Program-made: the position numbers and the translations under genes
Assembly (NCBI GenBank): GCA_011774835.1
Contig: JAACAK010000083.1
Span: 104,263-158,800, forward strand
Source: Candidatus Kutchimonas denitrificans
Lineage (GTDB): Bacteria; Gemmatimonadota; Gemmatimonadetes; Palauibacterales; KS3-K002
Direction: 5' to 3'
Length of the DNA stretch: 54,538 nt
The notes under the pieces: generated by a model
Seen by the model: the letters and a program-made list of their open reading frames with translations, nothing else
Databases searched by the model: none
Told to the model about the DNA's origin: nothing
Part shown: one piece after another, positions 1 to 54,538 of the stretch
How positions within the stretch are numbered: the stretch's first letter is position 1
Layout of the letters: every line of letters begins with the position of its first letter

Positions 1-293
1 TGATCCTGGCGCCGCTGGCCGCGATGCTGGTGCAGATGGCGATCAGCCGACAGATGGAGTATCGGGCGGACCGGAACGGGGCCGAGATCGCCGGGACCCC
101 GCGGGGCCTGGCCGGGGCGCTGGAGCGGCTGGAGCAATCGGCACGGCGCATCCCGATGGAGGTCAACCGATCGGCGGCGCACCTCTGTATCGTGAACCCG
201 CTGCGTGGCGGCGGCATCGCGGCACTGTTCCGCACCCATCCGCCGACGGAGGAACGGGTCGCGCGGTTGCTGGAGCTCGAAAGAGGTGGCTGA
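1..293 (+). CDS. htpX: Zinc metalloprotease HtpX (M48), 5'-truncated by window edge
   Basis: Frame from nt 3 reads [23 protein letters not shown]...[15 protein letters not shown], the typical HtpX C-terminus. Confidence 0.9.
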
Positions 294-1252
294 TTCGGGC
301 GCGTCGCGCTCGAAGAGGACGGAGCAGCCCTCGACCGGGGGCGGCATCTTCGTCATCCACAACCCGATGGCGGGCGTGCGGCATCCCGATCGGCTGCGCC
401 GTCGGGTGGAGTCGGAGCTGGAGTCGAGGGGAATACGCTTCGAGTACGCGTTCACCGAGGATCGTGGTCACGGTGAGGAGTTGACGCGCCGGGCGCTGGA
501 GCGCGGATTCGATCGAGTGCTCGTAGCGGGCGGCGATGGCACCGTGCTGGAGGCGGCGGTCGCCCTGATCGGGACCGAGTCGGCGCTGGCGATGTTGCCG
601 GTGGGCACCGGCAATCAGCTCGCGGCCAACCTCGGATTGCCTCGTGGACTGAAGAAGCTCCTCAACGTGGCGGTCACCGGCGTCCAGCGGAAAATCGACG
701 TCGGCATGCTGGATGGTCGGCCGTTTACGATCATCGCCGGCGCCGGCTTCGATGCGGAGGTGATTCGACCTCCCGCCTCGCTCAAGCGCCGCATCGGATA
801 TCTGGCGTACGTCCAGGCGGCCACGGGAGCGGCCATCGCTCCCAAGGTCTCGCGCCTGCGCGTGGTCGTCGACGGCAAGGCCGAGACCCTGAGCGGGATC
901 GGGGTCGAGGTGGCCAACATGCCCGGACTCACCGCGCCCACGCTCGTGCGGCCCGTCGACCTCGTGCCGAACGGCAAGCCCGACGACGGCCTGCTGGACG
1001 TCTGCGTACTGGCTGTGGAGAGCACCGTAGAGTTTGTCGCCGCACTCACCGCCATCATGACGGGAAGACAGAAGAAGAGTTCCGGACTGCAGTACTTCCG
1101 AGGCCGCGAGGTGAGAGTCGAGGCCGACCCGCCGCTGCCCGTCCAGATCGACGGCGAGCTGCTCGACAAGACCACCCCGTTCGTGGCTACGGTTCGACCG
1201 CTGGCTCTTAACGTGATCGTCCCGGACGACCGGGAAGGCGAGGCTCCTGGCG

Positions 1253-1260
<8 letters not shown>
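286..1260 (+). CDS. Diacylglycerol/lipid kinase family protein (YegS/DgkB-like)
   Basis: Motifs [38 protein letters not shown]; likely GTG start at 286 overlapping htpX end. Confidence 0.88.
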
Positions 1261-4064
<2,804 letters not shown>

Positions 4065-4072
<8 letters not shown>

Positions 4073-4781
4073 GGCCGAGCACGCCAGAGAGGCCAGGTAC
4101 CTGCTGCAACGCTTCGAGAGTTGGGCGTTGCCGCGCCTGGCGGCCCGTATGCCGGGCTGGGTGCTCCCCGACCACCTGACGTTGCTGGGCATCGTGGCAG
4201 CGGCGGGGATCGGGATCTGCTACGCCTCGTCGGGCCTGAACCGGAATTACCTGTGGGTGGCGAATACCCTCTGGGTGGTCAACTGGTTCGGAGACAGCCT
4301 GGACGGCACGCTGGCGAGAATTAGGAAGATTGAGCGGCCGCGCTACGGGTACTATCTCGATCATATCGTCGACATGTTCGCCGTGGCGTTCGTGTGTATC
4401 GGGCTGGGCTTCTCACCCTACCTACTGCTCTCGGTCGCGCTGGCGGCGCTCATCATGTACTACCTGATGTCGATCAACGTCTATCTCGAGACCTTCGTGA
4501 TGAAGTCGTTCCGGTTCGGCTACGATTACATCGGCCCCACCGAGGTGCGCGTGATTTTGATCCTGGGTGGAAGCGCTCTGGCGCTTGGCTTCGAACCGGT
4601 GCTCGAGCTGGGCGATGTCCCCTTCGGTACGCTCGATTTCTTCTTCCTCATCGGCCTGGCCGTCATGCTGGTCATGCTGCTGAGGCGAATCGTCCAGAAC
4701 CTGACGCGCCTGGCGCGGCTCGAGCCGCCCAACGTGGTCAAGGAGCCATCGACGGCGGAGGGGCGGCCGGGCAACGGCTGA
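4065..4781 (+). CDS. CDP-alcohol phosphatidyltransferase family protein
   Basis: [27 protein letters not shown] matches the DG-x2-AR-x8-G-x3-D-x3-D signature; hydrophobic. Confidence 0.9.
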
Positions 4782-4826
4782 TCGCGGGCCCGGCGGCCCC
4801 GGCCGGACTGCCGGGTTCATCACGGA

Positions 4827-5360
4827 ATGGAGCCAGATGACATGTCTTTCACCACGCTGCTCGAAGAGACGCTGGACGCCTGGTCGGATGTCCGACAGGG
4901 ACTCATCCGGGAGGTGGAGAACATACCGGCAGACCGTTTCGACTTTCGCCCCACACCGGAAGTGAGAAGCGTGTCGGAGCTGCTCCAGCACATACTCGAG
5001 GTCGCGCTAATGATGACCGGCGAGCTGACCCGGCCCGACACCAATTTCAGGCGCGCCCCATGGCCGGAGCTCCTGGACATGTATTCCGGTGACCTGAAGT
5101 CGGCGACGAGCAAGGATCGGCTGCTCGATCTGCTGCGCTCGTCGTTCGAGGACGCCCAGCGCCGGTTCCGTGATGCGGGAGAGCTGCACATGTTCCAGTT
5201 CATCACCCGGTTCGATGGTCAGCCCGGCACGCGACTGGCCTGGCTGGAGCACGGGATCGCGCAGGAGATGTACCATCGGGGCCAGCTGGTCCTCTACGAG
5301 CGCCTGATGGGGATCGAGCCGGCGCTGACGAGACAGATCCGCGAGGCGAGCGAAGCTTAG
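4827..5360 (+). CDS. DinB family protein
   Basis: DFRPTPEVRSVSELLQHI and HGIAQEMYHRGQL His motifs. Confidence 0.85.
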   Translation: MEPDDMSFTTLLEETLDAWSDVRQGLIREVENIPADRFDFRPTPEVRSVSELLQHILEVALMMTGELTRPDTNFRRAPWPELLDMYSGDLKSATSKDRLLDLLRSSFEDAQRRFRDAGELHMFQFITRFDGQPGTRLAWLEHGIAQEMYHRGQLVLYERLMGIEPALTRQIREASEA

Positions 5361-5458
5361 CCGGATGAACGGCGGTGGAGGGTGGCACGGCCCGGTTACC
5401 GTTTCACGGCTCCGGTATCGCGTCTGCCGGAAGACAGCAACACGGATGATGAGGCGAG

Positions 5459-5809
5459 ATGAAAGAGGAATCTCTGGCGTTGACGGGCGGCGAGCGGTAC
5501 GTACTTCAACGCAGTTTCGATGTCCCTCTCACGCGCCGCAAGCTCCGGCTGGTCGTGGTGAGCGCCGCCGTGCTGATCGTGGCGCTGGTGGTGTTTTCTC
5601 CAATCCTGCGCTCGTGGGAGTTTCTGCTCTTTTTCTCCGTGGCGTATGTCGGCATCACCGCCTGGCAGCGGGTCGGCTACGCCCGGACCATCCTGGTATA
5701 CAAGGGCCTCGTACGGAAGCTGGTCGACCGGATCGACGAGCTGGAGGGCGGCGATGCCGCCGGAGAAGGCCCCCAAACCGTCCCCTCGGAGAGTGGGCCG
5801 GTCTCTTGA
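5459..5809 (+). CDS. Hypothetical membrane protein (2 TM)
   Basis: 116-aa ORF with two hydrophobic segments and GC-rich third positions. Confidence 0.6.
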   Translation: MKEESLALTGGERYVLQRSFDVPLTRRKLRLVVVSAAVLIVALVVFSPILRSWEFLLFFSVAYVGITAWQRVGYARTILVYKGLVRKLVDRIDELEGGDAAGEGPQTVPSESGPVS

Positions 5810-5835
5810 CAGCGGGGCCACGGCGTCGGTACAAT
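5806..5835 (+). promoter_or_regulatory. Sigma70-type promoter
   Basis: TTGACA (5806-5811), 18 nt, TACAAT (5830-5835). Confidence 0.65.
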
Positions 5836-5972
5836 TCTGAGCCTTTCAGCGAAAGATCTTCGGGTCCGGTCGCTGGGACAGAGAACCAGCGTCTCTTGGG
5901 GAAACTGCCGGCGTGAGGCAGGAGTGTGGGTGGCGGCGGAGGTGATCTAGGCTAAAGAGTCACTGCCCGATC

Positions 5973-6119
5973 ATGGACGAACGCAACCTAAGTAACCAAT
6001 CTGAAACGGAGCCGAGCCAGCGCGGTCAGCGGGTCCTGCTGTTCGGCGCCTACACCTTCCTTCTGATCTGGGGAATGGCCTATCTGGTGCTGTTCTTCAC
6101 CGACCGCTTGCCCTTCTAG
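5973..6119 (+). CDS. Small single-TM protein, 48 aa (not in ORF track)
   Basis: MDERNLSNQSETEPSQRGQRVLLFGAYTFLLIWGMAYLVLFFTDRLPF*; clear TM helix; lies between the promoter and the next gene. Confidence 0.6.
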   Translation: MDERNLSNQSETEPSQRGQRVLLFGAYTFLLIWGMAYLVLFFTDRLPF

Positions 6120-6161
6120 CTTGAACGCCGTGTCAGGCGCCATCATCGTCGGGGAGGAACC

Positions 6162-6701
6162 GTGAACGTAGCGATAATCATCGTGGCCCTGGTCGCGGTG
6201 GTCGCGATCGCGGTCCTGGTGCTTTTCGGGCGCCGCCGAGCCGCTGGCAAAGCGAAGGAGCCCGAGGGCGAGGGGGCCGCGAAACCCCAGGCGGAGCCGC
6301 CGGAGGTCGGGCCGGTGGCGGCCGTGCCGCCGGAGGCGAAGGCGGAGGACGCGGAGGCCGCCCGATCGGTAGCGGAAGTGGAGCAGGAGAGGGAGCATGT
6401 CGAGGAAGCGCCGGCGAAGCCGCAGCCAGTCGAAACGGAGGAGGAGGTCGCCGAGCGGGTGAACGAGAGCCTGGCCGAAGCCCGACGGATGCTGAAAGAG
6501 CTGCAGGAGGGCGAAGGCGGGGCGGAGGCCGGGACGGGGGCGCTGCACGGGACGATGGACATAATGACCGAGGGCCTGGAGGAAGTCGAGGCGCTGGCGG
6601 ATCGCAAGAAGTGGAGCCAGGCCCGGGACAAGGCCGAAGCGCTTCGCGCCCAGCTGAAGCTCATGCTGCAGTCGGCTCGTCGCGAGAGATCCTCCGACTA
6701 G
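6162..6701 (+). CDS. Hypothetical N-anchored membrane protein with acidic linker and helical C-terminus
   Basis: GGAGGA RBS before GTG; N-terminal TM then RRR, E/A/P-rich region. Confidence 0.7.
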   Translation: MNVAIIIVALVAVVAIAVLVLFGRRRAAGKAKEPEGEGAAKPQAEPPEVGPVAAVPPEAKAEDAEAARSVAEVEQEREHVEEAPAKPQPVETEEEVAERVNESLAEARRMLKELQEGEGGAEAGTGALHGTMDIMTEGLEEVEALADRKKWSQARDKAEALRAQLKLMLQSARRERSSD

Positions 6702-6774
6702 CAAAACTCACGTCACATACCAATATTTCGGGCGTCCGGCGGGCCAGCGGGTGGCCCGGTACCCCGTACCGGGG

Positions 6775-6801
6775 GGAAACTCCCGGCTCTGCGACTTCGT
6801 A
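6775..6801 (+). promoter_or_regulatory. Putative ECF sigma promoter for the psp cluster
   Basis: GGAAAC (6775-6780), 17 nt, CGTA (6798-6801); resembles the AAC/CGT ECF pattern. Confidence 0.4.
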
Positions 6802-6813
6802 GTTGGTAAACGA

Positions 6814-7104
6814 ATGGCCGTATTGTACCTGCTGGTGCTGGTGTTTCTGGCGAAGATCGTTCTGATCGATTCGCCGGTGGGAACGGCGCTGGGCGACGCG
6901 ATTCGCAGTCTGACGCCGTCGAGAGCACCGGAGGGAGCGGCATCCCGGGCCGACTTGGAGCACTTGCGGCGCGATGTCGAGGAGTTGAGAGATCGCGTCG
7001 ATCGGGTGGTCGAGGAGCAGGCGTTCTTGACGCAACTCCTTTCGGAGTCGCAGCGCCGGAGCCTGGGACCCGGTAAGAGCGAGGATTTCGACATTCCAAA
7101 GTAG
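6814..7104 (+). CDS. Small TM + coiled-coil protein (PspB-like architecture)
   Basis: MAVLYLLVLVFLAKIVLIDSPVG...LEHLRRDVEELRDRVDRVVEEQAF; first gene of the pspA cluster. Confidence 0.65.
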   Translation: MAVLYLLVLVFLAKIVLIDSPVGTALGDAIRSLTPSRAPEGAASRADLEHLRRDVEELRDRVDRVVEEQAFLTQLLSESQRRSLGPGKSEDFDIPK

Positions 7105-7116
7105 GCGGAGGCCGGG

Positions 7117-7506
7117 ATGGTCACGCGCGAAGATATCGAAGGCTACCTGCTGCGGATGGAACTGCCGTTCCAGGAGGTGGAAGAAGGTCTGTGGGTCGTC
7201 GGCGACGAGCAGGAGACGGCGTCGGTGGTCGTGAACTACACGCCGCCGCTGCTGCTCATCAGGGTAGAGGTCATGGAGACGCCGGACGACGAGGAACTGG
7301 CCGCCGGGTTGCACCGTGAGCTGCTCGAGCTGAACGCCAACGATCTGGTGCACGGAGCTTACGGGCTGGACGGGACCGAGGTCGTGTTGACCGATACGCT
7401 GCAGCTGACGGACCTGGACTTCAGCGAGCTGCAAGCCTCATTGGAGAGCATTTTCCTCGCACTGCGGGCGCACTACGAGACGCTGGCACGATTCAGAACG
7501 CCCTAG
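7117..7506 (+). CDS. CesT/YbjN-like (type III chaperone fold) protein
   Basis: Small acidic protein with LLELNANDLVHGAYGL motif; immediately upstream of pspA. Confidence 0.7.
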   Translation: MVTREDIEGYLLRMELPFQEVEEGLWVVGDEQETASVVVNYTPPLLLIRVEVMETPDDEELAAGLHRELLELNANDLVHGAYGLDGTEVVLTDTLQLTDLDFSELQASLESIFLALRAHYETLARFRTP

Positions 7507-7523
7507 AGAGAGTCAGGCCAATC

Positions 7524-8333
7524 ATGAGTATCTGGAGCAGGTTATCCACGATGGTCAGGTCGAACCTGAACGACCTCATCGCTCGGGCGGAGAACCCCGA
7601 GAAGATGCTGAACCAGATCATCGATGATATGCGCTCCCAGCTGGCGCAGGCGAAGCAAGAAGTGGCGGTGGCGATCGCCGACGAGCGCAAACTGCGCCGT
7701 CAGGTGCAGGACGAGCGGGATCAGACGATCGACTGGGAGCGCCGTGCGAAGCTGGCGCTGCGGGAGGGTCGCGAGGACCTGGCGCGCCAGGCGTTGCTGC
7801 GCAGTCAGGAACACGGCGAGCACGCGGCCACGCTGGAGGAGCAGTGGCGCGGCCACGCGTCGGAGACCGAGAAGCTGAAGGACACGCTGCGCCAGCTGAG
7901 CAGCAAGATCGAGGAGGCGAAGCGGAAGCGGAACCTGCTGATCGCCAGGCAGAAGCGAGCCCACGCCCAGCGGCGGATCCACGAAACGATGACCGGCCTC
8001 GCCGACCGAAGCGCGTTCGAGGCGTTCGATCGGATGGCCGAGCGGATCGAGGAGGCGGAGATGCGGGCGCTGGCCGCCGCCGAGGTGGACGAGGAGCTGG
8101 GCGGCGACGACCTCGAGGTCCAGTTCAAGCGGCTCGAGGGCGGCGACATCGACGTCGAGCGCAAGCTCACAGCCCTCAAGGAGGAGATGGGCCTGTTGTC
8201 GGCGGGGGCCGAGGAGCATCACGGTCCCGACGTGGTTCACGAGGCCGAGATCATCGAGGAGGAGAGCGAGCCCGTCGAGGACGAAGCGGAAGCCGGCGAT
8301 GATGAGGAAGAGGAGCAGGAGGAGAAGAGCTGA
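7524..8333 (+). CDS. pspA: PspA/IM30 family protein
   Basis: MSIWSRLSTMVRSNLNDLIARAENPEKMLNQIIDDM, G-x-EDLAR-x-AL, FDRMAERI; acidic tail. Confidence 0.93.
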   Translation: MSIWSRLSTMVRSNLNDLIARAENPEKMLNQIIDDMRSQLAQAKQEVAVAIADERKLRRQVQDERDQTIDWERRAKLALREGREDLARQALLRSQEHGEHAATLEEQWRGHASETEKLKDTLRQLSSKIEEAKRKRNLLIARQKRAHAQRRIHETMTGLADRSAFEAFDRMAERIEEAEMRALAAAEVDEELGGDDLEVQFKRLEGGDIDVERKLTALKEEMGLLSAGAEEHHGPDVVHEAEIIEEESEPVEDEAEAGDDEEEEQEEKS

Positions 8334-9508
8334 GTGACTCCAAGGGCGGGCTGACGGCCCGCCAGCTTTACGGCATCCTGACGACGGCCGTCTTCATCAT
8401 TCTGCTGTTGACGTTCGTCTACGCCGTGGCGGAACTGCTGCTCCTGTTGTTCGTCGCGGCCCTGTTCGCTGTATTCCTCGCCGCGTTCACCGAGTTTTTC
8501 ACCCGCCGAGTGGGCGTCGGGCGCGGCTTGGGCCTGATCCTCGCCCTGCTCGGTACACTCGTCATTATCGGGCTCGTCGGCCTGCTGATCGTCCCCCCGG
8601 TGGTCACCCAGTTCCAGGAGCTGATCGGTGCGCTGCCGCGCCATGTGAACGCCCTCGAGGTCGAGGTCACGCGGCTGGCCCAGGAGAACCAGCTGATCGG
8701 CCGGGTGCTCGGTGGGGCCGGGGAGGGGAGCGCGGCGTTTCTGGACCGGCTGTTCAACCAGGCGAGCGAGTTCTTCGGCGACGTGGTCCCGTACGTGTTC
8801 TCGGGCATCGGCGTGCTGATCCATCTGGCCTCCCTGCTGATCATGGGGATCTACATGGCGCTCAAGCCGTCGATCTATCGCGAGGGCCTGATCGCGCTGG
8901 TGCCGCCGGCCTACCGTGAGCTGGCCCGGGACATCCTGGCTGACCTCGGACATACGATCCGTGCCTGGCTGGTGGGGCTCGGGATCTCGATGATCGTGCT
9001 GGGCGTACTCACCTGGATCGGCCTGGTCCTGCTGGATGTGCCGTATTCCCTGGCCTTCGGTGTCTTCACCGGTCTGGCGGTGATCGTGCCCTTCTTCGGA
9101 ACGATCGTCTCGACGCTCCTGCCCGCGCTGTTCGTGATCGGAACGGGCGGGATCACGAAGGCCTTGCTGGTCATTCTGCTCGGCGTCGTGGTCCACGTGT
9201 TCGAAGCGAACGTGGTCGCCCCGATGGTGTTCGAGAAGCAGGTGGAATTGCCGCCGGTCCTCACCATCCTCTCGGTTCTGGTCATGGCCAAGCTGCTGGG
9301 CGTGGTGGGGCTGCTCGTCGCGGTGCCGGTGCTGGCGAGCGCGATGGTGCTGATCCGGCGGATCTTCGTGCACCGGATACTGGAAGGGAAAGGGTTCCAC
9401 CGCATCGAAAGAGACGCGCCGGCGATCATCAGCCTGCCGACCGGGCAGGGCGTGCTGGTGCACCCGTCCGCTTCCGAATCCAGCATACCGACCGTACTCG
9501 AGGGATGA
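8330..9508 (+). CDS. AI-2E family transporter (probable CTG start at 8330)
   Basis: Multi-TM; IVPFFG, FEANVVAPMV, GLLVAVPV motifs; frame stays open upstream of the track start (8408) back to CTG 8330. Confidence 0.85.
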   Translation: MSDSKGGLTARQLYGILTTAVFIILLLTFVYAVAELLLLLFVAALFAVFLAAFTEFFTRRVGVGRGLGLILALLGTLVIIGLVGLLIVPPVVTQFQELIGALPRHVNALEVEVTRLAQENQLIGRVLGGAGEGSAAFLDRLFNQASEFFGDVVPYVFSGIGVLIHLASLLIMGIYMALKPSIYREGLIALVPPAYRELARDILADLGHTIRAWLVGLGISMIVLGVLTWIGLVLLDVPYSLAFGVFTGLAVIVPFFGTIVSTLLPALFVIGTGGITKALLVILLGVVVHVFEANVVAPMVFEKQVELPPVLTILSVLVMAKLLGVVGLLVAVPVLASAMVLIRRIFVHRILEGKGFHRIERDAPAIISLPTGQGVLVHPSASESSIPTVLEG

Positions 9509-9614
9509 GCCCGGCCGTCGACGTCGCGCGGCCGCGGCTCGTCGGCTCGATCACCGCTGAGCCGATCCCACCTGGCTCCTGCCGCAACGCCCCCGCACCC
9601 CGGAGGCAGGCGCC

Positions 9615-9995
9615 ATGATCGTCGGTGTCGGGATCGATCTCGTCGCGATCGACCGGGTCCGCGGGTTGGTGGAGCGTCACGGTGAGCGGGGACGCAGGCG
9701 GCTGTTCGCGGAAGGGGAGCTGAAGGACTGCGATGGGCGCATCGACCCGGCCGAGTGCCTGGCCGCGCGCTTCGCCGCCAAGGAGGCGGCGCTGAAAGCG
9801 CTCGGGACCGGGAAGCGGCCCGGGTTGCGCTGGACCGAGATCGAGGTGGTCGAAGGCGAAGGGGGAAGGCCGGATCTCGCGTTGTCCGGCGGCGTTCGGG
9901 CCCGCGCCGAACGGTTGGGGGTCACCCGCGTCTGGGTGAGCCTGACCCACGAGGGCGGGGTCGCGGGCGCGATCGTTGTCATGGAGAGCGGCTAG
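9615..9995 (+). CDS. acpS: Holo-ACP synthase
   Basis: MIVGVGIDLV, LAARFAAKEAALKALGTG, VSLTHE. Confidence 0.95.
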   Translation: MIVGVGIDLVAIDRVRGLVERHGERGRRRLFAEGELKDCDGRIDPAECLAARFAAKEAALKALGTGKRPGLRWTEIEVVEGEGGRPDLALSGGVRARAERLGVTRVWVSLTHEGGVAGAIVVMESG

Positions 9996-10028
9996 CCGTC
10001 GGCTGACGGTAGCCGCTGCCTTCGCTCC

Positions 10029-10769
10029 TCAGCTGCGGAGCATCTTCCCGCCGTCTACCACCACCGTCTCGCCCGTAATGTAGTCGGACTCGACCAGGAA
10101 CAGCACGGCTCGCGAGACGTCCTCCGGCGCACCCAACCGCTTGAGCGCCGTCATCTCGGCCAACTCCTCGCGCCCGGCCCGGTCGAGCTCGTCAGGCGGC
10201 AACACGGACCCGGGGGCCACCGCGTTGACGCGGATGCGCGGCGCCAGGGCACGGGCCAGCACACGGGTCATCGCGACGATTCCCGCCTTCGAGACGCAAT
10301 GGTGCGCGTAGCCGGGCCAGGCCTGGTATGCGGCGATGTCGGCGATGTTGATGATGACGCCGCCGCGGACGTCCATCTGTGTCGCCGCTTGCTGGCTGCA
10401 GAAGAAGGGCGCTTTCAGGTTGAGGTCCAGCACGGCGTCCCAATCTTCGGGCGTGATGTCCAGCACCGGTTTCTGTTGGAAGATCGCCGCGTTATTGACC
10501 AGCACGTCGATTGGCCCCAGAGCCGCTTCGACCTCGGCGAACAGGGCAACGATCCGGGCTGGATCCGTCAGGTCTGCCTGGAAGACGTCGGCATGAACCC
10601 CCCGCCCGTGCAGGTCTGCGACCACGTCGCGGGCTAGCCCCGCCGAGGCATGGTGATGCACGGCGACGGCGGAGCCGGCGTCGGCCAGAGCCGTGGCGAT
10701 CTCCCGGCCGAGCCGGCGCGCCGCGCCGGTGACCAGCGCTGTTCGTCCATCGAGATCCATCGTGCTCAC
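10029..10769 (-). CDS. SDR oxidoreductase, pteridine reductase/FolM-like
   Basis: TGAARRLG, LVNNAAIF, IINIAD, RVNAVAPG, YITGETVVVDGG. Confidence 0.85.
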   Translation of the reverse strand: MSTMDLDGRTALVTGAARRLGREIATALADAGSAVAVHHHASAGLARDVVADLHGRGVHADVFQADLTDPARIVALFAEVEAALGPIDVLVNNAAIFQQKPVLDITPEDWDAVLDLNLKAPFFCSQQAATQMDVRGGVIINIADIAAYQAWPGYAHHCVSKAGIVAMTRVLARALAPRIRVNAVAPGSVLPPDELDRAGREELAEMTALKRLGAPEDVSRAVLFLVESDYITGETVVVDGGKMLRS

Positions 10770-10909
10770 CGTCGCGTCATGAGGGCTGCCTCCGCGTCAA
10801 GGTAGCCGCGGTGGCTTCTGCCGGCCAGCGACCCTTGACTCGGAAGCGCGAACGTCCGCATCTTGGCGGTTCGCCAACCGGGCCCCGGCCCGGACACCGG
10901 AGGACAGAG

Positions 10910-10990
10910 ATGATGCGCGCTTACGGGTACGACTATCGGAGCTACGGTTATCCCTCGTGGAGGCCGTGTCGTGATCGCGTGCCCAACTAG
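10910..10990 (+). CDS. Tyr-rich attenuator leader peptide (26 aa)
   Basis: GGAGGA RBS then MMRAYGYDYRSYGYPSWRPCRDRVPN*; 5 Tyr in codons 5-14; upstream of the tyrosine biosynthesis gene. Confidence 0.85.
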   Translation: MMRAYGYDYRSYGYPSWRPCRDRVPN

Positions 10991-11019
10991 CACCAGCGTG
11001 CAGCACCCGGTTCGACGCG

Positions 11020-11044
11020 GCTCCCGGTTCGGGAGCTTTTTTTT
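11020..11044 (+). terminator. Attenuator terminator hairpin
   Basis: GCTCCCG-GTT-CGGGAGC followed by T8, 30 nt before the aroH-tyrA start. Confidence 0.85.
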
Positions 11045-11074
11045 GGTCTTTGGAAACAGACAGGTGACGGTCCC

Positions 11075-12358
11075 ATGCGAGCGATACGTGGCGCGATCTG
11101 CGCGCCCGCAAACAGCCGAGAGGCGATTTACCGGGCGACCCAGCACCTGCTGGGCGCGATGGCGGAGCGGAACGGCCTGACGACCGACGAGATCGTGGCG
11201 GCGTTCTTCACCATGACGCCAGACCTGGATGCCGAGTTTCCCGCCTATGCCGCGCGAGACATGGGGTGGACGGATGTCGCCATGCTGGGCGCTCAGGAAA
11301 CCCTCGTGCCCGGCGGCCTCCCGCGCACGATTCGTGTGCTCCTGCTTGCCGTCGGTGCCGATCCGGCCCGACACGTCTATCTCGGTCAGGCGGCGCGCAT
11401 GCGCTCGGACCTGGTGGAGCCGGGCGATGCGGAGGCTTGGGATGGAGAAGCTCGGGTCGAGGCGACAGCGCGGAGCGAACGCATGGGCACGCTGCTCGTG
11501 GTCGGGCTGGGATTGATCGGCGGATCGCTGGCGGGTGCGGCCCGCCGGGCGGGCATCTTCGAGACCGTCCGCGGCCACGATCGTGATCGAGAAGCCCTGG
11601 CGATGGCTCGACGGCGTGGATTGATCGATGAGGGGAGCGACGATCTGCGCGACGCCGTCGCCGCGGCCGACATGCTGGTGCTGGCGACCCCGGTGGAAGC
11701 GATAGCGAAGACGCTCGAGGGCGTGGCCCGCGACCTGAAGCCCGCTGCGGTGGTCACCGACGTGGGCAGCACGAAGCGGGCGATCGTGGCGGCGATGGAC
11801 CGCCTGGGGCCCAGGGTCCGCGCCGTGGGCGGCCACCCGATGGCCGGAGACACGCGAACCGGCCCGGAAGCGGCACGACTCGATCTGTTTCAGGGGGCGC
11901 GCTGGGCGCTCATCCCGTTGCAAAGCGCCGACGTCGAGGCGAAGAAACGAGTGGAGCGCCTGGTGCGGGCGGTGGGCGCCGAGCCCCTGTGGACGACGGC
12001 AGAAAGCCACGACCGGGTGGTTGCCGGTACCAGCCATCTGCCGGCGGCCATGGCGGTGGCTCTGGTTCAGCAGGTCGCGGGGCTGAGCGAGCTCGGGCTC
12101 GAGCCCGCGGCCCTGGTCGGGCCTGGTTTCGTCGATGCCAGCCGCCTCGCCGCGGGCGACCCCGAGATGACGGCACAGATGCTGGCGACGAACGCGTCCG
12201 AGTTCCAGTCCTCGATCGACGGCTTGATCGAATCGCTACGGGAAATCGGGCAGCTGGCGACGACGGACCGCGGCGCGCTGGCGCGCCGGCTCGAAGAAGC
12301 CCGGACATCGCGCGCTTCGCTGGTTGGGAATTGGGGAAGTGGGAAATCGGGATTCTGA
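11075..12358 (+). CDS. AroH-type chorismate mutase fused to prephenate/arogenate dehydrogenase (TyrA)
   Basis: N-terminus MRAIRGA...TPDLDAEFPA...LPRTIRVL...HVYL (AroH); C-terminus GLGLIGGSLA, TDVGSTK, GGHPMAG, HDRVVAGTSHLP (TyrA). Confidence 0.9.
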   Translation: MRAIRGAICAPANSREAIYRATQHLLGAMAERNGLTTDEIVAAFFTMTPDLDAEFPAYAARDMGWTDVAMLGAQETLVPGGLPRTIRVLLLAVGADPARHVYLGQAARMRSDLVEPGDAEAWDGEARVEATARSERMGTLLVVGLGLIGGSLAGAARRAGIFETVRGHDRDREALAMARRRGLIDEGSDDLRDAVAAADMLVLATPVEAIAKTLEGVARDLKPAAVVTDVGSTKRAIVAAMDRLGPRVRAVGGHPMAGDTRTGPEAARLDLFQGARWALIPLQSADVEAKKRVERLVRAVGAEPLWTTAESHDRVVAGTSHLPAAMAVALVQQVAGLSELGLEPAALVGPGFVDASRLAAGDPEMTAQMLATNASEFQSSIDGLIESLREIGQLATTDRGALARRLEEARTSRASLVGNWGSGKSGF

Positions 12359-12589
12359 TCTTGGGAAGATCCAGTTCTCTCCGAATTGCTGAAGCGGAGT
12401 CGGTGATTCGGTGATTCGGGGATTCGGGGAGGTGGGAAGTGGTGTTGGCAACCCTGGTGGCCCAATACTTCGTCTGTCCCCGAATCGCCGAATCCCCGAA
12501 TCTTCTTCGACAATTCGGAGAGAACTCCGAACTTCCCGAAATCGGAGTCCCGACATCAGAATCCGAATTCAAGAACTCAAGATTCCCAC
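12322..12589. repeat. Long imperfect palindrome of GATTCGGG-type octamers; gene-less copy of the 37.5-kb element
   Basis: AGTTCTCTCCGAATTG (12373-12388) inverted at 12511-12526; arms closely match 37516-37610 and 38010-38102. Confidence 0.9.
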
Positions 12590-13411
12590 CTAGTGGGGGA
12601 GGCGCTCGACGGTTGTCGTCTCCGAGACGTCGGGCGGCGCGCTCGGCTTGACCCGCACCGATTTGGCGGGGATGCCCACGTTGACGTGGAAGGGCCTGAC
12701 GTCACGTGTGGCGACGGCGTTGGCCCCGACCATGGAATTGCGACCGACGGTCACCCCGGCCAGGACGGTGGCGTGATAGGTGATCCGGACGTCGTCCTCG
12801 AGCACCGTGCGGGCCAGCGTGACATTGCGCTGGTCGACGATCGAATGGGTGTGAGAATAGATGTTGGCGTAGTCGGAGATCGAGACGCGATCGCCCAATG
12901 AGATGCCGCCGCGATCATCGAGCAGAACATGGCGGTGGACGACCACGTCGTCGCCGACCTCCATGTTATAGCCGAACGAGAACTCGACGAAGTTGAAGCA
13001 CTTGAAGTTCCGGCCGCAGCGCCTGAAGATGTGCGGTGCCAGCATTCGCCGGAATCGGACCCCGAGATGCACGTTGTTGCCGAGGGGCGACTTGTCGAAC
13101 ATCTGCCAGAGCCACAGCAGCGGCTTGACCCGAGCGTACTCCTCCTGGTCGACCTCGATGTAATATTCGGGCTCCATCGTGATGTTGCGCGGATCGAGGT
13201 TCAGCATCCACATCCGCTGGGCTGCGGAGAGCTCGTCGAGGTCGAGCCCGTCCAGCCCGGGGAAGTAGATGTCGCGGAGAACGGAGAGGCAGAACTGCGA
13301 CCGATCCAGATCGGGCTTCGCCAGCTCCTCCTCCAACCCCTCGATCCAGGCGTCGTAGGCCTTTACGGCCTCCTCCGCCGGGTTCGCGTCTCGAAGCGGC
13401 ATAAACGGCAT
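12590..13411 (-). CDS. Hexapeptide-repeat (left-handed beta-helix) acyltransferase
   Basis: VGDDVVVHRHVLLDDRGGISLGDRVSISDYANIYSHTH...VLAGVTVGRNSMVGANAVATRDV...GIPAK; ATG at 13411. Confidence 0.88.
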   Translation of the reverse strand: MPFMPLRDANPAEEAVKAYDAWIEGLEEELAKPDLDRSQFCLSVLRDIYFPGLDGLDLDELSAAQRMWMLNLDPRNITMEPEYYIEVDQEEYARVKPLLWLWQMFDKSPLGNNVHLGVRFRRMLAPHIFRRCGRNFKCFNFVEFSFGYNMEVGDDVVVHRHVLLDDRGGISLGDRVSISDYANIYSHTHSIVDQRNVTLARTVLEDDVRITYHATVLAGVTVGRNSMVGANAVATRDVRPFHVNVGIPAKSVRVKPSAPPDVSETTTVERLPH

Positions 13412-13764
13412 GGCCCCAAGGTAGCAAACGGGAGTCATCCCCGGCAAGAAAATCCGGGGGCCGCCAGGCCGGGGGGACCGGGAGGGGCCGGGCGGGGCCG
13501 GGCGGGGCCCGGTAGGGGCCGCGTGATGCCGGGTTCGACAATCAGGGCGCCGCGGGGTAGTATTTCATCCCATGTCGGGAGGACTTTTCCCGGCGCCGGG
13601 AACAACCGCAGGGGGAACGGCGTGGCGGCGGGTCGGCGCGGGGACGGGTCGGCGCCATGCCCGGCGCGGCTCGCGCCGGGTCCGGTGGAGAGCAGGGGCG
13701 GGCCGGAGCCCGGACGGGTCGCGTGGACGACGGCGTTGGCCGGATCGCCTGAGGAGAATTGAAG

Positions 13765-14130
13765 ATGGATGACACGTTTCTGAGACGCCGAATCCAGCGC
13801 AAACTGGATGCGCTGCCTGACGAGAAGCTGTATCAGGTCCTCGATTACATCGAGTTCCTGGAGGAGCGTTACGGTGAGGAGCCGGAGCGGCCGGACACGA
13901 TGCAACGGTTCGCCGAGGGGATCCAGGACCGGCTGCGGGCGCGCCGCATGGCGCCCTGGGCGCTCAAGGGCGTCATGGGTGCGCTGAGCGTGGTCGATCG
14001 GGCGGTGGGCACGGCGGCCAAGACGGCTCGCGGCCTGGCGGAGGAGATCGAGAAAGTCGGTCGCAAGGAAAAGGGTCCGGACGACGGCGACGATTCCGGC
14101 GAGCGATCGACCAAGATCGTGGTGGACTGA
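13765..14130 (+). CDS. Hypothetical protein, DUF2281-like N-terminus
   Basis: GAGGAG RBS; KLDALPDEKLYQVLDYIEFL. Confidence 0.65.
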   Translation: MDDTFLRRRIQRKLDALPDEKLYQVLDYIEFLEERYGEEPERPDTMQRFAEGIQDRLRARRMAPWALKGVMGALSVVDRAVGTAAKTARGLAEEIEKVGRKEKGPDDGDDSGERSTKIVVD

Positions 14131-14134
14131 TCGG

Positions 14135-14503
14135 ATGTCGGCGACCTCCTGGATTCGCGAACTGATACGGGGGATTCCCCGCTTCCTGCTGCTGCTGCTT
14201 CGCCTGCTGGCCGACGGCCGCGTGTCGACGGCGGACAAAGCCGTGCTCGCTGCCGCCTTCGCCTACGCGCTGGCGCCCATCGATCTGATGCCCGACTTCA
14301 TACCCTTCCTCGGTCAGGTGGACGACCTGTTCTTCCTCGCTCTGGCCATCGACCGGTTGATCACCAACGCCGGTGCCGAGCTGGTCCGCGCTCACTGGGA
14401 CGGACCCGAGGAGCAGCTGGTCCTGCTGTGCGGGCGGCTGGACGATCTGGCGGAGCATCTGCCGGGCCCGGTCCGGGCGCGGCTGGAGCGAGCGGCGGAA
14501 TGA
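14135..14503 (+). CDS. YkvA/DUF1232 family membrane protein
   Basis: YALAPIDLMPDFIPFLGQVDD signature. Confidence 0.9.
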   Translation: MSATSWIRELIRGIPRFLLLLLRLLADGRVSTADKAVLAAAFAYALAPIDLMPDFIPFLGQVDDLFFLALAIDRLITNAGAELVRAHWDGPEEQLVLLCGRLDDLAEHLPGPVRARLERAAE

Positions 14504-14520
14504 GGCCGATTCGACATTGA

Positions 14521-16107
<1,587 letters not shown>

Positions 16108-16120
16108 GCGCGGTGCGGCG

Positions 16121-16149
16121 TTGACAGGGGGTGCGGGGCGGTCTAAATT
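16121..16149 (+). promoter_or_regulatory. Sigma70-type promoter
   Basis: TTGACA (16121-16126), 17 nt, TAAATT (16144-16149). Confidence 0.65.
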
Positions 16150-16228
16150 GCGGGCCTGACTGGCGTTACGGCGGTCAGCTCCCCCCGCCGCAAGCGGGTC
16201 GTTTCGCCGCGACCCCACCGGAGCGGCA

Positions 16229-16666
16229 ATGAGCAATCCCTGGCAACATCAATCTCCTCGCGAGCGCGTCAGGCTGGTGGACGCCCAGCTGGCCCACAGC
16301 GCGGACACCCGCACGCAGGCGGAGATCGCCCTCGAATGGCGGGCGGTGGAGTACCGCGGAGTGGCGACGGCGCACGGACACGGTGCGATCGACCTGAGGG
16401 TCTGCGCGCAGGCGACGCTCGATGCCCTGCACAAGCTGTTGGGCGGTCGGATGAGCTTTCGACTCATCGGCGTCAAGGCGGTGAAGGCGTTCGATGACTC
16501 GGTGGCGATCGTGGCGCTGGGCGTGGTCGATCCGGAGACCGGCGGTGACCGCCGGCTGATCGGAACGGCGCCAGCCAGTGACGGCAGCATCTCGCACGGT
16601 GTCGCCCGGGCGGTGCTGAACGCGACCAACCGGGTGCTGGGGAACTTCCTGGCCACGGGCGAATAG
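16229..16666 (+). CDS. Hypothetical protein
   Basis: GGAG RBS; 145 aa with C-terminal ARAVLNATNR; function unclear. Confidence 0.7.
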   Translation: MSNPWQHQSPRERVRLVDAQLAHSADTRTQAEIALEWRAVEYRGVATAHGHGAIDLRVCAQATLDALHKLLGGRMSFRLIGVKAVKAFDDSVAIVALGVVDPETGGDRRLIGTAPASDGSISHGVARAVLNATNRVLGNFLATGE

Positions 16667-16728
16667 AAGAGCGGGGCGTCGGGTCCCCGGCGCCGGCCTC
16701 TAACTCCCGAAAGAGCGTACGGATTGTG

Positions 16729-17859
16729 ATGAGCGAGATCTACCCGCCGTTCGAACCACCGCGCCGGATCCTGATGGGTCCGGGGCCGTCGAACGTGAGT
16801 TCCCGGGTGTATCGAGCGTTGGCCCGGCCGACGATCGGTCATCTCGACCCGGCCTTTCTCGAGATGATGAACCAGGTGTCGGACCAGCTGCGCCTGCTCT
16901 TCGGTACGGCGAATCGGCTGACTTTCGCGGTGTCGGGAACGGGATCCGCCGGCATGGAGACCGCGTTCGTCAACGCGCTGGAGGCGGGTGACACGGCGAT
17001 CGTCGGGGTGAACGGAGTGTTCGGCCAGCGGATGTGTTCGGTGGCCGAGCGCTGCGGGGCCAGGGTGGTGACCGTAGAAGCCCCATGGGGCGAGCCGCTC
17101 GACGTGGGCGAGCTGATCGATACCTGGCGTGCCCACGAGGACGCGCGCCTGCTGGCCGTCGTACACGCGGAGACATCGACCGGCGTGCGGCAGCCGCTGG
17201 AGGAGCTGGGCGCGGCTCTACGGGAAAGCGAGACGCTGTTTGTGGTGGATGCGGTGACCAGCTTGGGCGGCATCCCCGTCCGGGTGGACGATTGGGGGAT
17301 CGACATTTGTTACTCGGGGACGCAGAAGTGCCTGAGCGTGCCGCCGGGCCTGGCGCCGATTACATTTTCCGAGCGCGCGCTAGAACGGTCGCGGTCCCGG
17401 GGTGGGTCGGTTCAGAGCTGGTACCTGGATGTCGGAATGATCGCGTCCTATTGGGGCGCCGAGCGGTCCTATCATCACACGGCCCCGATCAACATGCTGT
17501 ACGCGCTGCACGAGGGGCTGAGGATCGTGCTGGAAGAGGGGCTCGAGACGCGCCACGAGCGGCATCGCTCGCTGGGCGAACGGCTCCAGTCGGGCCTGAC
17601 GGAGCGGGGACTCGAACTGCTGGTTGCCGAACCCTACCGGCTGCCTCAGCTGACTTCGGTCCGCCTGCCCGACGGGGTCGACGAGGGGGCAATGCGGCGC
17701 GAGCTCCTGGATCGTTACGGCATCGAGGTGGGTGGTGGCCTGGGCCCGCTGGCGGGTGAGATCTGGCGCGTGGGCCTGATGGGAGAGACGTGTCGTTGGG
17801 AGAACGTGCTGAGCTTCCACGCCGCACTCGACGAGCTTCTGGAGGATAACGGGACATGA
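16729..17859 (+). CDS. Alanine-glyoxylate/serine-pyruvate aminotransferase (class V PLP)
   Basis: LMGPGPS, SGTGSAGME, VHAETSTG, VDAVTS, SGTQKCL, YHHTAP. Confidence 0.93.
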   Translation: MSEIYPPFEPPRRILMGPGPSNVSSRVYRALARPTIGHLDPAFLEMMNQVSDQLRLLFGTANRLTFAVSGTGSAGMETAFVNALEAGDTAIVGVNGVFGQRMCSVAERCGARVVTVEAPWGEPLDVGELIDTWRAHEDARLLAVVHAETSTGVRQPLEELGAALRESETLFVVDAVTSLGGIPVRVDDWGIDICYSGTQKCLSVPPGLAPITFSERALERSRSRGGSVQSWYLDVGMIASYWGAERSYHHTAPINMLYALHEGLRIVLEEGLETRHERHRSLGERLQSGLTERGLELLVAEPYRLPQLTSVRLPDGVDEGAMRRELLDRYGIEVGGGLGPLAGEIWRVGLMGETCRWENVLSFHAALDELLEDNGT

Positions 17860-19319
17860 GGCGAAGCGTCTGGCCGTTTGCCGGATTCACGATCGCTTTG
17901 ACGCTGTCAGCGGCCTGCTCCAAGGCGGCCCGGGAGATGGAGCCGGAGCCGGCAGCCTCGGAGGCCGAGCTCGGCGAGGAGGTGAACTTCGAGGGATTCC
18001 CCGACTCGTTGGGTCTGCTGATCAACGAGGTCGAGCAGGAGGCGGTGGGGGCCGAGGCCGGCGAAGTGGAGGCGGAGGTTCGCGAGATGTTCGACGCCAG
18101 CGGGGCCGAGCTGGAGGAGCTGCCCCGGGCCGAGACGCCGAGCTGGGATATTCCGATCACGATCAACGACGCCGTCGAGCGCTGGCTCGAGTTCTTCCAG
18201 ACCGATGGCCGTGAGAACTTCACCATCTACCTGCAGCGCGCCGGCCGCTACGAGCCGATGATGCGGGCGATGTTCCGCGACGCCGGGCTGCCCGAAGATC
18301 TGGTCTACATGTCGCTGATCGAGAGCGGCTTCAGCCCGCGGGCCTACAGCCGGGCACGGGCGGTGGGACTCTGGCAGTTCATCTCCAGCACCGGCCGGCT
18401 GTATGGGCTGAGGGTCTCGTACTGGGTCGACGAGCGTCGCGACCCGATCCTCGCCACCCGGGCGGCGGTGGCCCACCTGAGGGATCTGTACGAAGAGTTC
18501 GGCTCCTGGTATCTGGCGGCTGCCGCCTACAACGGCGGTGTGAACCGGGTGCGCCGGTCGATACGCCGTTCGGGGAGCGACGACTTCTGGATGCTTTCGC
18601 AGCGACGCTACCTGCGACGCGAGACGCGCAACTACGTGCCCAAGCTGATCGCCGCCGCCCTGATTGCCAAACAGCCGGATCATTACGGGTTCCTGGACAT
18701 CGAACGGCATCCGCCTCTGGCCTACGAGTTGGTCCGGGTGCCCGGCGCGACGAGCATCGACGTGATCGCCAAAGCCGCTGGCGTGTCGGTGGAGGAGATC
18801 CGCGAGCTGAACCCGCAATTGCTCCGCGGGGTGACGCCGCCGGGAGGAAGCTACGACGTCCGCGTTCCACCCGGCTCGGGCCACCGCTTCGCCCTCGCCT
18901 ACGCCTCCGTGCCGCCCGGCGAGCGCGTCACCTGGGTGGTTCACGTGGTGCGGAGCGGAAATACGCTCGGCCAGCTGGCCCGGGACTACCGTGTCAGCGT
19001 GTCGGCGATCCGGGCCGCTAACGGCAACGTGAACCCGCGGCGCCTGCGGATCGGGCAGCGGCTGGTGATCCCGCGCGCCGGCCGGATCCCCACCTACACC
19101 CGGACCGCCCCGAGGACGCGTCGTTCCGCACCCGCCCGCGTCGAGCCGCAGGCCGGTAGCGGGCCTTACATCACCTACACCGTGCAAGGGGGCGACAGCC
19201 TGTGGGCGATCGCGAAGCGCTACGAGGTCACGCCTCGTGACCTCATGCGCTGGAACGGCCTGACCAGCAGCCGGATCTATCCGGGGGATCAGGTGCGGAT
19301 CTACGTCGGGAGCGAGTGA
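17856..19319 (+). CDS. MltD-like lytic transglycosylase lipoprotein with LysM domains
   Basis: Lipobox SAAC; IESGF, AVGLWQF, DERRDP, AAYNGG, RETRNYVPK; LysM repeats. Confidence 0.92.
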   Translation: MRRSVWPFAGFTIALTLSAACSKAAREMEPEPAASEAELGEEVNFEGFPDSLGLLINEVEQEAVGAEAGEVEAEVREMFDASGAELEELPRAETPSWDIPITINDAVERWLEFFQTDGRENFTIYLQRAGRYEPMMRAMFRDAGLPEDLVYMSLIESGFSPRAYSRARAVGLWQFISSTGRLYGLRVSYWVDERRDPILATRAAVAHLRDLYEEFGSWYLAAAAYNGGVNRVRRSIRRSGSDDFWMLSQRRYLRRETRNYVPKLIAAALIAKQPDHYGFLDIERHPPLAYELVRVPGATSIDVIAKAAGVSVEEIRELNPQLLRGVTPPGGSYDVRVPPGSGHRFALAYASVPPGERVTWVVHVVRSGNTLGQLARDYRVSVSAIRAANGNVNPRRLRIGQRLVIPRAGRIPTYTRTAPRTRRSAPARVEPQAGSGPYITYTVQGGDSLWAIAKRYEVTPRDLMRWNGLTSSRIYPGDQVRIYVGSE

Positions 19320-19330
19320 GCGGGGCGGCG

Positions 19331-19430
19331 GAACATCCAACGCCCAACCTCCAACGTCCAACATCGAACGTTGGGATCCCGATTCCCCTTGCCCAATAGT
19401 TGGAGGTTGAACGTTGGATGTTGGATGTTC
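19331..19430. repeat. Imperfect palindrome built from 7-nt CAACRTC-type units
   Basis: GAACATCCAACGCCCAACCTCCAACGTCCAAC...GTTGGAGGTTGAACGTTGGATGTTGGATGTTC. Confidence 0.85.
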
Positions 19431-19463
19431 AAAAGCCGGAGCGTGATGCCGCTCCGGCTTTTT
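19431..19463. terminator. Bidirectional intrinsic terminator
   Basis: AAAAGCCGGAGCG-loop-CGCTCCGGCTTTTT between convergent genes. Confidence 0.85.
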
Positions 19464-19491
19464 GTCATCCGGCTTTGACTGGCTACGGCGC

Positions 19492-20178
19492 CTACTCGCC
19501 CAGCACCCGCTTCGCGTACCCGTTGGCGGGATCGATTCCCGAGGCCATCAGGTTGCCGACCCGACCTGGCCCGCGGTTGTAGGCCAGCAACGCCAGACGC
19601 GTGTCTCCGTTGTATTCGTCCAACAGATAGTTCAGGTACCGGAAGCCGAGGTGCAGGTTGGTCTCGGCATCGAACAGATCCTTCGTCTCTACCGTCGGGT
19701 CCAGCCACTTGGCGGTGCTGGGCCGAACCTGCGTGTACCCGATCGCACCCGCCGAGCTCACCGCGGTGCGCTTGAACCCGCTCTCCACCCGGACCAGGTT
19801 GAACGCCAACCCCGGGTTGAGACCCTCGGCCAACGCGATATCGTAGATCATCATCGCCCGGTCGGCCGGGATCCGGTACTCACTGGAATAACCGTGAATC
19901 AGCTGCAGACGCTCCACCTCCAGCGTCTTCAGCTCCAGGTCGCTCTGCAGGTCGCGCGCTTCGGCTTGCAGCAACGCCAGCTCGCTACTCAGCTGCGCCG
20001 CGGCCGGGTTGGCCGCCTGCGGCAGCCCCGTCAACGACACCGCGCCCCCCAGGGCGATCGCCACCACCAGCAGCGCCCAGACCGGGAACGGAACCTCCGC
20101 GATCCAGAGGCCCTTCGGCCATTTGAGCGGCACCGCTCCGGTGGCCCACGTCGAGGATGTATTCGACAATTGTCTCAT
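19492..20178 (-). CDS. Lytic transglycosylase (SLT domain), membrane-anchored
   Basis: AGGAG RBS before ATG 20178; LVRVESGF, SSAGAIGYTQV, NLHLGFRYL, ALLAYNRGP. Confidence 0.9.
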   Translation of the reverse strand: MRQLSNTSSTWATGAVPLKWPKGLWIAEVPFPVWALLVVAIALGGAVSLTGLPQAANPAAAQLSSELALLQAEARDLQSDLELKTLEVERLQLIHGYSSEYRIPADRAMMIYDIALAEGLNPGLAFNLVRVESGFKRTAVSSAGAIGYTQVRPSTAKWLDPTVETKDLFDAETNLHLGFRYLNYLLDEYNGDTRLALLAYNRGPGRVGNLMASGIDPANGYAKRVLGE

Positions 20179-20494
20179 CGTTCTCCTATCTAGTCCTTTC
20201 ACGTCCTCCACCCCCCGTCCAGGCCTCGGGTGTGGCCGATCGGTGGATGTACCGACCTTGCCTACCCGTACGGCCACGCCGTTACCCGAGTTTCCCTTCG
20301 GAACTCTCGGCTGAGAGGCGCTGCCATCGTCCGGGTGGACGAGACGACCCGATCAACACACCGGGTGTGGCCCTCAGCCGGGCCATGGCGGGAACTGGAG
20401 GATCGTAATCGACCCTATAGTGTCTGGCCTTCACCTCCACCCTTGCACCGCACGACCCATGCCGTGGTCCCTGTTGTCAGCGAGTTGCCGATTT

Positions 20495-20989
20495 CTACGC
20501 CTCACGCCTTCGCCAGGTTCCACTGCGGCCGCCGCTCTTCTCGACCAGGCGGATCGGTCCAATCTCCATTCCCCGGTCGATCGCCTTGCACATGTCGTAG
20601 ACGGTGAGCAAGGCCGAGCTGACGGCAACCAGCGCTTCCATCTCGGCACCGGTCCGGCCAGTCAAGCTGGCCCGGGCCTCGACTTTCACACCGGGAATAT
20701 CATCGACCAGCGTCAAAGATACGTTAATCGCATCGATTTGCAGAGGGTGGCAGAGGGGGATCCAATCTGAGGTTCGCTTGGCCGCGGCGATTCCTGCGAT
20801 CTGTGCTACGGTCAACACGTCACCTTTCTGAACCTTGTTGGCACGGATCGCCTGGAGCGTGTCTGGCAACATACGGACCCATCCTTCGGCGACCGCCAAG
20901 CGGTGGGTCGCGTCCTTATCGCCGACGTCCACCATCCGGGCTCTGCCCTCCTCATCGATGTGAGTCAGCCGGTGCTTATCGTCTGCCAT
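20495..20989 (-). CDS. moaC: Cyclic pyranopterin monophosphate synthase
   Basis: LTHIDEEGRARMVDV, IPLCHP, TGAEMEAL, YDMCKA, EKSGGRSG. Confidence 0.97.
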   Translation of the reverse strand: MADDKHRLTHIDEEGRARMVDVGDKDATHRLAVAEGWVRMLPDTLQAIRANKVQKGDVLTVAQIAGIAAAKRTSDWIPLCHPLQIDAINVSLTLVDDIPGVKVEARASLTGRTGAEMEALVAVSSALLTVYDMCKAIDRGMEIGPIRLVEKSGGRSGTWRRREA

Positions 20990-21005
20990 GTCGGTTCCCG
21001 CCTCT

Positions 21006-22148
21006 CTAGCCGGCGTGGCGACCGGCCGGCACGCCTGTAGTAACGCTGGCGCGACGCAGAAAGTTCACCACGATCAGCTGCGGGTTGATGTTCCGGTCCG
21101 CGAGCTCGCGAGCGTCCTCGATGGCGTCGAGGGCGGCGACGAGGGTTTCGGGGTCGAGGGGGCGCCCCCGGGCCAGGCTGCCGACGGCCTCGGGGTCGCT
21201 GGCGGGGGCACCGGTGGAGATTGCCAACAGGTCACGCAGAATGCCCCGTGTCACGCCGAGGATCCGGGCGAAGTTGCCCCGGGCGCCGGTGGAGCGGAAG
21301 CGGTGTGCCGCCGCAAGACGGGCGGCGGACCGGCCGTCGAGGAGGGCACGAACCAGGTCGCTGGCAAATGATCGGGACTCGTCCTGATCGGCGTCCTGCA
21401 ACTCGAGCGCAACGCCGATGGATCCCCCGGAGAGCCGTGCCAGCCTGTGGGCTTCGGCTGGCGCCAAGTCGAGCCGGTCGCTGAGAAACGCGGCGACCTG
21501 TTCGGTGGGCATGGGCGGAACGCGGACGGCCTGGACGCGGGATCGGATCGTGGGGAGGAGGGCGCCGGGCACGTCGCTGGTCAGGACGATCCAGGTATCG
21601 GCCGGAGGCTCCTCGAGGAGCTTGAGCAAAGCGTTGGCCGCTTCGGGGTTGGCTGCCTGGGGCACGAGGGCCTCGGCCCGACCGATGACGAGAACCTTGG
21701 CCGGTCCCATGGCCGGGGCCTTGTAGGCGAGTTGCCGCATGACCTGGGCGGCGGCGACGTAGATGCCGGTGGCCCCCTCCTCGTCGTCGAGATAGAGCGG
21801 ATTCGCTCGCCGCTCCTCCAGCTCAGCCGCCCGCTGGTCCTCGAGCTTCTTCCGGAGCCGGTCGGGGCCGGAGGCGCCCTTCGGTCTGGGGAGCGGGAAG
21901 AACCAGTGGACGTCGGGGTGTTGGAGGCGGCCGGCGAGGCGGCAGGAGCGGCACGCGCCGCAGGGACGGGAGCCGGGGCCGGGACAGTTGATCAGAGCGG
22001 CGATCCAGAGGGCGAGTCGCTGCTTCCCGACGCCTCGGTGCCCGTGGAGCAGGATCGACTGACCGAGGCGGCGGTTTTCGGCGGCCCGCGCCAGGCGCGC
22101 TTTCAGGTCCTCGTGTCCGAAAACGTCGAGGTAGGCGGGCTCAGCCAC
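21006..22148 (-). CDS. holB: DNA polymerase III delta' subunit
   Basis: LLHGHRGVGK, C..PCGACRSC, HPDVH, AANALLKLLEEPP, LLPTIRSR. Confidence 0.9.
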   Translation of the reverse strand: MAEPAYLDVFGHEDLKARLARAAENRRLGQSILLHGHRGVGKQRLALWIAALINCPGPGSRPCGACRSCRLAGRLQHPDVHWFFPLPRPKGASGPDRLRKKLEDQRAAELEERRANPLYLDDEEGATGIYVAAAQVMRQLAYKAPAMGPAKVLVIGRAEALVPQAANPEAANALLKLLEEPPADTWIVLTSDVPGALLPTIRSRVQAVRVPPMPTEQVAAFLSDRLDLAPAEAHRLARLSGGSIGVALELQDADQDESRSFASDLVRALLDGRSAARLAAAHRFRSTGARGNFARILGVTRGILRDLLAISTGAPASDPEAVGSLARGRPLDPETLVAALDAIEDARELADRNINPQLIVVNFLRRASVTTGVPAGRHAG

Positions 22149-23346
22149 CGCTCCTCCGCTTCAACCAGGGAAGGGGGTCGACGGCCTCGCGGTTGATCCG
22201 AATCTGAAAGCCGAGGTGTGCGCCTTCCGGCGTCTCGGAGCCGCCCACGCGACCGATCGGCTGACCCAGAATAACGGTCTCGCCCTGCATAGCAAGGATT
22301 TCTGACAGGTAGAGGTAGACCGAATAGTAGCCGCCGCCGTGACTCAGGATGACCGAAGGGCCGTAGCTCAGGTACGGCTGCGCGAATACGACCGTACCGC
22401 CGGCCACGGCTTTCACCGGGGCCCCCCGCTCGGCGGCGATCCCGATCCCGCGCCGCAGGATCGTCGTCCCGTCGGCGTTCGCCTGACGGCCGAACCGGTA
22501 GATCAGCCGCCCGTCGACCGGCCAATCGAGCTTTCCGCGCTCGGCTTCGGTGATCGTGCTGCGGGTCGGCTCCGACGCCGCCAGCGCCTCGGCGGCCTCG
22601 CGCTCACGCTCCAGCCGATCGATGAGTCCGTTCAACTCCTCCTCGTCCCGCTCCAGCTCGACGAGTCGCTGCTCGGTGGAGGCGTGAAGCCCCTGTACGG
22701 TTCGCAGGCGACGGCTCCGTTCCCGCTCGAGGAAGTAGAGGTCCTGGATCTCATTCACTTTCTGATTTCTCACCTCCCGCAGGCCGTTGGCTTCCTGGCG
22801 CAGTTCGCCGTAGTGCTCCTCCAGCTGGTCCTTCAGCTCCTCGATCTGGCGCACCAGCAGTCGGTCGTGCAGCGCCACCAGGTAGAGGTACTGGTAGCGG
22901 TTGATCAGGTCGGAAAAGCTCTCGGCCGCTAGCAGGACCTGGACGCTGGCCAGCGGCCCCCGCTTGTAGAGGTCGCGGGCGCGGCGTGCGAAGAGCACCT
23001 GCTTCTCGGTCAGCTGGTCCTGCGTCCGCAGCAGGTCGGCCACGGTCTCGCCGACCAGTTGATCGCGTATGGCGAGCTGATGATCGAGCTCGCGGAGCAG
23101 CGTTTCCTGGTTACGGGTCTGGCGGTTCAGGTTCTCGATCTCGGCGCGCACATCGTGGACCTGGGCGGACAGCTCGTTCATCTCCGAGCGCAGCCGCTGC
23201 TTCTCCTCCTGGATCCGCGCGAGCCGCTGGCGGCTGAGGCGGATCTGCTCTTCCAGCGGCTTGATCGGATCTTCTTGGCCCCGAACGGCACCCGCGGCGA
23301 CGAACAGGGCGAGGCAGGCCGGTGCGAGGGAGCGCGGGTTAAGCAT
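22141..23346 (-). CDS. envC: Murein hydrolase activator EnvC (coiled coil + degenerate M23)
   Basis: Signal peptide, long coiled coil, LDWPVDG, GIGIAA, M23 metal ligands degenerate; follows ftsEX. Confidence 0.85.
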   Translation of the reverse strand: MLNPRSLAPACLALFVAAGAVRGQEDPIKPLEEQIRLSRQRLARIQEEKQRLRSEMNELSAQVHDVRAEIENLNRQTRNQETLLRELDHQLAIRDQLVGETVADLLRTQDQLTEKQVLFARRARDLYKRGPLASVQVLLAAESFSDLINRYQYLYLVALHDRLLVRQIEELKDQLEEHYGELRQEANGLREVRNQKVNEIQDLYFLERERSRRLRTVQGLHASTEQRLVELERDEEELNGLIDRLEREREAAEALAASEPTRSTITEAERGKLDWPVDGRLIYRFGRQANADGTTILRRGIGIAAERGAPVKAVAGGTVVFAQPYLSYGPSVILSHGGGYYSVYLYLSEILAMQGETVILGQPIGRVGGSETPEGAHLGFQIRINREAVDPLPWLKRRSGG

Positions 23347-24202
23347 AGGAGACGAGGTGTCGCCGCAGGGCGGAGCCGCTAGCGAGGAGGCCGAGGAGGC
23401 CGCCGGCGAGGACGCCGCCGGCGGTCCAGAGCGAGGGCAACCATTCGAGGTCGATGAGCGACCCGTCGACGACCAGGTGGGCGCCGTAGGTCAGGACCAA
23501 CGCGAGGACGCCGCCGACCAGGCCGGTGATGAAGCCCTCGAGGAGGAAAGGTCGGCGGATGAACCCGTCGGTGGCGCCGACCAGCCGCATGATGATGATC
23601 TCCTCGCGCCGCGCGAGCACGGCCATGCGGACGGTGGTGCCGATGATCAGGATCGCGACGATGGCGAAAGCGATGCCGAGGATGGCGGCGACGGCGCCAC
23701 CCAGCCGGCGCAATTGAAAGATCTTGTCGACCCACTCGCGCCCGAAGCGCACGTCCTCGACGAAAGGATAAAGGGCTATCAGGTTGGCGACGCGCTCGAC
23801 CGACTCGGGGTCACGGAAATCGGGCCGCAGTTGAATCTCGATCGAGGCGGGCAGCGGATTCAGCTCGAGGTCGGTGAAGACGTCTCGGAACTCCTCTAGC
23901 TGCTGCATGGCGTTGCGCATCGCCTCGAACTTCGAGACGTGGTTCACGCCTTCGACCTCGGGGAACGAGCGGACGTCGTTCTGCAGCAGCTCGAGCTGGG
24001 CAGCGGAGATGTCGTCGCGCAGGTAGGCGACGACCTCTACGCGACGCTCGATCCCGCGCAGCGTGACGTCGACGTTGTAGGTCACCAAGCCGAAGGTGCC
24101 GAGAACGAAAAAGCTCAGTCCGATGCTGGTGGCGGAAAGCAGCGCCAGCCCCGGCGCGCGGCGGAAGGCCGCCACCGCCTCGCGGACGCTATGATACGGC
24201 AT
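23339..24202 (-). CDS. ftsX: Cell division permease FtsX
   Basis: NPLPASIEI, RREEIIIMRLVGATDGFIRRPFLLEG; ATG at 24202. Confidence 0.93.
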   Translation of the reverse strand: MPYHSVREAVAAFRRAPGLALLSATSIGLSFFVLGTFGLVTYNVDVTLRGIERRVEVVAYLRDDISAAQLELLQNDVRSFPEVEGVNHVSKFEAMRNAMQQLEEFRDVFTDLELNPLPASIEIQLRPDFRDPESVERVANLIALYPFVEDVRFGREWVDKIFQLRRLGGAVAAILGIAFAIVAILIIGTTVRMAVLARREEIIIMRLVGATDGFIRRPFLLEGFITGLVGGVLALVLTYGAHLVVDGSLIDLEWLPSLWTAGGVLAGGLLGLLASGSALRRHLVSYA

Positions 24203-24872
24203 CCGCGACCTCCGAGTCGTAGACGACCGCGCCTTCGGAAAGCTCGATGACACGGTAACCGGAGTAGCGGCGAACCAGCTCGAGGTCGTGGGTCGCCATC
24301 AGGACTGCGGTCCCCGACGAGTTGATGTCGCGGATCAGGTCGAACACGCCTCTCGAGGCCCGCTCATCCAGGTTGCCCATCGGCTCATCGGCCAGCAGGA
24401 CAACGGGGTCGTGGATCAGCGCCCGGGCCATGGCGATCCGCTGCTGCTCGCCGCCCGACAGCTCGTCGGGATAGGCGCCGGCCCGGGCGGCCAGCCCCAC
24501 CTGCGCCAGCAGCCGCTGGACCCTTCCCTTGATGTCGCCGCGCCGGGCGCCGCTGACCTCGAGGGCGAACGAGAGGTTCTCCGCCGCCGTGCGGTCGCGG
24601 AGCAATCTGAAGTTCTGGAAGACCATGCCGACGCGACGGCGCAACCTGGGGATATCGCGCCGCTTCATACGGGCCGACGAGTAGCCCGATACGCGCACCT
24701 CGCCGTCGCTGGGCCGCTCGGCCATATGGATCAGCCGCAGGACCGTGCTCTTCCCGGCGCCCGAGGGTCCAATGAGAAAGGCGAACTCGCCCTTGCGCAG
24801 ATGGAAGGAGACGTTCTTCAGGGCGAGCCCCGAGCGCGGGTACTCCTTGTAGACGCTGACGAGCTTGATCAC
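24189..24872 (-). CDS. ftsE: Cell division ATP-binding protein FtsE
   Basis: GPSGAGKST, LRRRVGMVFQ, LSGGEQQR, ADEP; upstream of ftsX. Confidence 0.93.
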   Translation of the reverse strand: MIKLVSVYKEYPRSGLALKNVSFHLRKGEFAFLIGPSGAGKSTVLRLIHMAERPSDGEVRVSGYSSARMKRRDIPRLRRRVGMVFQNFRLLRDRTAAENLSFALEVSGARRGDIKGRVQRLLAQVGLAARAGAYPDELSGGEQQRIAMARALIHDPVVLLADEPMGNLDERASRGVFDLIRDINSSGTAVLMATHDLELVRRYSGYRVIELSEGAVVYDSEVADAVS

Positions 24873-24918
24873 GAAACCCTGTCTCCAGGGGCGGAGCTAC
24901 AGGCAGGGGTACACGCCG

Positions 24919-25914
24919 TCATTCGCCCGCCAATCTATCCGAGTTCGACTGGGCCGTCAAAGATCGGCGCGCGAACTGCACCGCCGCCGCCAGCGCCGCG
25001 CGCATCGAGGACGTGTCCGCGCGGCCGCTGCCCGCGAGGTCGAATGCGGTTCCGTGGTCCGGTGAGGTGCGGGGAAACGGCAGGCCCAGCGTCACGTTGA
25101 CCGCTCGCCCGAACGCCGCCGTCTTGATCGCCACCATCCCCACATCGTGATAGGGTGCGAGGACGGCGTCGAACTCACCGCGCATGGCGCGGACGAACAC
25201 GGTGTCGGCAGGGAACGGGCCGTCGACCTCGATGCCGTCGCGACGGGTTCGCTCGATCGTGGGTGCGCAGATCCGTGCCTCCTCGTCCCCGAACAGGCCG
25301 CCATCCGAAGCGTGGGGATTGAAGGCGCAGACCGCGATTCGTGGGTCGTCGATTCCCCAGAGCCGGCGCAGTTCCCGGTGGGTCAGCCGTGCGACGGCCT
25401 CGAGCCCTTCGGCCGTGTAAGCCTCGGGAACCCGGCTCAGCGCCATGTGTCCGGTGACGAGAACGACCCGCAACGGGGATCCGTGCGGGGTCTCCTCGGC
25501 GGCGAGACAGAGGGCGGTGCGGGGAACGCCGGTGAGATCGCGGAGCATCTCGGTGTGTCCGGGCCAGCTGTAGCCGGCGGCGGCGATGGCCGCCTTGTGG
25601 ATCGGCGCCGTGACGATGGCGTCGACCTGTCCCCCGCGGGCCAGTTCGACGGCGCGCTCGATGGCGAGGACGGAGAGGCGGCCGGCCTGCTCGGCGCCGT
25701 CACCCGGCTGCCATTCCCCGACGGCGATGAGCTCGAGCCCGTCGGTTGCGGCGAGCCCTTCGGGTCCCACGAGCTCGAGCTCAGCGGAATCGGGATCGGA
25801 CTCACGGACGGCGCGTGCCGCCACCTCGGGTCCGATGCCACGCGGATCTCCGAGGGTGATGGCGATCCTGGGCCGCCGCGGCGCCGTCTCCGATCGGTCG
25901 TGACTAGTTCGCAG
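24919..25914 (-). CDS. pdxA: 4-hydroxythreonine-4-phosphate dehydrogenase PdxA (start probably CTG 25914)
   Basis: RIAITLGDPRGIGPEV (upstream of the track start), TAPIHK, GHTE, NPHA, YHD, RTSPDHGTAFD. Confidence 0.92.
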   Translation of the reverse strand: MRTSHDRSETAPRRPRIAITLGDPRGIGPEVAARAVRESDPDSAELELVGPEGLAATDGLELIAVGEWQPGDGAEQAGRLSVLAIERAVELARGGQVDAIVTAPIHKAAIAAAGYSWPGHTEMLRDLTGVPRTALCLAAEETPHGSPLRVVLVTGHMALSRVPEAYTAEGLEAVARLTHRELRRLWGIDDPRIAVCAFNPHASDGGLFGDEEARICAPTIERTRRDGIEVDGPFPADTVFVRAMRGEFDAVLAPYHDVGMVAIKTAAFGRAVNVTLGLPFPRTSPDHGTAFDLAGSGRADTSSMRAALAAAVQFARRSLTAQSNSDRLAGE

Positions 25915-27247
25915 GGTCGTCGTCCAGCCGGATCTCGATGTACGTCTTCTCTCGCAGATCTTCCACGACTCTCTCGACGATCTTCTGCTGCTCCACCTGT
26001 TGCCGGATCACGTCGCGGTAGTCTTCCAGCGTCCACTCGCCGCCGGCGCTGCGCTCGATGATCTCGACGACCGACCACTTGGGTGCCGTCCCCGGCGCCG
26101 CCAGCTCTATCGGACCCACGATGTCGCCGGCACGAGCTCCCTGTATCGCCTGGCGGAAGTAGTCGGGCAGCTGGTCGAGCGGCCGATCGGTGAGGCTGGC
26201 CAGCTCGCTGGGGTCGCCGTACAGCCGGATCAGCGAGTCGATGTTTGCCCCGGCGCGCAGCGCGGCGGCCACCGAGTCGGCGAGCTGCCGGGCCCGGTTT
26301 CGATCAGCCTCGGTGATCGTCGGACGAAAGAGGATGTGCCGCGCCTGGCGATCGTTGCCGCGTATGCGCTCCAGCTTGATGATGTGGAAGCCCACGCTGG
26401 TCTCCACGATGTCGCTGATTTGACCGGGCCGGAGCGACCAGAGCGCATCCTCGAACTCGGGCAGCAGGTCCCCCCTCTGCACCCAGCCCAGGTTGCCCCC
26501 GTCGGGCCGAGACGCCGCGTCGTCGGAGTACTCGCGGGCCAGGCGCGCGAAATCTTCGCCGGAGCGGGCACGGCTCAGCGCTTGCTCCGCCTCTTCCCGG
26601 GTGGTCATCAGCTCCTCTTCCGTGGGCCGGGTGGCGATGATGACCTGCTTGAGCGTCACGCTGGCCGGTTTCGGTCCCAGAAATGGCTTCTGGGCCTCGA
26701 AGACCTGGCGGATCTCCTCTTCGCTGACCGGCACGGGCTGCAGCTCCGAGATGCGGCGCTGCATGAGGCGCTCCTTCATGATCTGGGCGCGGGCCTGCTC
26801 GGTGAGGCGCAGACGGAAGCTGGCGGGCGTTTCGCCGCGGCTGGCGAGGGCCTGCTCGAACTGGAGCGGCGTCTGAAAACGGCGGCGGATCTGGGCGAGC
26901 TGGTCCTCGACCATCTGCTCGACCTCGTCGTTGCCGACGGTGATGTCCTCGCGTGCGGCGTGGACCAGCACCACGGTCTCGTTGATGAGACGCTCGAGCG
27001 CCTGGCGGTTGAAAGCCTCTCGCTGCGGCGTGTTCGCCGGCGGCACGTCGACACCTTGGCCGGCCTCGAGTGAGAAGATGAACTCCTCGAGCTCGGTGCG
27101 GGTGATCACCGAGTCGCCCACGATAGCGACGATCCGATCGACCAGTCCGGTCTGGGTCTGAGCGACCGTCGCGCCGGCCGATGAAAGGAGCGCGCCCACC
27201 ACGCTGACACCGATGAGCGCTAGACGGAGAGCCTGGCGGCCGGTCAT
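25904..27247 (-). CDS. surA: SurA-like periplasmic chaperone/PPIase
   Basis: VDRIVAIVG N-domain; parvulin motifs FARLAREYSDD, GGNLGW, GFHIIK; precedes pdxA. Confidence 0.88.
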   Translation of the reverse strand: MTGRQALRLALIGVSVVGALLSSAGATVAQTQTGLVDRIVAIVGDSVITRTELEEFIFSLEAGQGVDVPPANTPQREAFNRQALERLINETVVLVHAAREDITVGNDEVEQMVEDQLAQIRRRFQTPLQFEQALASRGETPASFRLRLTEQARAQIMKERLMQRRISELQPVPVSEEEIRQVFEAQKPFLGPKPASVTLKQVIIATRPTEEELMTTREEAEQALSRARSGEDFARLAREYSDDAASRPDGGNLGWVQRGDLLPEFEDALWSLRPGQISDIVETSVGFHIIKLERIRGNDRQARHILFRPTITEADRNRARQLADSVAAALRAGANIDSLIRLYGDPSELASLTDRPLDQLPDYFRQAIQGARAGDIVGPIELAAPGTAPKWSVVEIIERSAGGEWTLEDYRDVIRQQVEQQKIVERVVEDLREKTYIEIRLDDDPAN

Positions 27248-28674
27248 GACCCGTTCTCGCTCCCGCGATTCTCCGTTCCCGGCGGCCCCGCGGCGGCTCG
27301 CAGTTCGCGCAGCCGTTCGACGACCAGCGGGTAGCGGTAGGGGTGGATCAGGATCGCCGGCCCGTTGCGCCGCAGGGCCGGGGACGCTCGATCGAGCGTC
27401 CGTGTGCCGCGCCGGCCGAGGAACAGCATGTTGAATGCCTGATCCACAGCGGCGGGGATTTCCGGGGCGTCCTGTAGCATGATGGTGGCCCGGTAGCCGG
27501 CGTCTTGAGCGGCGACTCGCAGGTCGCCCCGGGCGAGGACGGCGACGCTGTCGGCCTGGCGGTCCGAGAACTCGTAGCCACTCGTTCGGGCGGCACGAGC
27601 GATGATCTCGTTGCGTGCCAGCTGGCGGAGCAGCTCGCGGGCGCTAGTCGTGTCGGGGCTCGCGAAGATGGCCTGCGCGTCCGGTCCCGAGCGGACGACA
27701 AAGTCGATCCACTCGCCCATGGTGAGCTCGCCGCCGTCGTAGCGGACGAGGATGGCCTGGCGATCGGCCGAGCCGAGGCGATTGAGCCGGGGTGAAAAGG
27801 CTATCCGCCTCAGGAGCTGGATGGAGCCTGGGCTGATCTCCACGTTTGCGGCCGCCATCAGCGAGTCGGCGAAGCCAGCTTCAATTTCCTCCGCCCTGCG
27901 ATCGATCAGATCCTTCTCGAATTCCGGGCGGACCAGATGGAATTCCGGATTGCGCCGCTGTGTGACTTCGAGGATGTGAAATCCGAAGTTGGTCCGGACG
28001 AGATCGCTGATCGTGCCCGGCTCGAGATTGAAAGCGATGCTGTCGAGGGGCTCGACCAGTTGGCCGCGTGTCTTCCAGCCGAGATCACCGCCGCGTCTCC
28101 CGCTGAGAGGATCAGCCGAGTACCGCTGGGCCAGCTCGGAGAACGACTCCCCCGCGACCAGCCGTTGCCGGATGTCTTCGGCCCGACGACGCAAACTGTC
28201 GACCTCGGCCTCGCTGGCATCGTCGGGAACCCATATCACGAGGTGACGGGCCCGTACCCGCACGTACGGTTGCTCCCGCTCGTACATCGCCCGGAGCACC
28301 GAGTCGTTCGGGATGGCGCGCGCGCGTAGAAGGTCAGCCTGCAGGAGCCCGGCCAGTGTCCGCTGCGTGTTGAATCGGGCGAGGGGCGCGATATCGAGCC
28401 GGGCGAACTCGTCCTCGCGGGCGTACTCGCTGGCCAGAACCGTGTAGCTGACCCACAGGTCGACCGTGCGATCGATGATCCACGTGTTTGCGGGAGCGAT
28501 GGATTCGGACACCGGGGCGAGCAGCTCGGCCAGGTGATCGATGGTCAGCTCGTAGCCGTTGGCGATCGCCACCGCGTCCCCGTGGCCCTCCATCCCTTCG
28601 CGCACCGACGAACAGGCGACTAGAAACGCGGCCAGCGAGAGGACCAAGATTCTTGAGAGTAGTTGATGTTTCAT
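27244..28674 (-). CDS. Parvulin-type PPIase lipoprotein
   Basis: Lipobox LVAC; VRARHLVI, FSELAQRYSAD, GGDLGW, FGFHIL. Confidence 0.85.
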   Translation of the reverse strand: MKHQLLSRILVLSLAAFLVACSSVREGMEGHGDAVAIANGYELTIDHLAELLAPVSESIAPANTWIIDRTVDLWVSYTVLASEYAREDEFARLDIAPLARFNTQRTLAGLLQADLLRARAIPNDSVLRAMYEREQPYVRVRARHLVIWVPDDASEAEVDSLRRRAEDIRQRLVAGESFSELAQRYSADPLSGRRGGDLGWKTRGQLVEPLDSIAFNLEPGTISDLVRTNFGFHILEVTQRRNPEFHLVRPEFEKDLIDRRAEEIEAGFADSLMAAANVEISPGSIQLLRRIAFSPRLNRLGSADRQAILVRYDGGELTMGEWIDFVVRSGPDAQAIFASPDTTSARELLRQLARNEIIARAARTSGYEFSDRQADSVAVLARGDLRVAAQDAGYRATIMLQDAPEIPAAVDQAFNMLFLGRRGTRTLDRASPALRRNGPAILIHPYRYPLVVERLRELRAAAGPPGTENRGSENGS

Positions 28675-28681
28675 GACTGAT

Positions 28682-31600
28682 TCAACCTGTTCTAACCAGT
28701 TCGCGCTGTTCCTCCAATATCCGTTCCAGCGCCTCCACGACGATCGGCGTGACGTCTCGGGCGCCAGGCTGACGAAAGAGCAAGGAGAGTGGTTGGAGGC
28801 GCCGCACCTCCACCTCCACCTCGCGTCCGGCCATGGCCTCCCGCAGCGACGTCAATTTCGGCATCGAGCCACGCCGGAAGTTAATACGAGCGGTCTCCGC
28901 TGTCGCCAGTACCCTCTCTACTCCTAAGCGGCCGCCGAGGATCCGGATCCGCGAGGCGGCGATGAGGCGCTCGACCTCGGCGGGCAGGGGACCGAACCGA
29001 TCGCGCAGCTCGGCGGACAGCTGCTCCAGATCCTCCAGATCGGCTACCTTGGACAGCCGGCGGTAGAGGTCGAGCTTCTGCGCCGGATCCGGGATGAAGT
29101 CGTCCGGGATGTACGATGCACCGGAGACCGAGACCTCGGGCACCGACGGACGGGGCTCGGCCCCGTTCTGGCCGGCGCGCAGGGCGGCGACGGTGTCCTC
29201 CAGCAGGTGAAGGTAGGCGTCGAATCCCACCGCCTGAGCGAAGCCGGACTGTTCGGCGCCCAGCAGATTGCCGGCGCCCCGGAGCTCCAGATCCTTGAGC
29301 GCGAGGCGATAGCCGGCGCCGAGCTCGGTATGCTGCTCCAGCAGCTGCAGCCGCCGCTCGGTCTCCAGCGGCAGGTTGTGGGGGACGACGAGGTAGCAGA
29401 AGGCGCGGTGGTGCGAGCGGCCGACACGTCCCCGTAGCTGGTAGAGCTGCGCGAGACCGAAGTAGTCGGCGCGATGGATGATCATCGTGTTGGCGTTGGG
29501 GAGGTCGAGTCCGTTTTCGATGATCGCGGTGGCGACGAGCACGTGGATGTCGCCGCGGACGAAGTCGGTCATCGTCTTCTCGAGCTGCCGCTCGGGCATC
29601 TGGCCGTGCGCGATCTCGACCCGAAGATCGGGGACGAGGCGACGGACCCTGGCGGCGACCTCTTGGATCGACTCGACCCGGTTGTGGACGAAGAAGACCT
29701 GACCGCCGCGGTCGACCTCGAGCCGTATCGCATCGGCGATGGTGTCATCTTCCCATGTGATCATGTGGGTGATGATCGGCTGCCGGTTGCTGGGCGGCGT
29801 GCGGATCACGGCCAGGTCGCGGAGGCCGCTCAGCGAAAGGTGGAGCGTTCGGGGTATCGGCGTGGCGGTCATGGTGATCACGTCGACACTCTGACGCAGT
29901 GCCTTCAGGTGCTCTTTCTGGGCCACCCCGAACTGCTGCTCCTCGTCGATCACCAGCAATCCCAGATCCTTGAACGGCACGTCGGGCGACACCAGGCGGT
30001 GGGTTCCGATGACGATGTCGACGCTCCCTTCGGCGAGCCGCTCGATGATCGCTTCCTGCTGCTTGCGGGTGCGGAAGCGGGAGAGCGACTCGATCACGAC
30101 GGGGTAATCGGCGAGCCGGGCACGGAAGGTGGCCAGGTGCTGTTCGACCAGCACGGTGGTCGGCGCCAGCACCGCCACCTGCTTGCCGTCCTGCACCGCC
30201 TTGAAGGCGGCGCGGATCGCGATCTCGGTCTTGCCGAAGCCGACGTCGCCGCAGATCAGCCGGTCCATCGGTCGCGGCCCCTCCATGCCCAGCTTCACCT
30301 GTTGGGCGACCCGTTCCTGGTCGGGTGTCTCGTCGTAGATGAAGGCGGCTTGCATCTCGCGCTGCCAGCGGGTGTCGGGGGCGAAGGCGTGGGCCTCGCT
30401 TACCCGGCGGCGGGCGTAGAGCTCGAGCAGCTCGGCGGCCATGGTCTGGATGGCCTGCTCGGTCCGCTTCTTCAGCTTGCTCCAGCTCTTGCCGCCCAAC
30501 CGATGCAGTCGTGGCGCCGGCCGGTCGCGATCATCGCCGGTCTCGGCCATCCACCGTTCGACCAGGTCGGCCCGATAGTGGGGAACGCGGAGGATGTCGC
30601 CGCCGGCGTATTCGAGCACCAGCGTTTCCAGCTCCTCGCCGCCGACGCTGACGCGCTCGAGGCCCCGGTACCGGCCGATCCCATGGTCGAGGTGGACGGC
30701 GAAGTCGCCGGGGGTGAGCGCGGACAGGGTCTCCAGCGTGGCCCGGCCCACCGTGCGGGGCTGGCGACGCGGCCGGCGGGCGCGGCGGAAGATCTCGTGA
30801 TCTGTGAACAGCCACAGCGGTGGCGTAGCGTCGGGGACGACGAAGCCGGCAGCCGGCGGAGCGAGGCCCAGGGTGATCTTGCGCGTCGTGGCGGCGCCGG
30901 CCGCGTCGGTGAGGATCTCTTCCAGTCGCTCCAGCTGGCCTTCGTTGTCGCACAGGATGAGGACGCGTGCGTCCTCCGCCAGTGCCTCCCGGATGGCGTC
31001 GATCAGGCGGTCGATGCGCCGGTCGATCTCGGGGGCGGCCCGGATCCCGAAGTCGATGTCCGCCGCGGCGGCATCGGCCACGATCCGCAGGCGGGCGAAG
31101 CGCTCGAGTGCGGCCCGAACGTCCGATGGCGGCCGCTGATAGCGCTGTGGCGTCTCTGAGCGGCGCGCCAGTTCGGTCCAGCTCCTTTCCCGCTCCGCCG
31201 CTTCGTCTTCGAGGTCGAGGTGAACGACCAGCATCGACTCGGGGAGAACATCGAGCAGGCTGCCGAGGCTGACGTCGTCGGCCGGACCGGCGGCGTCGCC
31301 CCGCTCGTCACGGGGGAAGCGCACGGGGAGCAGCCGGAGATCCTGGAGCTCGGCGATCGAGCGCTGGTCGAGCACGTCGAAGGAGCGAATCGATTCGATC
31401 TCGTCTCCCCAGAACTCGATGCGGACCGGGTCGAGCGTCGTGACCGGATAGATGTCGACGATGCCGCCGCGTACCGAATACTCTCCCACGGCTTCCACCA
31501 TGGGGACCCTGCGGTAGCCGGCGTCCTCCAGCGACTCGATGAGCCCGGCGTGATCGGCCGGCTGGCCCGTCGCCAGACGGATCTCCAGGTCGGTCCAGCT

Positions 31601-31993
31601 GGAGGGGAGCGCGAAGAGCTCGCCGAGCGCCCGGCCGCTGGTCACGAGGATCCGGGAGCGGCCGGCGAGTGTGGTCTGGAGCGCTTCGACCCGACGGGCG
31701 GAGATCTCGACGTGCGGGTCGTCCAGCTCGGGATGAACGGCTTCGCGCTGGGGGAAAACGACGGAGCGGCCGGGCAGCAGCGCCTCGAGGTCCGCCTCGA
31801 CCTCTTCGGTGACCCGTGCGGACGGCGCGATGAGCAGCAGCTGGTGCACGGCGCCCGATTCGACGAGGGCGGCGGCGAGGGCCACCGGCGCCGATCCGGC
31901 GAGGCCCGACAGGGCCTGCTCGGCGCCCGGCCGGGGCAAGGCATCGGCCAGTCGTTCGTAACCGGGTGTGCTGCGGAGGCTATCTATGATCAC
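28682..31993 (-). CDS. mfd: Transcription-repair coupling factor
   Basis: GEYSVRGGIVDI, VHLDHGIG, GDVGFGKTE, DEEQQFG, TATPIPRT, QLRGRVGR, TRCF C-domain; GTG start 31993. Confidence 0.97.
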   Translation of the reverse strand: MIIDSLRSTPGYERLADALPRPGAEQALSGLAGSAPVALAAALVESGAVHQLLLIAPSARVTEEVEADLEALLPGRSVVFPQREAVHPELDDPHVEISARRVEALQTTLAGRSRILVTSGRALGELFALPSSWTDLEIRLATGQPADHAGLIESLEDAGYRRVPMVEAVGEYSVRGGIVDIYPVTTLDPVRIEFWGDEIESIRSFDVLDQRSIAELQDLRLLPVRFPRDERGDAAGPADDVSLGSLLDVLPESMLVVHLDLEDEAAERERSWTELARRSETPQRYQRPPSDVRAALERFARLRIVADAAAADIDFGIRAAPEIDRRIDRLIDAIREALAEDARVLILCDNEGQLERLEEILTDAAGAATTRKITLGLAPPAAGFVVPDATPPLWLFTDHEIFRRARRPRRQPRTVGRATLETLSALTPGDFAVHLDHGIGRYRGLERVSVGGEELETLVLEYAGGDILRVPHYRADLVERWMAETGDDRDRPAPRLHRLGGKSWSKLKKRTEQAIQTMAAELLELYARRRVSEAHAFAPDTRWQREMQAAFIYDETPDQERVAQQVKLGMEGPRPMDRLICGDVGFGKTEIAIRAAFKAVQDGKQVAVLAPTTVLVEQHLATFRARLADYPVVIESLSRFRTRKQQEAIIERLAEGSVDIVIGTHRLVSPDVPFKDLGLLVIDEEQQFGVAQKEHLKALRQSVDVITMTATPIPRTLHLSLSGLRDLAVIRTPPSNRQPIITHMITWEDDTIADAIRLEVDRGGQVFFVHNRVESIQEVAARVRRLVPDLRVEIAHGQMPERQLEKTMTDFVRGDIHVLVATAIIENGLDLPNANTMIIHRADYFGLAQLYQLRGRVGRSHHRAFCYLVVPHNLPLETERRLQLLEQHTELGAGYRLALKDLELRGAGNLLGAEQSGFAQAVGFDAYLHLLEDTVAALRAGQNGAEPRPSVPEVSVSGASYIPDDFIPDPAQKLDLYRRLSKVADLEDLEQLSAELRDRFGPLPAEVERLIAASRIRILGGRLGVERVLATAETARINFRRGSMPKLTSLREAMAGREVEVEVRRLQPLSLLFRQPGARDVTPIVVEALERILEEQRELVRTG

Positions 31994-33992
31994 CGGTACT
32001 TCTGTTGCTCTCTGCTGTATCGATCCTGGCCTCGGCGGCCCTCGATCTGGGGGACCCGCGCCGACCGGCCGCCGCCAGGCCGGCTTCGACAATAGAAGCG
32101 AGCGCTAGGATCGCTACAAGGGGTAGCCAGGCCCGCCGGCCGCGGCGGGCGCGGAAAATCGCTTCGCGCCACCCTTCCGCTTCGTTCCGCCGGGTCCAGT
32201 GCCAGGCCGCATCGGGCAGGATCGACTCCAGTCTCGCTTCGTCCCCGCGGGCCAGGTCGGCTTCGCCGAGGGGCGCGTTGACCGAGAACGCCGCTGCGAC
32301 ACCCGATCCATCCCGCACCACGTAATTGCCCGCCCGGGACGTCTCGAGCCAGGCGCCGCCCTCAACGGGAACCGTCGACCCGTCCGGCCGACGCACCTCG
32401 CGGGCCCGGCTGGGCAGCGGGACCGGCGCCGCGGCGTCGTATCCGGTACGGGCCCTGGCGCCGCGCCGGGCCCAATCGCCCAGGGCGACATCGAGGAAAG
32501 GCACCATTCCGGCGCTGACCGGCAGGTCCGAAGCCTCGGGCGTCATGGGCGATGCGAGGAGAACGTACGCCGCGCTGGCCGTCGTGGTTCCCCGGATGGC
32601 CCATGGTTCACCATCCGCCAGGCGGAGCAGCGCGCTGTCGGCCGGGGCCACCCCCCGGGAGACCAGGCGGTAGGCCCGGCGCACCTCCAGCCCCTCCAGC
32701 TCGGGCAGTTCGTCCGAGCCCGCGAGCCGGGAGGCCCCCGCCCCGGACCGGGCGGCCGCTTCGTAGCGCCAGGGGACTCGTGCCGAGGCGAGCCGCGAGT
32801 TGAGGAGCGGCAGTTCGAGGGGATCGGCCGGCGGAACCACCACCACCGTGCGGGCGCTCGCGAGCGCGTCTTCGATCCGCGCGCCGCTCCCGGCGATCCA
32901 GACCTCCGCGGCGCCGGCCGGCGCCGGCCGGATCCGGTCGCCGGCCGCCAGGACGTCGACGGCCCCCTCGACGAAGGCGCCCGCGTCGCCGACCAGCGCC
33001 ACCCGGGGAGCCGGACGTGCGAGCCAGGTGAAGTAGCGGCGGTCGTCGACGCTCAGCCCCTCGCTCTCGATCTCGACGTAACCCTGCACCCAGCCGCTGT
33101 CCTGGGGCGGCAGTCGCATTAGCGCTGAGATGCCGAACTCCGCCTCGGCCACAGCGATCACGTCGTCGCCGCGGGTCAGGCGAACGATCGTGGGCTCGGC
33201 AGGCGGCTCGCCGTCGAACCAGACGAGTGGGACCGAGATCGTGATGTGGCGGCCGGCGGTGAGCGGTGAGATTTCGGGGCTGGGGCTGGCGGGCGCGCCG
33301 TTGGCGAGCGGTGGCAGATCGGGGGCGAAGACGACGCCGGCCACGTCCGAAACCACGGCCCCGGCCTCGATCGAGTCGGCCAGCGCACCGGGCAGCGAGT
33401 TGGCCTGGAGATCGGTGAGGACGTGGATCTCCAGGGCGCGGCCATCCCCGGCGGCTTCGAGCCAGGCGGCGGCGCTGCGAATCGCCGCTCCGAGGTCCGC
33501 CGCGCCGGCCGTGGGGTGCAGGCCCTCGAGGAATCCACGGCCGGCGGCGGACCCGGCCACGGCCGCACGGTCGGGTCGAACCGCGCTGAACAGCGCCACG
33601 CGATCGTCCGGTCCGATCAGGTCGAGGGCGATGGCCGCCCGCTCCGCGAACACGTCGATCAGGCGCTGCTCGCCGATGACCCGTGCCGCGCTCTGCGAAT
33701 CGTCGATGACGATGGCCAGAGCGGTGGGTGCGTGGTCGGAGGGTCCGCCGCGCCCGAAGGTCGGGCCCATGGCGGCCAGGGTGAGGAGGGTGATGATCAG
33801 TACGCGAAGTGCTAGGAGCGCCAGGTGGCGAAGCCGCAGGCGACGCGCGTGCCGCCGTTCCGCTCGACGGAGGTACCGAATCGCCGGGAAGAACAGACGG
33901 CGCACATCGCGTCGGCGGATGAGGTGGAGGACCACAGGCACGGCCGCGGCGAGGATGGCGAGCCCGAACAGCGGATAGAGGAAGCCGATCAT
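31980..33992 (-). CDS. BatA-domain / vWA membrane protein
   Basis: FLYP...AVPVVLHLIRRR...FPAIRYL (BatA N-terminus), VIDDSQS, VLTDLQ; ATG at 33992. Confidence 0.85.
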   Translation of the reverse strand: MIGFLYPLFGLAILAAAVPVVLHLIRRRDVRRLFFPAIRYLRRAERRHARRLRLRHLALLALRVLIITLLTLAAMGPTFGRGGPSDHAPTALAIVIDDSQSAARVIGEQRLIDVFAERAAIALDLIGPDDRVALFSAVRPDRAAVAGSAAGRGFLEGLHPTAGAADLGAAIRSAAAWLEAAGDGRALEIHVLTDLQANSLPGALADSIEAGAVVSDVAGVVFAPDLPPLANGAPASPSPEISPLTAGRHITISVPLVWFDGEPPAEPTIVRLTRGDDVIAVAEAEFGISALMRLPPQDSGWVQGYVEIESEGLSVDDRRYFTWLARPAPRVALVGDAGAFVEGAVDVLAAGDRIRPAPAGAAEVWIAGSGARIEDALASARTVVVVPPADPLELPLLNSRLASARVPWRYEAAARSGAGASRLAGSDELPELEGLEVRRAYRLVSRGVAPADSALLRLADGEPWAIRGTTTASAAYVLLASPMTPEASDLPVSAGMVPFLDVALGDWARRGARARTGYDAAAPVPLPSRAREVRRPDGSTVPVEGGAWLETSRAGNYVVRDGSGVAAAFSVNAPLGEADLARGDEARLESILPDAAWHWTRRNEAEGWREAIFRARRGRRAWLPLVAILALASIVEAGLAAAGRRGSPRSRAAEARIDTAESNRSTGDHR

Positions 33993-34909
33993 CCCAGACG
34001 CGCCCGGGCGTGCAGGTATTCGCCGAGACAGAGGCCCAGGGGCTGGTCGGTCGTGATCGGATGATAGTCCATCCCCCGCGCGCCGCAGGCCCGGCGCCAC
34101 TTGTCGATGGCGGACGCCACCGCCTCGCGGTAATCGGTCCGCAGCTCCGCTGAGCTGGCCGGCAACTCGTCTCCTGTCTCCGGATCGACGAAGAGCGCGT
34201 CACCCACGCCGGGCAACTCGAGCTCGCCGGGATCGAACAGGTGGAAGACCAGTACCTCGTGCCCCTGGTGCGCGAGCTTGCGTAGTGCGCGCCGCGTGGC
34301 GCGCTCCTCCACCAGCAGGTCAGAGACCAGGATCACCATCCCGCGCCGCCGCTTGCGGGCCGCCAGGTCCTCGAGCGCGACAGCCGCGGCGCTCAGATGA
34401 CCTGGCGGCTGCTCGACCAGCAGCCGGACCAGCTCGGACCAGCCGGCCACGGTCCCTCGGGGCGGCAGGCTGCTGGCCACGCGCTCCGCGAAACAGATCA
34501 GCCCCGCCAGGTCGCCCTGGCGGATCAGCAGCAGACCGAGGCTGGCGGCGACACGTCGAGCGTATTCCAGCTTGGTCAGGAGACCGGGCCGGCTGCGCCA
34601 GTCCATCGATGCGCTGACGTCGACGCAGATGTGGGCGGCGAGGTTCGTCTCCTCCTCGTACTGTTTCAGGTAGAAGCGATCGGAGCGACCGTACATCTTC
34701 CAGTCGACGAAGCGGAGGTCGTCGCCGGGTCGGTAGGCCCGGTGCTCGGCGAATTCGACGGAGAATCCCCGGGCGGGCGAGGCATGGAGACCCGAGATGA
34801 AGCCGCGCACGACGGCCCGGGCGATGATCTCGAGGCCGCCGAGGGCATCGAGCTCGCTGGGGTCGAGAAGGTCGGGCCTATCCTGGCCGCGGTCGGCGTC
34901 TAGCGGCAT
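33989..34909 (-). CDS. DUF58 (MoxR-associated vWA) protein
   Basis: GLHASP..GFSVEFAEHRAYRPGDDLRFVDWK, KQYEEE, DVSASM, LVSDL. Confidence 0.93.
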   Translation of the reverse strand: MPLDADRGQDRPDLLDPSELDALGGLEIIARAVVRGFISGLHASPARGFSVEFAEHRAYRPGDDLRFVDWKMYGRSDRFYLKQYEEETNLAAHICVDVSASMDWRSRPGLLTKLEYARRVAASLGLLLIRQGDLAGLICFAERVASSLPPRGTVAGWSELVRLLVEQPPGHLSAAAVALEDLAARKRRRGMVILVSDLLVEERATRRALRKLAHQGHEVLVFHLFDPGELELPGVGDALFVDPETGDELPASSAELRTDYREAVASAIDKWRRACGARGMDYHPITTDQPLGLCLGEYLHARARLG

Positions 34910-35114
34910 GGCCTCACTCGCTGCAGCTCTCTCCAGATTTCAGTCGCGCCTAGTGTCGAAAATCGAAACATAACGGCGGCACCGGTCCGCTGGCTAACGC
35001 GGGCCGGGCCGACGTTGCACCGGGAGGGGCGGCGCCTGTATGATCGAGACGTCGAAAGTCAAACTGAGCTCGCGCGCCGCCGGCGGGGCCGCGTTCCTGA
35101 AAAGAGAGTCATAC

Positions 35115-36587
35115 ATGCTGGAAGCGCGAAGCTGCATCGTCGTGGCGGTGGCCGCGACGGCCCTGGCCTCGGGGTGCCGATCGGCGCCGGGTTACACGGA
35201 CCGGGACGTGGACATCACCGAGGCCGACATGCGGGCCCGGATCGGCTTCCTGGCCGCTGATCAGCTGGAAGGCCGGGGCACCCCGAGCACCGGCCTCGAG
35301 CTGGCCGCCAGCTACATCCGGTCGGAGTTCGCACGCATGGGGCTGCAGGCGCCGCCCGGCGGCTACGTGCAGCGCTATCGGCTGGCGATGACCGAGATGG
35401 GTGCCGACTGGTCGCTGGCATTGAGCCGCGGGAACCGACGGGCGCTGCTGGCGCTGGGGACCGATTACTGGGGGCTCCCCTGGGCGGCCGGAACGGTGGA
35501 AGGCGATCTCCGCTTCGTCGACGCAGTCGGACGTCCGGGGATGCGGGAGACGGGGGAGCCCACGATCTGGGTGGCGCGGCTGAGCGCCGCCGTGCTCCCC
35601 CGGGAGTGGCTGGCCGAAGCAGCGGATGCCGGAGCCGCGGGCCTCCTGCTCGTGCTGACGGCGGAGACCGAGGCCCTGATGAGCCACTGGCTCGAGGTAG
35701 GGGAGACGCTGTACGAGCTGGGCGATGTCGAGCCGAGCCTGCCTGCCGCGCTGGTGACCGAGAGCGCGCTGGCAGCGGCCCTCGAGCGATTGGGCCTGGA
35801 GGCGACGACGACGGCGGGAGCGCCGGCCGGATCCGGCGTCCGGGCCCGACTCGCCGCCGATTTGCGGGCCGAGACGCTGGCGGCGCCGAACGTGATGGGG
35901 ATCGTCCGGGGCAGCGATCCGGAGCTGGCCGAGGAGTTCGTGCTGCTGAGCGCTCACATGGACGGTCTGGGCGTGGGACCGCCGGTGGACGGCGATTCGA
36001 TATACAACGGGGCCGACGACAACGCGTCGGGCACATCGGCGCTGCTGGAGGTCGCCGAAGCGGTCGCCGCGCTCGAGCGCCGCCCGAAGCGCTCGATCTT
36101 CTTCCTGGCGGTGAGCGGCGAGGAACGCGGACTGCTGGGCTCGTCGTGGTTCGTGGAGCATCCGCCGATCCGTCTCGACCGGGTGATCGCCAACATCAAC
36201 ATCGACATGGTGGGTCGTAACTGGGAGGACACGATCGCGGTGATCGGCAAGCCGTATTCGACCCTGGGCGCCATCGTGGACAGCGTGGCGGCGGCGCACC
36301 CCGAACTGTCGATGACACCGGTGGGTGACCGGTGGCCGCAGGAGAACTTCTTCTTCCGATCCGATCACTTCAACTTCGCGCGCGAGGGCATCCCCGCCGT
36401 CTTCTTCTTCAACGGCGTGCACGAGGACTACCACATGCCGTCGGACGAAGCCGACAAGATCAAGAACGGCAAGGCGGCGCGGGTGTCACGGCTCATCTTC
36501 GAGGTCGCGGTCGCGCTGGCGAACGCCGAGCAGCCGCCCGGTTGGGACGACGCGGCCCGGGCGCGAATCGTCGAGGACGGCCGTTGA
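35115..36587 (+). CDS. M28 family peptidase, lipoprotein
   Basis: Lipobox ASGC; SAHMD, NGADDNASG, GEERGLLGS, NIDMVGR, RSDH, YH. Confidence 0.9.
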   Translation: MLEARSCIVVAVAATALASGCRSAPGYTDRDVDITEADMRARIGFLAADQLEGRGTPSTGLELAASYIRSEFARMGLQAPPGGYVQRYRLAMTEMGADWSLALSRGNRRALLALGTDYWGLPWAAGTVEGDLRFVDAVGRPGMRETGEPTIWVARLSAAVLPREWLAEAADAGAAGLLLVLTAETEALMSHWLEVGETLYELGDVEPSLPAALVTESALAAALERLGLEATTTAGAPAGSGVRARLAADLRAETLAAPNVMGIVRGSDPELAEEFVLLSAHMDGLGVGPPVDGDSIYNGADDNASGTSALLEVAEAVAALERRPKRSIFFLAVSGEERGLLGSSWFVEHPPIRLDRVIANINIDMVGRNWEDTIAVIGKPYSTLGAIVDSVAAAHPELSMTPVGDRWPQENFFFRSDHFNFAREGIPAVFFFNGVHEDYHMPSDEADKIKNGKAARVSRLIFEVAVALANAEQPPGWDDAARARIVEDGR

Positions 36588-37474
36588 TCCGGTTCGGGAC
36601 GGCCGGCTGGAGCTACGACGACTGGCAGGGGGTCGTATACCCGAGGTCGCGTCCCCGCGGCTTCGATCCGCTGGCGTATCTGGCACGCTACTTCAACACT
36701 GTCGAGGTCAACTCCACCTTCTACCGGCCGCCGCGACCCGAGGTCCCGGCGCGCTGGGTGAAGCGGGTGGCCGACAACGACGATTTCAAGTTCACGGCCA
36801 AGCTGTGGCAGCGCTTCACGCACCAGCGCGACGAGGCCTGGACCCGTGACGAAGCGGAGGCTGTCCGCGCCGGCCTCGACCCCCTGGCCGAACGCGATCG
36901 GCTGGGCGCGGTGTTGGTGCAGTTCCCCTGGTCCTTCAAGGCGCGTGACGACTCCTTCGAGTGGCTGGACGATGTGACCTCCGAGTTCTCCGGCTACCCG
37001 CTCGTCGTCGAGGTTCGGCACTCGTCCTGGAACACGCCCGAGTTCCACCGCTGGCTGAACGAGCGCGGGATCGGTTTCGTCAACATCGATCAGCCGCAGT
37101 TCAATCGGTCGATCGGTCCCACGGCCGAAACGAGCGGCCGGGTCGGCTACGTGCGGCTGCACGGGCGCAACTACGAGGACTGGTTTCGCGAAGACGCCGG
37201 GCGCGAGGCCCGCTACGACTATCTCTATTCCAGCGACGAGCTGGAGCTGTGGGTGGAACGGATCAAGGAACTCGGGAAAGACGGATCGGTGGAGGATGTC
37301 TACGTGGTCACCAATAACCACTACCGGGGCCAGGCGGCGGCGAACGCGATCATGCTGAGCGCGATGTTGCGTGGCGGGGCGCAGCCGGCGCCGGCGCCGC
37401 TAGTGGAGGCTTATTCCGAGGCGCTGCGGCCGTTTGTCGTGCCGGAAGAAGGGCCGCAGCGCCGCCTGCTTTAG
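36584..37474 (+). CDS. DUF72 domain protein
   Basis: TTG start overlapping the upstream TGA; FGTAGWSY, VEVNSTFY, QFPWSF, YVRLHGRN, RYDYLYS, NNH. Confidence 0.92.
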   Translation: MIRFGTAGWSYDDWQGVVYPRSRPRGFDPLAYLARYFNTVEVNSTFYRPPRPEVPARWVKRVADNDDFKFTAKLWQRFTHQRDEAWTRDEAEAVRAGLDPLAERDRLGAVLVQFPWSFKARDDSFEWLDDVTSEFSGYPLVVEVRHSSWNTPEFHRWLNERGIGFVNIDQPQFNRSIGPTAETSGRVGYVRLHGRNYEDWFREDAGREARYDYLYSSDELELWVERIKELGKDGSVEDVYVVTNNHYRGQAAANAIMLSAMLRGGAQPAPAPLVEAYSEALRPFVVPEEGPQRRLL

Positions 37475-38130
37475 GGTGGGAATGGTTGAATCTTGAATTA
37501 TGATTTCGGGATTCTGAGGTCGGGATTCTGATTTGGGGAAGTTCGAGTTCTCTCCGAATTGTGGAAGCGGATTCGGGGATTCGGGGATTCGGGGGTTCGG
37601 GGAGATAGGCAAGTGGCGGCTACTTCTTGGTGGGCTTCTGGTCGTTCTTGCGGGCGGTGGCGATGCTGACGACGAAGATGGCGGTCAGTTCGTCGGCTTC
37701 TTGGATCGTCTGGTCGAGTTTCTCTCTCGGTCCCATGCCGAGCTCCCTCAGGTACTTGAGCCAGACCAGGGTCTCGCGGAGCTCTTTCAGGCAGATCTTG
37801 AGTTTGTGGATGAAATCCCGGCGGGACTCGCTGGTGCAGGCCTCGGCGTAATTGGGCGCCGGGGCCATTCCACAGCGCATGAGCTGACTCGAGATATGGG
37901 TTCCGACCCGGCTGGAGGGGAGACCGCCGGCGATCTTCGACGCCGCCGCCCCCAGCCGCACCAGCCGATCCTCCAGATCCCACGCCCGCTGCTTGCCCAC
38001 ACTCATCCCCCAACTGCCCGAACCCCCGAATCACCGAATCCCCGAATCAGGTTCGGCAATTCGGAGAGAACTCGAACTTCCCCAAATCAGAATCCCGACC
38101 TCTGAATCAAGATTGAACGATTTCCATCAA
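37475..38130. mobile_element. Inverted-repeat-bounded cassette carrying a four-helix-bundle gene (mobility inferred, not shown)
   Basis: Perfect 46-bp IR at 37516-37561 / 38057-38102 extended inward by GATTCGGG octamers; gene-less sister at 12322-12589. Confidence 0.6.
37620..38006 (-). CDS. Four helix bundle protein (23S rRNA IVP / TIGR02436-type, Avd-like fold)
   Basis: DLEDRL...SQLMRCG..PAPNYAEA..SESRRDFIHKLKICLKELRETLVWL...EADELTAIF. Confidence 0.92.
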   Translation of the reverse strand: MSVGKQRAWDLEDRLVRLGAAASKIAGGLPSSRVGTHISSQLMRCGMAPAPNYAEACTSESRRDFIHKLKICLKELRETLVWLKYLRELGMGPREKLDQTIQEADELTAIFVVSIATARKNDQKPTKK

Positions 38131-38142
38131 CAAACCCTCAAC

Positions 38143-38176
38143 AAAGAAAAGGGGCCCGACGAACTCGCCGGGCCCC
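38143..38176 (-). terminator. Intrinsic terminator of the upstream outer-membrane protein gene
   Basis: Minus strand GGGGCCCG-loop-CGGGCCCC followed by TTTTCTTT. Confidence 0.8.
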
Positions 38177-38200
38177 GCCTCGACGGATAACGGTTGGTCG

Positions 38201-39514
38201 TCAGTAGCCTGTCCCCGGCCAGACGCTCAGCGACAGGGCCAGCGCGACCCCGTCGCCGGCTCCGATTCCCCAGCGGCCCGCCGCGAAGTCGAGGTGCACC
38301 GGGCCGGCGTAGAGACCGAAGCCGCCGGTGACCGCCAGGCTGTTGAAGTCGGTGGCCAGGCCGGCACGCAACGGCACGACGGAGAGCAGGCGCAGCTCGG
38401 CACCGGCCGACAGCTGCCGCTCCCAACGCGCGTTCAGCGAGCCGCCCAGCAGCTCCAGATAGTCGGCCGACAGGCTGAGCATCGAGCCCATTCGCCAGGC
38501 CGCGCCGAGCCGCAGCTTCTTCGGGACGTCGGCGCCCTGCAGGTACTCGGACACGCGTTCCTGGTCGGCCAGTGTCAGCTCGCTGAACGCCAGTGTCGTG
38601 TCGGTGGACGTGGCACTGTCGAAGTCGGCGTGCGCGGTGTAGCGCTTGAGCTCGAACGCCTCTTCGTCCCACTGTATGTTGGAGAAGGCGTCGATGACCG
38701 AGATGCCCGCCACCAGCGAGCCCCACTCCATCGCCGCGCCCAGGTCGGCGGCCCACACGCTCCCGGCATTGAACTCGGTCGAGTTCAGCACCTCGGCGTC
38801 CACATCCAGGACGAGCGGATCATAGGTCAGTGCCGTGCCCTGATCCGCCGCTCGGTACAATCCGTGGGCCACGCCGTACTTCACCGTGGCCCCGATCGAG
38901 AACTTCATGTCCAGATAATCGAGGGCCGGAATCGTGAACGGCTGGGCGTATGACACGTAGACACTGCTCAGCCCCCAGCCGTCGCCGTGGGAACCGTCCA
39001 GAGTGAAGTCGCGGCCCGTGCCGTCCTCGCCCATATTCCCGAACAGGATCAGCTCCGCCGCGTCCGGTGAGACCGCCAGCGCCGTCGATCCGGTGGCACC
39101 GACGCCGAAGGCGAACCGCCAGATGCTGAACGCCATGCCCGTCGCGCCCAGGTCGGCGCTCAGCTCGAGCATCCCGTCACCGTCCACGCCACGGATCTCC
39201 GCCAGCAGCTCGGACTTGGTCGCGTCATCCAGATACTCTCCGTAGAGATCCTCGATCTGACCGTAGCTCAGCGAGTTGTTGTCCAGGTAGGCGTTGGCGC
39301 CCGCCAGCCCGATCGACCAGCCGGGCCGGTCGGACAGCCCGAGGTTGGCCGGATTCCAGAACGGCGATTCGTAGCCGCGGGCGCGGCCGACGTAGGAGTC
39401 GGCGAGGCCGGCGCTGCGGGCGCTCGGTGCCGCCATCTGCGCCCCCGCCACGCCCGGCGAGCAGGCGAGGAGCGCGAGAACGATGGTCGTGACCTTGAAG
39501 TCCGTGTTGCTCAT
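38201..39514 (-). CDS. Exported probable outer-membrane beta-barrel (FadL/TraF/DUF5723-like)
   Basis: Signal peptide; SARSAGLA...FWNPANLG; amphipathic beta strands (LPLRAG-like, GGFGLY) in the C-terminal half. Confidence 0.65.
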   Translation of the reverse strand: MSNTDFKVTTIVLALLACSPGVAGAQMAAPSARSAGLADSYVGRARGYESPFWNPANLGLSDRPGWSIGLAGANAYLDNNSLSYGQIEDLYGEYLDDATKSELLAEIRGVDGDGMLELSADLGATGMAFSIWRFAFGVGATGSTALAVSPDAAELILFGNMGEDGTGRDFTLDGSHGDGWGLSSVYVSYAQPFTIPALDYLDMKFSIGATVKYGVAHGLYRAADQGTALTYDPLVLDVDAEVLNSTEFNAGSVWAADLGAAMEWGSLVAGISVIDAFSNIQWDEEAFELKRYTAHADFDSATSTDTTLAFSELTLADQERVSEYLQGADVPKKLRLGAAWRMGSMLSLSADYLELLGGSLNARWERQLSAGAELRLLSVVPLRAGLATDFNSLAVTGGFGLYAGPVHLDFAAGRWGIGAGDGVALALSLSVWPGTGY

Positions 39515-39527
39515 CGTTGTCCTCCCG

Positions 39528-40649
39528 CTAGGTGCCCACTCTGACGACCGCCGAGACCTTCAATTCCGTCTCGAGCGATTGGCCAGGTGTGAAGCGACTC
39601 AGGTTGCCGGCTCGCGTCCCGGAAGCGACGCCGCGATAGCCCACGTACACCTCGACGAAACCCGCGAACTGCTCGATCTCCGCCACGGTCAACGTTCCCG
39701 TCTGCGGCTGGTCCGACACGAAGCTCAGCGCGTCGAGGCGCACCTCGCGGGCCGGGTCGCCGGAGAACAGGTCGCCGGGCGAGCCGGCGATCGAGACCTC
39801 GAGCGTTCCCGCGATCTCGATGTCGTGGATCAACTGGAGCTCGTACGCGCCCTCCTGCACGCGCTCGGCGATCTCGGTGCGGATGTCCTCGTCGAAGTCG
39901 ACGAAGAACTGCTCGTCCAGCGTCTCGTTGTCGACCACCGCCGTGATCGCGGCCACGGAGATCTGATCGAGAATTCCGCCCACCGTGATGCTCAGGCTGT
40001 TGTCGATCTGCACCGTCTGTCCATCGTCCGGCGAATGCACGTTGAGCACCAGACGGACACCCTGAGTGATCTCGGCGTTCGTGATGTCGAGGATGACGCT
40101 CTTGCGCGTGTTCGCCGGCAGGCTCTCGACGTTGCCGTCGATGAACACGCTGTCCAGCAGGGCACCGCTCCCCAGATCACGGACCGCTATGGCAAGGAAG
40201 CCGCCGGCCCCGGGGCGCAGCGGATCGAAGTTGAGCTGGTTGTCGACGAACAGTTCCAGCTGCGCCGAAACGATCTCGATCGAGGCCAGGTCGGGGTCCA
40301 GCGGCACATCGAACGAGTCCTGGTAGTCGAAGCTCGGCACGGGCGCCACCGTGCCGTCCACACACGACGGACACATCGTGCCCAACGTGTAGCTCACGCT
40401 GTCCGCCTGCGGGGCGACGACGAACGCCCGTTGACCGTCCACCGTCGCCGTGTCCACCGCCGCCGGCAGGAAATCGACCACCGTGATCGGGTCCGAACTG
40501 AAGGGGACACTGACGCCCACGTCCCACTCCGGCGCCTGGGGCACCTCGCACGCGGTCATCATCATCATCATCATCGTCAGGGCGACGCCGACCCGCGCGA
40601 ACGACCCGCGGCGCGCGTCACCTCTTGCCGATCCTATGATGGATAGCAC
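39528..40649 (-). CDS. Hypothetical beta-rich lipoprotein
   Basis: Signal ending MTAC-EVP; acidic beta-rich body; start uncertain. Confidence 0.65.
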   Translation of the reverse strand: MLSIIGSARGDARRGSFARVGVALTMMMMMMTACEVPQAPEWDVGVSVPFSSDPITVVDFLPAAVDTATVDGQRAFVVAPQADSVSYTLGTMCPSCVDGTVAPVPSFDYQDSFDVPLDPDLASIEIVSAQLELFVDNQLNFDPLRPGAGGFLAIAVRDLGSGALLDSVFIDGNVESLPANTRKSVILDITNAEITQGVRLVLNVHSPDDGQTVQIDNSLSITVGGILDQISVAAITAVVDNETLDEQFFVDFDEDIRTEIAERVQEGAYELQLIHDIEIAGTLEVSIAGSPGDLFSGDPAREVRLDALSFVSDQPQTGTLTVAEIEQFAGFVEVYVGYRGVASGTRAGNLSRFTPGQSLETELKVSAVVRVGT

Positions 40650-40875
40650 CGGATTACCTCCGCATTCCGTTTGTGGGGAGAGGGCGATGATCGAGCCCGA
40701 AGGCTCGTGCAGGCGGGGCGGAAACCGTTGTCGTTCAGGGAGTTGCAGCCGACCCCGGTCGTCCGGCCAGGAGCTTCCACTCCCGACGCCCTAGCTACCC
40801 CGCCCCCGGCGGAAAGTTTCCGCCGCCTGGCCCCATCCTGCCAACGAGCGCCACCGTCGCATATATTCAGCGCCT

Positions 40876-42711
40876 ATGGACCCAAAGGCAGAGGGGGGCG
40901 ATACCCGGTTGAACACGGCGCGAATCCGCAATTTCTGCATCGTAGCACACATAGACCACGGGAAGTCGACGCTGGCCGACCGACTGCTCGAGCGGACCGG
41001 TGCGGTCGATCCCCGGCTGATGAAGGAGCAAGTCCTGGACTCGATGGACCTGGAACGGGAGCGTGGGATCACGATCAAGGCGCACGCGATCCGGTTCGGC
41101 TACGAGGCGGCGGACGGCGAGACGTACGAACTGAACCTGATCGATACGCCGGGGCACGTGGACTTCACGTACGAGGTGAGCCGCAGCCTGGCGGCGTGCG
41201 AGGGTGCGATCCTGGTGGTGGACGCGAGCCAGGGGATCGAGGCGCAGACGCTGTCGAACCTGTTTCTGGCGCTGGAGGCGGACCTGACGGTGGTGCCGGT
41301 GATCAACAAGATCGACCTGCCGGCGGCGGAGCCGGAGCGGCGGCGCGGGGAGCTGGCGGAGCTGCTGGGCTGCGAGGAGGAGGAGATCCTTCTGGTGAGC
41401 GCGAAGCAGGGGACGAATGTGGAAGCGGTGCTGGAGGCGGTGGTGTCACGGGTGCCGCCGCCGTCGGGCGATCCGGAGGCGCCGTTGCGGGCGCTGATCT
41501 TCGACTCCCAGCACGACAACTACCAGGGGGCGGTGCCGTTGGTGCGGGTGGTGGACGGTGCGGTGCGGGAAGGGATGGAGATCGCGTTCGGTTCGAACGA
41601 TTCGGTCTACGAGGTGCGGGAGGTGGGGTACCTGCGGTTGGGTGCGGTGGCGACGCGGGAGCTGTCGGCGGGCGAGGTGGGCTACCTGGCGGCGGGTATC
41701 AAGTCGATCGCCGACACGAAGGTCGGTGACACGGTGCTCGACGCGAACGATCGAGCGGAGAAGCTGCTGCCGGGCTATCGTGAGGTGAAGCCGATGGTGT
41801 TCGCGGGGCTCTATCCGGGTGACACCGGCGAGTACGAGCGACTGCGCGGCGCGCTGGAGAAGCTCAAACTGAACGACGCGTCGATTCATTACGAGTTCGA
41901 GACCAGCGAGGCGTTGGGCTTCGGTTTCCGTTGCGGGTTCCTGGGGCTGCTGCACATGGAGATCGTGCGGGAGCGGCTGGAGCGCGAGTTCGATCTCGAA
42001 CTGGTGAGCACGGTGCCGAACGTGGAGTACCGGGTGCACTGCAAGGACGGAGCGCAGGTCGAGGTGGAGAACCCGTCGAAGATGCCGGACGCGGGCAAGA
42101 TCGCCGGTGTGGAGGAGCCTTACGTGCGGCTGCGGCTGCTGCTGCCGGCGGAGTACATCGGTGGCGTGCAGAAACTGTGTCAGGATCGTCGAGGCGAGTT
42201 CGGGCAGCTGGTTTACATCGACGGGCAGCGGGTCGAGATGACGTATGATCTTCCGCTAGCGGAGATGGTGCTCGATTTCTACGAGAAGCTGAAATCGCTG
42301 ACCCGTGGCACGGGCGGCCTGGACTACGACCTGCTGGGCTTCCGGGAGAGCGACATGGTGAAGCTCGACGTGATGCTGAACGGCGAGCCGGTGGACGCGC
42401 TGAGCATGATCGTGCACCGGGACAAGGCGTACCGCTATGGACGTTCGCTGGTGGAGCGGCTGCGGGAGATGATCCCTCGCCAGCTGTACGAGGTGGCGAT
42501 TCAGGCGGCGGTGGGCAGCCGGGTGATCGCCCGGGAGACGGTCCGGCCGCTGCGCAAGAACGTGACGGCGAAGTGCTACGGCGGCGACGTGACCCGCAAG
42601 CGCAAGCTCCTGGAGAAGCAGAAGGAAGGCAAGCAGCGGATGAAGCAGGTGGGCCAGGTCGAGGTCCCGCGCGAGGCGTTTCTGGCGATGCTCGAGGTGG
42701 GTCGGGAATGA
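40876..42711 (+). CDS. lepA: Elongation factor 4
   Basis: [64 protein letters not shown]; alternative TTG start 40909. Confidence 0.98.
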
Positions 42712-43745
42712 GCGGCCGAATCTACGTGCGGGCACCGGACGCGCTCGACGAGCTGATCCTGGCGCTGCCGGCCCTGCGGCGGTTGTCGGAGCGAGAGGCC
42801 GGGGAGGGCGGGGAGGGTGGGGGGGCCGGAGATGGCGGCTCCCGGGTCGACATCTGGTGCCCGCTTTCGCTGACGCCCGTCCTCGAGATGGCCGGCCTGC
42901 CGGCGGAGATTATCCCGTTGCCGAGGCAGCCGGCGTGGAAGACGGCGCGCTGGCTCCGGGGCTCGGGCTATTCGGGTGCGTATCTGTTCAGCCGCGCCCC
43001 GGCTGCGGCCCTGGCCGTTCGCCTCGCCGGGATCCCGCGGCGCGGCCGGGCGGCCGCCTACCGGGCGGGGAAGGGAGAGCATCGAAGCGTCGAGTACCTG
43101 CGGATCGTCGATCCGGAGTGGAGTGAAGGGCGGCCCGCGCCGGCGCGGCTGGAGGTGCCGATCCGGGCGCGGGAGGATTTCCGGCGCCTGGTGACGGGCC
43201 GCTTCGAGCGCCCGGCCGTGGCGATCGTTCCGGGCTCCCGGGCCCCGGCCCGACGTTGGCCGGAGGGCCGCTTCACCGCGCTGGCCGGGCTGCTGAGCGG
43301 CGACGTCGGCACGGTGGTGGCGTTCGGCGGCCCGGGTGACGAGGTGCTGGCGGCGCGGGTGGCCGCCGGGGGTGGCACGCGAGGCGTGGACCTGGGCGGT
43401 CGCACCAGCCCCACGGTCTTCGCGGCGGGCTTGTCGGAGTGCGATGTTGCCGTGGCCAACGACAACGGGGCGCTGCAGTTGGCGGCGGCGGTGGGAGCGC
43501 CGGGCGTGGGGATCTTCGGGCCGCGGAGCCCGGGGCGGTTCGGGCCGCCGGTCGCCGGGATCCAGGCGCTGTGGCACTCGATGTTGCCGTGCGCGCCGTG
43601 TGGCCGTGAGGGCTGTCGTCGTTTCGGTCGCGGCTCGATCCTGTCGGAGGCGCGGGACGAGTGCACGCAGTTGATCGCGGTCGAGGCGGTGGCCCGGGCG
43701 GTGAGAGAACAGTTAGAGGAAGCGAGGGCGACGAGCGATGTCTAG
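42708..43745 (+). CDS. Glycosyltransferase family 9 (heptosyltransferase-like)
   Basis: PGS..PARRWP, DLGGRTS, VANDNG, GIFGP, PCAPC; ATG 42708 overlaps the lepA stop. Confidence 0.8.
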
Positions 43746-44733
43746 GTCGAAAGCCGATTGGATCGTCGGAGTCGATATCGGCGGTACCAACATCAAGGTC
43801 GGTGTGGTCCCGTTCGACGGTGGCACGCCGCTGGCCGTGCGCGTCGAGCGCACCGAGGTGCAGCGCGGCGCCAAGTTCGTGGTCGATCGCGTGGTCAAGA
43901 TGATACAGGACGCCATCGAGGAGGTGGCCAAAGCGGAAGGCGCGGGCACGGATGCCTTCGCGGGGATCGGGATCGGCTCGCCCGGCCCCCTCGATCGCCG
44001 TACCGGCACGGTCATCTCCACGCCGAATCTCGGGTGGCGCAACTTCCCGTTGCGCGACCTGATCCGGAACGCGGTTGGCCTGCCGGCCACCCTGGACAAC
44101 GACGCCAACGCGGCGACCTACGGCGAATGGTGGCAGGGCGCGGGCCGCGATGTGGACACCGTGGTCGGCGTCACCCTGGGCACTGGCATCGGTGGTGGCA
44201 TTGTGCTGAACGGCGTGCTTCATCACGGTGCCTCCGACGCGGCAGGCGAGCTGGGCCACATGACTATCGACTCGACGGGCCGCAAGTGCAACTGCGGCAA
44301 CTACGGCTGCCTGGAGGCCTACGCCTCGGGCCCCGCCATCGCCGCCCGGGCGATCGAAGGTCTCGAGGCCGAGGTCCCCTCGCTGTTGCCCGAGCTGGCC
44401 GGCGACCCGAACAGCATCACGGCGGAGACGGTCTACGACGCCGTCGTGCAGGGTGACCCGTACGCGACGGAGGTGCTGCACGACACGGCGAAGTTCCTCG
44501 GTGTGGGGCTGGCCAATATCATCAACATCATCAATCCGGACCTGCTGGTGATCTCCGGCGGCGTGACCAAGGCCGGGGACCATCTGTTCGAACCGCTGCG
44601 GGCGGAGATCCGCAAGCGGGCGTTCCGCGTCGCCGAGCAGGCCTGCAAGATCGTGCCGTCGTCGTTGAACGGCACCGCCGGGATCATCGGTGCGGTGGCC
44701 TGCTTCAAGAAGGAGACCTACGGGAGCGTATGA
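43738..44733 (+). CDS. ROK family sugar kinase (glucokinase-like)
   Basis: GVDIGGT, GIGSPG, DNDANAA, TLGTGIGGG, GELGH, CNCGNYGCLEAYAS; no HTH. Confidence 0.93.
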   Translation: MSRSKADWIVGVDIGGTNIKVGVVPFDGGTPLAVRVERTEVQRGAKFVVDRVVKMIQDAIEEVAKAEGAGTDAFAGIGIGSPGPLDRRTGTVISTPNLGWRNFPLRDLIRNAVGLPATLDNDANAATYGEWWQGAGRDVDTVVGVTLGTGIGGGIVLNGVLHHGASDAAGELGHMTIDSTGRKCNCGNYGCLEAYASGPAIAARAIEGLEAEVPSLLPELAGDPNSITAETVYDAVVQGDPYATEVLHDTAKFLGVGLANIINIINPDLLVISGGVTKAGDHLFEPLRAEIRKRAFRVAEQACKIVPSSLNGTAGIIGAVACFKKETYGSV

Positions 44734-44885
44734 GCGAGGGCTCGCGTCGGGGCCGCCCTCCCATTAGCTTGAGCGGCGGTACCTACCTGTTCCGCTCGCA
44801 GCATCCGCTCACGTATCAGGCGGGCCCGTCACGGTTCGGGCCCACGCGACGGGGACGGTGACACGGGGCTCAGCGGCCTGAAAGC

Positions 44886-45839
44886 ATGCGCGTCCTCGGA
44901 ATCGTTGGCACCATGGTGTGGGATACGATCTGGCGTGACGACGACGTCGGGTCACCGGTGGAGGAGTGGGGAGGAATCACCTACGCGCTGGCAGCCGCCG
45001 ATGCGGTCCGGCCGCCGGACCTCGAGGTCCGGCCGGTGATCCGGTTGGGTCGCGACCTTTCCCAGCGCGGCCTCTCGTTTCTGGGCGAGCTGACGTCCAT
45101 CGACACCTACGACACGCTCTCGATCGTCGACGAGCCGAACCCGCGGGTGGAACTGCATTACCGCGGGCAGGAGCGCCGCTGCGAACGACTGCACGGCGGC
45201 GTGTCGCCGTGGAGCTGGTCCGAGCTGGAGGCGCGGGTGCACGGGTGCGACGCCCTCTACGTCAACTTCATCACCGGCCGCGAGCTCGACCTGTCCGTCG
45301 CCCGCCGGCTGCGCGAGACGTTCGCAGGGCCGATCTATGCCGACATCCATTCGCTCATGCTCGCCACGGGACCGCAGGGCGAGCGGCGGCTTCGGCCACT
45401 GGAGCGCTGGGCGGACTGGCTGGAATGCTTCGATGTCGTGCAGGTCAACGAGGACGAGCTGCGGACGCTGAGCGCCCATTGGGGCGATCCCTGGGCGTTC
45501 GCGGCCGACGTGGTCGGGCGTCGAACGCGCCTGCTGTTTGTCACGCTGGGCGCCGGCGGTGCCGTCTATTTCATCACGGCCGGCTCGTCGCCCCTCGACG
45601 GACCGCTCCGGCGCGATGCGCCCGTGCAGACCGGCAAGCTGGCCGTCGAGCCGTTGGAGGGTGGGGACCCGACGGGGTGCGGCGACGTGTGGGGTGTCAC
45701 GGCGATGTGTGGGCTGCTGGCGGGTCGCGGCGTGGAGGACTCGATGCGCCGGGCGAACGCGGCGGCCCGACGCAACGTGTCGCATTGCGGCGCGTCCGGG
45801 TTGAATCGATACTTGAGAGGCGAGCTCGAGCGTGCTTGA
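44886..45839 (+). CDS. PfkB/ribokinase-like carbohydrate kinase
   Basis: WGGI, QVNEDE, VTLGAGG, DPTGCGDVW anion-hole motif. Confidence 0.8.
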   Translation: MRVLGIVGTMVWDTIWRDDDVGSPVEEWGGITYALAAADAVRPPDLEVRPVIRLGRDLSQRGLSFLGELTSIDTYDTLSIVDEPNPRVELHYRGQERRCERLHGGVSPWSWSELEARVHGCDALYVNFITGRELDLSVARRLRETFAGPIYADIHSLMLATGPQGERRLRPLERWADWLECFDVVQVNEDELRTLSAHWGDPWAFAADVVGRRTRLLFVTLGAGGAVYFITAGSSPLDGPLRRDAPVQTGKLAVEPLEGGDPTGCGDVWGVTAMCGLLAGRGVEDSMRRANAAARRNVSHCGASGLNRYLRGELERA

Positions 45840-45872
45840 GGGCGACGCGGTGATGCTTTCCGGGAGTGGCCG

Positions 45873-46796
45873 ATGACCTACGTGCTGGCGGCGCCGGACA
45901 CGCTGGACGAGCGGGGGTTCGAGTCCCTGGTTGCCGGCTGGAGCGAGGCGGAGGGGAACCGGCTGCTGCTCGACGCCCGTCACGTGCGCTGGGTGAGCCC
46001 GTACGGTGTGCTGGGGATGCTCGCCGTTGGGAGCGTGGCCCGGGCGTATTTCGGCGAGGCGCCACTGTTCCAGCCGCCGGAGAACCGGAACGTGGCCAGC
46101 TACCTGGCCCGCATCGGCTTCTTCGAGCACGCGGCGGAGATCTTCGAGCTGCCGGGTCGAATTCCGCGCCGGGCGGCGAAGGACTCGGAGGGACTGCTGG
46201 AGGTCACGGCGATCCGCTCGCATCAGGACGTCCACGAGGTGGTGGACCACGTGGAGACCCGGTCGGCGACGATCATCGGGAAGCGGTTGGGCTACCCGCC
46301 CACCGCGGTGCTGCACTTCAGCATGATACTGTCGGAGGTGTGCCAGAACATCGTCGAGCACGCGGAAGGCGATGGTTGGGTGGCCGCCCAGACCTACAAC
46401 TGGAAGCAGCGGGTCGGCGGTGTGGTCGTGGTGATCGCCGTGATGGACATCGGGATGGGTTTTCGGGGATCGCTGGCCCGGGAGCACGCGCAGCGGTTCG
46501 GGGAGACCTGGTCGGACCGCAAGGCGCTGGAGGCGGCGTTCCTGCACGGCCTGTCCCGGTTCCGCGACCCGGGTCGCGGGCAGGGGCTGCAGGGGATCCG
46601 CAAGCAGACCTCGCGTTGGAACGGGCTGTGCACGATTCGGAGCGGCACGGCCCAGATCGCCGAGGTGCCCGACTGGATCGACCGGGCGCCGATCGTCAGC
46701 GGGTTGCCGGATTTTCCGGGCGCCCAGATACAGGTGGTATTGCCGGAATTCGTCCCGCCGGATGAGAACCGACGAGGAGGGCGTAGGAATGCATAG
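45873..46796 (+). CDS. STAS-like + HATPase_c (anti-sigma-type kinase) protein
   Basis: N-terminal LLLDARHVRWVSPYG; GHKL boxes SEVCQNIVEHA, VMDIGMG, GRGQGL. Confidence 0.75.
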   Translation: MTYVLAAPDTLDERGFESLVAGWSEAEGNRLLLDARHVRWVSPYGVLGMLAVGSVARAYFGEAPLFQPPENRNVASYLARIGFFEHAAEIFELPGRIPRRAAKDSEGLLEVTAIRSHQDVHEVVDHVETRSATIIGKRLGYPPTAVLHFSMILSEVCQNIVEHAEGDGWVAAQTYNWKQRVGGVVVVIAVMDIGMGFRGSLAREHAQRFGETWSDRKALEAAFLHGLSRFRDPGRGQGLQGIRKQTSRWNGLCTIRSGTAQIAEVPDWIDRAPIVSGLPDFPGAQIQVVLPEFVPPDENRRGGRRNA

Positions 46797-47439
46797 TGGC
46801 TTGGGCGGTGGTGTGCGGACGGTGCTTCGAACTTCGGTGGCGACGCTCTACAGCAATCTGGTGACCCGGCCGACGGGTGAGGCGGTGCGGACCGCCATCG
46901 AACGACAGATCGAGGAGTCGCGGGCACCGTGCCTCTCGATCCTCGACTTCACCCATGTCGGCGTGCTCGACCTGAGCTGTGCCGACGAGGTCATCGCCAA
47001 GCTGCTTCTCAAGTACCGCCGGCCCGACCGGCCGGCCGAGGTCTTCTTCGTCGTGCAGGGCGCCAGCGAGCATCACCGCGACCAGATCGAGAGCGTGCTG
47101 GAGCGGCGCAACCTGGTGCTGGTGGCGCTGGACCGTCGGGGTCCGGCGCTGCTGGGGCGGACGCCGTCGCGCCTGAAAGAGGCGTGGCAGCATCTCGATC
47201 GTCTGGGCGCGACCGCCGTCGGCCAGTTCGCTTCCGAGCGCGGCGTCGCCGAGCCGGTGGCGAACTCGTGGCTCCGGCGACTAGCGGAATGGCGATTGGC
47301 CGTGCCGGATGGGCGAACGCGCTACGCGAGCCTGGGGTCGGCGATCGGGTCGGGCTATCCGGTCGGGCCGGGGGAGCTGCCCGGCCTGGCGGCGGACGGA
47401 GGGGTTGCTGGGTACGAGGAGGGCGGCGCGGTGCTTTAG
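46789..47439 (+). CDS. STAS-like (DUF4325-type) domain + probable winged HTH
   Basis: LVTRPTGEAVR, ILDFTHVGVLDLSCADEVIAKL; C-terminal AVGQFASERG..EPVANSWLRRL. Confidence 0.6.
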   Translation: MHSGLGGGVRTVLRTSVATLYSNLVTRPTGEAVRTAIERQIEESRAPCLSILDFTHVGVLDLSCADEVIAKLLLKYRRPDRPAEVFFVVQGASEHHRDQIESVLERRNLVLVALDRRGPALLGRTPSRLKEAWQHLDRLGATAVGQFASERGVAEPVANSWLRRLAEWRLAVPDGRTRYASLGSAIGSGYPVGPGELPGLAADGGVAGYEEGGAVL

Positions 47440-47445
47440 AGGCGT

Positions 47446-47602
47446 GAATGGACGATGTTCAACGTTCAATGTGTAAGTCTCGAGTCGAACGGCATCAATG
47501 TGCACGTTCAATTTCCAACTCTCAATGACTTGGAAATTGACAATTGAGTCTGAACATTGATGCCGTTCGACTTGATAATTGAACGTTGAACATCGTCCAT
47601 TC
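47446..47602. repeat. 157-bp AT-rich nested palindrome
   Basis: 25-bp perfect IR 47446-47470/47578-47602, 19-bp IR 47483-47501/47554-47572, 11-bp IR 47508-47518/47530-47540. Confidence 0.92.
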
Positions 47603-47609
47603 GTTCTTT

Positions 47610-49958
47610 CTACGAACTCTGCCGGTAGTAATAATCCAGATAATAGCGGTCGGCGGCGCCCTCCGGCTTGATCAGGTTGAGCACCGAGCCCACCACACGA
47701 GCGTCCACTCGCTTGAGCTGCTGGACCGCCCGCCACGCCGCTCGCCTGTCGGTCTCGTCTGCCTTGAGAACCAGCACCGATCCGTCGGAGAGCGCGGCCA
47801 GCACGGCGGCGTCGGCGACGGCCAGCACAGGCGGCGCGTCCAGCAAGATCCAGCGATACTCCTCGCGCCAGGTGGCCAGCAGGTCGGCCATCGCCTGTGA
47901 TCCCAGCAGCTCCGACGGGTTCGGGGCGTGCTGGCCCGCCGGAAGAAAATCGAGGCCCTGACGGACCGCCGGTCGAATCGCTTCGCGGACGTCGACCTGG
48001 CCGACGAGTAACTCGGTGAGGCCCGGCGAGCGGAGGACATCGAAGGCGTCGTGGAGCTCGCCGCGGCGCAGGTCGGCATCGATCAGCAGGCTGCGGTCCC
48101 CCCGGGCGGCGAGCACCGCCGACAGGTTGGCGGCTGTGGTCGATTTCCCCTCGGCGGGCCCAGGGCTCGTGAAGACCAGGCTGCAGAGTAGTTCCTCCCG
48201 GGCGGTGGAGAAGGCCAGGTTGGTGCGCAGCACCCGGTACGCCTCGGCGGCCGAGCCTTCGGGCTCGCTGACGAGCACGACCTGGCTGCCCCGGTCGGCG
48301 ACGGTCTCCTCGATCCGCGGGATCCAGCCGAGCACCGGGATGCCGAGGGCCCTCTCCACATCGCTCGTCGAGTGAACGCTGCGATCCACGTACTCCAGGA
48401 AGAAGGCGGCCCCGACGCCCAGCAGCAGGCCCAGCAGGCCGCCGAGCAACACGTTCATCCGGCGGCCGCCGCTGATCGGCCAGGCGCGGCTCGCCGGATC
48501 GAGGACATCGACGTAGGGCGCGATCTCCGCCTCGGCGATCTGGGATTCCTGGTAGCGGGCCAGCAGGTACTTGTAGGTGTCGTTGTAGATCTCGACTTGC
48601 CCCTCGAGGCTCGATAGCTCGGTCTCGACGGCGGGCAGCGAGCGGAGCTCGCCCTGCAGACCCGCCAGCGACCGGCTCAGCGCGTCCATTCGGGTGTCGA
48701 TGGCCGATACCGCGTTGCCCGCCGCCTGCACCAGCTGCTCCTGCGTCTCGGCGATCCGCCGATCGAGACCCACGATCGCCGGGTGAGCCGGATCCTTCCC
48801 CAGCGGGCCCAGCTGGGCGCTCCGCTCCTCCAGCAGCTCGAGCAGCCGCTCGTAGTAGTAAGCGATCGTGCGGTTGACCTCCTCCGCGGAGACGAGGGCG
48901 AATTGCTGGACGTCACCCGGGTTCAACCCCTCGCGCCTGACCTTGTCCACCAGATCGGTGTAGAGGGCGCGCTCGACGAGGAGCGCCTCGATCTGATCCT
49001 GCAGAGTCGACATGCGCTGCAGGATGCGCGCTTCTTCCGAGTCCAGGCTGGTCAGATTGTTGCTCTGCTTGTAGGCCTCGACGGCGCGGAGCGCGCCCTG
49101 CAGATCCGCCGCGGCCTCCTCGAGCCGCTCGTTGATGAAGCGGGTGCGAGCCAGCGCCCAGTCACGCACGCGACGCACGCCGAGATCGCGCAACGCTTCC
49201 GCGGCCGTGTTGAGAATCGCGGGAACCAGCAACGGATCGCTGCCCGTATACGTGACGTCGATCAGGTTCGTCTCGGGCCGGATCGACGCCGCCAGGCCCC
49301 CGCTCACCATCGATTCCGCCGCGGTTCGCGGGATCACACGGAGCCGGTAGGTCCCGGCCTCGACGCCGGGTCGGACCGTCAGCGTACCGGCGGCGAAACC
49401 GATCGGCCGACCCACCTGGCCCGCGCTCGCCGAACCCTCGGCCTCCGACTCGATGGACACGCTCCCGTCGTCCTCCACCCGGATGCGGTGGATCGCCGCC
49501 GGGGCCTGCGGATCGAGCCGGATTCGCTCCAGCAGCAGACGGCGTGGTATGTCCAGGGAACGGGCCCGCAGCTGCAGGCTGTCGACGACCCAGTCGGCCA
49601 CCGCCTGGGTCGACAGCTGCTGCAGCTCCGACTCCACCGGATCGGTCCACAGCATGTTGGAGGTCACGTCCTGATCGCCCAGGTGGCCCATGCGGCCCCG
49701 GGGGTCGCCGACCTGGAGGGTCAGGGCCGAGCGATAGAGCTGCGGGCGTTGCGAGGCGGCCCAGAACGCTGCGGCCAGCGCGGCTACCGTGGTCAGCACG
49801 ACGAGCCAACCACGGCGCCGCACGATGCGCCAGTAGTCCTCCAGGTGGACGCGATCGTATGACGTTTCGATTTCGGCGTTGCCTGTGTTGGAAGGGCTCA
49901 CCGGTCGTTCCTGCGCTCTCCCACCCCACCTCCCACCGGACAGTGCCGTATCGGCCAT
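47610..49958 (-). CDS. Wzc-type polysaccharide co-polymerase / tyrosine autokinase
   Basis: Wzz-like N-terminal TM, coiled coil, AEAYRVLRTN, GPAEGKST, IDADLR, LDAPP, C-terminal YYLDYYY; start uncertain (up to 50036). Confidence 0.92.
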   Translation of the reverse strand: MADTALSGGRWGGRAQERPVSPSNTGNAEIETSYDRVHLEDYWRIVRRRGWLVVLTTVAALAAAFWAASQRPQLYRSALTLQVGDPRGRMGHLGDQDVTSNMLWTDPVESELQQLSTQAVADWVVDSLQLRARSLDIPRRLLLERIRLDPQAPAAIHRIRVEDDGSVSIESEAEGSASAGQVGRPIGFAAGTLTVRPGVEAGTYRLRVIPRTAAESMVSGGLAASIRPETNLIDVTYTGSDPLLVPAILNTAAEALRDLGVRRVRDWALARTRFINERLEEAAADLQGALRAVEAYKQSNNLTSLDSEEARILQRMSTLQDQIEALLVERALYTDLVDKVRREGLNPGDVQQFALVSAEEVNRTIAYYYERLLELLEERSAQLGPLGKDPAHPAIVGLDRRIAETQEQLVQAAGNAVSAIDTRMDALSRSLAGLQGELRSLPAVETELSSLEGQVEIYNDTYKYLLARYQESQIAEAEIAPYVDVLDPASRAWPISGGRRMNVLLGGLLGLLLGVGAAFFLEYVDRSVHSTSDVERALGIPVLGWIPRIEETVADRGSQVVLVSEPEGSAAEAYRVLRTNLAFSTAREELLCSLVFTSPGPAEGKSTTAANLSAVLAARGDRSLLIDADLRRGELHDAFDVLRSPGLTELLVGQVDVREAIRPAVRQGLDFLPAGQHAPNPSELLGSQAMADLLATWREEYRWILLDAPPVLAVADAAVLAALSDGSVLVLKADETDRRAAWRAVQQLKRVDARVVGSVLNLIKPEGAADRYYLDYYYRQSS

Positions 49959-50082
49959 GGCAAGGGAGGAACGATCAGCCGTTGCAGATAATGTGCCGCG
50001 CGCCGCTTCCGAACGCAACACCTTGGGCTCTGCCAACTTGGCGGTCCGACGCCGTTGACCGGCCGGCGGCTCGTCAGTAGAT

Positions 50083-50101
50083 TTTGAAACGCAGTTTCAA
50101 A
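50083..50101. promoter_or_regulatory. 19-bp palindromic operator, Fur-box-like
   Basis: TTTGAAAC-GCA-GTTTCAAA, 37 nt upstream of nifU. Confidence 0.6.
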
Positions 50102-50138
50102 CAGAGAGCGGCCCCGCGCCGCGGAGACAGATATCGGC

Positions 50139-50378
50139 ATGACGACGACGACGACCTGGGACAGGATCGAGGCGGTCATCGACGAGGTCCGCCCGGCGGT
50201 CCGGGCCGACGGTGGCGACATCGAGCTGGTCGGCTTCGATGAGAGCGAGGGCCGGGTCGAGTTGCGCCTGGTGGGGGCGTGCCACAGCTGTCCCTACTCG
50301 CTGATGACCCTGAAGGGCGGGATCGAGCACCGGCTGCGCAACCTGTTGCCGGAGGTGAAAACGGTCGTGGCGCTATAG
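50139..50378 (+). CDS. NifU/NfuA C-terminal domain protein
   Basis: VRPAVRADGGDIEL...GACHSCP..TLKGGIE. Confidence 0.93.
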   Translation: MTTTTTWDRIEAVIDEVRPAVRADGGDIELVGFDESEGRVELRLVGACHSCPYSLMTLKGGIEHRLRNLLPEVKTVVAL

Positions 50379-50401
50379 AGGTGCCGGTTTCCCGAAAGGC
50401 C

Positions 50402-50432
50402 GCCGGCATGGGGAAACCCCTGCCGGCTTTTT
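50402..50432 (+). terminator. Intrinsic terminator between nifU and mrp
   Basis: GCCGGCA(T)GGGG-AAA-CCCCTGCCGGC followed by TTTTT. Confidence 0.7.
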
Positions 50433-50505
50433 GTTGCGGCCCCGCTCGCCCGGCCGCGCGAGCGGGATCCGAAAAAATCCTGACATCGTAAAGAGACGGG
50501 CCGAG

Positions 50506-51636
50506 ATGGCTGATGATAGGGCATTACTGACCCGCGTAGTCGAAGCACTGCAATCGATCGTCCACCCGCGGACAGGCAAGGACATCGTCACGTCCGGTCT
50601 GGTGACGGGGCTGAAGCTCGACGCGCCCGGCCGGGTGAGCTTCGGTCTGGTGACCGGGCCCGACGATCCGCCCGACTTCACCGATGTGGCTCGAACCCGG
50701 GCGAGCGCGGTGGAGGGGATCGAGGCGGTGCAGGTCGAGACGAAGGGTGAGACGTCGCGGGTCGGACGCAAGTTGCCCGTGATGAACCCGAGCGGCCCGC
50801 AACCCTCGGAGCCGCCGCCGCAGGGGCGCCGGCCCACGGCGCCGCCGGAGCCGCAGGCGCTGGAAGGGGTCCGTCACGTGCTGGCGGTCAGCTCGGGGAA
50901 GGGCGGCGTGGGCAAATCGACCGTGGCCGCCAACCTGGCCGCGGCGCTGGCCGCCGAGGGGTCCGTCGTCGGTCTGATGGACGCCGACGTCTACGGCCCC
51001 GACATCCCGATCATGTTCGGCGTACACGCCCGGCCTCGCGTGACCCCCGACGAGAAGGTGGTTCCGTTGGAGGGCCACGGCGTCAAGCTGATGAGCATCG
51101 GCTTCCTGCTCGATGAGGACACCCCGGCCATCTGGCGTGGGCCCATCGTGATGGGGATCATCCGGCAGTTCCTGCAGCAGGTCGCCTGGGGCGAGCTCGA
51201 TTATCTGATCGTCGACATGCCGCCCGGAACCGGTGACGCCCAGCTGTCGCTGGTGCAACTGGTCAAGCTCGACGGGGCGATCATGGTCACCACGCCGCAG
51301 GGTGTGGCGACGTTCGATGTGCTGAAAGGGATCAAGATGTTCGAGCGGGTCGAAGTGCCGGTGCTGGGGCTGGTGGAGAACATGAGCGGCTTCGTCTGCC
51401 CCCACTGCGGCGAAGAGAGCGAGGTGTTCGGTCGCGGCGGCGGAGAGAAGCTGGCGGCTACCGCCGGCGTGCCTTTCCTCGGCTCCGTACCGCTGGGGAT
51501 CGCCGTGGTCAAGGCGGGCGACAGCGGGCGCCCGACAGTGGTCGGCGAGCCGGAATCCCCGGAAGCGAAGGCGTTCGTCGAGCTGGCGGGTAAGGTGGCG
51601 GAAGAACTGGAAGCGAGCGCCCAGGCGAAGAATTAG
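50506..51636 (+). CDS. Mrp/NBP35/ApbC Fe-S cluster carrier ATPase
   Basis: SGKGGVGKST, DADVYGP, WRGP, DMPPGTGD, ENMSGFVCPHC; ATG 50506. Confidence 0.95.
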   Translation: MADDRALLTRVVEALQSIVHPRTGKDIVTSGLVTGLKLDAPGRVSFGLVTGPDDPPDFTDVARTRASAVEGIEAVQVETKGETSRVGRKLPVMNPSGPQPSEPPPQGRRPTAPPEPQALEGVRHVLAVSSGKGGVGKSTVAANLAAALAAEGSVVGLMDADVYGPDIPIMFGVHARPRVTPDEKVVPLEGHGVKLMSIGFLLDEDTPAIWRGPIVMGIIRQFLQQVAWGELDYLIVDMPPGTGDAQLSLVQLVKLDGAIMVTTPQGVATFDVLKGIKMFERVEVPVLGLVENMSGFVCPHCGEESEVFGRGGGEKLAATAGVPFLGSVPLGIAVVKAGDSGRPTVVGEPESPEAKAFVELAGKVAEELEASAQAKN

Positions 51637-51751
51637 GGTCGAGCGGAAGGTCGAGTCTCGGATTCCACCCACCGCAAGCGCCGACAGCCCGCCCGACGCT
51701 CGCTGAGGACCTCATCTCCGCGGACCATCGCCGCGGGAGGGCGAGCGGTCA

Positions 51752-51801
51752 TTGCGCTATCGAGAATCGTTCGCTACTTTCCTATGGGCAACCCATAGGA
51801 A
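51752..51801 (+). promoter_or_regulatory. padR promoter with overlapping palindromic operator
   Basis: TTGCGC-17-TACTTT (51752-51780); TTCCTATGGG-CAA-CCCATAGGAA (51779-51801). Confidence 0.7.
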
Positions 51802-51810
51802 GGGACGGCG

Positions 51811-52155
51811 ATGGTCAAGAAGATGGACGTCCAGCCGGGCACGCTCGCCCTGATGATCCTCAAGACCCTCGAGGTGCTCGGACCGCTTCACGGCTACGGC
51901 ATCGCTCGCCGGATCGAGGAGACGAGTAAGTACCGCCTGAAGCTGAACTACGGCACGCTGTACCCCGCGCTTCTCAAGCTGAAACAACAGGGTTTCGTCA
52001 CGACGGAATGGCGTCTGTCGGAGAACAACCGTCGTGCGAAGTATTATTCGCTCACCGCCGCGGGGCGTAAGGAGCTGGCGCGCGAAACCCGCGAATGGTA
52101 TCGGACGGCCGACCTGATCGCCGCCTTCCTGGCACCGCGGAGGGAGGCGTCATGA
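51811..52155 (+). CDS. PadR family transcriptional regulator (ADOP-associated type)
   Basis: GTLALMILKTL, LHGYGIARRI, GTLYPAL, SENNRRAKYYSLT. Confidence 0.95.
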   Translation: MVKKMDVQPGTLALMILKTLEVLGPLHGYGIARRIEETSKYRLKLNYGTLYPALLKLKQQGFVTTEWRLSENNRRAKYYSLTAAGRKELARETREWYRTADLIAAFLAPRREAS

Positions 52156-54538
52156 GACACCTTCGCGCCATGCTCGCCCGCATCGCTGGAATCTTCGCCG
52201 GACGCCTGGCGGAGGACGACCTCCGCGAGGAGCTGGAAGCGCATCTCGAGATGGAGACGGCGGAGAACATCCGACGTGGCATGGATCCGGACGAGGCGCG
52301 CCGGCAGGCGCTGCTGGCCGCCGGGGGTCTCACCCAGGCCGCCGAGGCCGTCCGCGAACAGCGCGGACTGCCCTGGGTCGAGAACCTTGCGGCCGACATC
52401 AGGTACGCAACCCGCGGCCTGCGCCGCAGCCCCGTGTTCACGGCCGTGGTCGTGATAACCTTGGCCCTCGGCATCGGGGCCAACACGGCGATCTTCAGCG
52501 TCGTCCACGCCGTGCTGCTCAAGCCGCTGCCCCACCGTGACGGCGATCGGTTGGTCTACCTGCGACATTCGGTGGACGGACCCGGGGGAGAGAACATTCT
52601 CTTCTCGGTTCCGGAGGTGGACGATTACCGCGAGGGCGCTCCGTCGCTGGGCCGCATCGCGGAATACTCGCCGTGGTTTCATACCCTGCAGGGGGACGAC
52701 GACGCCGTCCAAATCGACGTGGGCCTCGTCACCGGCAACTTCTTCGAGGTGCTGGGGCTTTCCCCGGCGCTGGGCAGGCTCACGCAGTCGAGCGACGACG
52801 GGGCCGGAGTTCCGCCGGTGATGGTGCTGACCCACGAGTTCTGGCTGAAGCGGTTCGGCGGCGATTCGAGCATCGTGGGCCAGCAAGTGAGACTCGACGG
52901 CCAGTCGGTGTCGGTGGTCGGGGTGGTCGAGCCGGCGCCGTTCTATCCCGACCGTGTGGACGGGTTCCTCAACATGGTGATCAGCCCGCACCACCTGAGC
53001 GCTCTGATGGTCCAGGGGCGCACGCATCGCATGACCGAGATGATCGCCCGGCTGGCGCCCGGTGCCAGCCTCGAGCAGGCGAGGGCGGAGGTGGCGGCGG
53101 TCCACGCCCGCGTGCGGCGCGAGTTCAGAGACGCATACGATCCGGGATCCCATTACCGCGTCGCGGTGATCCCGTTCAAGCAAGCGCTGGGGGAAGACGC
53201 GCGGCTGACGCTGTGGATGCTCATGGCCGCGGCCGCCTTCGTCATGATCATCTCGACGGCGAACGTCGCCAACCTGACGCTGATGCGCGGCGTACACCGG
53301 GAGCAGGAGCTCGTGGTGCGCGCGGCGATCGGCGCCGGGGTGGGGCGACTGCGACGGTTGCTGCTGGTCGAGAATCTCGTGCTGGCCATCGCGGGAGCCG
53401 CCCTCGGCCTGTTCATCGCGATCGGCGGCCTCGAGCTGCTGGTCTCACTGGCCGAGCGGTACTCGCCGCGGGCGAGCGAGATCCGACTCGACCTCGTGGT
53501 GCTCGGCTTCACGCTCGCGCTCTCGGTCTGCGTCGCGCTTTTCCTTTCGTTCGTGGCTTCGCTGCCCAAAGAGAGGAGCTTCGCCGCCGCGATCGGGGCG
53601 GGCGGCCGGCGCGTGAGCGCGAGCGCCAGCAAGCAGAGGCTGCAACGCGGACTCGTGGTCGCGCAGATCACGGTATGCGTCGTGCTGCTCGCGGGCGCGG
53701 GATTGCTCACCCGTACGATGATTCGGCTCTCCCAGGTGGACACCGGTCTGCGGACCGAGGAAGTGCTGACGATGACGGTGCCGTTGGTGGATCCGGCACA
53801 GTTTGACGCCGAGGCCGACGCGGCAGCCAAGGAGCAGTACGATCGTATGCGGCGCGAGGTCAGGGCGCTGCCCGGTGTCGTCGAGGTGGGGATCGGGTCC
53901 ACCATGCCGCTGCGTGCCTCGTGGATCCGATTAGACGTCAAAGCGGAAGGCGAGTCGCTCGCTGTCGGCGAGGCGATACCGCGCGCCGACTTTCGAACCG
54001 CGAGCCCGGAGTACTTCCGCGCCGCCGGGATTCCGCTGCTCGAGGGGCGGGAGTTCACGTCGAGCGACCGGGCTGGCTCCCGCAGGGTGGTGATCATCAA
54101 CGAAACGTTCGCTGACAAGTTCTTCCCCGACGAGGACCCGCTCGGCAAGCGGATCGCGTGGACGGGCGACGTGCTGCGATTCACGCCGTTCAGCGGCGAT
54201 TGGCGCACGATCGTCGGCGTCGTCGGGGATACGCAGGATGGCGGGCTGGATGCGGAGCCGCGATCCGTGGTGTTCATGCCCTTCGCGCAGGAGCCCGCGG
54301 TGCTCGGAGGGCTGGTGATCCGCGCCGAGGGCAACGCTTCGGACCTGGCGGCCGCGGCGACGCGTATCGTCCGAAACATCGTCCCGACGACCCCGATCGA
54401 GAACGTGCTGACCGTGACGCAGATCAAGGATCAGAGCGTGACGCCCCGGCGTCTGAACGCCGCGCTCGTCTCGTCGTTCGGCATCCTGGCGGCCATCATC
54501 GCGGCGGTGGGCATCGCCGGCATCCTGGCATTCTCGGT
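52152..54538 (+). CDS. ADOP-family duplicated ABC permease (MacB/FtsX-like), 3'-truncated by window edge
   Basis: ATG overlaps the padR stop; DLREELEAHLEM...DIRYATRGLRRSPVFTAVVVITLALGIGANTAIFSVVHAVLLKPLP; absent from the ORF track because it has no stop in the window. Confidence 0.92.
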   Translation, partial: MRHLRAMLARIAGIFAGRLAEDDLREELEAHLEMETAENIRRGMDPDEARRQALLAAGGLTQAAEAVREQRGLPWVENLAADIRYATRGLRRSPVFTAVVVITLALGIGANTAIFSVVHAVLLKPLPHRDGDRLVYLRHSVDGPGGENILFSVPEVDDYREGAPSLGRIAEYSPWFHTLQGDDDAVQIDVGLVTGNFFEVLGLSPALGRLTQSSDDGAGVPPVMVLTHEFWLKRFGGDSSIVGQQVRLDGQSVSVVGVVEPAPFYPDRVDGFLNMVISPHHLSALMVQGRTHRMTEMIARLAPGASLEQARAEVAAVHARVRREFRDAYDPGSHYRVAVIPFKQALGEDARLTLWMLMAAAAFVMIISTANVANLTLMRGVHREQELVVRAAIGAGVGRLRRLLLVENLVLAIAGAALGLFIAIGGLELLVSLAERYSPRASEIRLDLVVLGFTLALSVCVALFLSFVASLPKERSFAAAIGAGGRRVSASASKQRLQRGLVVAQITVCVVLLAGAGLLTRTMIRLSQVDTGLRTEEVLTMTVPLVDPAQFDAEADAAAKEQYDRMRREVRALPGVVEVGIGSTMPLRASWIRLDVKAEGESLAVGEAIPRADFRTASPEYFRAAGIPLLEGREFTSSDRAGSRRVVIINETFADKFFPDEDPLGKRIAWTGDVLRFTPFSGDWRTIVGVVGDTQDGGLDAEPRSVVFMPFAQEPAVLGGLVIRAEGNASDLAAAATRIVRNIVPTTPIENVLTVTQIKDQSVTPRRLNAALVSSFGILAAIIAAVGIAGILAFS

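Follow-up and report, generated by a model that had tools for sequence, protein, structure and literature searches.

A short, tyrosine-rich reading frame followed by an intrinsic terminator precedes the chorismate mutase/prephenate dehydrogenase gene of an uncultured member of the Gemmatimonadota. The reading favoured here, with a probability of about 85% judged from sequence and conservation, is that this element is a ribosome-mediated transcription attenuator responding mainly to tyrosine. Among its supports are the cognate codons in leaders ahead of other pathways in the phylum and ahead of the trp operon in this genome. The window, which is the whole 54,538 nt stretch of DNA that was analysed, comes from a metagenome-assembled genome in 149 contigs that is 86.6% complete.

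The locus and the proposed regulated gene

The element and its putative promoter lie within the 305 nt between a divergent short-chain dehydrogenase gene and an ORF of 427 codons. The features of the locus, in window coordinates, are as follows.

10029-10769, minus strand: short-chain dehydrogenase gene, transcribed divergently from the tyrA-type fusion
10835-10840, plus strand: -35-like hexamer TTGACT, read in the sequence and conserved, putative promoter element
10859-10864, plus strand: -10-like hexamer CATCTT, 18 nt past the -35, read in the sequence and shared with relatives
10865-10909, plus strand: 5' UTR particular to the window lineage, with hairpins at 10865-10875 and 10878-10893 and the Shine-Dalgarno (SD) sequence GGAGGA at 10899-10904
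10910-10990, plus strand: leader ORF of 26 codons and a stop, with the ATG at 10910 and the stop codon at 10988; the covariance-model match begins exactly at the ATG
10944-10953, plus strand: region 1, the 5' arm of the 1:2 anti-antiterminator, overlapping the last two Tyr codons, from folding and conservation
10959-10971, plus strand: region 2, able to pair with region 1 or, as the antiterminator, with region 3
11013-11026, plus strand: region 3, of which 11013-11024 pairs with region 2 and 11019-11026 is the terminator 5' arm, pairing with region 4
11030-11044, plus strand: region 4 and the T8 run, with the terminator 3' arm at 11030-11037 and T8 at 11037-11044
11075-12358, plus strand: chorismate mutase/prephenate (arogenate) dehydrogenase fusion of 427 aa, the proposed regulated gene
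12590-13447, minus strand: acetyltransferase-like gene, convergent, the 3' neighbour of the fusion gene

The long ORF contains the Pfam domains CM_1 (residues 1-113), PDH_N and PDH_C. When compared with NCBIfam, the CM_mono_aroH model scores above its cut-off and the prephenate dehydrogenase models score below theirs. By these domains the product is the tyrosine branch enzyme, an AroH-type chorismate mutase joined to a prephenate dehydrogenase. The original prediction had taken aroH and tyrA to be two genes; both the Pfam and the NCBIfam results place them in the single fused ORF at 11075-12358. The convergent acetyltransferase-like gene comes next and the fusion gene therefore looks monocistronic. 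The gap between the T run and the fusion start codon is 30 nt in the window and ranges from 12 to 30 nt among the 14 closest leaders. This is too small for another promoter, therefore transcripts from the upstream promoter must cross the terminator.

The leader reading frame

Tyr codons are found at 10922, 10928, 10934, 10943, and 10949 of the leader, with a single Trp codon at 10958 and no Phe codon. Tyr is the sole enriched residue, making up 5 of the 26 against approximately 1.6% in the long ORFs of the genome (P ~5e-5, on a rough background), and this cluster of cognate codons lies ahead of a chorismate mutase/prephenate dehydrogenase gene. Among the 9902 ORFs in the genome of 20-34 codons starting with ATG, four contain at least 5 Tyr, and two of the four are this leader read from two ATGs. 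There are 12 short ORF readings with at least 4 Tyr, and a T run (at least 5 T within 120 nt) follows only the window leader, in both of its ATG readings. At the predicted start of translation the ATG is 5 nt past an SD, which is free of pairing when the predicted 5' UTR is folded at minimum energy.

Terminator, antiterminator and the 1:2 hairpin

The intrinsic terminator combines an 8-bp G+C-rich stem (11019-11037), closing a 3-nt loop, and T8 at 11037-11044. It is the sole terminator-like site in 10600-11200, where shuffled sequences contain a mean of 0.4, and alone (11017-11039) it folds at -13.7 kcal/mol (z -2.8). The antiterminator, formed by 10959-10971 with 11013-11024, has 12 pairs with one bulged G. 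Its duplex energy is -22.6 kcal/mol, compared with -13.7 +/- 2.4 in 300 dinucleotide shuffles (z -3.7), none of which was as good. The entire antiterminator segment, 10957-11026, folds at -35.1 kcal/mol (z -3.3), with 1 of 200 shuffles as good. The 1:2 hairpin at 10943-10968 is present in the minimum-energy fold, where it covers the last two Tyr codons, and alone it has an energy of -9.1 kcal/mol (z -2.1). The fold of the whole 152 nt (10899-11050), at -57.2 kcal/mol and z -0.52, is not more stable than its shuffles. The structural components of a classical attenuator are all present in the sequence: the intrinsic terminator, a 2:3 antiterminator, and a 1:2 hairpin over the regulatory codons. 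A search of 10700-11200 with Rfam cmscan at E up to 10 found no leader family and no T-box, returning three chance-level matches to unrelated families.

These results bear out the local features of the original prediction. It had proposed a leader at 10910-10990 with five Tyr codons and one Trp codon, which is present at those coordinates, and a GGAGGA ribosome-binding site, which is at 10899-10904, 5 nt ahead of the ATG at 10910. The antiterminator it drew between 10959-10971 and 11013-11024 is the 12 bp pairing with z -3.7 described above and does overlap the terminator 5' arm. The hairpin it drew over the last Tyr codons is that at 10943-10968 of the minimum-energy fold. The terminator, which had been given as 11020-11044, was found at 11019-11044 with its 8-bp stem and T8.

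The effect of ribosome position was modelled in masked folds of 18 leaders. With the mask over a Tyr codon, all 18 pair the terminator 5' arm with upstream sequence ahead of the appearance of the 3' arm, and with the mask at the stop codon the terminator forms in all 18, both counts being from folds without a shuffle control. When the mask is placed at the most 3' Tyr codon the upstream pairing is partial or absent in several leaders, including that of the window.

Putative promoter and 5' UTR

The hexamer CATCTT is found at the same position in L016, L017, L023, L026, L096, and L098, and 22 of 25 related leaders have TTGAC 36-40 nt ahead of the ATG (L096 being counted by its upstream TTGAC, by eye). 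The general arrangement in the relatives is a -35, a spacer of 17-18 nt, a -10-like hexamer, 7-11 nt, and then the ATG, with no Shine-Dalgarno motif. This geometry suggests that the leader mRNAs of the relatives are leaderless or nearly so. The window leader does not have this arrangement, since its ATG is 45 nt past the -10-like hexamer and an SD is present; the distance from TTGAC to ATG is 75 nt. It has kept the -35 and -10 of its relatives but has approximately 39 extra nt of 5' UTR. Transcription would be expected to start near 10871. A simple promoter scan found no site under its criteria, and the promoter proposed here from conservation is weak by consensus.

The leader at orthologous loci

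Three sets of loci encoding the fusion protein were compared, from kin genomes, from species-representative genomes, and from metagenome contigs. The fusion protein has a match in 13 of the 41 kin genomes, the window genome included. The species-representative set contains 26 loci of the Gemmatimonadota type (L014-L039), 11 of which are identical places to L002-L012 of the kin set. In 16 of these 26 a short ORF with 2-5 Tyr codons and then a strong terminator are found directly upstream of the fusion gene. In L035 the fusion gene is in an operon headed by a DAHP synthase gene and the leader (4 Tyr, 1 Trp) is upstream of the latter, which brings the Tyr-rich leaders with terminator/antiterminator logic to 17 of the 26 orthologous loci. 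The leader of L037 is weak, having 1 Tyr and 1 Trp. Two loci are degenerate; L018 retains the promoter and terminator with an ORF that has no Tyr, and in L020 the promoter is followed directly by the terminator. Nothing comparable was found upstream at a further 6 of the 26, so that a functional-looking leader is missing at 8 in total. Of 14 loci examined on metagenome contigs, 7 each contributed a new, distinct leader (weak in one case), and one has a truncated element closely related to that of the window. Some leaders have a mixed composition, such as L038 and L099 with three consecutive Trp codons and two Tyr, and L104 with 4 Tyr and 2 Trp.

The place and length of the leader are kept in 25 leaders, all of 25-31 codons, and the stop codon is always between regions 2 and 3. 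The peptide itself is not conserved except for its Tyr codons and the part that encodes regions 1 and 2. Tyr accounts for 82 of the 689 residues of these leaders. TAY triplets number 82 in frame, and 1 and 8 in the two alternative frames, a difference that is partly circular because the choice of ORF favoured Tyr. The Tyr codons upstream of region 1 vary among the leaders in position and in the use of TAC or TAT, with the frame constant.

Conservation and covariation of the helices

In a plain MAFFT alignment of 14 leaders, the consensus returned by RNAalifold is exactly the 2:3 helix, with 8 pairs, 3 of them changed on both sides. A covariance model, R1, was built from the 1:2 and 3:4 helices only and was then used to align its matches, the 2:3 helix being outside the model. 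The helices in the resulting alignments are listed below.

2:3 helix, 13 bp, 24 sequences: 76.7% paired, against 30-57% when slid by 1-3 columns; 7 pairs changed on both sides (reached by 3 of 500 shuffles); covariation 0.139 (0 of 500)
2:3 helix, 15 closest leaders: 82.1% paired, against 40-49% when slid by 1-3 columns; 6 pairs changed on both sides (reached by 19 of 500 shuffles); covariation 0.218 (0 of 500)
1:2 and 3:4 helices together, 24 sequences: 85.8% paired, against 43-60% when slid; 7 pairs changed on both sides (reached by 2 of 500 shuffles); covariation 0.205 (0 of 500)

Over the 24 sequences, 86.5% of the cells of the 1:2 helix alone are paired, and 5 pairs of the 3:4 helix have changed on both sides. 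One column of region 3 covaries both with its partner in region 2 (AU 8, GC 7, GU 5) and with its partner in region 4 (CG 11, UA 5, UG 5), which is as alternative pairing predicts. In the duplex test of 2:3 against shuffles, z is below -2 in 15 of the 25 leaders. In a second, G-rich class of leaders the 2:3 complementarity is no better than in shuffles (L038, for example, has z +0.4).

The support from covariation is real but modest, the core 8 bp being nearly invariant and the sequences being related. Tyr-rich upstream ORFs and covarying stems at orthologues had been suggested as the way to check the original prediction, and both are seen, the ORFs at 17 of 26 loci and the covarying stems to a modest degree. 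Its comparison of the element with the trpL/pheL architecture also holds, as the regulatory codons in region 1 and the alternative 1:2, 2:3 and 3:4 pairings are conserved at orthologues with some covariation.

Other leaders in the phylum and in the genome

R1 was also run with stricter filters on 151 genomes from across the phylum, in a search that is not a census. Matches are present in 15 of the 151, including the window genome. Outside it, in the 150 other genomes, there are 15 places, of which 11 are short ORFs starting at model position 1. The downstream genes, checked with Pfam, are as follows.

L177, L183, L185, L187, and L179 (the last from unpublished genome G132): Tyr-rich leader, then DAHP synthase
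L181: leader with 6 Tyr, then biopterin-dependent aromatic (phenylalanine) hydroxylase
L178: Phe-rich leader, then prephenate dehydratase
L180: Phe-rich leader, then DAHP synthase
L189: leader with 5 His, then hisG
L184: Ile-rich leader, then LeuA/CimA-type synthase
L182: leader with 2 Trp, then Zn-dependent dehydrogenase, an unexplained association

In the Phe leaders the Phe codons are where the window has its last Tyr codons, and regions 1 and 2 are otherwise similar. The matches L186, L188, L190, and L191 were rejected as leaders, being the 3' ends of genes with their terminators.

In the R1 search of the window genome the window copy is the only leader matched. A second match (L175) was rejected, as it corresponds to a gene 3' end and the accompanying terminator. 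The trpE-G-D-C-F-B-A genes and a DAHP synthase gene form one operon in this genome, and ahead of it is a 34-codon ORF with 5 Trp codons, followed by a terminator. R1 does not match this Trp leader and a common scaffold is not demonstrable. A scan of the whole genome for TTGAC, an ATG 35-42 nt on, a short ORF, and a terminator picked up the Trp leader, together with some ORFs that were not convincing. Searches of the 86.6%-complete genome by tblastn with the prephenate dehydratase, the hydroxylase, and the LeuA/CimA-type proteins taken from other genomes found none at 1e-10. The hisG gene of the window genome sits at a contig end.

A wider interpretation, to which somewhat better than even odds are given, is that related attenuators occur across the phylum on one RNA chassis, mostly leaderless, with their specificity reset by point changes of the sensor codons located in region 1 and immediately ahead of it (TAY to TTY for Phe, or to CAY for His). 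One outcome would be a dedicated Tyr regulon, of the tyrA fusion, DAHP synthase, and phenylalanine hydroxylase, that substitutes for regulation by TyrR or a T-box. The window copy would be a derived form that has gained an SD-bearing 5' UTR.

Proposed mechanism

Transcription would start from the promoter at 10835-10864, and a ribosome would load at the SD at 10899-10904 and translate the 26-codon leader. When Tyr-tRNA is scarce this ribosome would stall at the Tyr codons at 10922-10945, covering or melting region 1 (10944-10953) and leaving region 2 (10959-10971) free. Region 2 could then capture region 3 (11013-11024) as it emerges, consuming the terminator 5' arm and allowing read-through into the gene at 11075. 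When Tyr-tRNA is ample the ribosome would reach the stop codon at 10988, region 1 would re-capture region 2, and the ribosome would occupy the 41-nt spacer. The 3:4 pairing would then form and transcription would end at T8 near 11044. If there is no translation, 1:2 and 3:4 would both form, again with termination.

Two aspects of the geometry affect how the switch would operate. In trpL the stop codon adjoins region 2 and the terminating ribosome masks it; in the window the stop codon is 17 nt past region 2 instead. A terminating ribosome would therefore not mask region 2, and either re-formation of 1:2 or steric exclusion would be needed. The last Tyr codon is 8 nt ahead of region 2, so a ribosome stalled there would partly cover region 2 and would be less effective.

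Alternative explanations

The element may be a real ribosome-mediated attenuator with a broader signal, such as general aromatic supply (Tyr with Trp or Phe) or the overall speed of translation. This would fit the Trp codon at 10958 of the window leader, the mixing of Tyr with Trp or Phe codons in some relatives (L038, L099, L104), and the Corynebacterium glutamicum aroR leader, which has a Tyr codon and where only Phe is reported to matter (PMC11802643). Yet it is Tyr alone that is enriched in the window leader (5/26), and the Trp codon is inside region 2, where a stalled ribosome would cover the antiterminator sequence instead of releasing it. Ahead of Phe, His, and Trp genes the sister elements have the corresponding codons, which argues for specific sensing, and the downstream enzyme belongs to the Tyr branch. 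A broader signal is considered unlikely. It is very improbable that the ORF and terminator are instead an independent small gene, for a small protein or an sRNA, with the tyrA fusion transcribed separately and not regulated by it. In favour of such a gene, there are other Tyr-rich small ORFs in the genome (12 readings with at least 4 Tyr, of which two are this leader), and in L018 and L020 the promoter and terminator remain where a Tyr-rich ORF is lacking. Against this, the 30-nt gap from terminator to start leaves no space for a promoter, and the peptide is unconserved besides its Tyr codons and the stretch encoding regions 1 and 2. In addition, the complementarity of region 2 to the terminator 5' arm is conserved and the association with Tyr-pathway genes recurs.

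A protein or a small ligand might instead operate the switch, in a riboswitch-like or TRAP-like manner, with the overlapping ORF incidental. Conservation of the RNA helices does not depend on translation, and the last two Tyr codons lie in region 1, so these two could reflect structure and not coding. This is given a similarly slight chance, as there is no match to an Rfam family at E up to 10, 22 of 25 leaders have the start codon at a set distance from the promoter, and the stop is always between regions 2 and 3. The Tyr codons upstream of region 1 shift in position and between TAC and TAT yet stay in frame, and in the sister elements, whose scaffold is similar, Tyr codons give way to Phe or His codons in line with the pathway downstream.

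Significance and comparison with known systems

Leader-peptide attenuation is a textbook mechanism, with tyrosine biosynthesis the aromatic branch that has no described case. The known controls of tyrosine biosynthesis are TyrR in enteric bacteria and T-boxes in Firmicutes, and tyrA of Escherichia coli is under TyrR control. The literature search found no description of leader-peptide attenuation in the Gemmatimonadota and none of a Tyr-codon attenuator of tyrA, in agreement with the original prediction, which knew of no described Tyr attenuator in this lineage. If the reading is correct, it would give an initial regulatory rule for a phylum that has hardly been studied and is known mostly from metagenomes, and it would point to unannotated mini-genes that are missed by gene callers. 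It would also aid the prediction of pathway wiring; in the window genome a Trp leader would control DAHP synthase and a Tyr leader the chorismate mutase/TyrA fusion. The Tyr, Phe, His, Ile, and Trp switches, both leaderless and SD-led, would form a natural series for testing the effect of ribosome loading on attenuation.

Several described systems share parts of this arrangement. The nearest published case is in C. glutamicum, where the aroR leader upstream of aroF contains Phe-Tyr-Phe and is reported to respond to Phe with no effect of Tyr availability (PMC11802643). It is alike in being a leader-peptide attenuator before an aromatic-pathway gene with a Tyr codon in the leader, and it differs in that its target is a DAHP synthase rather than a tyrA-type gene, and in that there are five Tyr and no Phe codons here. 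The Phe response of a leader with a Tyr codon calls for caution on the Tyr specificity proposed for the window. In Acholeplasma there is a uORF with Phe codons before aroF (PMC8632094).

Leaderless leader peptides have been proposed elsewhere. There are 14 predicted in Deinococcus deserti, including a putative tyrS leader (PMC4007540). These are similar in being predicted attenuators, in having the ORF at or near the 5' end of the transcript as in most of the Gemmatimonadota relatives, and in the Tyr-related target. They differ in that tyrS is not biosynthetic, the prephenate dehydrogenase gene there is without an adjacent leader peptide in the part of the source consulted, the phylum is another one, and the window copy is SD-led. 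In mycobacteria, leaderless short poly-Cys ORFs attenuate the downstream genes of their operons (bioRxiv 10.1101/834739). They are likewise leaderless and rich in a single amino acid but are cysteine-specific and are not known to be associated with aromatic genes.

Tyr T-boxes are named for tyrosine genes outside the Actinobacteria, and the conclusion of a survey of the Actinobacteria gives no RNA element for tyrosine genes (PMC1262725). The Tyr T-box of the Firmicutes resembles the proposed switch in that scarce or uncharged tRNA-Tyr leads to antitermination before tyrosine genes (PMC1262725). It differs in that a T-box binds the tRNA directly and does not need translation, and there is no T-box match in the window.

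There is also a likeness to trpL-trpEDCBA and pheL-pheA of E. coli as described by the Yanofsky model, which share the SD-led short ORF, the clustered cognate codons, and the mutually exclusive 1:2, 2:3 and 3:4 helices (PMC11802643, PMC4007540). They also share the intrinsic terminator just ahead of a biosynthetic gene of the cognate pathway. The window element, which has no match to an Rfam leader, differs from them in its Tyr sensor codons, its tyrA-type target, and its Gemmatimonadota host. It would be an attenuator of a known kind with a new amino acid specificity, for Tyr, in a new phylum.

Matches of the model in other genomes

The covariance model R1, built on the tyrosine leader of the window and its relatives, also matches leaders in other Gemmatimonadota genomes, most of them rich in codons for other amino acids. 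The matches to L178, L180, L184, L189, and L181 are each at approximately 1501–1650 of the locus.

Loci matched by the model
L178 and L180: Phe-rich leaders upstream of prephenate dehydratase and DAHP synthase
L189: His-rich leader upstream of hisG
L184: Ile-rich leader upstream of a LeuA/CimA-type synthase
L181: leader with 6 Tyr codons upstream of a biopterin-dependent hydroxylase
L182, 1501–1625: 22-codon ORF with 2 Trp codons upstream of a Zn-dependent alcohol/threonine-type dehydrogenase

The Trp leader of the window's genome

The genome that contains the window (G000) has a Trp leader of its own.

G000 contig C23, loci L192 (whole) and L193, minus strand: 34-codon ORF with 5 Trp codons

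This ORF has a TTGAC sequence 39 nt upstream of its ATG and is accompanied by a strong terminator. The operon downstream consists of trpE-G-D-C-F-B-A and, after these, a gene for DAHP synthase. In this genome, the Trp leader thus appears to control the initial step shared by the aromatic pathways.

A crude genome-wide scan found two further short ORFs, at approximately 5520 of the window (C123:109782) and at C129:40607, both with TTGAC 40 nt upstream of the ATG and a terminator-like hairpin 3' of the ORF. One of the pair is 13 codons in length and the other is 24 codons, including 4 Phe.

The region 5' of the tyrosine leader

In 22 of the 25 relatives of the tyrosine leader, the ATG is located 7–11 nt past a -10-like hexamer and there is no Shine-Dalgarno (SD) sequence. 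The leader ORF of the window is preceded by approximately 39 nt of 5' UTR, containing two hairpins and an SD (window 10865–10909). This segment looks like a lineage-specific insertion that would have given an originally leaderless leader an SD of its own.

A divergent gene is located upstream.

Window 10029–10769, minus strand: short-chain dehydrogenase, divergent

The best NCBIfam matches of its product are pteridine reductase models, at 226 bits, under the cut-off of 288. Several orthologous loci likewise have a divergent upstream gene, the end of which has a Rossmann-motif region that is similar when judged by eye. Speculatively, a pterin reductase adjoining a Tyr-controlled gene might have a role in a phenylalanine hydroxylase route to tyrosine.

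Variant leaders before the fusion gene

Leaders 5' of the chorismate mutase–prephenate dehydrogenase (tyrA-type) fusion gene vary between loci. In L018, the ATG and all of the Tyr codons of the leader ORF have been lost and the terminator is kept. L020 and L097 have no leader ORF, the terminator being directly after the conserved promoter, approximately 80 nt upstream of the fusion gene. The leaders of L038, L099, and L100 have three Trp codons in a row followed by two Tyr codons, and this codon content suggests that expression of the same tyrA fusion is subject to dual Trp/Tyr sensing at these loci.

Follow-up and report, generated by a model that had tools for sequence, protein, structure and literature searches.

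Between a chorismate mutase/prephenate dehydrogenase (CM/PDH) gene and a hexapeptide-repeat transferase gene of an uncultured Gemmatimonadota bacterium lies a long hairpin whose arms recur, elsewhere in the same window (the whole 54,538-nt stretch of DNA analysed here), around a gene for a four-helix-bundle protein. The locus raises the question of how a gene-less and a gene-bearing form of one element are related, and of what could have moved either. The genome (G000) is a MAG of 149 contigs, 86.6% complete, and repeats and IS elements are often unassembled in such data.

The gene-less hairpin and its junction

The junction is made up of the following features.

11075..12358, + strand: CM/PDH gene (Pfam CM_1, PDH_N, PDH_C)
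12325..12588, no strand: gene-less hairpin element, 264 nt, imperfect, with termini TGGGAAT...ATTCCCA, from folds and inverted repeats
12325..12432, no strand: left G-rich arm; its outer segment bears GGGATTCTGA, the 16-mer core spans 12373-12388, GATTCGGN octamers recur four times over 12397-12430, and GGTGGGAAGTG lies on the inner side
12433..12470, no strand: apex or loop, ~38 nt, lying where the sister copy has its gene
12471..12588, no strand: right C-rich arm; it holds CCCCGAATC units, and the core recurs in reverse complement at 12511-12526
12590..13447, - strand: hexapeptide-repeat transferase gene, convergent with the CM/PDH gene on its left

The element is bounded at 12325-12588 because its termini are fixed by an alignment of 22 copies, which places them within 3 nt of the limits first proposed (12322..12589). 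Folding of 12315-12600 produces, on the + strand, one long hairpin of -154.8 kcal/mol, where shuffles average -103.9 +/- 5.3 (z -9.7; none of 200 folds as well), and the - strand reaches -129 kcal/mol (z -8.4). The innermost repeat arms, 12373-12422 and 12477-12526, are 86% complementary, and conserved stem sequence reaches further inward, leaving an apex of ~38 nt (12433-12470), close to the ~35 nt originally estimated. The central ~25 nt of this apex are poorly conserved among the copies of the family, the very centre being barely alignable. In Rfam, the long hairpin matched only models of eukaryotic miRNA precursors, and these below threshold (54.9 bits, where the gathering score is 230).

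ORFs across 12325-12588 are extensions of the flanking genes or antisense frames, and the element is non-coding; for annotation, the warning is that an ORF called across a hairpin of this sort is an artefact. Such hairpins can nonetheless alter the ends of genes: the last ~10 codons and the TGA stop of the CM/PDH gene lie inside the left arm and are thus supplied by the element. On the other side, the stop codon of the transferase gene lies one base past the ATTCCCA terminus, which ends at 12588.

The gene-bearing sister cassette

The second locus has the following layout.

36332..37474, + strand: DUF72 gene, its TAG stop immediately before the cassette terminus GGTGGGAAT
37477..38126, no strand: gene-bearing sister cassette, 650 nt, with termini TGGGAAT...ATTTCCA
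37620..38006, - strand: four-helix-bundle protein gene, 128 aa, in the cassette loop (PF05635/TIGR02436)
38151-38176: small GC-rich hairpin between the cassette and the next gene
38201..39514, - strand: DUF5723/TraF_2-like gene, convergent with the DUF72 gene

The arms of the cassette (37510-37609 and 38009-38108) measure 100 nt each, are 91% complementary and enclose 399 nt with the 387-nt gene. The encoded 128-aa protein matches PF05635 (3.7e-13, 50 bits, cut-off 33.8) and TIGR02436 (1.8e-20, 73.2 bits, cut-off 24), and the family profile retrieves the PDB entries 2RLD (8.9e-21) and 2GSC (1.7e-10), which hold five chains each. The cassette has no match in Rfam.

The preliminary description had joined the two loci through a 16-mer core, AGTTCTCTCCGAATTG, present in all four arms. 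Indeed, the window holds exactly four occurrences, at 12373, 12511 (- strand), 37546 and 38057 (- strand), whereas shuffles lead one to expect 0.03 matches and none of 100 shuffles reaches four. The resemblance between the two left arms, also claimed there, extends to the full set: all four arms are alignable over ~110 nt, with a mean column identity of 74%.

A dispersed family of mostly empty copies

The two loci are indeed a filled and an empty copy, and both proved to be members of one dispersed family. By BLAST, this family occupies 50 places in the genome: a single copy with the gene, 22 complete hairpins without it, 5 hairpins that are short or degenerate, 16 solo arms and 6 fragments. 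Congruent with this census, the core with up to two mismatches has 58 matches in the genome, against 0 for a reversed-pattern control. Apart from its 100% self-match, 12325-12588 is 71-81% identical to the 21 other full copies. Full copies are 210-270 nt long with ~100-nt arms, and the inner core-to-core distance is 107-133 nt in 19 arm pairs and 495 nt in a single one, the gene-bearing copy. No near-identical, and hence recent, copies were found in the genome, arms from different copies being at most 0.94 identical.

An exchange of cargo within the loop, which the preliminary description had entertained, is not borne out by the long-loop repeats of the genome. Among six strong inverted repeats with loops >150 nt, three hold a PF05635 gene; two of the other three are pairs of separate hairpins (one pair flanking a GGDEF gene), and the last has a 240-nt non-coding loop. 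Three related readings were set aside. C128:2600-4213, considered as a hairpin with GGDEF cargo, consists of two complete, separate hairpins on either side of the GGDEF gene. The 240-nt loop at C112:21482-21810, considered as a decayed four-helix-bundle gene, has no similarity to one (best E = 0.02 over 19 residues). Finally, solo arms considered as split partners around large inserts, such as C22:4621 and C22:45707, 41 kb apart, have a mutual identity of 0.87, no better than to other copies.

The preliminary description had asked whether arm substitutions compensate one another. They do not, by three tests. Within-copy pairing is 0.781 as against 0.786 +/- 0.006 after partners are swapped, with 1613 of 2000 swaps at least as good; an arm is 0.81 identical to its own partner and 0.82 to non-partners, and finds its best match in its own partner in only 2 of 46 cases. 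A shuffle of RNAalifold pairs over the 48 outer pairs leaves a tiny excess only (0.946 against 0.939; 8 double-change pairs against 4.3). The hairpins erode without compensatory repair.

Occupied and empty sites among congeners

The element is absent in all four congener comparisons, made at the three gene-less sites with conserved synteny. At the window site, congener G002 is free of the element, with 11 nt between the two stop codons, and its CM/PDH ortholog ends GGAT* where the window gene continues into the arm. The element at C110:79654 is missing from both G001 and G002, and that at C131:49722 from G001. The cassette, too, is missing from G001 at its site, and orthologous cassettes occupy other loci in the congeners. 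Three sites (C22:36033, C110:171710 and C102:8429) stand outside this count, their flanks not being adjacent in the congeners. These species are ~25% diverged in DNA, and such differences in occupancy could have arisen by deletion as well as by insertion. The 22-copy alignment, extended by 40-nt flanks, shows no target-site duplication, and neither do three filled/empty comparisons, at a divergence too high to exclude one of 2-3 nt; nor does a defined insertion target emerge from the termini.

The copies land or survive almost exclusively just past stop codons, mainly between convergent genes. Both flanks could be scored at 13 sites, of which eight are convergent and none divergent, against a genome baseline of 19.6% convergent junctions (binomial p = 0.001), and the gaps between copy and stop codon are mostly 0-40 nt.

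PF05635 genes, hairpins and rRNA intervening sequences

The association of the four-helix-bundle gene with a hairpin extends beyond the window. Five of the six PF05635 genes in this genome pass a test for bracketing by a hairpin, the failing one (C103) scoring 21 against a threshold of 23.55. The arm family differs around each of the other PF05635 genes, and when the arms of five of these six cassettes serve as queries, each finds 4-15 places, the cassette itself counted, the folded examples being gene-less hairpins. Among relatives from more than 10 phyla, 66 of 70 testable genes are bracketed, each by arms of its own (median score 45.5, against 16.5-18 for controls). A closed genome of 4.8 Mb repeats the pattern of one filled and many empty copies: searched with the arm of the cassette it carries, it yields 35 matches, paired hairpins included. 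Consistent with this, PF05635 genes occur in 8/8 genomes that hold the present hairpin family as opposed to 10/33 that do not, the 41 genomes compared being kin and not independent.

The closest known parallel lies in rRNA. Intervening sequences (IVSs) generally sit at helix tips of 23S rRNA, and ORF-less IVSs exist, in which the loop is without an ORF. Ralph and McClelland, in 1993, reportedly are the source for the suspicion that IVSs are mobile with the involvement of their ORF. As outlined in the sections of PMC4990558 drawn on here, rRNA IVSs and their ORF go back to papers of 1990-1995; IVSs have long been suspected of mobility, with the ORF implicated, and further examples are cited from Leptospira, Xanthomonas and Brucella. 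The same sections place the Coxiella burnetii IVS in helix 45 of 23S rRNA, and describe it as a terminal-inverted-repeat stem with an S23p ORF in its loop, tandem heptamers beside the ORF and excision by RNase III (PMC4990558). Both window copies share the terminal-inverted-repeat stem, and the PF05635 ORF in the loop is found at 37477-38126 only, not at 12325-12588. Short tandem repeats likewise accompany the ORF, heptamers of GACAGAT in Coxiella, as given in those sections, and octamers of GATTCGGG here. Unlike IVSs, both window copies lie between protein-coding genes rather than in rRNA; their stems are ~100 bp long, as opposed to the 28 bp given for Coxiella in the same part of PMC4990558; and the gene-less form has multiplied into dozens of scattered copies. 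A search for LSU rRNA found none in the G000, G001, G002 or G015 assemblies.

A literature search indicates that rRNA IVSs with an S23p/PF05635 ORF are known, and that such cassettes and their gene-less copies outside rRNA are apparently undescribed; no description of PF05635 cassettes or gene-less derivatives outside rRNA was found, in a search whose coverage excluded subscription journals. At the protein level there is one more relative: the portion of PMC10053308 consulted attributes to Avd, the accessory protein of diversity-generating retroelements (DGRs), a four-helix-bundle fold in common with PF05635 proteins. The likeness is confined to the protein. The reverse transcriptase family PF00078 has 0 matches in this genome, and template and variable repeats are absent; the cassette is not a DGR.

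Origin of the gene-less copies

The reading that we favour, with a probability of about 0.58, is that 12325-12588 is a non-coding offshoot, now in decay, of a hairpin cassette of the IVS type, whose gene-less form has multiplied to ~22 full and ~27 partial copies. Cassettes of this type, known from ORF-bearing 23S rRNA IVSs, have long inverted arms, built partly of 7-8-nt tandem units, and a PF05635 gene in the loop. The gene-bearing form would represent the source lineage, and the activity that moves the cassette would have spread the gene-less copies in trans, the only candidate mover encoded by the element being the four-helix-bundle protein. Judged from sequence relationships, filled and empty copies would then stand to each other as autonomous and non-autonomous members, as the preliminary description had suggested. 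Transcription that continues from the flanking genes into the element would yield RNA with a ~100-bp stem, which, by analogy with the rRNA IVSs, is a plausible substrate for RNase III.

A further-reaching proposal is tentative and, on balance, unlikely. PF05635 proteins in general may be the trans-acting factor of a class of mobile hairpins without a transposase: they would bind the 7-8-nt unit arrays of their own arms, as DNA or as RNA, and promote copying and insertion at gene ends, with gene-less copies riding along, and the rRNA IVSs would be the same element residing in rRNA. The origin, mobility and protein function of rRNA IVSs are questions to which one filled cassette and dozens of empty copies give a testable form, as the system supplies defined arms, a candidate protein and empty sites, the copies being polymorphic between congeners.

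The relation between the two forms could also be read in the opposite direction, for which we see a rather low probability: the gene-less hairpin would be primary, the four-helix-bundle gene a separate cassette that homes to hairpin tips, and the filled copy an invaded hairpin. The gene does replace exactly the apex, only a few bases separating the stem from its start codon and from its stop codon, and the helix-tip location of IVSs in general would fit such homing. Helix 45, the site given for the Coxiella IVS in the sections of PMC4990558 used here, is in keeping with the same idea. Simple (GATTCGGGG)n hairpins without outer arms stand alone in another genus, and the long form therefore looks nested; chimeric copies, whose arms come from different subfamilies or families, point the same way. 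Against an invasion speaks the fate of the gene in the congeners, where the orthologs (64% and 62% identical) lie at other loci and yet are accompanied by related arms, with the same TGGGAAT termini and similar octamers, which argues that gene and arms move as one unit. The bracketing of 66 of 70 relatives across many phyla, each by its own arms, is likewise at odds with it. Moreover, across 23 copies the best arm-pair score belongs to the filled one, and when all 46 arms are ordered by their mean similarity to the rest, its two arms come 1st and 6th; arms so well preserved and so close to the consensus are unexpected in an old hairpin that was invaded.

Less probable again is an ordinary MITE family, in which the copies would be deletion derivatives of an IS whose transposase-bearing copy went unassembled, and the four-helix-bundle gene a passenger. 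MITEs without a known transposase exist, namely the Correia elements of Neisseria, which are short, non-coding, multi-copy, strain-variable elements with inverted ends that sit at gene ends and form hairpins in transcripts. The present copies resemble them in being short, non-coding and multi-copy, with inverted termini, in lying at or over gene ends, in varying in presence between genomes, and in folding into hairpins; furthermore, the MAG is incomplete, and two rve-type transposase fragments occur on contigs of 1.1-1.3 kb. However, the motifs of the family are absent from both fragments, and no transposase-bearing member of the family was found in the 86.6%-complete assembly, where the only long-loop relative encodes a PF05635 protein. 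Of 20 arm pairs, the sole one with an inner distance >133 nt holds precisely this gene. The distinct arm families around the other PF05635 genes, together with the 66 of 70 bracketed relatives, are unexpected for a passenger, and the closed relative displays the same filled/empty pattern in the arm search. The preliminary label of a MITE-like copy is not supported in the strict sense of a MITE: no target-site duplication was seen among the diverged species compared, complementarity spans the whole length of the element instead of short terminal repeats, and the only ORF of the gene-bearing relative encodes a four-helix-bundle protein, not a transposase.

A structure selected by the host appears more doubtful still. 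The hairpins would serve convergent genes as bidirectional terminators, as stabilisers of mRNA 3' ends or as RNase III sites, and their likeness to the cassette would reflect co-opted shared ancestry. Such a role would suit how strongly the copies favour convergent junctions and 3' ends, although harm done by insertions elsewhere would account for this preference equally well. It would also suit the hairpins of other unit families that congeners hold at two of the three compared junctions, from which it follows that the junction itself may drive hairpin formation or capture. Across copies, the arms remain ~80% alike while the centre of the apex barely aligns, a gap in conservation that plain neutral decay does not predict; this gap and the hairpins of other unit families also weigh against the favoured reading. 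The fold is slightly better in the strand orientation of the window copy (15 of 22 copies, p = 0.04); because either strand of the palindrome reads with the G-rich arm on its 5' side, however, this orientation reflects only the asymmetry of loop and imperfections. The remaining evidence runs against selection by the host: compensatory change is not seen, the two arms of a copy often carry unequal numbers of octamers, 16 arms stand solo, no T-run follows the stem of the window element, and the window junction of G002 manages with 11 nt and no hairpin.

Very improbable, finally, is an attribution to REPs or REPINs mobilised by a RAYT (Y1) transposase whose gene lies elsewhere. Like REPs, the elements are multi-copy palindromes in extragenic positions, concentrated at gene 3' ends, but PF01797 has 0 matches in G000 (86.6% complete) and is found in 0/5 further genomes, among them congener G001 (97% complete) and the closed chromosome with such a hairpin family of its own, although the profile finds matches in 6/14 reference genomes as a positive control, and the elements, at 210-270 nt and with modular arms, are several times longer than REPs (~20-40 nt) or REPINs (~100 nt). 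The similarity between the two window loci is therefore neither that of an isolated pair without polymorphism nor that of REPs with their RAYT, since the family occupies 50 places, is site-polymorphic, and has no detected RAYT/Y1 transposase beside it.

Long unit-repeat hairpins fill convergent gene junctions in these Gemmatimonadota, and the family described here explains that class.

Sequence and fold of the two window copies

The window carries two related long hairpins, one enclosing a gene and one not, whose ends (termini TGGGAAT...ATTCCCA) were set by an alignment of 22 copies:

12325-12588, gene-less hairpin (the window copy)
37477-38126, gene-bearing cassette
37620-38006, minus strand, four-helix-bundle ORF of 128 aa (PF05635/TIGR02436, the S23p family of rRNA intervening sequences, IVS), within the 399 nt between the cassette arms

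The preliminary description of 12322..12589 as a sister hairpin of the cassette was right, as a shared 16-mer, the alignment of the arms and the fold all attest. The 16-mer AGTTCTCTCCGAATTG matches the window four times, once in each arm, at 12373, 12511 (minus strand), 37546 and 38057 (minus strand); the chance expectation from shuffles is 0.03 matches, and none of 100 shuffles gave as many as four. All four arms can be aligned along about 110 nt, with a mean column identity of 74%. On both strands, 12315-12600 folds as a single long hairpin, at -154.8 kcal/mol on the plus strand (shuffles -103.9 +/- 5.3; z -9.7) and -129 kcal/mol on the minus strand (z -8.4). At the sister locus the 399 nt are enclosed by 100-nt arms that are 91% complementary, and the encoded protein has PDB relatives in 2RLD and 2GSC.

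The arms are modular. From the outside in, they comprise the TGGGAAT terminus, a CGGGATTCTGA segment, the 16-mer core, two to four GATTCGGG octamers and an inner GGTGGGAAGTG, which pairs with CACTTCGTCTTT, before the apex, whose central ~25 nt are poorly conserved among copies. In the filled copy the gene occupies exactly the apex position, and only a few bases separate the stem from its start and stop codons. Rfam holds no such RNA; all that it returned were matches below threshold to generic models of long-hairpin miRNAs. Elsewhere in the window's own genome (G000), C22:4621-4800 is chimeric, with a left arm of the window family followed by a C-rich arm of a TAGTGGG family, and two full copies, C117:1726-1973 and C123:46565-46786, combine the standard core on the left arm with a variant on the right, the same variant that both arms of C10:35742 carry.

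A dispersed family with one filled member

The filled and empty pair belongs to a larger family in G000 (3.76 Mb in 149 contigs, 86.6% complete). The 16-mer core, with up to two mismatches, has 58 matches there and its reversed-pattern control none; pairing plus and minus matches gives 20 hairpins. In 19 of them the two cores lie 107-133 nt apart (inner distance); the single long-spaced pair, at 495 nt, is the gene-bearing copy. BLAST with the element returned 103 HSPs at 50 places; the identity of full copies to that in the window is 71-81%. The supposed filled/empty family thus extends well beyond the two window copies, with one gene-bearing and many dispersed gene-less members.

Places matched by the element in the window's own genome
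Copy with the gene: 1
Full hairpins without the gene (212-268 nt): 22
Hairpins that are shorter or degenerate: 5
Solo arms, including one at the end of a contig: 16
Fragments (36-57 nt): 6

Compensatory substitution between arms, a check proposed at the outset, was not found. Median arm identity is 0.81 within a copy and 0.82 between different copies, and only two of 46 arms have their own partner as best match. When the 46 arms were aligned together and pairing was scored per copy, wobble included, pairing within copies was 0.781 against 0.786 +/- 0.006 for partners swapped between copies, 1613 of 2000 swaps being at least as good. Shuffling, applied to 48 RNAalifold pairs, revealed only a trivial excess, and the number of octamers is often unequal between the arms of one copy. 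Since the arm tests reveal no compensation, each hairpin is an eroding heir of a palindromic family consensus. Of the 23 copies, the gene-bearing one scores highest for its arm pair, and when the 46 arms are ordered by mean similarity to the rest, its own come first and sixth, although its left arm is the longest, which confers some advantage in local scoring.

Placement at gene ends and empty orthologous sites

Members of the family sit at gene ends. Crude ORFs (GC3 >=0.8) were called around 23 copies, 13 of which had called genes to left and right; the resulting junctions are convergent in eight cases, tandem in five and divergent in none, against 19.6% convergent junctions genome-wide with the same caller (binomial p 0.001), and most stop codons are 0-40 nt away from the copy. 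Convergent chorismate mutase/prephenate dehydrogenase and hexapeptide transferase genes flank the window copy, and convergent DUF72 and DUF5723-like genes the cassette.

At orthologous sites of two congeners, G001 and G002, the element is missing. Presence or absence was readable at three gene-less sites, three further sites having broken synteny. At the window site in G002 the orthologous genes stand 11 nt apart; the window's prephenate dehydrogenase gene departs from its ortholog at the left end of the element, taking its last ~10 codons and stop from the arm, and the stop codon of the right-hand gene has an unchanged position in the two genomes. The empty site itself (G002:C185, about 1475-1495 of locus L049) reads TGA-TTGCCGCCGAA-TCA, convergent stops and spacer forming a mini-palindrome in which CCGAATC, the window family's C-rich unit, occurs; this may be left over from an element, mark a favoured target or be coincidental. 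At C110:79654 the element is absent from both congeners, each having there a shorter hairpin that belongs to another unit family, and at C131:49722 it is absent from G001, with a (GGTAGAC)n-type hairpin instead. Across the three genomes, these two junctions (L150, L149, L163) hold unrelated hairpin families of 7-8-nt units, which suggests repeated hairpin replacement at fixed convergent junctions. With 50 places in G000 and three gene-less sites empty in congeners, the family is neither limited to two copies nor uniform in the sites it occupies among congeners. The cassette, too, is absent from the syntenic G001 site; orthologs of its gene, 64% and 62% identical, are located elsewhere in the congeners (in G001, after groEL), in cassettes with arms of their own, which share the TGGGAAT termini with the window cassette and have similar octamers. 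Overall, the window family is detectable in 8 of 41 related genomes and 3 of 16 genera, G002 carrying a diverged full-length form and another genus simple (GATTCGGGG)n hairpins.

Association with PF05635 genes

Hairpin arms are a near-universal associate of this PF05635 gene subfamily. Five of the six PF05635 genes in G000 passed an inverted-repeat bracket test, the one on C103 scoring 21 against a threshold of 23.55, and each has a different arm unit family. When arms of five of the six cassettes served as queries, each matched 4-15 places, the cassette itself counted, and those folded as examples were gene-less hairpins. Of the six strong inverted repeats with loops >150 nt that a genome-wide scan of G000 returned, three hold a PF05635 gene in the loop, another two each resolve into a pair of separate hairpins (one such pair flanking a GGDEF gene), and the last has a non-coding loop of 240 nt. 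The association extends to 80 related loci (~50% identity) from other genomes in more than ten phyla: of the 70 with 250 nt on both sides, 66 lie above the 95th percentile for controls of three kinds (median 45.5 vs. 16.5-18). A closed Gemmatimonadota chromosome of 4.8 Mb shows 35 matches to the arm of its resident cassette, several of them forming paired hairpins. PF05635 genes occur in all eight genomes with the window hairpin family and in 10 of 33 without it, a distribution that, these 41 genomes being kin, is only consistent with dependence of the family on such genes. The best-scoring PF05635 gene in G000 (C1:21600-21990, L031), amid GTGCGTTAGT-type unit repeats, is the one of the six with an in-frame TGA, and is either a pseudogene or a case of read-through.

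Mobilization and relation to known systems

A REP family with a cognate RAYT, the alternative named at the outset, is contradicted by the lack of PF01797 (Y1/RAYT) matches in G000 and in five other genomes, including the 97%-complete congener G001 and the closed chromosome, positive controls being detected; the element is not a REP/RAYT system. PF00078 (reverse transcriptase) likewise had no matches. Two rve-type fragments, on ~1.1-1.3-kb contigs, are free of the family's motifs. The label MITE-like holds as a resemblance, yet no transposase-bearing parent was found and no target duplication is visible.

In its workings the element resembles an ORF-bearing rRNA IVS. The IVS described for Coxiella (PMC4990558) forms its stem from inverted repeats, carries the S23p ORF within the loop, includes tandem heptamers and is excised by RNase III. 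The present element differs in lying outside rRNA, the defining location of an IVS; a 23S gene was not found in the four genomes searched. By analogy, its transcripts may fold into RNase III-type stems. The gene-less copies would be non-autonomous derivatives, dispersed by the same activity that moves the cassette, with the gene-bearing lineage as their probable source, a reading that leaves unexplained why the arms are far better conserved than the apex centre, why sister species have different hairpin families at one junction, and why the empty G002 site is a mini-palindrome with the family's unit. A full-text literature search, covering sources other than subscription journals, returned no account of PF05635 cassettes or gene-less derivatives outside rRNA.

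Other hairpins occur nearby and elsewhere in the genome. A small hairpin, rich in GC, lies at 38151-38176, after the cassette and before the convergent gene downstream of it; its 12-nt arms, of 92% complementarity, are 2 nt apart, and a comparable hairpin stands at the syntenic G001 site, where the cassette is absent. At G000:C128:2600-4213, complete hairpins of the AT-rich TTGAAAATTGGATGTGAACATTG family stand on either side of a 409-aa GGDEF (diguanylate cyclase-like) gene. A third long hairpin in the window, at 47446-47602 (G000:C123:151708-151864), belongs to a different AT-rich unit family of GAACGTTGAACATC / TTGGAAATTGA type, with arms of ~60-68 nt, a 28-nt loop and an inverted-repeat scan score of 75.

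What the first reader, a model, noticed from the sequence alone, without database searches (positions are those of the whole stretch)
37475..38130. Four-helix-bundle gene held in the loop of a long octamer-built inverted repeat: candidate transposase-free cassette
Seen: a 128-aa four-helix-bundle gene (37620-38006, minus) is bracketed by a perfect 46-bp IR (GAGGTCGGGATTCTGATTTGGGGAAGTTCGAGTTCTCTCCGAATTG, 37516-37561 / 38057-38102). The IR continues inward as about 4 GATTCGGG units almost to the start and stop codons. No rRNA, reverse transcriptase or transposase is nearby. A terminator (38143-38176) separates the cassette from the upstream gene. Known: this protein family occurs in 23S rRNA intervening sequences and shares a fold with the DGR accessory protein Avd. 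Inference: a transcript would fold into a roughly 90-bp stem with the ORF as its loop, like an IVS that could be cut by RNase III. The protein may bind its own flanking repeats, making this a self-contained mobile or RNA-processing unit.
Basis: partly seen in the sequence, partly recalled or inferred. Interest (0 to 1): 0.85.

Follow-up and report, generated by a model that had tools for sequence, protein, structure and literature searches.

The report
Hairpin-embedded four-helix-bundle gene with repeat family
A small gene of the family known from ribosomal-RNA intervening sequences sits exactly in the loop of one copy of a long palindromic repeat scattered through this genome, and the same gene-in-hairpin layout recurs across many bacterial phyla, which hints at a kind of mobile element that I did not find described.

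Summary
Two 100-nt arms, 91% complementary with a perfect 46-bp core, bracket a 128-aa TIGR02436/PF05635 gene. They belong to a dispersed palindromic repeat family in this Gemmatimonadota genome: 21 gene-less hairpins, about 18 lone arms, and this one gene-bearing copy, whose ORF exactly replaces the short loop.

All six four-helix-bundle paralogs in the genome lie between inverted arms of different dispersed families. Together these families account for 56 of the genome's 70 long local palindromes. The DUF72-OMP site is empty in all five relatives where it could be read, so the element is an insertion.

Inverted-repeat brackets beat the 99th percentile of controls in 22/31 related loci, 63/75 loci from many phyla and 69/73 metagenome loci. 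Arm families are genome-specific and co-occur with a gene-bearing copy, also in cultured Prosthecobacter and Stieleria.

Best reading: a free-standing, IVS-like hairpin element with gene-less derivatives, laid out like REPIN-RAYT but with an Avd-like protein instead of a transposase. The protein's action on its arms, RNase III processing and the mobility mechanism are inferred. No covariation supports selection on the stem.

The parts
37477..38129 (-). Whole inserted element. The outermost inverted similarity (TGGGAAT-type ends) runs from just after the DUF72 stop (37472-37474) to just before the OMP terminator.
   Evidence: outer alignment of both arms; five relatives have only a terminator or a short spacer at this site.
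37490..37613 (+). 3' arm relative to the gene. G-rich on the + strand, C-rich on the mRNA strand. One copy of the dispersed arm family.
   Evidence: nhmmer hit at C123:141752-141875, 118.7 bits. Inverted-repeat arm 37510-37609.
38006..38125 (-). 5' arm relative to the gene, G-rich on the mRNA strand. Its inner end contains the G-run and the ATG of the ORF.
   Evidence: nhmmer hit at C123:142268-142387, 108.1 bits. Inverted-repeat arm 38009-38108. In the fold the start region is paired.
37516..37561 (+). Perfect 46-bp core of the inverted repeat (partner at 38057-38102).
   Evidence: Read directly. It lies within inverted repeat I1.
38057..38102 (-). Partner of the perfect 46-bp core.
37569..37600 (+). 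Tandem octamer run (GGATTCGG units, 3-4 copies) at the inner end of the arm. Its mirror is at 38016-38048.
   Evidence: (direct repeat D1).
37620..38006 (-). 128-aa four-helix-bundle gene (TIGR02436 / PF05635, subfamily B), pI 9.6.
   Evidence: AF2 model with pLDDT 90.9. Foldseek: 2rld TMt 0.86, 2gsc 0.83, Avd 4dwl 0.80. pI.
38127..38144 (-). Two TTGTTGA motifs just 5' of the upstream arm. Possible promoter or outer end of the element. The motif was defined post hoc.
   Evidence: Among related loci the motif class occurs upstream in sense in 17/31 and downstream in sense in 1/31. The scan found no canonical sigma-70 match.
38151..38176 (-). Intrinsic terminator of the OMP gene. This is context, not part of the insertion, because terminators are also present at the empty sites.
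12322..12586 (.). A gene-less hairpin copy of the same arm family elsewhere in the window (arms 12322-12441 and 12464-12586, unique 22-nt loop).
   Evidence: (C123:116584-116703 + and 116726-116848 -).

Best explanation
The locus is the gene-bearing member of a genome-specific family of long palindromic dispersed repeats. The element is about 650 bp. It inserted between the DUF72 stop codon and the terminator shared with the convergent OMP gene. It consists of two arms of about 120 nt in inverted orientation, with a four-helix-bundle (IVS-protein / Avd-like) ORF exactly in place of the 17-37-nt unique loop seen in gene-less copies. This gene-in-hairpin layout is the normal habitat of the protein family. 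The elements are therefore free-standing equivalents of the ORF-bearing intervening sequences of 23S rRNA. Their organisation parallels REPIN-RAYT systems: each paralog is flanked by its own dispersed palindrome family.

Shown: the anatomy, the dispersal of the arms, the insertion polymorphism, the generality of the bracket, and the co-occurrence of arm families with a gene-bearing copy.

Inferred: (1) the basic, probably pentameric protein recognises its cognate arms as RNA or single-stranded or hairpin DNA, and acts as a specificity or adaptor factor for their spread or maintenance by host enzymes, as Avd does for the DGR reverse transcriptase; (2) a transcript covering both arms forms a stem of about 100 bp that buries the start codon and would be an RNase III substrate, as in rRNA IVSs.
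For: Arm family in the own genome (G000). A search with the 140-nt arm gave 61 matches and 87 blastn HSPs. nhmmer gave 86 hits, including 22 inverted pairs in which both arms score >=70 bits. Only the window pair holds a gene.

All six TIGR02436 genes of G000 lie between inverted arms of different short-unit families. Each arm type occurs at 10-32 other places.

Of 70 local palindromic regions in G000, 56 cluster with the flanks of the six genes. Of the genome's 7 inverted-repeat pairs spaced 200-1500 nt apart, 3 tightly bracket a four-helix-bundle gene and 1 encloses one together with a second ORF.

The DUF72 ortholog was found in 8 relatives. In G005, G006, G007 and G010 only a terminator or short spacer lies between DUF72 and the OMP gene. 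In G001 there are other short repeats and no four-helix-bundle gene.

Inverted-repeat bracket scores: 22/31 related loci exceed the 99th percentile and 27/31 the 95th percentile of 850 mismatched controls. 63/75 loci from many phyla exceed the 99th percentile of 281 same-locus shifted controls. 69/73 metagenome loci of subfamily A exceed the 99th percentile of 166 shifted controls.

Co-occurrence. The window's arm gave 51, 31 and 16 matches in G000, G002 and G015, the three genomes that hold a gene in such arms. The other 23 genomes gave <=2. The L058 arm gave 61 matches in G010 and 4, 0, 0, 0 in the others. The L060 arm gave 11 matches in G001 and 0 in the four others. The same pattern holds in cultured Prosthecobacter fluviatilis (24 matches) and Stieleria mannarensis (38 matches, with +/- pairs).

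Arm classes cluster on the protein tree: 21 changes against a mean of 33.1 for shuffled labels, with 0 of 200 shuffles as low.

The protein has the fold of S23p/Xcc0516/Avd and is basic.

No RVT_1 or Y1 transposase was found in the 86.6%-complete genome.

Background on IVSs, taken from passages of PMC4990558: terminal inverted repeats, RNase III excision, and a mobility role proposed for the ORF.
Against: No expression or binding data exist, and no sequencing run was listed.

The stem shows no sign of selection. Mismatches between arms are not enriched for sense-strand G:U (32 against 38 in 22 loci; 74 against 91 in 55 loci). In the 22 hairpins, compensated changes number 93 against 88 +/- 8 expected. 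An arm is no closer to its own partner than to other partners (71.5% against 71.0%).

Loops of the gene-less copies are unique and resemble neither the gene nor one another. tblastn found no gene remnants. The gene-less copies are therefore not simple internal-deletion derivatives of the gene-bearing copy.

No target-site duplication could be defined.

A four-helix bundle has no known catalytic activity, and no partner enzyme was identified.

Three of the genes carry an in-frame TGA (L001, L053, L058). One of them is the G010 gene, which has the best arms and 61 dispersed copies.

14 of 70 palindromic regions link to no four-helix-bundle gene.

The co-occurrence counts rest on a few related genomes. 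The tree contains duplicate rows, and 58 of 93 rows fell into a residual arm class.
Confidence: 0.6

Rival explanations
1. Passenger or capture model. The palindromic repeats are spread by an unrelated, unidentified mechanism. Four-helix-bundle genes are small cassettes that preferentially land in, or survive in, hairpin loops, as they do at the tips of rRNA helices. The protein's function has nothing to do with the arms.
For: Loops of gene-less copies are unique and hold no gene remnants, so hairpins may exist independently of genes. 14 of 70 palindromic regions have no linked gene. rRNA IVSs lie at helix tips (passages of PMC4990558). Three genes have in-frame stops although their families are large.
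Against: Arm class tracks protein clade. Arm families are abundant only in genomes that hold a gene in those arms. Among the seven inverted-repeat pairs spaced 200-1500 nt apart, four-helix-bundle genes are the only ORFs tightly bracketed. The three other pairs hold a GGDEF-type ORF between arms only 74% alike, an ORF that I read as an aminotransferase, and an ORF-less 240-nt stretch; none of these ORFs was scanned against a library. All three protein subfamilies show brackets of different sequence. The ORF fits the loop to within 2 nt.
Confidence: 0.25
2. Expression-control model. The inverted arms exist to regulate or stabilise the four-helix-bundle mRNA through a long 5'-3' stem, RNase III processing and occlusion of the start codon. 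The dispersed copies are decayed by-products with no relation to the protein.
For: A strong predicted stem buries the start region. The arms abut the start and stop codons in most loci. Among loci scoring >=38, the median gaps to the HMM core are 58 and 47 nt in related loci, 57 and 41 nt in the multi-phylum set, and 72 and 73.5 nt in the metagenome set.
Against: There is no G:U strand bias and no compensatory change. The model does not explain dozens of gene-less hairpins per genome, nor their genome-specific co-occurrence with a gene-bearing copy.
Confidence: 0.1
3. Chance similarity or assembly artefact of a metagenome-assembled genome.
For: The genome is a 149-contig MAG.
Against: The fold has z = -11.5. 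The octamer pattern has 10 matches against 0.01 expected. The same layout appears in records titled as chromosomes and in isolate genomes.
Confidence: 0.01

Closest known systems
ORF-bearing intervening sequences (IVS) of 23S rRNA (Leptospira, Coxiella S23p)
   Same: Same protein family (PF05635/TIGR02436). The ORF is enclosed by terminal inverted repeats that form a long stem. Distribution is sporadic and insertion-like. A mobility role for the ORF was proposed long ago (passages of PMC4990558).
   Different: The element is not in rRNA: no rRNA match anywhere in the window. Its arms are about 100 nt rather than 28 bp. The arms belong to a dispersed family that includes gene-less copies. RNase III processing is untested here.
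REPIN-RAYT systems
   Same: Dispersed inverted doublets with a spacer, plus lone remnants. Each protein gene is flanked by its own cognate repeat family, and several families with several paralogs coexist in one genome (passages of PMC3116915; compare).
   Different: The protein is a 128-aa four-helix bundle, not an HUH/Y1 transposase, and none was found in the genome. The arms are about 120 nt and built of 7-8-nt units, not 20-40-nt REPs. The gene-bearing unit is itself an insertion polymorphism, not a vertically fixed single-copy gene.
Avd, the accessory protein of diversity-generating retroelements
   Same: Same fold (4dwl TMt 0.80; DGR ribonucleoprotein 8ub7). Small and basic. In DGRs it is an adaptor that binds reverse transcriptase and RNA (entry titles; mechanism recalled).
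   Different: No reverse transcriptase was found in the genome, and no template/variable repeat pair. Sequence similarity is closer to the S23p structures (2rld, E = 1.6e-14).
Palindromic MITE-like repeats transcribed into hairpins (Correia/NEMIS, ERIC); features recalled, names seen only in passages of PMC3116915
   Same: Intergenic, imperfectly palindromic, dozens of copies, decaying neutrally.
   Different: The known families have no dedicated small protein gene in the loop of one copy. No target-site duplication or transposase partner was identified here.

Membership tests
TIGR02436 / PF05635 (four helix bundle protein; 23S rRNA-intervening sequence protein) | Profile score above the curated cut-off | tested here: met
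   TIGR02436: 73.2 bits against a cut-off of 24. PF05635: 50 bits against 33.8.
TIGR02436 / PF05635 | Four-helix-bundle fold like the solved members | tested here: met
   AF2 model with pLDDT 90.9. Foldseek: 2rld TMt 0.86, 2gsc 0.83.
TIGR02436 / PF05635 | Pentameric assembly (five chains in 2rld and 2gsc) | not tested
   Only the chain counts of the PDB entries were seen. No complex job was run.
23S rRNA intervening sequence (IVS) with ORF | Located inside a 23S rRNA helix (9, 25 or 45) | tested here: not met
   No Rfam match in the window. The flanks are the DUF72 and OMP genes.
23S rRNA intervening sequence (IVS) with ORF | Terminal inverted repeats form a stem that encloses the ORF | tested here: met
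23S rRNA intervening sequence (IVS) with ORF | Excision by RNase III | not testable with these tools
   No RNA run was listed.
REPIN-RAYT system | Dispersed inverted doublets forming hairpins, plus lone remnants | tested here: met
   21 gene-less pairs and about 18 lone arms.
REPIN-RAYT system | The associated gene is flanked by its cognate repeat family | tested here: met
   All six genes with distinct families.
REPIN-RAYT system | The associated gene encodes a Y1 (HUH) transposase | tested here: not met
   PF01797 was not found in G000, which is 86.6% complete. The gene is a four-helix bundle.
DGR (Avd as accessory protein) | Adjacent reverse transcriptase and template/variable repeats | tested here: not met
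   PF00078 was not found in G000. The neighbours are housekeeping genes.
MITE (non-autonomous transposon) | Terminal inverted repeats and small size | tested here: met
MITE (non-autonomous transposon) | Target-site duplication | tested here: inconclusive
   The outer ends are fuzzy and no direct repeat was seen by eye in 22 pairs.
MITE (non-autonomous transposon) | Related autonomous element that encodes a transposase | tested here: not met
   The only gene-bearing copy encodes the four-helix bundle. Only Y1 and RT families were searched genome-wide.

The most novel reading that the evidence does not exclude
The four-helix-bundle / IVS-protein family is the sequence-specific subunit of a widespread class of hairpin mobile elements that have no transposase and depend on host enzymes. 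Each paralog propagates or maintains its own family of long palindromic repeats. ORF-bearing rRNA intervening sequences are such elements that landed in rRNA helices. The DGR protein Avd is a relative recruited as a nucleic-acid adaptor.
Probability: 0.3. Interest if true: 0.9.

Novelty: new variant of a known kind. Interest (0 to 1): 0.8.

Why it matters
The function of the ORF in 23S rRNA intervening sequences, and of the many 'four helix bundle protein' genes annotated in bacterial genomes, has been open since the early 1990s. This locus and the surveys built on it give three concrete handles. These genes live between inverted arms in most loci examined. The arms match genome-specific families of gene-less hairpins. 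The pairing of protein clade with arm type is non-random. The old proposal that the ORF serves the element's mobility therefore becomes directly testable in cultured carriers such as Prosthecobacter fluviatilis, Stieleria mannarensis and Allorhodopirellula solitaria. It also suggests a REPIN-like system built on a non-transposase, Avd-like protein. In addition, it gives a source for most of this genome's long palindromic repeats (56 of 70 regions).

Tried and rejected
- Rfam. No family matched in the window, in 20 gene-bearing loci from several phyla, or in the ORF-less C112 palindrome.
- PADLOC and PHROGs. The protein matched nothing, so I make no defence or phage reading.
- Integron cassette. 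Rejected on anatomy: the arms lie on both sides of the gene and no integrase-like neighbour has a Pfam match. No integrase family was searched genome-wide.
- Gene-less hairpins as internal-deletion derivatives of the gene-bearing copy. Loops compared with the gene score a mean of 13.5 against 14.1 for shuffles. Loops compared with each other score 9.8 against 9.0. tblastn found no remnants with E below 0.007 outside the six genes. Rejected.
- Each loop as a private mini-hairpin (my impression by eye). Mean z = -0.12, and 2 of 21 loops have z < -1.64. Rejected. The unique loops remain unexplained.
- RNA-level selection on the stem. No G:U strand bias and no compensatory excess.
- Target-site duplications. 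None was recognised.
- Canonical sigma-70 promoter. None was found. The TTGTTGA-type motif was defined post hoc.
- Sequencing runs. None was listed.
- Literature. Eight searches found no paper in the held library that describes inverted-repeat flanks or dispersed hairpin families around free-standing genes of this family. The library lacks most subscription journals. Ralph & McClelland 1993 is not held, and I know it only through citations in PMC4990558.
- Papers seen. Passages were read in PMC4990558, PMC3116915, PMC8700078 and PMC10053308. One figure legend was read in PMC10910872. For all others only the search listing was seen.
- Supplements are closed. The tables of PMC3116915 and PMC10910872 might bear on the REPIN comparison and on the reported CRISPR-array linkage of this Pfam family.
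- Tools not used: the search for homologous proteins, the search of protein representatives, the listing of cluster members, the protein-atlas search, complex prediction.

Full report
1. What is at the coordinates

The finding is accurate. The repeat finder reports arms at 37510-37609 and 38009-38108. They are 100 nt long, 91% complementary and 399 nt apart. Their inner ends are runs of octamers of the GATTCGGG type. That pattern occurs 10 times in the window against 0.01 expected. Between the arms lies a 128-aa ORF (37620-38006, minus strand). It scores 73.2 bits on TIGR02436 and 50 bits on PF05635. The minus-strand RNA folds into one long stem with the ORF as the loop, at -342 kcal/mol against -241.5 +/- 8.8 for shuffles (z = -11.5). 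The start codon lies in the paired base of the stem. The terminator on the minus strand (38176..38151) belongs to the upstream OMP gene. No rRNA or other Rfam family is present in the window. The neighbours are housekeeping genes.

2. The arms are a dispersed repeat

A search of the window's own genome with one arm gave 61 matches. This genome is a 3.76-Mb, 149-contig, 86.6%-complete assembly whose nearest named relatives are Gemmatimonadota. blastn gave 87 HSPs. An arm profile gave 86 nhmmer hits.

Twenty-two inverted pairs have both arms at >=70 bits. Twenty-one of them are gene-less hairpins of about 215-250 bp, one of which lies in the window at 12322-12586. About 18 further arms stand alone. 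Only the window locus holds a gene. Measured with the family profile, its arms are 385 nt apart and the ORF is 387 nt, so the gene exactly takes the place of the loop. Its arms are among the highest-scoring copies.

3. Every paralog has its own hairpin family

The genome has six TIGR02436 genes. In gene orientation, each has arms of a different short-unit sequence upstream and their reverse complement downstream. Each arm type recurs at 10-32 other places.

In a genome-wide self-comparison, only seven inverted-repeat pairs are spaced 200-1500 nt apart. Three of them tightly bracket a four-helix-bundle gene, and one encloses such a gene together with a second ORF. Of 70 local palindromic regions (span 80-420 nt), 56 fall in clusters that include the flanks of the six genes (24, 23, 5, 3 and 1). 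Fourteen do not.

4. It is an insertion

The DUF72 ortholog was found in 8 relatives. In G005, G006, G007 and G010, the DUF72 stop is followed by a terminator or a spacer of 25-70 nt and then by the end of the OMP gene. In the same-genus genome G001 the spacer holds other short repeats and a terminator but no four-helix-bundle gene. In G002 the contig ends 117 nt after the DUF72 stop, and in G004 and G009 synteny is broken. The closest protein relatives (L060 in G001, L057 in G002) lie on contigs other than those genomes' DUF72 loci.

5. The layout is general

I tested the matches that came with loci, plus two own-genome loci: 32 of 44 matches, of which one was dropped for a short flank. The best local alignment between the upstream flank and the reverse complement of the downstream flank exceeded the 99th percentile of 850 mismatched flank pairs in 22 of 31 loci, and the 95th percentile in 27 of 31.

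For subfamily B, a scan of one genome per species returned 80 loci from many phyla. These included Gemmatimonadota, Verrucomicrobiota, Planctomycetota, Rhodothermota, Bacteroidota, Ignavibacteriota and Acidobacteriota. Five loci were dropped for short flanks or N. Of the remaining 75, 63 exceeded the 99th percentile and 69 the 95th percentile of 281 same-locus shifted controls. Against mismatched flanks the figures are 22 and 55 of 75, because arms from different loci share motifs.

For subfamily A, 80 metagenome loci were returned and 7 were dropped. Of the remaining 73, 69 exceeded the 99th percentile of 166 shifted controls. Their flanks are often tandem heptamers: 27 of 73 loci show strong periodicity at lag 7 or 14, against 5 of 1000 random windows of G000.

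6. Arm families go with a gene-bearing copy

The window's arm is abundant only in G000 (51 matches), G002 (31) and G015 (16). The other 23 genomes have 0-2 matches. These three genomes are the ones with a subfamily-B gene in such arms. Two within-genus contrasts point the same way: G015 against G005, and G000/G002 against G001.

The arm of the G010 gene L058 has 61 matches in G010, many as +/- pairs, and 4, 0, 0, 0 in four other genomes. The arm of L060 has 11 matches in G001 and none in four others. The same holds in isolates of other phyla: 24 matches in Prosthecobacter fluviatilis and 38 in Stieleria mannarensis.

On a tree of 92 subfamily-B rows, crude arm classes need 21 changes against a mean of 33.1 for shuffled labels, and 0 of 200 shuffles were as low. 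One arm class forms a clade with 100/99 support. Three caveats apply. Kin share labels, some rows are duplicates, and 58 of the 93 rows classified fell into a residual class.

7. What the stem tests say

Mismatches between arms show no excess of sense-strand G:U. In the 22 hairpins, compensated changes match expectation (93 against 88 +/- 8). An arm is no closer to its own partner than to others (71.5% against 71.0%). The copies therefore look like neutrally decaying insertions of a palindromic consensus, not individually maintained structures. The loops are unique, unstructured and unrelated to the gene. No pseudogene remnants exist. No explanation I tested accounts for the unique loops.

8. 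The protein

The AF2 model (pLDDT 90.9) matches the S23p-family structure 2rld (TMt 0.86), Xcc0516 (0.83) and the DGR protein Avd (0.80). By sequence profile, 2rld scores E = 1.6e-14. The protein is basic: its pI is 9.6, and 25 of 31 relatives have pI above 8. Neither RVT_1 nor Y1 transposase was found in the genome.

9. Reading

Shown: a gene-bearing member of a dispersed palindrome family, inserted at this site, and typical of the whole protein family.

Inferred: the protein recognises its cognate arms and serves their spread or maintenance through host enzymes, and the long RNA stem is processed by RNase III as in rRNA IVSs.

The main rival is that hairpins spread by other means and merely attract or shelter these genes.

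10. Comparison with what is known

The closest known things are ORF-bearing 23S rRNA IVSs and REPIN-RAYT systems. The IVSs share the protein family, the terminal inverted repeats and RNase III excision, and a mobility role for their ORF was already proposed (passages of PMC4990558). In REPIN-RAYT systems each gene is flanked by its own palindrome family (passages of PMC3116915). This locus fails one defining feature of each: it is not in rRNA, and it has no Y1 transposase. Eight literature searches found no description of this arrangement in the held library.

Noticed in passing
window 12322-12586: A gene-less hairpin of the same arm family lies 25 kb from the finding. A truncated lone arm lies about 590-690 nt before the window start (G000:C123:103580-103676).
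   Followed up: partly
L152 283-611 (G000:C112:21482-21810): Inverted arms of the TTAGTGCG-unit family, the family of the C1 paralog, enclose 240 nt with no ORF of 60 aa or more. There is no Rfam match at E <= 0.01 and no tblastn remnant of the gene. This may be another cargo or a decayed element.
   Followed up: partly
G000:C18:87938-88054, C133:17444-17524, C119:4589-4705 (not in window): Lone G-rich arms end in a GGAGG-like stretch a few bases before what looks like the start of a downstream gene (an ATG 2 nt after the arm at C18). Lone arms may serve as 5' leaders or ribosome-binding sites.
   Followed up: no
L001, L053, L058: Three four-helix-bundle genes carry a single in-frame stop, TGA in each case. 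In two of them it sits where relatives have Arg or Lys. This suggests CGA-to-TGA decay, but read-through was not excluded.
   Followed up: no
window 37569-37602 and the family at large: The G-rich arm contains four or more runs of GGGG spaced by 4 nt, the textbook pattern for a G-quadruplex (recalled rule, not computed).
   Followed up: no
L153-L232 (metagenome loci): Subfamily-A genes are flanked by inverted arrays of tandem heptamers (GTGATCA / GTAATCA types). These resemble the short tandemly repeated repetitive sequences of cyanobacteria (recalled).
   Followed up: partly
PMC10910872, figure legend: A large clustering study lists '23S rRNA IVP' among proteins linked to CRISPR arrays. The repeat-rich flanks seen here, such as the 25-nt-period units upstream of G000:C121:10828, might be what array finders picked up. 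This is speculation, and the supplements were closed.
   Followed up: no
L064 (G001) and L065 (G002), downstream of DUF72: In two same-genus relatives, the same intergenic site holds short repeats of other families. The spot next to the shared terminator may therefore be an insertion hot spot.
   Followed up: no
window 36332-36620: The listed DUF72 ORF (380 aa) overlaps the M28 peptidase ORF by about 250 nt, and the Pfam match starts at residue 103. The true start is probably near 36620.
   Followed up: no
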